The translations under genes and the position numbers were made by a program. Positions 1 to 32,000 of a DNA stretch of 32,000 bases are shown piece after piece. Numbering within the stretch: the first letter of the stretch is position 1; the number at the start of each line of letters is the position of its first letter. The notes below the pieces were generated by a model. That model saw only the letters and a program-made list of their open reading frames with translations. It had not been told where the DNA came from and searched no databases. Source of the DNA: Xanthomonas campestris pv. campestris str. ATCC 33913 (GTDB lineage Bacteria > Pseudomonadota > Gammaproteobacteria > Xanthomonadales > Xanthomonadaceae). Location: assembly GCF_000007145.1 (NCBI RefSeq), contig NC_003902.1, positions 60,001 to 92,000 on the forward strand. The letters run 5' to 3'.

Positions 1-8779: not shown

Positions 8780-11271
8780 GCAAGCACATCCAGCGCCAGG
8801 TCATCGTCCACCTGGGTGGCATGCCGCAACGGCGCGTCCGCATCGAACAACAGCGCCAGCACCGTCAAGGCCAGCGACTTGGGCGACTCGCCCTTGCCTT
8901 CCTCATGCGCGGCCAGCACCGGGCCCACGCAGGCCGGGCAGCCGGCGCTGCAGTCGCAACGCCGCACCAGCTCGTCGGCGCGCTGCAGCAGCTCGGCCTG
9001 GCGCAGCCACAGCGGCTCGCTCAGGCCCACGCCGCCGGGGAAGTTGTCGTACAGATACACCGTGGGCACGAAGGCCTGCTGCAATTCCACCGCGCCTTCT
9101 TCGCCCTCGTCCACGCCGCGCAGCTGCCCGCGCCCGGTCTGGTCGGCCACCGCAAACCACGCGCCGTCGCCATTGCCCACGGCTTTTTGCAGGTCGCGCG
9201 CATCGGCCATCACCGCCACCGTGGCCACCACGTGCAGCGCATAGGCCGCACCCAGGAAACCATCCAGCGCATCCTGCTTGGACGCGAACGCCTTGCCCAG
9301 CGTGGCCTGCGGCAGCTGCCACCACACCGCGGTGGTGTGCAGTTCCTGGTCGGGCAGATTGACCGGCCCGTAGCCGATGTTCTCGTGCGTGTAGTAGCGG
9401 ATCTTCTTGTAGCCGGACACGCGCCGCACCACATGCACCTCGCCGTGATGCGAGTCGCCGCGCCCGGCCACGCCGCCGTCGAAGCGGTCCAGCACCTTCA
9501 GCTTGGTGTAGTCGATGCTGTCGGTGTAGTAGTCCACATGCGTGCGCGTGACATAGGCCTTGCGGCCTTCCCAGTCCAGCCGCTCCACCTGGTACGGCGT
9601 GCTCTGCACCATGTGGATGGCGCCTTCGTACAAGGTCAGTGCCGCGGCCGAATAATCCACCTCGGCGATGATCTGCTGCTTGCCGTCGCTCTTGTCCACC
9701 ACCACGAAGTTGCCGTCGGCCACCGAGCGCAGGCTCACCGCATTGGCCGGGTAGCTGTCGGCGATCCACTCCCAGCGGTCGCCTTCCTGGTGGATCACTT
9801 CGCTCTCGGCCAAGGCTTCCAGGAACACCAGCGGGTCGATCGGCCCGAACGGCTCGCTGGCAATGAACGGCAGCTCGAACGCCGCGCAGCGGATGTGGTC
9901 GAACAAAATCAGCGGCTGATCCGGCGCAATGCGTGCATGTTCGGGCGAGGCATCGGCGAAAAAATCCGGGTGCCGCACCACGTACTGGTCCAGCGGCTGC
10001 GAGCTGGCCACCAGCACACCCAGTGCCGGTTGTTGGCGCCGCCCGGCGCGGCCAAACCGCTGCCAGGTGGCCGCCACGCTGCCGGGGTAGCCATTGAGGA
10101 TCACCACGTCCAGCGCGCCGATATCCACGCCCAGTTCCAGCGCAGACGTGGACACGATGCCGTCGATGGTGCCCGCGCGCATCGCACGCTCCACTTCGCG
10201 GCGCTCGGTGGGCAGATAGCCACCGCGGTATGCCCGGATGCGCGCGGGCTTGCGCGGGTCGTGGTCGAAGATGTCCTTGAGATACTTGGTCAGCACTTCC
10301 ACCATCAGCCGCGTCTGCGCGAACACCAGCGTCTTCAGCCCGCTCTTGATCGCGATGCGCGCGATACGGTTGCTCTGCGAGCGTGCCGATGCGCGCAGGC
10401 CCAGGTCGGCATTGACCACCGGCGGGTTCCACAGCAGCACGTGCTTGTCACCGGTAGGCGCGCCGGATTCGGTGATGGCATGCACGCGTTCTTCGATCAA
10501 GGCCTGCGCGTGCGCATGCGGGTTGCCGATGGTGGCCGAGCACAGGATGAACTGCGGGTTGGCGCCATAGAACGCGCAGATGCGCTTGAGCCGGCGCAGC
10601 ACGTTGGTGACGTGGCTGCCGAACACACCGCGGTAGGTGTGGATCTCATCGATCACCACATAGCGCAGGTTCTCGAAGAACTGCGCCCACTTGGTGTGAT
10701 GCGGCAGGATCGCCTGGTGCAGCATGTCCGGGTTGCTCACCACGATGTCGCCATGCAGGCGGATCGCCTGGCGCGCATCGCCGGGCGTATCGCCATCGAA
10801 GGTGAAGGCTTTCACGCCCAGCTCGCCGGCGCGGTTGAGCTCCAGCAACTCGGCCACCTGGTCCTGCGCCAGCGCCTTGGTCGGGAACAGGTACAGCGCC
10901 TTGGCGCCGGCGGTCATCGCCGCGCTTACCACCGGCAGCGTGTAGCACAGCGACTTGCCTGAGGCGGTGGGCGTCACAATCGCCACATGCTCGCCGCGCT
11001 GGCTCGCCGCCCAGGCATCGGCCTGGTGGCTGTAGAGCTGGCTGATGCCGCGCGCGCGCAGCGCATCGGCCAGGGCCGCCGGCACGTCGTCGGGAATGGG
11101 CGCGTAATGGCCTTCGCGCCCGGGGATGGTGAAGCTGCCGGTGATGCGGTCGTGGTAGCGCCGCTCCAGGCGCTCGGTGAGCAATGCGCCGTCGCGGCTG
11201 GGCCGGCCATCAGTGGTGGCCAGGGCGCGTTCGGCGGTTTCGGTGCGGGGAGCGAGGGCAAACGGAGGCAT
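8776..11271 (-). CDS. DEAD/DEAH-box (DExH) helicase with a C-terminal Cys-cluster domain (MrfA/YprA-like, DUF1998-type)
   Basis: Motif I VTPTASGKSLCY, motif II VIDEIHTY, helicase C motifs (ALELGVDIG, QRFGRAGRR), and the C-terminal RCDCSAGCPACV cluster. Start set at ATG 11271 (GGGAG 7 nt upstream). The ORF-track start at 11400 runs into the duplicated 52-bp repeat. Confidence 0.9.
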   Translation of the reverse strand: MPPFALAPRTETAERALATTDGRPSRDGALLTERLERRYHDRITGSFTIPGREGHYAPIPDDVPAALADALRARGISQLYSHQADAWAASQRGEHVAIVTPTASGKSLCYTLPVVSAAMTAGAKALYLFPTKALAQDQVAELLELNRAGELGVKAFTFDGDTPGDARQAIRLHGDIVVSNPDMLHQAILPHHTKWAQFFENLRYVVIDEIHTYRGVFGSHVTNVLRRLKRICAFYGANPQFILCSATIGNPHAHAQALIEERVHAITESGAPTGDKHVLLWNPPVVNADLGLRASARSQSNRIARIAIKSGLKTLVFAQTRLMVEVLTKYLKDIFDHDPRKPARIRAYRGGYLPTERREVERAMRAGTIDGIVSTSALELGVDIGALDVVILNGYPGSVAATWQRFGRAGRRQQPALGVLVASSQPLDQYVVRHPDFFADASPEHARIAPDQPLILFDHIRCAAFELPFIASEPFGPIDPLVFLEALAESEVIHQEGDRWEWIADSYPANAVSLRSVADGNFVVVDKSDGKQQIIAEVDYSAAALTLYEGAIHMVQSTPYQVERLDWEGRKAYVTRTHVDYYTDSIDYTKLKVLDRFDGGVAGRGDSHHGEVHVVRRVSGYKKIRYYTHENIGYGPVNLPDQELHTTAVWWQLPQATLGKAFASKQDALDGFLGAAYALHVVATVAVMADARDLQKAVGNGDGAWFAVADQTGRGQLRGVDEGEEGAVELQQAFVPTVYLYDNFPGGVGLSEPLWLRQAELLQRADELVRRCDCSAGCPACVGPVLAAHEEGKGESPKSLALTVLALLFDADAPLRHATQVDDDLALDVLA

Positions 11272-11330
11272 ACGGCGGCTCCCAAAGAGGGGCATGAGAC
11301 AGGGGAGGTGTCTCAGGGTATGAGACCGCG

Positions 11331-11382
11331 GCCAAACCGGCGAGCCTGTGTCACTGAGCGGATTCAGCAAGCGGGTATCCTG
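11331..11382. repeat. 52-bp direct repeat, copy 1 (left flank of the Fic cassette)
   Basis: gccaaaccggcgagcctgtgtcactgagcggattcagcaagcgggtatcctg, identical to 12811..12862. Confidence 0.95.
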
Positions 11383-11493
11383 CGCCGCCGCAGATGTCAT
11401 CGGCAGCGCCGCGTTGGCACCGAATCACGCAGGAACTGGTGGCGTTGCAGCAGCGTTCCGTGGTGTGCAGCGTGCGTGGTTGCCGAACGTGCG

Positions 11494-12642
11494 CTAGGCG
11501 CGCAACAGGTTCACGTAAGCCTGGTAGCTGAAGCTCTGGCCGCGTGCACGTCCGGTGGTTTCCACCAGCACACCGATGTCCTGCAGCGTGGTCACCGCCG
11601 CGCGCGCTGTGGGATAAGAGACCTCCAGCGCCTGCTGCGCGCGATCAACGGTCAGCTTCGGCATGGTCGGCAGGAACTCGAACAGCCGCAGCGCCTGCAG
11701 CGTGCTGCTGCCGGTTCCCAGCACGCGCTTGCGATCGGCCGCGATCAACGCCGCAATCGCCACGATGCTGCGCTGGGCCTGTTCGGCAGAGGCTTCCACG
11801 CCCTCAAGGAAGAAGGCCACCCATGCTTCCCAATCGCCATGCGTTCGAATGGCCGACAGGTGCCGGTAGTAGTCGTTTTGCCTGGCTTTGAGGTAGCCGG
11901 ACAGGTACAGCAACGGTTCGGGCAGCAACTGCCAGTGCTCCAGCAGCGCGGCAATCAACAATCGCCCGATCCGGCCGTTGCCATCCAGAAACGGATGGAT
12001 GGTTTCGAACTGCGCATGCACCAGCGCAATGCGGACCAGAGGCGGCAACGTCGGGCGCGTGTCATGGATGAAGCGCTCCAGATCACCAAACACCTCGGCC
12101 AGGCGCTCGGCCGGCGGCGGCACGAATGCCGCATTCCCGGGCCGGGTGCCGCCGATCCAGTTTTGACTGGTGCGCATGCTGCCTGGCAGTGCGTGCGCGC
12201 CACGGACGCCAGCCAGGAGAATCCTGTGCGCCTCGGCAAGCAGGCGCAGCGAGATGGGCAATCCGGTGGGCGCCTGTAACTGCTCACGGACGAACTTGAA
12301 CGCCTGCAGGTAGTTGGTGACCTCTTCCACATCGTCTGCGTTGGCCACTGTCAGCCCTGCCTCCTCGTCGAAGACGTCGGTCAGGGTGGCCTGGGTTCCC
12401 TCCAGTTGTGAGGTCAGCAGCGCCTCTTGCCGGACCGCGCTGTAGATCAGCCACTCGCTCGAGGCCACCAAGCCGGCCATGCCTGTCAGCCGCGCAAGGG
12501 CGACCTCGGCAAGGCGATTACGCTCCAGATACGCGGCCTGATCCAGCGCAGGGGCAGCCGGCGGCAGCGGCGCTGGAACAAACGCGCGCACGGTCTCGTC
12601 ATGGGTCTTGATGACGGCATAGGAGCCGGTGACACGGGCCAT
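11494..12642 (-). CDS. Fic family protein (class II, N-terminal inhibitory helix, C-terminal wHTH-like domain)
   Basis: Canonical Fic motif HPFLDGNGRIGRLL. An upstream [ST]xxxE[GN] inhibitory motif is present (TSQLEG). AGGAAAGGA lies upstream of the ATG at 12642. Confidence 0.9.
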   Translation of the reverse strand: MARVTGSYAVIKTHDETVRAFVPAPLPPAAPALDQAAYLERNRLAEVALARLTGMAGLVASSEWLIYSAVRQEALLTSQLEGTQATLTDVFDEEAGLTVANADDVEEVTNYLQAFKFVREQLQAPTGLPISLRLLAEAHRILLAGVRGAHALPGSMRTSQNWIGGTRPGNAAFVPPPAERLAEVFGDLERFIHDTRPTLPPLVRIALVHAQFETIHPFLDGNGRIGRLLIAALLEHWQLLPEPLLYLSGYLKARQNDYYRHLSAIRTHGDWEAWVAFFLEGVEASAEQAQRSIVAIAALIAADRKRVLGTGSSTLQALRLFEFLPTMPKLTVDRAQQALEVSYPTARAAVTTLQDIGVLVETTGRARGQSFSYQAYVNLLRA

Positions 12643-12810
12643 TCAAGGATCCTTTCCTAGCAGTGCTGGCTATTAAAGAATGCCTTAATAAGACCGAGCG
12701 TTGTGAAACACCTCGTTGCTAAGCGATGGAGGGTCAGCCGGAGCGTGCTGCAGGTTCGGCCAGGTGCCGCATCGTCGCGGCGATGGCAACTGGGCACACG
12801 TGACATCAGC

Positions 12811-12862
12811 GCCAAACCGGCGAGCCTGTGTCACTGAGCGGATTCAGCAAGCGGGTATCCTG
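12811..12862. repeat. 52-bp direct repeat, copy 2 (right flank of the Fic cassette)
   Basis: Identical to 11331..11382. Sequence diverges immediately on both sides of each copy. Confidence 0.95.
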
Positions 12863-12884
12863 TCGGGCCCCACCGGGCCGCGCC

Positions 12885-13586
12885 ATGCGGCGCCGGCGGG
12901 CTCCCCCACCTCGAAGACCTGCCGTGCCCGTGCCCCCCAGCGCTCTCGCCCCGCACTACAAGACCCCTTCCGCCCGCCGTGCCGACGTTGTGGTGCACGC
13001 CGCCGGGTTGTTCCTGGCCATCGTTGGCGGCGCCTGGATGATCTGGCGCGCGCATGCCAACGGCACGATGGTGCTGGCCACCTGCGTCTACGCGCTGGGG
13101 CTGCTGGTGATGTTTGCCTGCTCGGCGGCCTACAACTTCGCCCCGCCGCAGCGCCAGCCGATGCTGCGCAAGTTCGACCACGCCGGCATCTTCGTGATGA
13201 TCGCCGGCTCCTACACGCCGTTCTTCCTGCTGGCGCTGGATGGCAGCTGGCGCTGGGCCATGATCCTGAGCGTGTGGGGTGTGGCCTCGTTCGGTGTGTT
13301 CGCCAAATTATTCCTGCCCGGCATCGCCAAGGGCTTCTGGGTGGCCATCTACCTGCTGCTGGGCTGGGCCGGCATCGTGGTGATCAAGCAGATCGTCGCC
13401 GGGCTGGACAGCACCGTGCTGTGGCTCATCGCCGCCGGTGGCGCGTTCTACACGGTGGGCGTGGGCTTCTACGTGCGCAAGTCCATGGTCTACAACCGCG
13501 CCATCTGGCACGCCCACGTGCTGGGCGGCGCACTGTCGCACTGGTGCGCCATCTGGCTGTGCCTGCGGCCGATGGGCGAGGTGTAG
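12885..13586 (+). CDS. Hemolysin III / PAQR family membrane protein
   Basis: Multi-pass hydrophobic ORF with an N-terminal Y-x-motif followed by HAAG, and histidines at HAGIFVMIAGSYTPF and WHAHVLGG. Start ambiguous: ATG 12885 chosen, and GTG 12828 lies inside the duplicated repeat. Confidence 0.8.
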   Translation: MRRRRAPPPRRPAVPVPPSALAPHYKTPSARRADVVVHAAGLFLAIVGGAWMIWRAHANGTMVLATCVYALGLLVMFACSAAYNFAPPQRQPMLRKFDHAGIFVMIAGSYTPFFLLALDGSWRWAMILSVWGVASFGVFAKLFLPGIAKGFWVAIYLLLGWAGIVVIKQIVAGLDSTVLWLIAAGGAFYTVGVGFYVRKSMVYNRAIWHAHVLGGALSHWCAIWLCLRPMGEV

Positions 13587-13591
13587 CGCGC

Positions 13592-13642
13592 TGTCGATGT
13601 CGTCGAGCAGTCGCGTATGCTCCTGGCTCGCTAGCATCGACA
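13592..13642. terminator. Composite hairpin between convergent genes
   Basis: TGTCGATG (13592-13599) pairs with CATCGACA (13635-13642). An inner CGAGCAG / CTGGCTCG stem is also present. Lies between the hlyIII-like stop (13586) and the parE-like stop (13653). Confidence 0.4.
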
Positions 13643-13652
13643 CGTCATGGAT

Positions 13653-13970
13653 CTATTGATCGCCTGACGACGTCGGCTTCCCATCAGAGCGCGCAGGTAC
13701 AAGCACAAGGATCAGCACATCGTCGCCGTCGCGTGTGTAGATCAAGAGATATCTGCCGTCCTGGCAGGTGGTCAAACGCGTTCCCGGCAGCGGCCCAGAG
13801 TGATAGATGGCGGCACCATCCAGCGCGTCGCCCTCGGTTTCGATCCGGTCGTCCTGTTCACATGCGGCGGAATACATCTGCGGGTCGGGGATTTCGATCG
13901 CGCGCGCCAGTGCTGAGGTGAGCAATGCGGTGCGCGCATCCAGCGCGCTCTGCTTCCAGGCCACGCTCAC
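13653..13970 (-). CDS. RelE/ParE family type II toxin
   Basis: 105-aa ORF. The C-terminal pattern RYLLIYTRDGDDVLILVLVPARSD matches the ParE/RelE beta-strand signature. The GTG start overlaps the upstream ORF stop (GTGA at 13967-13970). Confidence 0.7.
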   Translation of the reverse strand: MSVAWKQSALDARTALLTSALARAIEIPDPQMYSAACEQDDRIETEGDALDGAAIYHSGPLPGTRLTTCQDGRYLLIYTRDGDDVLILVLVPARSDGKPTSSGDQ

Positions 13971-14344
13971 GCACGCGTGCCCTTTGCAGCCAGTGCTGCC
14001 TCAAGCGCCGCACGTTGTTGCGTCTTGAGCGTCTCCATCTGCTGCTTCGCCTGTGCGCTGGAGAGTGCGGGGCGGGGGTCGGCCAGGGCATGCTCAGTCT
14101 GGGTGCGTAGCGACACCGCATAGCGTGCGTCCAACTCCTTGACATTCATCGCCTCGGAGCGTTCAGGCCGGCGCTTCGTCTTGCCGCCCTCGGCGTCCCA
14201 CCGCGCAGCGTCCACATGAAGCACGTCCAATGGCATGCCCATCTCGCGCAAGACCTTCAACGCACTTTCGAAGCTGCCAAACCGGCGCGGCGCGTTCGCC
14301 TTGGTTGCCAGCACACGGGTCTGGTTATGGGTCTGCAACTGCAC
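13967..14344 (-). CDS. Cognate antitoxin (PaaA2/stability-determinant-like C-terminal part) fused to an unrecognised N-terminal domain
   Basis: The C-terminal 60 aa (ELDARYAVSLRTQTEHALADPRPALSSAQAKQQMETL) resemble ParE-associated antitoxins. The frame stays open a further 37 codons upstream (to a TAA at ~14456-14458) with no ATG/GTG/TTG. An internal ATG at 14149 would give a 60-aa antitoxin. Confidence 0.55.
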   Translation of the reverse strand: MQLQTHNQTRVLATKANAPRRFGSFESALKVLREMGMPLDVLHVDAARWDAEGGKTKRRPERSEAMNVKELDARYAVSLRTQTEHALADPRPALSSAQAKQQMETLKTQQRAALEAALAAKGTRA

Positions 14345-14463
14345 GGTCCAGGCACCGGCTTCCCCGATGACCGACGCCTGCCTGACCGCACTGGCGTCGA
14401 CCAGGGCGCGTGCGGTCGCCAGCTTGACCAGATTGGTCGTGGCGCTGTCCAGTTAACGATTAA

Positions 14464-14603
14464 GAGCAGCTATCAAAACTACTGCGCAGCCGCCAGGCGG
14501 GCGCGGCCGGTGCTCGGAATCCTCATGTACCCACGTACACTCCGGTTCCTCCGCGCCGCCCGCACCCACCTGACGGCTGCTCGCTACGTTTTGTTAGCCG
14601 CTC
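14464..14603. repeat. ~140-nt imperfect palindromic (rod-like hairpin) element, ERIC/MITE-like or structured RNA
   Basis: The arms pair almost end to end (GAGCAGCTATCAAAAC... with ...GTTTTGTTAGCCGCTC, and GCAGCCGCCAGGCGGGCGCGG with CCGCGCCGCCCGCACCCACCTGACGGCTGC). The apex is TGTAC-ccac-GTACA. Four A-C mismatches on the + strand would be G-U pairs in a minus-strand transcript. Confidence 0.6.
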
Positions 14604-14669
14604 TAAATGGCAATCACCTTGCCCTTGATCAGGGGCGCCAGCTAACGGCTGTCGGTCAGGCTCGCACCC

Positions 14670-15188
14670 TCACAGCTTGGTCTTCAGCACCGCCTCGAAC
14701 GCCGCATCCGGCTCAAGGCTGTCTGAAAGCACGATCACCGAATGCAGCGTGCCCCGCGCCTGCACGCTGTATTCGAAGCCCACCTGCTTGCCGTTGCGGC
14801 TGAACACCTCGATCTCGCTGTACTCGCCGATCTCGCCCTCGAAGCGTTCCTGCGTGTAGCCGTGCTCCTTGGCGAAGTTCTTGGCGGCCGAGCGCGCGCC
14901 TTCCCAGACGGCATCTTCATAGTTGATGGGCTGCAGCAGGCTCACCAATTGCGTGGCACACGGCGTGGCGCTGGTCATGCCATAGCCATCGACGGTGCCC
15001 ACCAACGGGATGCTGCTCTGGCTGCGCTTGGGCGTTGCCTTGACGGTGCAGCCAAGCTGTTGCAGCTCGGCCAGTGTGAAGTGCTCGGACTCCGGGCGCG
15101 GCGGGTCAGCGGTATGGCTGCCGTTGCAGGACGCCATCAGGCCAACCAGGGTCATGGGCCAGAGGATGCGGAAGGAAACGGTCAACAA
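14670..15188 (-). CDS. Hypothetical lipoprotein
   Basis: A TTG at 15188 is preceded by AAGGA (8 nt upstream). The signal is LLTVSFRILWPMTLVGLMAS-C, with a lipobox-like LMASC. The rest has no motif I recognise. The part of the ORF-track extension upstream of this TTG (up to 15383) looks non-coding. Confidence 0.5.
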   Translation of the reverse strand: MLTVSFRILWPMTLVGLMASCNGSHTADPPRPESEHFTLAELQQLGCTVKATPKRSQSSIPLVGTVDGYGMTSATPCATQLVSLLQPINYEDAVWEGARSAAKNFAKEHGYTQERFEGEIGEYSEIEVFSRNGKQVGFEYSVQARGTLHSVIVLSDSLEPDAAFEAVLKTKL

Positions 15189-15419
15189 CGGCGACGTCCT
15201 TGTAAGAGTTGAGGAAACACATACCAAGTTTGGACCAGTGCGTAGGAGCGCACCTGGGCGCGGCCTAACGTCAGGCCTGCATGGCCAAAAGCCGGTGCAT
15301 GCAACAGCAAGCGCACCACAACGCTGCTGCGTGAATACCTGCGTGGCGCTAACACCACCACGCGGCCTCCCAACCAGCACCACGCGTATGTACCCGCGCA
15401 GTCAGCACAACAGCATAGC

Positions 15420-15444
15420 CGGCAGGCGCGCAAAACGCCTGCCG
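15420..15444 (-). terminator. Hairpin downstream of the quinone reductase gene
   Basis: CGGCAGGCG-cgcaaaa-CGCCTGCCG: 9-bp stem located ~110 nt after the stop at 15552 on the minus strand. No clean U-tract. Confidence 0.35.
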
Positions 15445-15551
15445 CTTCCATCAGCCCACCACGCGCGGTGCCAACAGATCGCCCAATCCCACCCGGCGCA
15501 GCATCTCCGCACGCAGGCGATCGAGCACGCCGAAGCCCACGTCGGCACGGT

Positions 15552-16151
15552 TTACGCCTTGGCGGCAAACACCTGCTCACCCACCGCGCGCGCTGTGGCG
15601 TAGTGCGACTCCGGAAACTCGGCATCCGGCAACAACAGCAGTTCGGCAGTGCGCACCGGTGCACCGCAGAAGTCGAAGATGCCGTGGTTGATCTGCGTCT
15701 TCATCGCACCGAAGTAGCCATGCCGCGCATAGGTGCGCTCGTCCGCACCGCCAATGGCCACCAGATGTACGTCCAACCGCCCCAGCTTCTTGACGATCCT
15801 GCCGCTGTCGGCGTCTTCATCGAACGCCCAGCCCAGCGTAAACACCCGGTCGATCCAGCCCTTGAGTAGCGCCGGCATGCCCCACCAATAAATCGGGAAC
15901 ACCAGGACCACCGCATCGGCACGATCCAGCCGCGCATGTTCGGCCGCCACATCCGGCGCAGGACCGGCCCGCCGGGAATACAGCGCAATGTCGGCCTGGT
16001 TGAAGCGCGGATCGAAGCCTTCCTTTGCCAGGTCAGCTACTTCAAAGGTATGGGCCCCACCCGAGGCCAACAGCGCCTCGCCAATCTGCGCCGCCACCGC
16101 GTGGGTGTGCGAGCGCTGCTCGGGGTGTGCGACAACGATAAGGGCATGCAT
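15552..16151 (-). CDS. NAD(P)H dehydrogenase (quinone), flavodoxin-like fold (Flavodoxin_2/NQO/MdaB-like)
   Basis: MHALIVVAHPEQRSHTHAV..., VLVFPIYWWGMPALLKGWIDRVF. Start at ATG 16151, with GGAG 12 nt upstream. Confidence 0.85.
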   Translation of the reverse strand: MHALIVVAHPEQRSHTHAVAAQIGEALLASGGAHTFEVADLAKEGFDPRFNQADIALYSRRAGPAPDVAAEHARLDRADAVVLVFPIYWWGMPALLKGWIDRVFTLGWAFDEDADSGRIVKKLGRLDVHLVAIGGADERTYARHGYFGAMKTQINHGIFDFCGAPVRTAELLLLPDAEFPESHYATARAVGEQVFAAKA

Positions 16152-16378
16152 AGGCTGGGTAACTCCAATTGGGTGTGCACGCCAAGCGGCACCGCACGAT
16201 ACGGCGTGCTGGCTTGCGTCTGTACCAGCCATGCCGCAATGGCCGCAGCGCCACGGTGACGTTGGAGCTCGTCGTGCACCACTGCATCATTGACCAGGTG
16301 CGGCAGCAGCACGGCGGCATCGCCGGTGTTGCTGGCGGCAAAAAAGCAGGCGATGGCGTGGGGCAGGGCAAGCGACAT
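16037..16378 (-). pseudogene. SnoaL/NTF2-like gene, apparently 3'-truncated
   Basis: The first ~70 aa (IACFFAASNTGDAAVLLPHLVNDAVVHDELQRHRGAAAIAAWL) look like a SnoaL-like fold. The frame then runs into and overlaps the reductase gene with Arg/Pro-rich nonsense, so the expected C-terminal half is missing. Confidence 0.4.
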
Positions 16379-16468
16379 GGCAGCGATGTCCGGTGCGAAA
16401 CGTGTATGCCATGATCGGCAGCGGCATCACCTGCCGCAAGAACGCACGCAAAGGTAAGTCACGCACCC

Positions 16469-16819
16469 ATGGGAAAGCCGCACACCCCGGACACCGCCGC
16501 GTGCGATGTCGAAGCCCTGCTCAACCTCATCGAAGGCCGCTGGAAACTGCTGCTGCTGTTCCACCTGTTCGACGGCAAGGTGCAGCGCTACTCGGACCTG
16601 GAACGGCTGATTCCCGCCATCTCGCAGAAGATGCTGGCCCAACAGTTGCGCCAGCTTGAACGCGACGGCCTGGTATTACGCACCGTCTACGCGCAGGTAC
16701 CGCCGCAGGTGGACTACCGCCTCACGCCCTGGGGCCAGGCCCTGTGCCCCGCACTGGATGCCATGCTCACTTGGGGCCAGGCGCGGCAGCTGTTGCACGA
16801 ACCCTCGCCGCAGTCATGA
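16469..16819 (+). CDS. HxlR family transcriptional regulator
   Basis: CDVEALLNLIEGRWKLLLLFHLFDGKVQRYSDLERLIPAISQKMLAQQLRQLERDGLVLRTVYAQVPPQVDYRLTPWG is a canonical HxlR wHTH. Divergent from the SnoaL-like/reductase unit. Confidence 0.9.
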   Translation: MGKPHTPDTAACDVEALLNLIEGRWKLLLLFHLFDGKVQRYSDLERLIPAISQKMLAQQLRQLERDGLVLRTVYAQVPPQVDYRLTPWGQALCPALDAMLTWGQARQLLHEPSPQS

Positions 16820-17333
16820 CTCGGCACGCCGCTGTGGCACGCCGGCCTTAAAACATCAGGCACGTAGCGCGACGCATGTCGCCAGATAACTGGCACAAAT
16901 AGCGCTTCGGTGGTCTTGGAGTATCTGCCGTATCGCGCGCTGCAACCAGCCTTGTGCGGCCAACATGATCGGCCTAGTTTCACCTCGCCACCACGGGGTG
17001 GCGAGGAGGTCACATACATGGCGACCAACGAGGACCACGTTTCGTTTGCCCGAGGCTGTTTGTACGGCAAGCCGCTGGACACCCGAGCCATGCTGGAGAG
17101 TTCTACTATGAATGATTGGCGGCCGTTCGAGTGTTCGTTGAGCGTCCGCTGCCAAGGATATGCCTTAGCAATAACCGGCCTAAGCTATTGCCGATGGCGT
17201 CATCGGTGTGATCCCGCATGAAGATGTCGCCTTGGACTGGCATGGTGCAAACATGGAAATCCAGCAAGTAGGCATCAGTGTCGTGCGTGAGGTATGGCCT
17301 GCTCGAGAGAATGGCTTAAGTGGGTCCGTATGC

Positions 17334-17361
17334 TTTGCTTTGTAGCTTGTTTGGCTATACT
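17334..17361 (+). promoter_or_regulatory. Candidate sigma70-type promoter of the ParA-like/HEPN cassette
   Basis: TTTGCT-N16-TATACT, ending 30 nt upstream of the GTG at 17392. No clear SD, so the leader is probably short. Confidence 0.3.
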
Positions 17362-17391
17362 CAGCAATCATCATCCCGCGTGGTAGCCAAA

Positions 17392-18435
17392 GTGGCCAAA
17401 TTAATTTGCTTATTTAATCATAAGGGTGGGGTGAGTAAGACCACTACGGCATTCAATCTGGGTTGGATGCTCTCATTAAAGGGTAAAAGAGTCATTTTAG
17501 CCGATTTTGATCCCCAATGTAATTTAACTGGAATGGTTGCAGGATTCCGTAAGTTGGATGATCTTGCTGGGCTTTACTCAGCCGCATGGCCAAATAACGT
17601 GCGCGACGCATTGTCCCCTGCATTCGAATCGCAACCTCGCAGAGTGGAAGGCGCGACTTGCTTTACTGTAAATGATCAAGTGCCTAACTTAATGTTGCTG
17701 GCTGGTCACATTGGCCTTGCGGAATATGAGACTACCCTTGGTGTCGCACAAGAATTAAGTGGCTCGCTGTTGCCTCTTCGAAATTTGCCGGGATCTCTTC
17801 GCTTCATGTTGGATGCCACTGCGGAAAAATACAACGCGGATTATGTTCTCATTGATATGAGTCCCAGTGTGGGCGCGCTTAATCAAAATCTTCTGACCAC
17901 TTGTGATTATTTCATTGTTCCATTGCAGCCTGACTACTTTTCTTCTATGGCGCTGAATTCTTTGTCAAATGTATTGCCTAGGTGGCAACGGTGGGCGAAA
18001 ACTGCCGCAGGCATCGAAACTTTGCTGACAGCCGACTATCCGTTTCCTTCTCCTCACGCTAAATTTATCGGTGCAATAGTCCAGAAATATAGGCCGCGGT
18101 TGGGCAAGGCCTCATCTGCTTTCCAGAGTTGGATTGATCGACTGAAGGTTGCGTTGGAAAAAGAACTGGTCCCTGCTTTAGCAAGCGTCGGAATGCTCGA
18201 TATAGCTCAGTACCAAGCGCGGGCAGGCTCGCCGCCTTGGCAGCCTATTATGGAAGTTGCTGACTTCAACAGTCTGATCGCTTTATCACAAGATCATCAA
18301 GTTCCGGTTTATGCTTTGACTGCCGAGCAGGTTGATCAGCAGGGGGCAGTCTGGACGCAAACCCAGAAGAATATGGGTGTTTTTGGCAAAGCGTTCGAGG
18401 AGTGTGCTGAGAAAGTCATCGCTCTTGCAATATGA
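17392..18435 (+). CDS. ParA/Soj/MinD-superfamily ATPase with a long C-terminal extension
   Basis: Deviant Walker A NHKGGVSKTT, A' motif ILADFDPQCN, Walker B YVLIDMSPS. Start set at GTG 17392, giving (M)AKLICLFNHKGG, the usual ParA N-terminus. The ORF-track start at 17320 and a GTG at 17380 are alternatives. At ~347 aa it is ~100 aa longer than typical ParA. Confidence 0.85.
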   Translation: MAKLICLFNHKGGVSKTTTAFNLGWMLSLKGKRVILADFDPQCNLTGMVAGFRKLDDLAGLYSAAWPNNVRDALSPAFESQPRRVEGATCFTVNDQVPNLMLLAGHIGLAEYETTLGVAQELSGSLLPLRNLPGSLRFMLDATAEKYNADYVLIDMSPSVGALNQNLLTTCDYFIVPLQPDYFSSMALNSLSNVLPRWQRWAKTAAGIETLLTADYPFPSPHAKFIGAIVQKYRPRLGKASSAFQSWIDRLKVALEKELVPALASVGMLDIAQYQARAGSPPWQPIMEVADFNSLIALSQDHQVPVYALTAEQVDQQGAVWTQTQKNMGVFGKAFEECAEKVIALAI

Positions 18436-19403
18436 CTCCCCTTCAGCTCTTCAACGAGGTATGGGTTCGCGCAGACCAACTGCGGCTTATGCACTCCTAT
18501 ATTGTAGGCGCAGATCTGGACTCAGTGTATCCAGACGAGGCACTGAGAGCTGAGTGGGTGATGCGCGTCAGTGCCCTCGATCTTTACATACACGAATTGA
18601 TATCAAATCGTTTAGTAAGGATTTTTCAGGGAGGTCTTCATTCGCCTAAAGGATTTAGTAATCTCCGGCTAAAAGCAGAAACTGCGATTCGGTTGGCCAC
18701 AGCGTCTCCTATGGACAGAGATGGGGGATTCGATCTGGATGTAAGAACGCAGCTTGCCTACTCCACATTCCAGATGCCTGATAAAATTGCTGATGGTATT
18801 CGACTTACTAGTGAAATCGAATTATGGGGTTCGTTAGCAAAGTATTTGTATCCGAACGAGCATCCCTCTAACTATAAAAATTTGACTAAGGGCCTTAAGG
18901 ATGATTTGACAGCCATAATCGAACGTCGAAACAAGATTGCTCATGAAGGCGATCTTCAACCAAGTATGCCCAGAGAAGTTTGGTTCATCGATGTAGCGCA
19001 ATTGGAGACCGTTACTTGCTTCTTATATAAACTCGTAAATGCTATAGAGGTAGTGGTCGGGGATTACGATCGCGCGCAAAGCGCAGCGCAATCTCTTGCC
19101 ACATGTGTGGAGGGGCTGCAAGCAGTGCCTACTTCGCCCGCCATTGCTATTCAGATACCTGAAATTCCAGCTACCAATATTGCCATTACTCCCCCCGTGG
19201 CTCAGGAATTTCATGCGGATGGAGTTTTGTGTGCATCCGAAACCTCAGAAGCCAATAGTCTACATATGCCAACACTAAGGCTTGCCGCGGACGATCTGAA
19301 TTTACATTCAAACTTTCGAGGGGGAGAGATCCCAACTACAGAAGTTCATTCCTCTAGCGATCCAATTGCAATACCTGAGGGACGATCCGAAACATCTGAC
19401 TAG
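18432..19403 (+). CDS. HEPN-superfamily (Rx4H) protein with a disordered C-terminal tail
   Basis: The ATG overlaps the ParA-like stop (ATGA at 18432-18435). Predicted helical N-terminal ~210 aa carries TAIIERRNKIAHEGD (R-x4-H). The last ~110 aa are Pro/Ser/Thr/Ala/Ile-rich. Confidence 0.65.
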   Translation: MTPLQLFNEVWVRADQLRLMHSYIVGADLDSVYPDEALRAEWVMRVSALDLYIHELISNRLVRIFQGGLHSPKGFSNLRLKAETAIRLATASPMDRDGGFDLDVRTQLAYSTFQMPDKIADGIRLTSEIELWGSLAKYLYPNEHPSNYKNLTKGLKDDLTAIIERRNKIAHEGDLQPSMPREVWFIDVAQLETVTCFLYKLVNAIEVVVGDYDRAQSAAQSLATCVEGLQAVPTSPAIAIQIPEIPATNIAITPPVAQEFHADGVLCASETSEANSLHMPTLRLAADDLNLHSNFRGGEIPTTEVHSSSDPIAIPEGRSETSD

Positions 19404-19424
19404 AATTAGATTGATACAGATATG

Positions 19425-19785
19425 GAAGCTAATGGGGTCAGGTTTAATTATCTGGCTCCATCGTCCTCATGGATGCAGCGACGATGTCTAGGCGGCCCAA
19501 CCTCTCCAAGCCGACACCGCTGCCACCCACCCGCAGCAGCAGACACCTGCTCCCATCCATTGCGCAGCCCCTTCATCGCTTGCTCGCCCACACGGGCGTA
19601 ACCCAGCTGTTTGGCTTCAGCGGTGCCCAGGCCAGGTAGCGCGACGATGGAATCTGACGGCGCGGGGCGCCCTTGGCGCTTTGCTTCGCTGCGCAGGGTC
19701 ATGTTCTCGCTGCCCTAGCAGTAACGCACCAATCCCGGATGTTGGTGCGCGCGCTACTGCTCCTAGCTGAAGGGCGTGGTTTCCC
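19425..19785. repeat. ~360-bp direct repeat, copy 1 (3' part and 3' flank of the small periplasmic-protein gene)
   Basis: Aligns by eye with 20691..21050 at high identity (starts GAAGCTAATGGGGTCAGG; long shared runs such as GACACCGCTGCCACCCACCCGCAGCAGCAGACACCTGCTCCCA). Ends are approximate. Confidence 0.8.
19448..19785 (-). pseudogene. Degraded paralogue of the 20768..21214 gene
   Basis: Translation parallels the intact copy (MTLRSEAKRQGRPAPSDSIVALPGLGTAEAKQLGYA...). There are three in-frame TAG codons where the intact copy has Cys, Tyr and Gln (TPFS*EQ*RAHQHPGLVRYC*G). The 5' part including the signal peptide is missing, and the normal stop is lost. Confidence 0.65.
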
Positions 19786-19829
19786 GAAGCACTGAGTTTG
19801 CTGAGCCGCCCGCTGCCGAGATGTAACCC

Positions 19830-20669
19830 TCAGAGCGAGCGGGCCTGCCCCAATTGCTGCTGCACAACATCCTGTTGCTGGCTTCTCTGTATTTCCTCAG
19901 CTTTCGCCTGCTGCAGTGCCTCCACCTGCGTTAGACGTTGCTCCGCCGGAACAGACAGGGCTTCCTGCGTCGGCATGTGCGCCCTATTCGCAGCTGGATC
20001 AGGGGAAGCATTGCTCGCGCGCCACATATGCAACACTTCGCCGCTGCCCAGATTTGGAGTAGGTGTGTTGAATGCAAACTTCAAGTCGTCTTTCGCAGTG
20101 AAGCCTTTCTCAGCTGCCATCAGCATCAAGCTGGCACTGAGCCGCTCACTATTGTCATCCCAGGGCTTTCGGGCCTGGCGGTCTAGCTCACTGACGCCTT
20201 GGCGTACTTTTTCAAGCAAGGCACTGTCGATGGACGGATGTTGACTGCGGCCGCTTCTTTCATCGTTTGGAGCAGCAAGATCAAGCGCCGGGCTGACATG
20301 TTGGTGCGTACCCTGCGTATGCTGGAATAGCCCACGTGTGGGTGGGTTCGTGCTCGTATCCCAGTATGGCTGAGGGTTAGCCGCGCCGGTTTGGGAAAGA
20401 TCAATCCCGTTATGTTCCAGCAACGGTTCCTTGAAGCGGAGGCGCTGCATATCAAGATGCATCTGGGGTGCAATGCCGCCCACCGGATGAGCGTGCGTCC
20501 TCTCGATATAGATGGCCCGACTGACTGCCCCTGCACCATAGTAGTTTGGGTAATCCGAGTCGCCATGAAATCCGATGCCGGTGGTCTGAGCTGTGGGTAG
20601 GCCTGGAGTTCCTCGCGGTTGTTTGTTGAAATAGTAAGCCTCTTGGGCGGCAACATTCTGCGGCGTCAT
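19830..20669 (-). CDS. XVIPCD-like protein lacking a recognisable toxin domain (N-terminally truncated X-Tfe paralogue)
   Basis: Shares with 21392..22840 the middle module (G..SDSDY.NYYG.G, LE.NG.DL) and a C-terminal domain (SERLSASLMLMAAEKGF... then a Gln-rich tail QQAKAEEIQRSQQQDVVQQQ). A TGA lies 14 codons upstream of the ATG, so no longer N-terminus is available. Confidence 0.6.
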   Translation of the reverse strand: MTPQNVAAQEAYYFNKQPRGTPGLPTAQTTGIGFHGDSDYPNYYGAGAVSRAIYIERTHAHPVGGIAPQMHLDMQRLRFKEPLLEHNGIDLSQTGAANPQPYWDTSTNPPTRGLFQHTQGTHQHVSPALDLAAPNDERSGRSQHPSIDSALLEKVRQGVSELDRQARKPWDDNSERLSASLMLMAAEKGFTAKDDLKFAFNTPTPNLGSGEVLHMWRASNASPDPAANRAHMPTQEALSVPAEQRLTQVEALQQAKAEEIQRSQQQDVVQQQLGQARSL

Positions 20670-20690
20670 CGGCAGCGATCCGTCGGCATT

Positions 20691-21050
20691 GAAGCTAATG
20701 GGGTCAGGCTGACTTATCTGGCTTCAATCTTCCCGTGGATGAGGCGACGATGTCTAGGCCATCTGACCTATCTATCTTGACACCGCTGCCACCCACCCGC
20801 AGCAGCAGACACCTGCTCCCACCCATTGTGCAGCCGCTTCATCGCTTGCCCGCCCACACACGCGTAACCCAGTTGTTTGGCTTCGGCGGTGCCTAGGCCA
20901 GGTAGCGCGATGATGGAATCTGACGGCGCGGGGCGCCCTTGGCGTTGTGCTTCGTTGCGCAGGGTCATGTTTTCGATGCCCTGGCAGTAACGCACCATGC
21001 CCGGATGCGGGTGCGTGCGGTATTGCTCGCAATTGAACGGCGTGGTGTCA
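20691..21050. repeat. ~360-bp direct repeat, copy 2
   Basis: See 19425..19785. The offset between the two copies is 1266 bp. Confidence 0.8.
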
Positions 21051-21214
21051 CGCGCCATGGAGTTGTGCGGCTGCCGCACCGGCGGGATGTACAAGTGCGT
21101 GGCCTTACCCGTGGCCGAGCGCATGCTTTGTGCTGCTGCGCCGTATGCGCACGCAAGCAGGCACAGCGCGGCCAATGTCAGCGCGCCGCGGCGCGCTGTG
21201 GTGATCCTGTCCAT
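20768..21214 (-). CDS. Small Cys-containing exported protein (signal peptide, possibly a lipoprotein)
   Basis: 148 aa. Signal MDRITTARRGALTLAALCLLACAYGAAAQS. Lies immediately downstream of the effector-like gene, and a degraded paralogue sits downstream of the truncated effector paralogue. Confidence 0.6.
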   Translation of the reverse strand: MDRITTARRGALTLAALCLLACAYGAAAQSMRSATGKATHLYIPPVRQPHNSMARDTTPFNCEQYRTHPHPGMVRYCQGIENMTLRNEAQRQGRPAPSDSIIALPGLGTAEAKQLGYACVGGQAMKRLHNGWEQVSAAAGGWQRCQDR

Positions 21215-21391
21215 GGTGTTCCCCCTGTACGCACGGATCCTAGCCCACGTGTCACGCGCGCGGGTGGTTCAGCCCGCTTGAAGGGTCGTGCGTACCGAGG
21301 TGCTCACCTCGCTCAGATGCGGTGGATCGCTGTAGATCACCTTGAGCACAGGGCGCACTGAGTTAAGTAACACGCTGACGCGCCCCTCGGT

Positions 21392-22840
21392 CTAAAGCGA
21401 GTGCAGCTGTCCACGCTGCTGCTGTTCCTGCGACCGCTGCTGATCCAACACCTGCTCTTGCACGCGTTCCTGCGCCAGCCGTTGGTTCACCGTCTCAAGC
21501 TGCGTAAAGCTTTCCTGCACGGGTCGTTGTGCAGCCTCCGCTGTCGGCATGTGTGTGCGTAGCTTTGCGGGATCTTGCGGGCCACCCTGCACCACGAATA
21601 CGTTCTGTGCGGCGGTCAGTTCTCTTGTCTTGTCACTGAGCAGCACATGGTCCACACGGGTCAAGCCATTGTCCTTGGCCAACGTCAGGAGACTTGCGGT
21701 CATACGCTCACTGGTCGCATCGAACGTGCGGCCGCTGGCCGCATCCAGCTGCTCCACCTTGCCGCGAATCTGCTGATGCATTGCGTGGTCCGGGTGGCCT
21801 GCATCTGCAGGCGTTAATAGCTGGCTTGATGGGGCAGGTGTTGCCATGGCTTGCGGGTTGATGTCACGCGCGCCCGTGTTCTTCAGCTGGACCATCCCGT
21901 AGCCGTCTTTGCCGAGGTCTACGATGTTGAACGTTTTTGCAGAACCCAGGTCCAGCCCATTGCGCTCCAGTTGCTCTGGCTCCAGCCCCAACGACTTGAG
22001 GTCGATGCGCACCTCCGGAGGCTGGCGATCATGGGCTAGATGATCGTAGTTTCTCGCAATATGGCTGATCGGGCCGACGCCGTAATAGTTGCGGTAGTCG
22101 GAGTCACTGTGCGGCCCAAGCGTGCCTCTGCTGTCGTAGAAGCACTGCTCTACAGCACGCGTCAGCGGCTTTCCACGCGCTTGGTCGTGTGTGGTCAGCG
22201 CCTCATAGCTAAGGCCCCGGGCAAACGCTGGGGGTGTCACATGCTTGTCAACGCAGCGGGTGACAGAGCGGTCCAACAGCATGCCTTCGGCATCCTCTGC
22301 AGATACGCCAGGGTTTTCATGCTTGATACGGCTGTTGAGTGCACGCAAGGCCGAGATCTCTGCTAATGCTTCGTCCTGCCGTGTCTTGTCCAGATATGCA
22401 CGGGTCGGCTCTGTCAGATCTACCTGACTTTCGCGCTGAGAGTGCGCGTCCTGCATCTTCTCGCCCATGGTCCTGCCGAACTCCGCCAACGCATTGGCTC
22501 GATGTTCTGCCAAAACACCATGCATCGTCTCGTGGCCCAGTACTTCTGTCAGGTGATCGATGCGTGCGCGGCCCTGCCAATCCTGAAAGAGCGACCCACT
22601 GATGTTGAGCGTGCCTGCCTTTCCATCCTTGCCATCCTGAAAGTGACCAGCATTGTTTTGGTCATGGGAGACAGCGATAGCACCAATCTGCCCTTTCTCG
22701 ATGGCGTTCCCCAATAGGTTGGACAGATATGGCGATTCGGAGATGGCCTGCCGGATGGAAGCTTCAGCCTCCTTGGGAAGGCTGGGGTCTTTCCTCATCT
22801 GCAAGAGCAGGGGCTCAATTCTTGGATCAACTGGCGTCAC
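21392..22840 (-). CDS. Candidate Xanthomonadales T4SS effector (X-Tfe-like): N-terminal HExxH metallopeptidase-like domain plus C-terminal XVIPCD-like domain
   Basis: HExxH in HLTEVLGHETMHGV. The C-terminal ~120 aa (SERMTASLLTLAKDNGLTRVDHVLLSDKTRELTAAQNVFVVQGGPQDP...MPTAEAAQRPVQES) is followed by a Gln-rich tail (QEQVLDQQRSQEQQQRGQ). This matches my recollection of the VirD4-interacting XVIPCD signal. The GTG overlaps the upstream lipoprotein stop (GTGA). Confidence 0.7.
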   Translation of the reverse strand: MTPVDPRIEPLLLQMRKDPSLPKEAEASIRQAISESPYLSNLLGNAIEKGQIGAIAVSHDQNNAGHFQDGKDGKAGTLNISGSLFQDWQGRARIDHLTEVLGHETMHGVLAEHRANALAEFGRTMGEKMQDAHSQRESQVDLTEPTRAYLDKTRQDEALAEISALRALNSRIKHENPGVSAEDAEGMLLDRSVTRCVDKHVTPPAFARGLSYEALTTHDQARGKPLTRAVEQCFYDSRGTLGPHSDSDYRNYYGVGPISHIARNYDHLAHDRQPPEVRIDLKSLGLEPEQLERNGLDLGSAKTFNIVDLGKDGYGMVQLKNTGARDINPQAMATPAPSSQLLTPADAGHPDHAMHQQIRGKVEQLDAASGRTFDATSERMTASLLTLAKDNGLTRVDHVLLSDKTRELTAAQNVFVVQGGPQDPAKLRTHMPTAEAAQRPVQESFTQLETVNQRLAQERVQEQVLDQQRSQEQQQRGQLHSL

Positions 22841-23502
22841 GCATCACCTCCATCGATCTGTGCGCCATACACGCACTCGCGTTTTGCGCCGCCGTCGTTG
22901 GTTTCGTAAATCATCAAGGCCACCGAGAAACCTTGCGCTCCGTTCTGGACAGGGCGCCAATGCTGCCGAAGCATACCGCCCTGGAATGGGCGCTGCCCGC
23001 CACGCGTGTAGCCCATAGCCTCGAGTTTCTTGGAAAATTCAGCTGCGTTCCACACGCATTGTGCATTTAGCGACAGCGCGGGATCTTGCTGATCGGGTAG
23101 GCCAATTAGCAGGTTGATAAAGGAATAGCCCTTCTTCTGCGGGCTGTGCGAGACATACAGCGTATAGCCGTGCGCGAGCGGAAGGCTTTTTAACACGCGC
23201 CGAGACACCGCCAGATCCTTTGGCGGCTCGAATCGGATGCCCAGGATCTCTTCCACCCGCCTGTAACTCATGTCGCTTGGCTGTTTTAGCGACGCCGCAA
23301 ATCTCAACAGATTGGTCTCAATGTCCTGGATGCTGAGGGATGCGTTCTGACTCAGCCCGGCCGGCTCAGAATCTACGGCAGGTAGCGGCGATGTAGTAGC
23401 GGACAGGGCGCTAGCGTTCTCAGACGGCCGGGCGCACGCGCTCGGCAGCATCGAGATGAGCACCAAGAAAAGAAACAGCGTAAATGAGCGAAAGCGTGTC
23501 AT
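22837..23502 (-). CDS. Lipoprotein, candidate cognate immunity protein (X-Tfi-like)
   Basis: Start set at ATG 23502. Signal MTRFRSFTLFLFLVLISMLPSA-C has a good lipobox. Translationally coupled to the effector-like gene downstream. Confidence 0.6.
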   Translation of the reverse strand: MTRFRSFTLFLFLVLISMLPSACARPSENASALSATTSPLPAVDSEPAGLSQNASLSIQDIETNLLRFAASLKQPSDMSYRRVEEILGIRFEPPKDLAVSRRVLKSLPLAHGYTLYVSHSPQKKGYSFINLLIGLPDQQDPALSLNAQCVWNAAEFSKKLEAMGYTRGGQRPFQGGMLRQHWRPVQNGAQGFSVALMIYETNDGGAKRECVYGAQIDGGDA

Positions 23503-23613
23503 TGATGTCGTATGAGCCAGCGCGGCGCGGTGATACGAGGGAAGGTACTCGCCCTCGCTCCAACCGGCCAGTCCGCCGGCCAGGCAGCTCACGCACGAAC
23601 CAGACACACGCCC

Positions 23614-23835
23614 CTACCGCGCACCACCCAGATCCTCCAGCACATCCTCCACCTGCTCGGCCAGATGCTGCAGGCAGTGCGCCCATTGCTGCAGGGGAAT
23701 GGCGGGCACGCCTATGGCGCTTTCGTTGCGTGTACGTGGGCTGGCCAGGGCGGCCAGCAGGCGCAGTTGGTCGCGCACGCGCAGCAGGTGGTATTGCGTG
23801 CCTTCGGACATCCAGTAACCGGGTTCGTTGTGCAT
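23614..23835 (-). CDS. Small hypothetical protein (73 aa)
   Basis: ATG 23835 is preceded by AAGGAGA (5 nt upstream). No motif recognised. Lies first after the minus-strand terminator at ~24000. Confidence 0.4.
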   Translation of the reverse strand: MHNEPGYWMSEGTQYHLLRVRDQLRLLAALASPRTRNESAIGVPAIPLQQWAHCLQHLAEQVEDVLEDLGGAR

Positions 23836-23996
23836 GCCGCTCTCCTTGCCGTGAGGCAGCTCCCGCTGCACAACGCAGCGGGATGCCGGGAGGCTAGAAA
23901 CCGCACACAGCCGGCGGGCTTATTCCCCTTGCGGGTGTTGTATTCGCCGCCCTCCCGGCGCAGGAACGCCGAGCCATGCCCGATCTTGCGACCGGA

Positions 23997-24029
23997 CACA
24001 AAAAACCCACCAAATTGACGGAGGTGGGT
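23997..24029 (-). terminator. Rho-independent terminator (minus strand)
   Basis: On the minus strand: ACCCACC-tccgtcaattt-GGTGGGT followed by TTTTTGTG. Lies downstream of the XVIPCD remnant. Confidence 0.6.
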
Positions 24030-24234
24030 GCCGCTGTGTGTGGAGTTTCTAGGCTCCGTTCGGGAGTGTGCTGCTAGGGCTTCTCAGGGTCAAGCCAGAT
24101 GCAGCACGCGTGCGATTGGCCAAGGATGGCTTGTGCTCATGTAAGACGGCCTGCATGAAAAAAAAGGCAGAGGACGTACTCTTCCGCCGCAATGCTGGCG
24201 TGGTCGCCATGCATGCACGCCGCGGCTGCAGGAC

Positions 24235-24761
24235 TTATCGGACAGGCGCCGCCTGGCTTGGCTCGTTCCTGCTCCGCGACACCTCGTGCTGCTGGGTGAG
24301 CACGCGTTCCTGCGCCAGCGTCTGATTGGCGGCCAGCAGTTGCTGGTCGGACTGTTCGACCGGTGTCTGGATGGCCTGGTCCACGTCCACATGCACACGC
24401 TTGTGGGCAGGGTCATCCAGGCGGCCCTCCACTGCGAACACATTGCCGGTTTTGCCCATCACTCCGTGGTCCACCGGCGTCAGTGCGTCTCTGCCAGCGA
24501 CCGGTCACCGGCGCCCGGATACGCATCGCGGTTGTCCTTGCACACGGCCAACAGACTCCGGCTGATTCGTTCGCTCATGGCGTCGTACGGCTTGCCCGCA
24601 CGAGGTGCGGCCGGGTTCGTTGTTGATGGGCCTTTGCTGCTTGCCGGTAACGCCGTGCAGGCGCCTGTCGAATTCCGCTTGGCCCATTCGTCGTTGTTGC
24701 GAAGGCCGGCATTCCGCCTGCCGCCGTCGTGCTCCTGCCGGGGCGCACAAGGAACCCGCAA
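24235..24761 (-). pseudogene. Frameshifted, 5'-truncated remnant of a third XVIPCD-type effector gene
   Basis: Two frames together recreate an XVIPCD-like sequence. One gives GKPYDAMSERISRSLLAVCKDN (ORF 24480..24761). The other gives (V)DHGVMGKTGNVFAVEGRLDDPAHKRVHVDVDQAIQTPVEQS..QERVLTQQHE (ORF 24235..24474). There is no upstream toxin domain, and the remnant abuts the start of the + strand gene at 24761. Confidence 0.55.
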
Positions 24762-25387
24762 TGCGTGAGCTGAAATTGATGATGTCGGTGTCGCTGGATG
24801 GGTTTGTCAGCGGTCCGGCGGGCGAGATCGACTGGATGTTCAGTGGCGACCAGGCGGCCATTGCCTGGAAGGTGGAAACCGCCTGGAATGCCAGCTTGCA
24901 TCTGATGGGCAGCCGGACATTCCAGGGCATGGCCAGCTTCTGGCCGACGGCCACCTCGCCGTTTGCCGCGCCGATGAACCAGATCCCCAAAGCCGTGTGT
25001 TCGGCACAGGGCCCGGCGGTGCTGGAGGTGGCCCGCGCATCACTCGCCGCTGCGCGCGCGCAACTGAGTACCCTGCCGGGCGCGCAGCTGCAGGCCGGCG
25101 CGGACAGCTGGGCCAATGCCACGGTCGCCAGCGGCCCGTTGGCCGATGCAATCGCCGCGCTCAGGACCCAGGACGGCAAACCGATCATTGCCCACGGCGG
25201 CGCCGCCTTCGCGCGCAGCCTCATCGCCCACAACCTCGCAGACGAATATGTGTTGGGCGTTTACCCGATCCTGCTGGGCAAGGGCGTGCCGATCTTCAAC
25301 GACCTGCCGGCCCCCAGGCCGCTCACGCTGGTGAGCACCCACACCTTCCCCAGCGGCTTCATGGCGCAAACGTATCGGCCTGCGTAG
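24761..25387 (+). CDS. Dihydrofolate reductase-like (RibD C-terminal domain) family protein
   Basis: MRELKLMMSVSLDGFVSGPAGEIDWMF..., HGGAAFARSLIAHNLADEYVLGVYPILLGKGVPIF. AAGGAA lies upstream of the ATG at 24761. Confidence 0.85.
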   Translation: MRELKLMMSVSLDGFVSGPAGEIDWMFSGDQAAIAWKVETAWNASLHLMGSRTFQGMASFWPTATSPFAAPMNQIPKAVCSAQGPAVLEVARASLAAARAQLSTLPGAQLQAGADSWANATVASGPLADAIAALRTQDGKPIIAHGGAAFARSLIAHNLADEYVLGVYPILLGKGVPIFNDLPAPRPLTLVSTHTFPSGFMAQTYRPA

Positions 25388-25407
25388 AAGTGCCTGGTGC
25401 CGTGTGT

Positions 25408-25434
25408 TGTCAGCAGCGCGGTGGCTGCTGGACA
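25408..25434 (+). terminator. Hairpin after the RibD_C-like gene
   Basis: TGTCAGCAGC-gcggtg-GCTGCTGGACA (one bulge), 21 nt after the TAG at 25385-25387. No U-tract. Confidence 0.3.
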
Positions 25435-25575
25435 CAAGACAGCTGCGTCGTGCATAGCAGGGCCTGCCTTCCCGACATCATCCACGCGCCGTCTTGCATG
25501 CAGGCAGGTGATCATGCCGACGCGGCATTGATACGTGTGAGCGGGGCGTTGTGCACAAAATGCGTGCGCAGAGCC

Positions 25576-25620
25576 TTAAACGCCAAACGCCCCGGACAAG
25601 CCGGGGCGTTTGGCGTTTAA
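25576..25620. terminator. Perfect 20-bp-stem hairpin, likely bidirectional terminator
   Basis: TTAAACGCCAAACGCCCCGG-acaag-CCGGGGCGTTTGGCGTTTAA, between the convergent RibD_C-like (+) and CsbD (-) genes. Confidence 0.7.
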
Positions 25621-25784
25621 CTCATTGGCGTAGTGCGCGTGAACCATTCAAACGGCGATGGCCCTCAACGCATCCCGCCTTCCATCGGCTGTGCACTACC
25701 CGCAGGCTGCAGCACTGCGCACCAAACCAACCTGACATGCGCACCACCTGCCAAACCTGCAACAGCAGCGCTGAAGCGAAGGAG

Positions 25785-25973
25785 TTACCTGGTGGACTTG
25801 GTCGCGTCGCGCACGTCGTCGGCGAGTTCGCCGGCCTTGCGCTGCACCTTGCCGATATTCTTTTCGGCGGCGCCTTCCAGTTCGGTGCTCTTGTCGCCGG
25901 TGACACGGCCGATGGCTTCCTTCACCGAGCCCTTGACCTGCTTGGCGGCGCCTTCGATACGGTTCTTATCCAT
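25785..25973 (-). CDS. CsbD family general stress protein
   Basis: MDKNRIEGAAKQVKGSVKEAIGRVTGDKSTELEGAAEKNIGKVQRKAGELADDVRD is the typical CsbD repeat pattern. Start set at the internal ATG 25973. Confidence 0.85.
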   Translation of the reverse strand: MDKNRIEGAAKQVKGSVKEAIGRVTGDKSTELEGAAEKNIGKVQRKAGELADDVRDATKSTR

Positions 25974-26107
25974 GGGACGTTTCTCGTAGTTTGGGGAACC
26001 GGTCCAGTCTGTCTGGGCCGGTGTGAGCATGGTGTGCGTCTGTTGCTGCGATGCACACATGCGAATGCACTAGCTGGGCTGGTGCATTCGCGTCATCTAC
26101 CCCGCGC

Positions 26108-26335
26108 TCACGGCTTGCGTGCAGGTTTCTTTGCCGGGCGGCCGGCAAAACCACGCTCACGCGCCCAGACAATGGCTTCGCCGCGGCTATGCACGTCGAT
26201 CTTGGAATACAGCGCGGCCACATGGTTGCGCACCGTGTTGGGCGACACACCCAGTTGCTGCGCGATCTCCTTGTCGGCCAGGCCTTCGGCGAGCAGGCCC
26301 AGCACATCGCGCTCGCGGCCCGTGAGGTCGGCCAC
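26108..26335 (-). CDS. LuxR/GerE-type HTH-only protein (standalone, or the remnant of a response regulator)
   Basis: LTGRERDVLGLLAEGLADKEIAQQLGVSPNTVRNHVAALYSKIDVHSRGEA. GTG start, with an in-frame TGA only 9 codons upstream, so there is no receiver domain. Confidence 0.6.
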   Translation of the reverse strand: MADLTGRERDVLGLLAEGLADKEIAQQLGVSPNTVRNHVAALYSKIDVHSRGEAIVWARERGFAGRPAKKPARKP

Positions 26336-26523
26336 GCCGCAGCCGTGCGCCTGACGCGCTCAAGCGCACCGCCGAGCAGAAGGCATGCGAAGCCGGCGAC
26401 ACCGCCGCACGCGGTGTCTCGCGCGCTGCCTGGACCACGCTGGTGCTGCTGCTATTGGGCGCCGCCGTGTCGTTCGCCGCCGGCCGGGTGGGCCGGCGTA
26501 CCGATCCGGTGGTGGAGGGGTGA
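26326..26523 (+). pseudogene. Orphan 3' end of a + strand gene (C-terminal membrane-anchor tail), no start codon
   Basis: The frame reads ...ALKRTAEQKACEAGDTAARGVSRAAWTTLVLLLLGAAVSFAAGRVGRRTDPVVEG* and is followed by a canonical terminator. There is no ATG/GTG in frame after the preceding stop. Confidence 0.3.
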
Positions 26524-26579
26524 GCCGTTGGCGGCGATGACGTCACCTGCCGACCGGCACTGACGGCATGCGCGTGCGA

Positions 26580-26613
26580 GCCGGGCCATCTAGGGGTGGC
26601 CCGGCTTTTTGTT
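26580..26613 (+). terminator. Rho-independent terminator (+ strand)
   Basis: GCCGGGCCA-tctagggg-TGGCCCGGC followed by TTTTTGTT. Confidence 0.7.
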
Positions 26614-26896
26614 GTACCTCCCGCCGCACGGCGTGTTGCGTGGCGGGGTGCTGTGATGCGCGGCGAGCAACGACGGGCGTTCGGTACTGTGGGTCATCGG
26701 ATGCTGGCGTGCAGAAACGCCGGCAGTGGGCCGCAGACCTCACGTATGCGCTAGGTCGTGCATGTGCCAGCGGTGAAGCGCTGCGGGTGAGGTTGACAGC
26801 TCTGCGCGGTGCGCGTTGCCTTCAGACGAGCGGCAGCTGCGGGGCTGGCACCTGTGGCGTGCTTCCGGCGATGATCTGGAGCGGGGATTCCAGGGA

Positions 26897-27769
26897 ATGG
26901 CAATGCAAGCGGACGCTGCAACAGGCGCGTATGGTGCGCGCACCAACTACGTCTTGATCGACTACGAAAACGTGCAACCCACCGACGCACGCTTGCTCAA
27001 TCGCGATGATGTGCGGGTGTGGGTGTTCGTGGGCGCAAACCAGAAAAGCGTCTTGACCGATCTGGTCACCGAGCTGCAGGTGCTGGGCACGCGCGCCAGG
27101 TATGAGCGTTGCTCCGGCAACGGCTCCAACGCGCTGGATTTCCATATCGCGTATGTGCTGGGGCAACTCTCTCGCGACGACCCGGCCGGCTTCTTCCATA
27201 TCATCTCGAAAGACACCGGCTTCGATCCGCTGATCGCTTACCTGAAACAGCAGAAGATCTTCGGCGCACGTGCTGCCAGCATCTCGCAGATGCCGCTGTT
27301 CAAGTCGATGGCCGCATCGGTGCATACGGCAGCTGCCGCACCGCCGCCACTGCCTGCCTCTGCAACGCCGCTGCCGTTGATGCCGCGCGCGCTGATTTCG
27401 GTTCCTGCCTCCAAGGCATCGGCGCCTGCGGCGGCCAACCAACTAGCCCCAGTAACGCTGTGCCCTGCGCAGACCTCGACCACGCCAGCCAGCGCGAACA
27501 CACCGGCACCACCGGTCAAATCCACCGCCGCTACACATCCGGCCAAAGGCACCAAGCCGCCAACAGCGGCCGAGCGTCTGCAGAAGATCCGCGCCTCGTT
27601 GGCCAAGATGCCGGCGCGTGCGCGCCCCATCAAATTGACCTCGCTGCAGAATCACATCGCCGCGCATTTCCAGAAAGCCATCAGCGCTGCAGAGGTCAGC
27701 GCCGTGATCGCCGGGCTGCAGAAGGCCGGCGTGTTGCAGGTCAGCGAAAGCAAGGTGCGCTACTGCTGA
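26897..27769 (+). CDS. NYN/LabA-like PIN-fold protein with a Pro/Ala-rich linker and a small C-terminal wHTH-like domain
   Basis: YVLIDYENV, SGNGSNALDFHIAYVLG and FHIISKDTGFDPLIAYLKQQKI give the acidic-residue pattern of NYN/PIN-like nucleases. Then a ~110-aa A/P/T-rich linker. The C-terminus is LTSLQNHIAAHFQKAISAAEVSAVIAGLQKAGVLQVSESKVRY. Start set at ATG 26897. Confidence 0.6.
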   Translation: MAMQADAATGAYGARTNYVLIDYENVQPTDARLLNRDDVRVWVFVGANQKSVLTDLVTELQVLGTRARYERCSGNGSNALDFHIAYVLGQLSRDDPAGFFHIISKDTGFDPLIAYLKQQKIFGARAASISQMPLFKSMAASVHTAAAAPPPLPASATPLPLMPRALISVPASKASAPAAANQLAPVTLCPAQTSTTPASANTPAPPVKSTAATHPAKGTKPPTAAERLQKIRASLAKMPARARPIKLTSLQNHIAAHFQKAISAAEVSAVIAGLQKAGVLQVSESKVRYC

Positions 27770-27912
27770 TCGCGCAGTGCGCGGGCTGGCTCGGCTGCAC
27801 ATGGCTGCGCGCAACTGCGCGCGCGTGCGCTGCCGGTCATGGGAGTGGCGAAGATCAGGCTGCACAGGTACGTCGTAGATCTGGCGCGCTTACCGTGCGC
27901 TGCTGATGCCAG

Positions 27913-29133
27913 TCACTCCACGCTCGCCGCCACCAGCCGCTGCCACAGCGCGGCATTGGCCGCCTCGTCCGGTTCCAGCGTGGCAAGCACGCTCAGGGCG
28001 TGGGTTTCGGTTTCGGCGCCGTGGCGGGCGAGCATGGCCAGGGCGGCGGCCAGGCGCCCGTAGCGCAATGCGCGCCCGAGCGATGTGGCCAGCAAGGTGC
28101 TGTCGTGCTCGGGGCGTTGTTCGTCCAGCGCGGTGCCGAGTTGGGCGGGCAGCTCCCAGGCCGTGGCGATGGTCTTGGCCACCGCGGCGGTGTGGCGGTC
28201 GACCAGGTGGGCGGCCACCTCCAGGCTGTACGGCACCGACGGCTGCTCGGCGTAGGCGTCGCGCAGCACGCGCAGGATCACCACCGCGCCCAGGCCTTGC
28301 AGCAGGCCGGCCAGTTGCGCCGACAAGGTGTCGCCACCGCGCTCGCGCACATAGGCGGCCGCGGCGGTGGCGGTGCGCAGCGCGTAGTCCCAGACCGCCG
28401 CCGGCAGGCGGGCGTACAGGCCACCTTCAAGGCTGAGCACTGGTTGCATCACCGCGGCGGCCACGATCTGGCGCACGCCTTCGGTGCCGATGTGCACCAC
28501 CGCGCGCTCCAGGCTTTCCAGCGGGCCGCCTTGCGGGCGGTACAGGGCACTGTTGGCGATGCGCAGCAGGTTGGCGGCCAGCGCCGGGTCCTGCGCGATG
28601 ATCGCGGCGATGCCGCGGCCGGACGCATCCGGGTCGTTGACCGCACGCATCAGCTGCGGCAACAGGTGCGGGCGCCGCGGCAGCAGCTGCGGGCGCATGT
28701 CCACGTGGTCGAGCGCGCTGACCGCACTGGCCAGCACGGTGGCCTGGGCGGGGTCGATGGCGGTGTCGGCATCGGCCAGCGAAGGGGTATCCATCACCGC
28801 GGCATACATGCGCCGCAACAACGGGCGCATCGGCGGCGGCTCGGCCATCACCGCGCGCGGCTCGGCTGTGCTTGCGGGCATGGCGGTGGCAGCGCCATCG
28901 GGTGCCGCTGGCGCGGACTCGGACACCGGCGCGGGGTCGGCGGTGGAGACGGCGGGCGGGTCCCCACGACGCGAGGCGGCGACCACGCCGAGCACGATGG
29001 CAAGCACCCCCACAACAGCCAACAGCACAATCACAAGCATCTTGGGAAATCGTTTGATCAGTGGCGCGACTATCCGCGAAGCGGGCCGTGCCGGCAACGT
29101 GGCACGCGCGCGGGCGCGGCCTGGCGCGGTCAT
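27913..29133 (-). CDS. Membrane-anchored HDOD domain protein
   Basis: HDOD-like core LPQLMRAVNDPDASGRGIAAIIAQDPALAANLLRIANSALYRPQGGPLESLERAVVHIGTEGVRQI. N-terminal TM helix MLVIVLLAVVGVLAIVLGVVAA. Start ambiguous (29211, 29133 or 29040). Confidence 0.8.
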   Translation of the reverse strand: MTAPGRARARATLPARPASRIVAPLIKRFPKMLVIVLLAVVGVLAIVLGVVAASRRGDPPAVSTADPAPVSESAPAAPDGAATAMPASTAEPRAVMAEPPPMRPLLRRMYAAVMDTPSLADADTAIDPAQATVLASAVSALDHVDMRPQLLPRRPHLLPQLMRAVNDPDASGRGIAAIIAQDPALAANLLRIANSALYRPQGGPLESLERAVVHIGTEGVRQIVAAAVMQPVLSLEGGLYARLPAAVWDYALRTATAAAAYVRERGGDTLSAQLAGLLQGLGAVVILRVLRDAYAEQPSVPYSLEVAAHLVDRHTAAVAKTIATAWELPAQLGTALDEQRPEHDSTLLATSLGRALRYGRLAAALAMLARHGAETETHALSVLATLEPDEAANAALWQRLVAASVE

Positions 29134-29197
29134 GTCGATTTCCGGCGGCCTGGTGCGTCGTAGGGCAGAGGGTCGTCCTCTGCCAGCTGCGAGCGCC

Positions 29198-29638
29198 ATG
29201 TCCACCGTCACCCTGCACCGTGTTCTGCGTGCCAGCCCCGAGCGGGTCTACCGCGCCTTCCTGGATGCCGCTGCGTTGAGCAAGTGGTTGCCGCCGCATG
29301 GCTTTACCAACACGGTGGAGCATCTGGATGCCCGCGTCGGCGGTACCTTCCGCATGGCGTTCACCCAGTTTGGCAGCGGCCAGCGGCACGCGTTCGGCGG
29401 CACCTACCGTGAGCTGGTGCCCAACGCGCTGCTGCGCTACGACGATGTCTTCGACGACCCGTCACTGCCCGGCACGCTGCTGACCACGGTACGGTTGCTG
29501 CCGTTGCCGTGCGGCACCGACCTGCACGTGGTGCAGGAGGGGATTCCCGAACAGATCCCGCTGCACGCCTGCTACCTGGGCTGGCAGGAGTCGTTGACGC
29601 TGCTGGCGTTGTTGGTGGAAGCGCAGCGCGCGGAGTGA
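29198..29638 (+). CDS. SRPBCC superfamily protein (AHSA1/Aha1-like)
   Basis: MSTVTLHRVLRASPERVYRAFLDAAALSKWLPPHGFT...GGTFRMAF...FGGTYRELVPNALLRY. The real gene is embedded in the longer shadow ORF 28484..29638. Confidence 0.85.
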   Translation: MSTVTLHRVLRASPERVYRAFLDAAALSKWLPPHGFTNTVEHLDARVGGTFRMAFTQFGSGQRHAFGGTYRELVPNALLRYDDVFDDPSLPGTLLTTVRLLPLPCGTDLHVVQEGIPEQIPLHACYLGWQESLTLLALLVEAQRAE

Positions 29639-29914
29639 ACCTGGCGCCACAGCGACTGCTGCACGATCGATGCGGCGGTGCAGCGATGAGCGGGCTGTCT
29701 TCAGGTTGACCGCTGCGCTGCACGCGGTGCTAACGGGGACATCGCGACTATGCGTCACCAGCTGTGCAGCCCTAGAGCATCTAGGCAGCTTAAAGGGTGC
29801 AGGCATCCGCAGTTGGACCACTTTCTTCGACAGACCCCGTGCAGGCATGGAGGTCTGTCGCGCCGTGTGTGGCGTTTGCTGGATCAGGCGGTGTCGGTGC
29901 GGTTTGCCTTTTTC

Positions 29915-29982
29915 GTAGGAGCGCGCTTGCGCGCGATGTGGCGTTACCGGTAGAGCTTCTTCGCGCGCGAGCGCGCTCCTAC
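29915..29982. repeat. 68-bp palindromic REP-like element, copy 1
   Basis: GTAGGAGCGCGCTTGCGCGCGA - 24 nt - TCGCGCGCGAGCGCGCTCCTAC. Confidence 0.9.
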
Positions 29983-30138
29983 GCGGCTGCTTGCGCGGTT
30001 ACGTATTCTGATCGTTTGCGTGCTGGCCGCTCCAAGGTTTTCGAGCTGTAGTCGCACGCTCTGTGGCGGCTGTACGCCGAATAAGCGCACCAGTCTTGTC
30101 TACGTTGATGCTTTGGCAACCGCGACCAAGCTGCCTTT

Positions 30139-30206
30139 GTAGGAGCGCGCTTGTGCGCGATGGGGCGTTATCGGCAAAGCCTCATCGCGCGCAAGCGCGC
30201 TCCTAC
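30139..30206. repeat. 68-bp palindromic REP-like element, copy 2
   Basis: GTAGGAGCGCGCTTGTGCGCGA - 24 nt - TCGCGCGCAAGCGCGCTCCTAC, preceded by the conserved CGCGACCAAGCTGCCTTT. Confidence 0.9.
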
Positions 30207-30374
30207 GTTGCATTTGCTTGGCGCGTCACGTGCTGCGATCGCTTGCACGTCATCGCCGCTACAACATCTGTCCTGAGCCGTGCGTTCTGTTCCAACGTCG
30301 AATGTGGCGGAGCTTGTCGCCCTGGCGTAATGATTTTGGGCCGCCCCTGCGGCACCCGCGACCAGGCCGCCTTT

Positions 30375-30442
30375 GTAGGAGCGCGCTTGCGCGCGATGAG
30401 GCGTTGTGGGTAACGCTTCATCGCGCGCAAGCGCGCTCCTAC
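30375..30442. repeat. 68-bp palindromic REP-like element, copy 3
   Basis: GTAGGAGCGCGCTTGCGCGCGA - 24 nt - TCGCGCGCAAGCGCGCTCCTAC, preceded by CGCGACCAGGCCGCCTTT. Confidence 0.9.
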
Positions 30443-30513
30443 GAGGCGTCGATCGCGCGCGACGTTGACCGGCGTCTCTGCGTCTCCGCGTGCCGCGCTC
30501 GCGCGCAAGCCAT

Positions 30514-30825
30514 CTACAACGTGCCCTGCTTCCACAGCCGTACGATTTCCGCCGGGGCGTGTTCTTCGGGGATGCGCAGCGGTTCGCTGGCGCCATCCCA
30601 GATGATGCTGAAGTAGCGGCGGTCGCCGCCGCCGGCTTGCGGGGCGGGGAGTGCATGCGCCAGGCACTGATCCAGCAGCGCGCCCAGGTGTTGGCGTTGC
30701 ACCTCGTCCAGCTCTTCCAGCAGCAGCTGGCGCTCGCGGCGCATGGCCGGGAACGCGGCCACGCCACCTTCGCGTGCCAACCGCAACACGACACCCGGTT
30801 GCAAGGGCGGCAGTTGCACGGTCAT
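30514..30825 (-). CDS. Emfourin-like protein (candidate inhibitor of the upstream M4 protease)
   Basis: 103-aa ORF whose ATG overlaps the protease stop (ATGA at 30822-30825). Size, position and general sequence character match my recollection of the protealysin-operon inhibitor emfourin. Confidence 0.6.
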   Translation of the reverse strand: MTVQLPPLQPGVVLRLAREGGVAAFPAMRRERQLLLEELDEVQRQHLGALLDQCLAHALPAPQAGGGDRRYFSIIWDGASEPLRIPEEHAPAEIVRLWKQGTL

Positions 30826-31898
30826 GCGAGCACGCCCACGTCGCGCCAGGCCTGTTCCACCGCACTGGCCTCGGCACTGCCCGCGCCGTAATCGGTGCTG
30901 GCCACGCGCACGGTGAGTGCGGCGAAGGTGGCGAAGTCCGCACTGGCCGACAGCGCGCCACCGGTGAGGGCGCGGTACCAGATGCGCCCGGCCTTTTCCC
31001 AGGCGTAACCGCCGATGGCAACCGCGGCGCGCTGGAAGGCGCGGTTGGGAATACCGGAGTTGTAGTGCACGCCGCCGTCGTCTTCTTGCGTGTCCACGTA
31101 GGCGTCCATATGCGCCGGTTGCGGGTCCTTGCCCAATGCCGGGTCATCGTAGGCGGTGCCCGGCGCCTGCATCGAGCGTAGCGCCACGCCCTGCACGCCG
31201 GGCAGGAACATGCCGGCACCCACCAGCCAATCGGCCTGCGCGGCGTCCTGGCGCAGCGCGTATTGCTTGACGAGCACGCCGAACACGTCGGAGACCGATT
31301 CGTTCAAGGCACCGGACTGGCCCTGGTAGATCAGGTTGGCGGTGCGCTCGATGACACCGTGGGTGAGCTCGTGGGCCACCACGTCGATGGCGATGGTGAA
31401 GCGGGTGAAGATCTCGCCGTCGCCATCGCCGAACACCATCTGCTCGCCGGTCCAGAACGCGTTGTCGTAGTTGCGCTCGTAGTGCACGGTACCAAGCAGC
31501 GGCATGCCGGCATCGTCGATCGAGTTGCGCGCATACACCTGCTGGAAGAAGGCATGGGTGGCGCCGAGGTAATCGTAAGCCTCGGTCACGGCGACATCGT
31601 CGGTGGGCGGCGCACCTTCCTCGCGCACCAGCACGCCAGGCAGGGCGGTGCCTTGCCGGGCGTCGTAGAGATGCCGCCGCACCGCGGTGTCAGTGGTGGC
31701 GGTGGGCGCATCGTCGGCGCTGTCGCGCGCCAGCAACCCCTGCGCGCGGCGCTGGCGCAGCTGCGCGGTGATGTGGCGGGTGAGCTGCGCGCAGTGCCGT
31801 GCGCGCTCCGGTGCGGCCTGCGCCACGTGGTCCAGCAGATACGGCGGCAGGATGCCGGCGCGGCGGGGCGCAACAAACGCAGACATAGCGATCTCCAC
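30822..31898 (-). CDS. M4 family (thermolysin-like) metallopeptidase of the protealysin-like subgroup
   Basis: HExxH in VVAHELTHGV, downstream GALNESVSDVFG (third zinc ligand motif). The short N-terminal propeptide has the ILPPYLL (PPL) motif characteristic of protealysin-like proteases. No classical signal peptide. Confidence 0.9.
   Translation of the reverse strand: MEIAMSAFVAPRRAGILPPYLLDHVAQAAPERARHCAQLTRHITAQLRQRRAQGLLARDSADDAPTATTDTAVRRHLYDARQGTALPGVLVREEGAPPTDDVAVTEAYDYLGATHAFFQQVYARNSIDDAGMPLLGTVHYERNYDNAFWTGEQMVFGDGDGEIFTRFTIAIDVVAHELTHGVIERTANLIYQGQSGALNESVSDVFGVLVKQYALRQDAAQADWLVGAGMFLPGVQGVALRSMQAPGTAYDDPALGKDPQPAHMDAYVDTQEDDGGVHYNSGIPNRAFQRAAVAIGGYAWEKAGRIWYRALTGGALSASADFATFAALTVRVASTDYGAGSAEASAVEQAWRDVGVLA

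Positions 31899-32000: not shown

Follow-up and report, generated by a model that had tools for sequence, protein, structure and literature searches.

A mobile ParA/Soj-type ATPase and HEPN gene pair in Xanthomonas campestris, a probable toxin or anti-phage module

Described HEPN systems and the Xanthomonas cassette

Prokaryotic immunity relies on HEPN RNases as core effectors (Cas13, Csm6, ApeA and HepT), and the central mechanistic question for these enzymes is how each of them is kept off and switched on. In the type VII system HepT-MntA (HEPN-MNT), the regulator is encoded upstream of the HEPN RNase toxin, a nucleotide-using enzyme controls the toxin, and the R-x4-H motif is essential. The cassette described here, from the chromosome of Xanthomonas campestris, is likewise a two-gene operon with a putative regulator upstream, a nucleotide-using partner and an R-x4-H motif. 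However, the partner is a ParA/Soj P-loop ATPase rather than a minimal nucleotidyltransferase, and the cassette gives no sign of covalent modification. ApeA and the Abi-type HEPN proteins (AbiD/F Abi_2, AbiU2 and RnlA) resemble the second protein of the cassette in being stand-alone HEPN proteins, and those effectors are activated on infection. In these systems, unlike the cassette, sensing is carried out by fused N-terminal domains or by other partners, none of which is a ParA-type ATPase.

[quoted passage not shown] A preliminary description of our locus had mentioned that some HEPN families neighbour ParA/Soj genes, and this study confirms it. The dyad has the architecture of the cassette, an operon in which a stand-alone HEPN gene with R-x4-6-H accompanies a gene for a ParA/Soj-like SIMIBI ATPase, and the logic proposed for it, an RNase toxin with an NTPase partner, is also the same. 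The HEPN protein of the cassette, however, is not of the MAE_18760 family but probably of the RiboL-PSP-HEPN type (PF18735), PF18737 being matched below threshold only, and Table 1 of the same study links RiboL-PSP-HEPN to ParB rather than ParA. The 2013 work is a prediction made without a census, co-evolution analysis, mobility analysis or experiment.

The preliminary description knew of no experimentally characterized system with this architecture; we also found none, nor any experimental characterization of the module or of a relative, in full-text literature searches, including papers on Pf-phage accessory genes. The defence-system database check that it had proposed gave no support, as PADLOC-DB v2.0.0 contains no system for either protein and the HEPN protein has no match there. 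A match of the ATPase to PDC-M28B spans 37 residues and covers only the P-loop (E 3.7e-5), and membership in that system was rejected.

The cassette and its two proteins

The window that we analyzed is a 32,000-nucleotide stretch of the X. campestris chromosome, and the features given below with coordinates lie on its forward (+) strand. The cassette, a 2.2-kb element of low GC content consisting of a leader, an ATPase gene and a HEPN gene, occupies 17253..19420. These limits enclose the stretch common with an X. axonopodis copy (85% by blastn), the only other common sequence being matches of flanking genes, and are narrower than the 17100-19450 first assigned to what is the same element. The GC content is 47.3% in the cassette and 66.0% in the rest of the window. 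The contrast in composition reported earlier therefore holds (∼19 points), but the internal value of 35–40% does not, since only five of 34 60-nt lines are at or below 40%. On the right, the GC boundary is abrupt at about 19445. No tRNA integration site was found near the cassette and no Rfam element within it, and searches for flanking att repeats and inverted repeats, for centromere arrays, and for terminators and promoters returned chance-level matches only. Two genes for X-Tfe T4SS effectors with an XVIPCD domain lie downstream, which places the cassette next to an interbacterial-competition locus, as had been suggested.

The leader (17253..17391), kept in both Xanthomonas copies, probably carries the cassette's own promoter; as a consensus promoter scan flagged nothing in it, this promoter is inferred. 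In many other loci, a −10-like element (GGTACAAT, TAGACT or TATAAT) is located 35–45 nt 5′ of the start. No conserved upstream DNA or operator was detected over 74 distinct upstream regions. The ATPase gene (gene 1, 17392..18435) and the HEPN gene (gene 2, 18432..19403) overlap by ATGA at 18432..18435, formed by the HEPN start codon and the ATPase stop codon, and the sequence bears out this earlier reading. The start of the HEPN gene is mis-called in public Xanthomonas records, which hides the coupling; the public annotations of the two products are ‘ParA family protein’ and ‘hypothetical protein’.

Gene 1 encodes, from a GTG start, a protein of 347 residues that is 100% identical to a ‘ParA family protein’ of X. 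campestris pv. campestris. Its motifs, Pfam matches and predicted fold place it in the ParA/Soj/MinD superfamily of deviant-Walker-A ATPases. The three motifs originally noted are all present: NHKGGVSKTT (deviant Walker A), DFDPQCN and YVLIDMSPS. The deviant Walker A (K11-G-G-V-S-K16-T-T, 17422..17445) contains both the signature lysine and the P-loop lysine. AAA_31 (1.8e-30) and CbiA (3.7e-13) are matched above threshold. The AF2 model (pTM 0.87) has Soj, pNOB8 ParA and 3pg5 as its best Foldseek matches (E 1e-10, probability 1.00, target TM-scores 0.60–0.76). The Walker residues K11, G12, G13, K16, T17 and T18, D38/D40 (Walker A′) and D155 (Walker B) are invariant in all 113 HEPN-linked ATPases.

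Gene 1 thus has the fold and the Walker A, A′ and B set of the Soj/ParA partition ATPases, at 20–23% identity to Soj. The protein is, as first reported, longer than an ordinary ParA, by about 90 residues relative to Soj; the extra length, as well as the fold, is found in the uncharacterized DIP2308 (PDB 3pg5, 361 residues). Unlike Soj/ParA, the gene 1 family has the invariant blocks GHIGLAEYETTLG..ELSGSLL.LRNLPG, ADYPFP, QKYRPR.GK and EVADFNSLIA.SQ, lacks ParB and parS, and has a HEPN protein as its obligate partner. Between the two Xanthomonas copies, dN/dS of gene 1 is 0.015.

The product of gene 2 (323 residues) is, by sequence profile, probably a divergent member of the Pfam family HEPN_RiboL-PSP, with a predicted role as an RNase. 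Its own match to PF18735 (E = 1.5e-5, 25.4 bits) is under the gathering threshold of 28.4. The same family is matched by 37/37 of its relatives (best E 1.1e-10). Ten of ten divergent ATPase-linked partners, which are connected to gene 2 at E about 1e-50, pass the PF18735 cut-off with 31–65 bits and align nearly end to end. PF18737 (MAE_28990/18760-like) is a sub-threshold match in seven of the 37 members (14–18 bits vs a cut-off of 26.8), and PF18735 is always the best. Weak secondary Pfam matches are to the Abi_2, AbiU2 and Apea HEPN families. All Pfam families matched belong to the HEPN clan, consistent with the assignment in the preliminary description; the match of gene 2 in PHROGs is phrog_13503, of ‘unknown function’.

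The structural model of gene 2 consists of a confident all-helical domain (residues 1–229, 18432..19118, pLDDT >90) and a disordered, low-complexity C-terminal extension (residues ∼230–323, 19119..19403 including the stop codon, pLDDT <55), in line with the domain and tail described previously. The predicted catalytic R-x4-H motif, R166-N-K-I-A-H171, is located at 18927..18944 in the segment RRNKIAHEGD, where it had been noted. R39, D50, H54, W132, R165, R166, H171 and D174 are invariant in all 113 HEPN partners. Structural comparison, another check proposed at the outset, did not identify a significant HEPN match: Foldseek searches of the PDB and BFVD with the confident model returned generic helical bundles and GPCRs and nothing significant, the best HEPN match being HepT (7ae8) with an E of 2.7. 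Searching PDB sequences with profiles built from 37- and 47-member alignments was likewise without a significant result. The sole PDB sequence alignment, a non-significant one, sets the RRNKIaHE block of the family against VRNKITH of ApeA ‘Ec1Ap’ (9hxn). Overall dN/dS of gene 2 is 0.12 against the X. axonopodis copy. The tail was ruled out as a functional feature of the family, as it is near-neutral (dN/dS 0.77 over residues 216–323), lineage-specific and missing from the ∼208-residue majority of HEPN family members.

Conservation and carriers of the gene pair

The pairing of the ATPase with the HEPN protein is close to obligate in both directions. Of 33 reference genomes that encode a HEPN homologue of full length, 30 have the gene for a full-length ATPase directly upstream; among the other three, one locus is cut by a contig end and two have 5′ deletions of the ATPase gene. 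Conversely, a HEPN gene (HMM E 1e-37 to 1e-105) follows every ATPase of at least 50% identity with enough downstream DNA, apart from two exceptions that are degraded copies. Spacing between the genes is −4 to +9 nt in nearly all loci, corresponding to the ATGA overlap or a gap of 1–9 nt. Across 113 unique pairs, the two proteins have co-diverged (Pearson r = 0.90). Purifying selection acts on both genes, and over 100 unrelated loci contain the pair, which argues against a chance association. The proposed test of gene neighbourhoods thus revealed a conserved, co-inherited two-gene unit. No natural fusion of the ATPase and HEPN proteins was present in the best 150 of 1,319 HEPN clusters, and no conserved third gene among 119 neighbours surveyed. 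These neighbours include integrases, a transposase and scattered defence genes, the last a modest association without a baseline for comparison.

The ATPase is the more conserved of the two proteins (64–75% vs 40–47% identity), with a lower omega than the HEPN protein in 53 of 55 pairs. This is the reverse of the rates typical of antitoxins and toxins, and it is also unlike fast-evolving phage sensors. It bears on the possibility that the cassette is a classical addiction system, in which the ATPase would neutralize the HEPN toxin, either through a type VII-like covalent modification or through nucleotide-dependent binding, and the module would stabilize the mobile element rather than defend against phage. 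A TA role of a HEPN-ParA/Soj dyad was predicted by Anantharaman et al. 2013 (PMC3710099), and addiction agrees with the order of the genes (regulator first, toxin second, translationally coupled, as in MNT-HEPN modules), with carriage on plasmids and prophages, and with other TA genes near the pair in some loci (Phd/ParE in L001, HicA in L163). However, the protein that would be the antitoxin exceeds the toxin in both size and conservation, which is unusual for antitoxins, and neither a conserved operator nor a DNA-binding domain for autoregulation is visible. In addition, the fold of gene 1 is that of DNA-segregation ParA/Soj ATPases and not of BY-kinases, and many copies form isolated 2-kb islets in chromosomes, where there is nothing to stabilize. 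We therefore consider addiction rather unlikely. Two lineages (L015; L002/L003/L039) retain an intact HEPN gene beside a 5′-deleted ATPase gene, indicating that the HEPN gene is tolerated without a working ATPase; as the promoter was lost in the same deletions, these loci do not settle the direction of control. A further locus that appeared to be of this kind (L005) was a gene-calling artefact.

Many bacteria carry the pair, which moves as a single unit. Its abundance is evident from 1,319 HEPN clusters (50% identity) and over 100 intact pairs retrieved here, and its hosts include Proteobacteria and Acidobacteria, among others. Carriers are tailed prophages, Pf filamentous phages, conjugative plasmids (as in B. 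glumae) and chromosomal islets. In 36 of 38 loci the pair has a lower GC content than its flanks, with a mean difference of 11.6 points. Low GC and this range of carriers agree with the horizontal acquisition that had been proposed for the cassette.

On IMG/VR contigs, the pair is found among CI-like repressors, terminases, portal genes and integrases. Both the pair and a HEPN-less sister ATPase often adjoin CI-type repressors and regulators on viral contigs, and Pf phages carry the pair in the accessory region next to the integrase or att site. These locations would suit a regulatory RNase module for the life cycle of the element itself, acting for example on lysogeny or replication transcripts and being neither a toxin nor an immunity device. 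Against this, the cassette also occurs in intact form, and subject to purifying selection, as an islet that stands alone between housekeeping genes with no phage around. Moreover, tailed phages, filamentous phages and plasmids are unrelated element types, and their common possession of the pair argues for an element-independent function. A life-cycle role is thus improbable.

The ParA/Soj fold, with its ATP-dimer signature lysine intact, also suggests a partition or positioning system, in which a true ParA would act on the element or a cargo, segregating or positioning it, with the HEPN-like protein replacing ParB as a non-catalytic adaptor. Relatives of gene 1 are labelled partition proteins by PHROGs and NCBIfam, and plasmids and episomally replicating Pf phages are among the carriers. 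However, gene 1 scores far under the cut-offs of the NCBIfam partition equivalogs (e.g. 60 bits vs 180). The preliminary description had found no parB, replication gene or centromere-like repeat array nearby, and there is indeed none in the window; parB is also missing from the 119 neighbours, and no upstream DNA is conserved across loci. Most copies are chromosomal, in integrated prophages or in 2-kb islets without a replicon. The invariance of R-x4-H, R39, D50 and H54 in all 113 partners points to an enzyme and not an adaptor. We consider a partition function highly improbable, and the evidence supports the conclusion that the cassette is not a partition locus: homologues of gene 1 do not consistently reside in parAB loci, and their only conserved partner is the HEPN gene.

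A putative ATPase-gated conflict module

The explanation that we favour, with some reservation, is a conflict module of two genes that is self-contained and horizontally mobile, and in which a HEPN-type RNase effector (toxin) would be gated by a ParA/Soj-type ATPase. The cassette is probably a toxin or anti-phage module. The initial interpretation appears largely right in that this is probably a genuine, widespread conflict module; the mechanism outlined here is a proposed one. Points against it are that the confident model of gene 2 has no significant structural HEPN match, that gene 2 scores under the PF18735 cut-off, that PADLOC has no model for either protein, that the association with defence genes is modest, that the ATPase is the more conserved protein, and that two lineages keep the HEPN gene without a working ATPase.

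Both proteins would be translated from one coupled transcript and may then form a complex. A cycle between monomer and ATP-sandwich dimer is established for the Soj/MinD family, and the ATPase of the cassette would alternate between the same two states. Dimer-dependent activity is established for the HEPN RNases RNase L, Csm6 and HepT. The ATPase cycle could similarly decide whether an active site is formed from the R-x4-H motifs of two paired HEPN subunits. The putative RNase would be kept off in resting cells, and a perturbation would free or assemble the active enzyme, leading to translation arrest. The perturbation could come from a phage that attacks the nucleoid or the ATP pool, from a phage protein or from loss of the element, and could result in abortive infection, superinfection exclusion on behalf of the carrier prophage or plasmid, or post-segregational killing, and the ATPase may act as either an antitoxin or an activator.

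A more specific and tentative version of the conflict module, which has a real but lesser chance of being correct, is that the ATPase is a sensor and switch rather than an antitoxin. The cassette would then represent a new class of abortive-infection system, in which a nucleoid-associated, ATP-dependent dimer licenses the HEPN RNase upon perturbation by phage. Such an ATPase would monitor a conserved host state, e.g. the integrity of chromosomal DNA or the ATP level, which would explain why it is uniform across phyla (64–75% identity) while the effector drifts. If true, it would provide the first example of an immune sensor derived from ParA partition machinery.

In the cassette, the partner of the HEPN protein is a ParA/Soj ATP switch, a kind of regulator for which we found no experimental study. 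Its carriers are of medical and agricultural relevance (Pf prophages of P. aeruginosa, plasmids of B. glumae and Xanthomonas chromosomes). With two genes in 2.2 kb and clear predictions for point mutants, it is easy to test. A positive outcome would extend the catalogue by a regulatory principle and a defence or TA family that are both new; should the cassette prove to be an ordinary TA pair, a thirteen-year-old prediction (2013) would be confirmed.

The low-GC cassette and its surroundings

The cassette (17253–19420, +) comprises a leader and two genes whose ORFs overlap by the sequence ATGA. Gene 1 (17392–18435, +) encodes a ParA/Soj-type ATPase of 347 aa from a GTG start, and gene 2 (18432–19403, +) encodes a predicted HEPN RNase of 323 aa. 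The GC content of the segment is 47.3%, compared to 66.0% for the remaining window, and its right edge is sharp (∼19445). Only 5 of the 34 lines agree with the 35–40% given in the preliminary description. Searches at the cassette gave no tRNA, att-like repeat, repeat array or Rfam element. On its 5′ side lie genes for a flavodoxin-like reductase and an HxlR regulator; on its 3′ side lie two genes for X-Tfe T4SS effectors (XVIPCD domain), along with their small partner ORFs.

These effector genes (19830–20669 and 21392–22840) are accompanied by a gene encoding a 148-aa protein, present as a full copy (20768–21214, −) and as a partial duplicate of its 3′ part directly downstream of the cassette (19448–19702, −; DNA 19514–19786). 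The duplicate is presumably the remnant of an immunity gene; at the equivalent position in X. axonopodis, the gene is full-length. Three Rfam Xanthomonas sRNAs are located in the window: sX9 (14525–14599, +), sRNA-Xcc1 (23877–23959, −), just past the X-Tfe gene cluster, and sX2 (29757–29861, +). A Fic-domain gene is found a few kb 5′ of the cassette in several X. campestris strains (L214, L215, L218, L220 103–1251, −), and a Phd/ParE toxin-antitoxin pair is found 5′ of it in X. axonopodis (L001 3150–3694). The surrounding Xanthomonas region, which carries these further conflict genes, looks like a variable accessory region.

The ATPase and its predicted HEPN partner

The gene 1 protein shares 100% identity with an X. 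campestris pv. campestris protein annotated as 'ParA family protein', and matches the Pfam families AAA_31 (1.8e-30) and CbiA. It contains a deviant Walker A motif with the signature lysine, as well as Walker A′ and Walker B motifs. Its AF2 model (pTM 0.87) matches Soj, pNOB8 ParA on non-specific DNA, and 3pg5, an uncharacterised protein of 361 aa, each with a Foldseek probability of 1.00. Scores against the NCBIfam partition equivalogs are far under their cut-offs.

Pfam matches of gene 2 are confined to families of the HEPN clan. The best, to PF18735 (HEPN_RiboL-PSP), scores 25.4 bits, below the cut-off of 28.4, and PF18737 is weaker still. However, all 37 aligned relatives match PF18735, and the divergent partners of more distant ATPases exceed its threshold in 10 of 10 cases (31–65 bits, over nearly the whole model). 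Therefore, by profile matching, the family assignment appears sound, and the copy in the window would be a divergent member. The AF2 model consists of a confident all-helical domain (residues 1–229) followed by a disordered tail, which is missing from the ∼208-aa majority of the family and evolves near-neutrally (dN/dS 0.77). Neither Foldseek searches of the model against the PDB and BFVD nor profile searches of PDB sequences with the family gave a significant match that would independently confirm the predicted HEPN fold.

Public gene calls place the HEPN start late, so that the protein is 304, 280 or 292 aa long rather than 323 (18432–18488 in the window; 7098–8012 in X. campestris loci L214–L219; 8001–8879 in X. 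axonopodis L001). These calls drop a family-conserved N-terminal helix (P3, F7, W11, R13) and mask the ATGA coupling.

Pairing, distribution and genomic setting

The HEPN-seeded census covered 33 reference genomes carrying a full-length HEPN homologue. A full-length ATPase gene lies upstream in 30 of the 33 loci, ending at −4 to +25 nt from the HEPN start; in one it is truncated by a contig end, and in two (L015, L039) it carries a 5′ deletion. Conversely, a HEPN-family ORF (HMM E-values 1e-37 to 1e-105) follows each ATPase relative of at least 50% identity whose downstream DNA is long enough, except for two degraded copies. Pairwise identities of the two proteins are correlated (r = 0.90, 113 unique pairs). 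Across these pairs, ATPase residues K11, K16, T17, D38, D40 and D155, and HEPN residues R39, D50, H54, W132, R165, R166, H171 and D174, are invariant, the latter even at ∼28% HEPN identity.

Between 35 and 50% identity the ATPase clade divides: some members retain the HEPN gene, while in a sister group carried by prophages its place is taken by a 55-aa ORF or left empty. In this sister clade (∼35% identity, 358 aa; prophage contigs L182–L192, e.g. L185 6001–7244, and L163), the ATPase gene lies directly 3′ of a CI-type S24/HTH repressor gene and overlaps the 55-aa ORF by 1 nt, with no HEPN gene there. L163 has a HicA toxin gene just downstream. The sister clade may represent a related module that has another partner.

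A deep profile search retrieved 1,319 HEPN clusters (50% identity), nearly all stand-alone proteins of ∼200 aa, with no ATPase-HEPN fusion among the best 150. Relatives from Phycisphaerales, Verrucomicrobia and Kitasatospora (L045, L048, L050; 26–31% identity) lack a neighbouring ATPase; thus, the wider PF18735 family also exists outside the dyad.

In 36 of 38 loci, the cassette is poorer in GC than the flanking DNA, with a mean difference of 11.6 points. No conserved third gene was detected among 119 neighbouring ORFs of 30 loci. Flanking genes in these loci are chiefly unrelated housekeeping genes. Some integrase genes also occur, as do one transposase gene and one Mu-like gene, and defence genes (Hma, MADS, Shedu SduA, a TIR effector, SoFic) are dispersed among them. 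The cassette is always at the same locus in X. campestris, and occupies a syntenic place with other upstream genes in X. axonopodis. Fourteen IMG/VR contigs carry the pair amid CI-like repressors, terminases, portal and head genes, and integrases.

Versions of ∼30% identity are found in three further settings: the Pf5 record, phage WX-TY and B. glumae plasmids. In AY324828 (Pf5 of PA14, a Pf-type filamentous phage), the module is at the accessory end, with the ATPase annotated as 'similar to Soj (ParA)' and the HEPN ORF unannotated. This copy (L211, AY324828.1, P. aeruginosa PA14 prophage, 2516–3971) is apparently decayed: the annotated ATPase lacks the Walker A N-terminus, and the HEPN ORF is frameshifted straight after RRNSIVHE. 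Both genes are intact in the related phage WX-TY (L212). On the conjugative B. glumae plasmids, they are annotated as 'AAA family ATPase' and 'HEPN domain-containing protein'.

A partition role is unlikely, as no ParB gene was found in the window or among the 119 neighbouring ORFs and no centromere repeats in the window, most copies reside in chromosomal islets, and the HEPN partner retains enzyme-like invariant residues.

Selection on the pair and a possible regulatory mechanism

Anantharaman et al. (2013, PMC3710099) described a MAE_18760-family HEPN protein with a ParA/Soj-like ATPase as 'a less common gene dyad' and postulated a toxin-antitoxin system with the ATPase as antitoxin; this bears out the statement, in the preliminary description, that some HEPN families neighbour ParA/Soj genes. 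Table 1 of that paper also links RiboL-PSP-HEPN to ParB. The pair described here has the same architecture, but its HEPN protein belongs to a different family, and we therefore treat it as a variant of the 2013 dyad rather than a member. PADLOC does not contain the pair as a system, nor is it known as one in PHROGs (phrog_13503, 'unknown function'), and we found no experimental study of the module in the literature.

The ATPase of this pair may likewise be an antitoxin, and the gene order favors such a role. However, the ATPase is conserved more than the HEPN protein: between X. campestris and X. axonopodis, the ATPase has a dN/dS of 0.015, compared with 0.12 in the HEPN domain, and medians over 55 close pairs, which are rough estimates since synonymous sites are saturated, are ∼0.05 and ∼0.08, with 53 of the 55 pairs giving the higher value for the HEPN protein. 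Neither this greater constraint nor the absence of a conserved operator from the 74 distinct upstream regions compared favors an antitoxin. A −10-like element is present upstream in many loci, with no sequence conservation between loci 5′ of the cassette.

Alternatively, the ATPase may be a sensor or activator. Two independent lineages carry 5′ deletions of the ATPase gene beside a fully intact HEPN ORF (L015 4800–6630; L002/L039 4900–6630; L003). Only the final ∼45 ATPase codons are left in a Rhizobacter MAG, while two separate assemblies of Paraburkholderia tropica lack the first ∼47 codons, P-loop included. These lineages favor neither an antitoxin nor a sensor or activator, because the promoter was lost too.

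By means of the signature lysine, Soj/MinD-type ATPases alternate between monomer and ATP-sandwich dimer. Peptides of ParB and MinE bind at the dimer interface of such ATPases. The active site of HEPN RNases is generally formed by two R-x4-6-H motifs across a dimer. Since the pair is obligate, co-evolving and translationally coupled, with both catalytic sets invariant, the simplest reading would be that the nucleotide state of the ATPase controls whether the HEPN active site is assembled or accessible. The outcome would be a growth-arresting RNase, used by carrier elements for abortive infection, superinfection exclusion or addiction.

The ATPase-HEPN pair is a real, widespread and mobile module. 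The initial observation of a low-GC, coupled ATPase-HEPN cassette largely holds, and its interpretation as an ATPase-controlled nuclease of toxin-antitoxin or abortive-infection type is plausible and in part supported. This type of architecture had been predicted computationally in 2013, and the existence of the module will be no great surprise to a specialist. The putative ParA-type switch on a HEPN effector and the unusually constrained ATPase recommend the module as a clean candidate, open to experiment, for a new principle of regulation.

Follow-up and report, generated by a model that had tools for sequence, protein, structure and literature searches.

A candidate X-T4SS effector with an HExxH domain and its upstream lipoprotein partner in Xanthomonas campestris pv. 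campestris

The window analysed here, a stretch of 32,000 nucleotides from Xanthomonas campestris pv. campestris (Xcc) ATCC 33913, has an identity of about 99.98% to Xcc 8004 (CP000050.1). It contains two overlapping genes, an X-Tfe-type effector gene and, upstream of it, the gene of a lipoprotein which is the candidate for the cognate X-Tfi immunity protein. All elements described in the initial annotation were found at the positions given there. The features of both genes and of their neighbourhood are collected in Table 1.

Table 1. Features of the effector/lipoprotein locus and its surroundings, in window coordinates
Feature	Position	Strand	Remarks
X-Tfe-type effector gene	21392..22840	(-)	482 aa, GTG start; N-terminal HExxH domain, then XVIPCD and Gln-rich tail
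N-terminal toxin domain (N-domain), predicted gluzincin-like zinc hydrolase	21866..22840	(-)	aa 1-325; without Pfam family
HETMH, predicted zinc ligands H103 and H107, predicted catalytic E104	22520..22534	(-)	aa 103-107; translation and conservation
E157 in RQDEALAE, predicted third zinc ligand	22370..22372	(-)	helix 143-175, after the active-site helix
XVIPCD, predicted VirD4-recognition/secretion domain	21494..21805	(-)	aa 346-449; PF20410 and structure matches
Gln-rich C-terminal tail	21395..21493	(-)	aa 450-482; helix in AF2 model
Candidate X-Tfi immunity lipoprotein gene	22837..23502	(-)	221 aa from ATG 23502; open frame reaches GTG 23607
Signal peptide and lipobox MTRFRSFTLFLFLVLISMLPSAC	23434..23502	(-)	Cys23 = nt 23434-23436; translation, conservation
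Translational coupling site	22837..22851	(-)	GGAGG, 6-nt spacer, GTG start overlapping TGA stop (GTGA)
Truncated effector paralogue	19830..20669	(-)	279 aa; last third of N-domain and XVIPCD, without HExxH
Frameshifted 3' remnant of long-type HExxH X-Tfe gene	24238..24599	(-)	XVIPCD only
Small XAC0095-domain gene upstream of the pair	23614..23871	(-)	PF26642, precomputed, on identical product; context only
Secreted Cys-rich 148-aa protein gene, downstream of effector	20768-21214		signal peptide with LLAC lipobox

The XVIPCD is the domain of the effectors of the bactericidal, Xanthomonadales-type type IV secretion system (X-T4SS) which is recognised by VirD4. In the 482-aa protein it corresponds to the Pfam family PF20410 (E value 3.5e-32), with a score of 111.4 bits against a cut-off of 24.9 and an alignment that covers positions 2-100 of the 101 in the profile. 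The C-terminal region also shares sequence similarity with the XVIPCD part of the solved X-T4SS effector structures 9p3h (E value 6e-29) and 7mu9 (E value 1e-5). When the full-length AF2 model (mean pLDDT 85) was compared with the PDB by Foldseek, the significant matches were restricted to the XVIPCD, the structures being 7r6s (1.6e-6) and 7mu9 (7e-4). The initial annotation had called this domain from the family pattern, i.e., the stretch LTRVDHVLLS…FVVQG, which is present in the effector, followed by a Gln-rich tail; the curated HMM and the three structures agree with the call, and Gln accounts for 34% of the last 32 residues. Homologues in Xanthomonas, Pseudoxanthomonas and Stenotrophomonas carry the database name 'XVIPCD domain-containing protein'. 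The NCBIfam model of the Smlt3024 family (NF050128) scores 121 bits on the protein against a cut-off of 800, and aa 343-476, the XVIPCD, are the sole part that aligns.

The C-terminus of the effector had been described as common to two other open reading frames or fragments of the window, and both were found to match the XVIPCD. The 279-aa paralogue matches the Pfam profile with an E value of 2.8e-14 and has 30% identity (E value 4e-24, BLASTP) to aa 213-458 of the effector. The other is a 79-aa fragment encoded by the minus-strand frame 24235-24474 (XVIPCD, E value 1.3e-11). This frame belongs to a gene remnant which, in a tblastn comparison with aa 512-632 of a 632-aa protein of X. phaseoli (P0340), shows 75-86% identity and a frame change at position 24489. 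As for the small gene upstream of the pair, a Pfam scan of its 85-aa product gave no match, unlike the precomputed PF26642 assignment on the same product; XAC0095-type genes also occur near the module at other loci (L007, L012, L013, L016 and L026).

The upstream gene had been said to encode a lipoprotein with an LPSA-C lipobox, and this box is indeed present in MTRFRSFTLFLFLVLISMLPSAC. Among the homologues, all of which are annotated as hypothetical proteins, Cys23 is invariant and the sequence LPSAC-AR is conserved, while the Pro at position -3 of the box, L-P-S-A-C, is atypical. An A-x-A signal peptidase I site (ACA, with cleavage before R) is a possible alternative to cleavage at the lipobox. 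The GTGA overlap reported earlier lies at 22837-22840, where the TGA stop of the lipoprotein gene and the GTG start of the effector gene coincide, and a GGAGG sequence precedes the GTG by 6 nt. Overlaps of 4-8 bp are likewise found in Pseudoxanthomonas, Stenotrophomonas and a Lysobacter-like metagenome contig. A scan for promoters and terminators returned no promoter-like site, and terminator-like sites at the level of shuffled sequence. In HMM searches of 39 loci, which range from Xanthomonas to Lysobacter and Variovorax, about 33 had a homologue of the lipoprotein immediately 5' of the effector homologue, frequently in two or three tandem copies. It has been reported that X-Tfi genes lie upstream of X-Tfe genes, often overlapping them, and that many of them encode lipoproteins (PMC7777525). 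The initial reading of the two genes as an effector/immunity pair is thus supported both by a gene order that is the published one and by a lipoprotein family which tracks the effector family across genera. With respect to the structure of the lipoprotein, a Foldseek search of the PDB with its model yielded nothing at E<=0.001 (best E value 0.04, TM below 0.3), the best 50 matches listed included no X-Tfi structure, and its profile had no meaningful match among PDB sequences.

The N-domain defines a family of its own. A profile search retrieved 450 clusters at 50% identity with E<=1e-3, 310 of them with E<=1e-10, and the family size is to be read as a lower bound, i.e., at least 450 such clusters. 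Its members are found in Xanthomonas, Stenotrophomonas, Pseudoxanthomonas, Lysobacter and Variovorax, and the Pfam XVIPCD is fused to the N-domain in 68 of the 97 representatives scanned. A single HExxH motif had been pointed out in the effector (LGHETMHGV), and one HETMH is what its sequence contains. Across 123 representatives the HExxH is conserved in 99% and E157 in 100%. In the MAFFT alignment of 97 representatives, whose mean identity is 13%, the invariant columns are H103, E104, H107 and E157 alone; Y249, D236 and an N at position 166 are also strongly conserved. In the model, a backing helix (37-48) is followed by three strands (52-81), the helix that carries the HExxH (90-109) and the helix that carries E157 (143-175). 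C196 and C233 are both present in 47 members and both absent from 74, and two members have one of them. Variants with a deletion, 253 aa in length, were found in Xcc and X. hortorum (P0050 and P0051), and in one further member, P0120, a PG_binding_1 domain lies between the N-domain and the XVIPCD.

The combination of an HExxH motif with a downstream Glu is the signature of gluzincin peptidases. We predict from the sequence that the N-domain hydrolyses its substrate with zinc in the manner of gluzincins and is most probably a peptidase, with H103, H107 and E157 as putative zinc ligands and E104 as the putative general base. Scans against Pfam and NCBIfam gave no match above threshold for the N-domain, the best being to M48 (E value 3.5e-4) in one of the 97 members. 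The sub-threshold Pfam matches among these members were to M48 (17), DUF6782 (10), Zn_peptidase_2 (9), BSP (5), M13 (5), M91 (3) and also M32, i.e., almost all to zincin peptidases of clan MA. The N-domain profile had chance-level matches only among PDB sequences, and the weak Foldseek matches that rank after those to the XVIPCD were to the zincins snapalysin, selecase and MMP-11 (E values 2-6). The metallopeptidase reading of the initial annotation gains strength from the HExxH and E157 being the sole invariant columns among 97 divergent homologues. It stays a prediction, and no known peptidase family or structure was matched significantly. As there is no significant similarity to a characterised zincin, we call the domain zincin-like and file it in no MEROPS family.

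The invariant signature and the weak matches, which fall almost exclusively on the peptidase families M48, M13, M32, M91, BSP and Zn_peptidase_2, speak against another reading, namely that the domain is a metal-dependent enzyme other than a peptidase, e.g., a peptidoglycan amidase or a lipid or glycan hydrolase. We regard this reading as unlikely, although it would agree with the finding that neither peptidase families nor peptidase structures were matched significantly, with the position of the conserved Y249, D236 and N at 166 outside any named peptidase motif, and with the review of peptidoglycan amidase folds by which Sgro et al. support the HExxH label. The same applies to its variant in which the domain acts by binding and not by catalysis, against which the invariant Glu expected to serve as general base can be adduced.

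We consider it highly probable that effector and lipoprotein gene together make up a bicistronic module, with toxin and immunity functions, of the bactericidal X-T4SS in Xcc. In the mechanism that we propose, the XVIPCD would hand the effector to VirD4, and the effector would enter a rival Gram-negative cell by injection upon contact. Its site of action there would be the periplasm, where the N-domain would hydrolyse its target by means of a zinc ion held by H103, H107 and E157, with E104 as the general base. The lipoprotein would be anchored in the periplasm of the producer and would bind and block any effector that arrives from sister cells or by leakage. We infer the periplasmic site of action from the lipobox of the partner and from the pair Cys196/Cys233, whose strict covariation suggests a disulfide and would fit an oxidising compartment. 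Our best guess for the substrate is the peptide part of peptidoglycan, at which the PG_binding_1 fusion in the single member P0120 hints, with a specific envelope protein as the runner-up. A bolder and rather doubtful proposition is that the N-domain and the lipoprotein represent a new toxin/immunity superfamily, largely specific to the X-T4SS, in which the enzyme cuts one particular envelope protein that is essential to Gram-negative bacteria and not bulk peptidoglycan, and in which the inhibitor has a fold unseen in the PDB.

Xcc 8004 has been listed among the genomes that carry an X-T4SS (Sgro et al. 2019, PMC6536674). In both Xcc 8004 and ATCC 33913 the locus is broken up and virB5 and virB6 lie elsewhere, and deletion of the T4SS in Xcc 8004 left virulence unchanged (PMC6536674). 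We found no report in the literature of T4SS-dependent killing by Xcc, and there are no vir genes within the window. The pair could be a genomic relic, i.e., intact genes whose effector is not delivered any more, owing to a fragmented or inactive X-T4SS in Xcc 8004, and which would be kept by the addiction-like linkage of toxin and antidote. Decay is evident nearby, as the same island harbours the frameshifted XVIPCD remnant and the truncated paralogue that has no HExxH, and the 253-aa deletion variants of Xcc and X. hortorum belong to the same picture. We nevertheless hold it to be improbable that the pair is a relic: the effector frame is full length with all four catalytic-type residues intact, the coupling signals are intact as well, and the fragmentation of the locus relocates virB5 and virB6 without removing them (PMC6536674). 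Moreover, 201 indexed blocks of the collection contain the identical protein, and six contigs with it among the matches listed are all complete or chromosome-scale Xanthomonas, one of them being that of Xcc 8004, CP000050.1.

There is very little probability that the target of the effector lies in a eukaryote, plant or fungus, and not in a bacterium. A precedent is provided by LtdD, an X-T4SS effector of Lysobacter that acts on fungi, yet LtdD is a nuclease unrelated to the N-domain (PMC13600162). For genes of the XAC0095 type, one of which is adjacent to the pair, a connection with HrpG and with expression in planta has been reported in X. citri; against this, the existence of a periplasmic lipoprotein devoted to the effector implies that the target also occurs in the periplasm of the producer itself, and the T4SS deletion in Xcc 8004 had no effect on virulence (PMC6536674). 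That the cognate immunity function resides in the downstream 148-aa Cys-rich protein, or requires both proteins, is a notion to which we attach next to no weight: although this protein has a signal peptide with a lipobox of its own, a homologue lies 3' of the long-type effector in X. phaseoli, and XAC0096 has been paired in the literature with XAC0097, the next gene number (PMC8740702), its gene is separated by a 177-nt gap and shows no coupling to the effector stop, the protein has no similarity to the upstream lipoprotein, and we rejected it as the immunity gene on its distribution, as its family is present in 3 of 39 loci (all X. hortorum) against about 33 for the upstream lipoprotein.

The effectors of the X-T4SS are a source of new antibacterial activities. 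The pair described here is probably an ordinary, uncharacterised toxin-antidote pair of this system; the XVIPCD naming is already present in public databases, and the current picture of X-T4SS biology is unchanged by our findings. What is added is that the Xcc protein can be placed in a family which is large and coherent, has four invariant residues of catalytic type, is accompanied by a lipoprotein family of its own, and includes one peptidoglycan-binding fusion which hints at the substrate. The residues H103, E104, H107 and E157 are clear targets for point mutants, and both the activity and its target can be tested directly. To our knowledge, no HExxH-type X-Tfe has been characterised so far.

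The C-terminal domain of VgrG2b from P. aeruginosa is an HExxH toxin delivered by a T6SS to the periplasm of a rival, where a periplasmic immunity protein neutralises it. We propose a likeness to the present pair in the combination of an HExxH toxin domain with periplasmic immunity; the secretion system is a different one, and no match in sequence or fold was seen here. In relation to the gluzincins and minigluzincins of clan MA (e.g., M48 and selecase), the model suggests a common arrangement, in which the HExxH helix follows a small beta-sheet and the invariant Glu lies on a later helix, and the sub-threshold matches to M48, M13, M32, BSP and Zn_peptidase_2 and the weak Foldseek match to selecase point the same way. 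The N-domain differs from these enzymes in the spacing between the second His and the Glu, which amounts to 50 residues and includes an additional helix, in having no significant match to them, and in its C-terminal half, which includes the conserved Y249 motif DSDYRNYYG and has no identifiable counterpart.

Closer relatives are found among the long-type XVIPCD proteins of 600-650 aa. The member from X. phaseoli (P0340) has an HExxH…E domain and an XVIPCD and shares 30% identity with the effector over 433 residues (E value 5e-36). The lipoprotein encoded upstream is homologous as well (E value 2e-7), and the surroundings of the X. phaseoli gene are syntenic, with M4 peptidase, emfourin, AHSA1, HDOD and CsbD. 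The long-type proteins differ in that about 100 aa are added at the N-terminus, a segment which is similar to the beginning of the domain. The contig scan was based on the motifs S[DN]YRNYYG and QLERNG[LV][DE]L, so that long-type loci were beyond its reach. In X. citri, XAC0096 is an X-Tfe that interacts with VirD4; it has been described as a 'putative HExxH metallopeptidase' and counted among the X-Tfes that possibly cut peptidoglycan (PMC6759196, PMC8740702), in line with the substrate favoured above. From this description and its length, we infer that XAC0096 belongs to the long-type group; a search seeded with a 646-aa member, together with the cluster listings, returned many long-type proteins of Xanthomonas, and neither XAC0096 nor X. 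citri 306 appeared among the record names.

The established X-Tfe/X-Tfi pairs, such as XAC2609/XAC2610 of X. citri and Smlt3024/Smlt3025 of S. maltophilia, differ from the present one in that the N-domain is unrelated to GH19 or to Smlt3024 and that the model of the lipoprotein matches no solved structure at E<=0.001. In other respects the organisation is the same: a C-terminal XVIPCD is followed by a Gln-rich tail, the upstream partner overlaps the start of the effector and has a signal peptide with a lipobox, and an X-T4SS has been listed for the host genome (PMC6536674). The likeness probably extends to gene annotation, as the annotated start of the lipoprotein seems to lie too far upstream, which is what has been demonstrated for Smlt3025 (PMC6759196).

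The 482-aa minus-strand ORF and the lipoprotein gene directly upstream of it very likely constitute an X-Tfe/X-Tfi module, i.e., an effector of the bactericidal Xanthomonadales type IV secretion system (X-T4SS) and its immunity protein. The initial annotation had proposed such a pair with a metallopeptidase-type domain, and this reading is supported by the XVIPCD, the conserved lipoprotein partner and the invariance of HExxH…E, the mechanism being likely. All the sequence features that it described are present. Translation of the effector gives, as had been claimed, a single HExxH: residues 103-107 (nt 22520-22534) read HETMH, inside the stretch LGHETMHGV. The overlap of the upstream gene with the effector start is likewise present, at GTGA (22837-22840), where the TGA stop of the partner overlaps the effector GTG; GGAGG lies 6 nt ahead of this GTG. 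The N-terminus of the 221-aa partner is MTRFRSFTLFLFLVLISMLPSAC. [quoted passage not shown] X-Tfi genes are known to sit upstream of their X-Tfe genes, often overlapping them, and in many cases to code for a lipoprotein (PMC7777525).

Table. Coordinates of the effector pair and neighbouring features in the window
Feature	Position (nt)	Strand	Remarks
Fic-domain protein gene	11494-12642	minus	Fic_N + Fic; borders the variable region
Low-GC island	17320-19403	plus	48-49% GC vs ~65%
Direct repeats	19425-19786 and 20691-21052		363 bp, 86% identity; flank the 279-aa ORF
Second ORF of the repeats	19448-19702	minus	
Truncated effector paralogue with XVIPCD, 279 aa	19830-20669	minus	only the last third of N-domain kept
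148-aa protein gene	20768-21214	minus	secreted, Cys-rich; LLAC lipobox
Effector ORF, 482 aa, GTG start	21392-22840	minus	
Partner open frame	22837-23607	minus	directly upstream of effector; ATG at 23502 gives 221 aa
XAC0095-domain gene (small)	23614-23871	minus	PF26642 in precomputed annotation
XVIPCD-only frameshifted remnant	24238-24599	minus	within ORFs 24235-24474 and 24480-24761
M4 peptidase gene, then emfourin gene	~30514-31898	minus	

The XVIPCD defines X-Tfes, binds VirD4, and is needed for secretion (PMC6536674; PMC8740702). Its assignment to the effector C-terminus was upheld by the HMM and alignment searches: PF20410 (X-Tfes_XVIPCD) matches aa 346-449 with 111 bits (E value 3.5e-32; Pfam cut-off 24.9), covering profile positions 2-100 of 101, and phmmer matched the region to PDB entries 9p3h (E value 6e-29), 7mu9 (the XVIPCD of XAC2609) and 7r6s (TfcB). 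A Foldseek search using the effector's AF2 model (mean pLDDT 85) likewise retrieved the latter two. The sequence LTRVDHVLLS…FVVQG is present, and Gln accounts for 34% of the final 32 residues. As previously noted, the C-terminal domain recurs in two other ORFs of the window, the truncated paralogue and 24235-24474. The NCBIfam Smlt3024 equivalog aligns with the XVIPCD region only and far under its cut-off, and thus the effector is not an Smlt3024 orthologue. In public annotation the protein is already named "XVIPCD domain-containing" and is uncharacterised. The presence of an X-T4SS in the host genome rests on the literature, in which Xcc 8004 is listed among X-T4SS genomes with a fragmented locus, virB5 and virB6 being elsewhere, and deletion of the locus left virulence unaffected (PMC6536674).

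The region preceding the XVIPCD (aa 1-325, the N-domain) carries the putative catalytic residues. Among 123 representatives aligned to the profile, H103, E104 and H107 are kept at 99% and E157 at 100%, followed by Y249 at 98%; when 97 representatives were aligned separately with MAFFT (13% mean column identity), no columns but H103, E104, H107 and E157 were invariant. In the AF2 model, the HExxH helix (90-109) comes after helix 37-48 and three strands (52-81), and E157 lies on a later long helix, 143-175. Judged from established knowledge of clan MA rather than by measurement, we take this predicted layout to be that of the gluzincins. The best Foldseek matches after the XVIPCD ones include snapalysin, selecase and MMP-11, with E values of 2-6 that are not significant alone. 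Zincin families take almost all of the sub-threshold Pfam matches of 97 N-domain members (M48 17, DUF6782 10, Zn_peptidase_2 9, BSP 5, M13 5, M91 3, and M32 3). From the sequence and the model we conclude that the N-domain would work like a zinc metallopeptidase, placed in no existing peptidase family; a zinc-hydrolase mechanism is likely.

The nearest N-domain relatives, ~480-aa "XVIPCD domain-containing proteins", share 44-90% identity over essentially the whole domain, and close homologues come from Xanthomonas, Pseudoxanthomonas and Stenotrophomonas. A profile search of 1.84 billion cluster representatives retrieved 450 clusters at E<=1e-3 (310 at E<=1e-10), while a scan of species-representative genomes located the family in these three genera, Lysobacter and Variovorax. 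The Pfam XVIPCD is found in 68 of 97 divergent representatives. A "long type" of 560-650 aa has an additional N-terminal segment of ~100 aa resembling the start of the N-domain, and a few proteins contain the N-domain in two or three copies, of which a single one keeps HExxH. Unusual architectures occur in P0138 (1106 aa), P0148 (767 aa) and P0120 (778 aa); the last is the sole member noted with a PG_binding_1 domain inserted between N-domain and XVIPCD. One metagenome contig (L009, 7154-13022) carries three paralogous genes of the family (475-476 aa) in a single locus, whose C-termini are too diverged for the Pfam XVIPCD model and which are 33-35% identical to the window effector, a distance similar to that of the family members from Lysobacter enzymogenes (33-35%).

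X-Tfes with HExxH have been recognised before: XAC0096 was called a putative HExxH metallopeptidase (PMC6759196) and counted among the possible peptidoglycan-cleaving effectors (PMC8740702). We infer that XAC0096 belongs to the N-domain superfamily; our literature search turned up no experimental study of an HExxH X-Tfe. From the PG_binding_1 fusion and the published view of XAC0096, our leading guess for the substrate is the peptidoglycan peptide. C196 and C233 co-occur almost perfectly in the family (both in 47 members, neither in 74, one only in 2), a pattern consistent with a disulfide and thereby with an oxidising environment. Because, in addition, the partner signal peptide ends in an invariant Cys, we favour a periplasmic site of action.

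Other parts of the locus bear traces of related genes. The XVIPCD remnant, whose reading frame shifts at 24489, has 75-86% identity to the last 121 residues of P0340, a 632-aa effector of the long type from X. phaseoli; P0340 has the same neighbours (M4 peptidase, emfourin, AHSA1, HDOD, and CsbD). Xcc has, we infer, lost the greater part of a long-type gene here. The 279-aa paralogue, which starts near a DSDY(R/P)NYYG motif, is probably inactive, since both HExxH and E157 are missing. The repeats flanking it duplicate the 3' half of the 148-aa gene, a homologue of which also follows the X. phaseoli long-type effector. The XAC0095-domain gene lies just upstream of the pair, and X. hortorum, X. 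dyei and Pseudoxanthomonas have similar genes close to their modules. In X. citri, interaction with HrpG and expression in planta have been reported for XAC0095. The low-GC island differs between Xcc strains; in it, the gene for a ParA-like AAA_31 ATPase overlaps that for a HEPN (RiboL-PSP-like) protein, and the two genes resemble a defence or toxin-type module gained by horizontal transfer. The M4 (thermolysin-family) peptidase gene and the emfourin inhibitor gene after it form a second peptidase/inhibitor pair in the window, unrelated to the effector module.

Homologues of the 221-aa protein, every one annotated as a hypothetical protein, have in common LPSAC-AR and two more conserved Cys positions. 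When the partner-family HMM was run on all ORFs of 39 loci encoding an effector homologue, a lipoprotein homologue stopped at the effector start, or a few bases beyond, in ~33 of them, including weak but consistent matches in Lysobacter and Variovorax. The downstream 148-aa secreted protein, unrelated to the lipoprotein, was considered as the partner and rejected, because just 3 of the 39 loci have it; by this comparison of sequences the upstream lipoprotein is the conserved predicted partner. Ahead of the X. phaseoli long-type effector, too, lies a lipobox protein matching the HMM (E value 2e-7). The AF2 model of the mature partner has three helices and a seven-stranded sheet (pLDDT ~90 over the fold), with no meaningful match in the PDB. 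In several loci (L007, L011-L013, L015, L016, L026, and L030) two or three tandem lipoprotein genes precede a single effector gene, an arrangement which resembles the immunity-gene arrays of other toxin systems.
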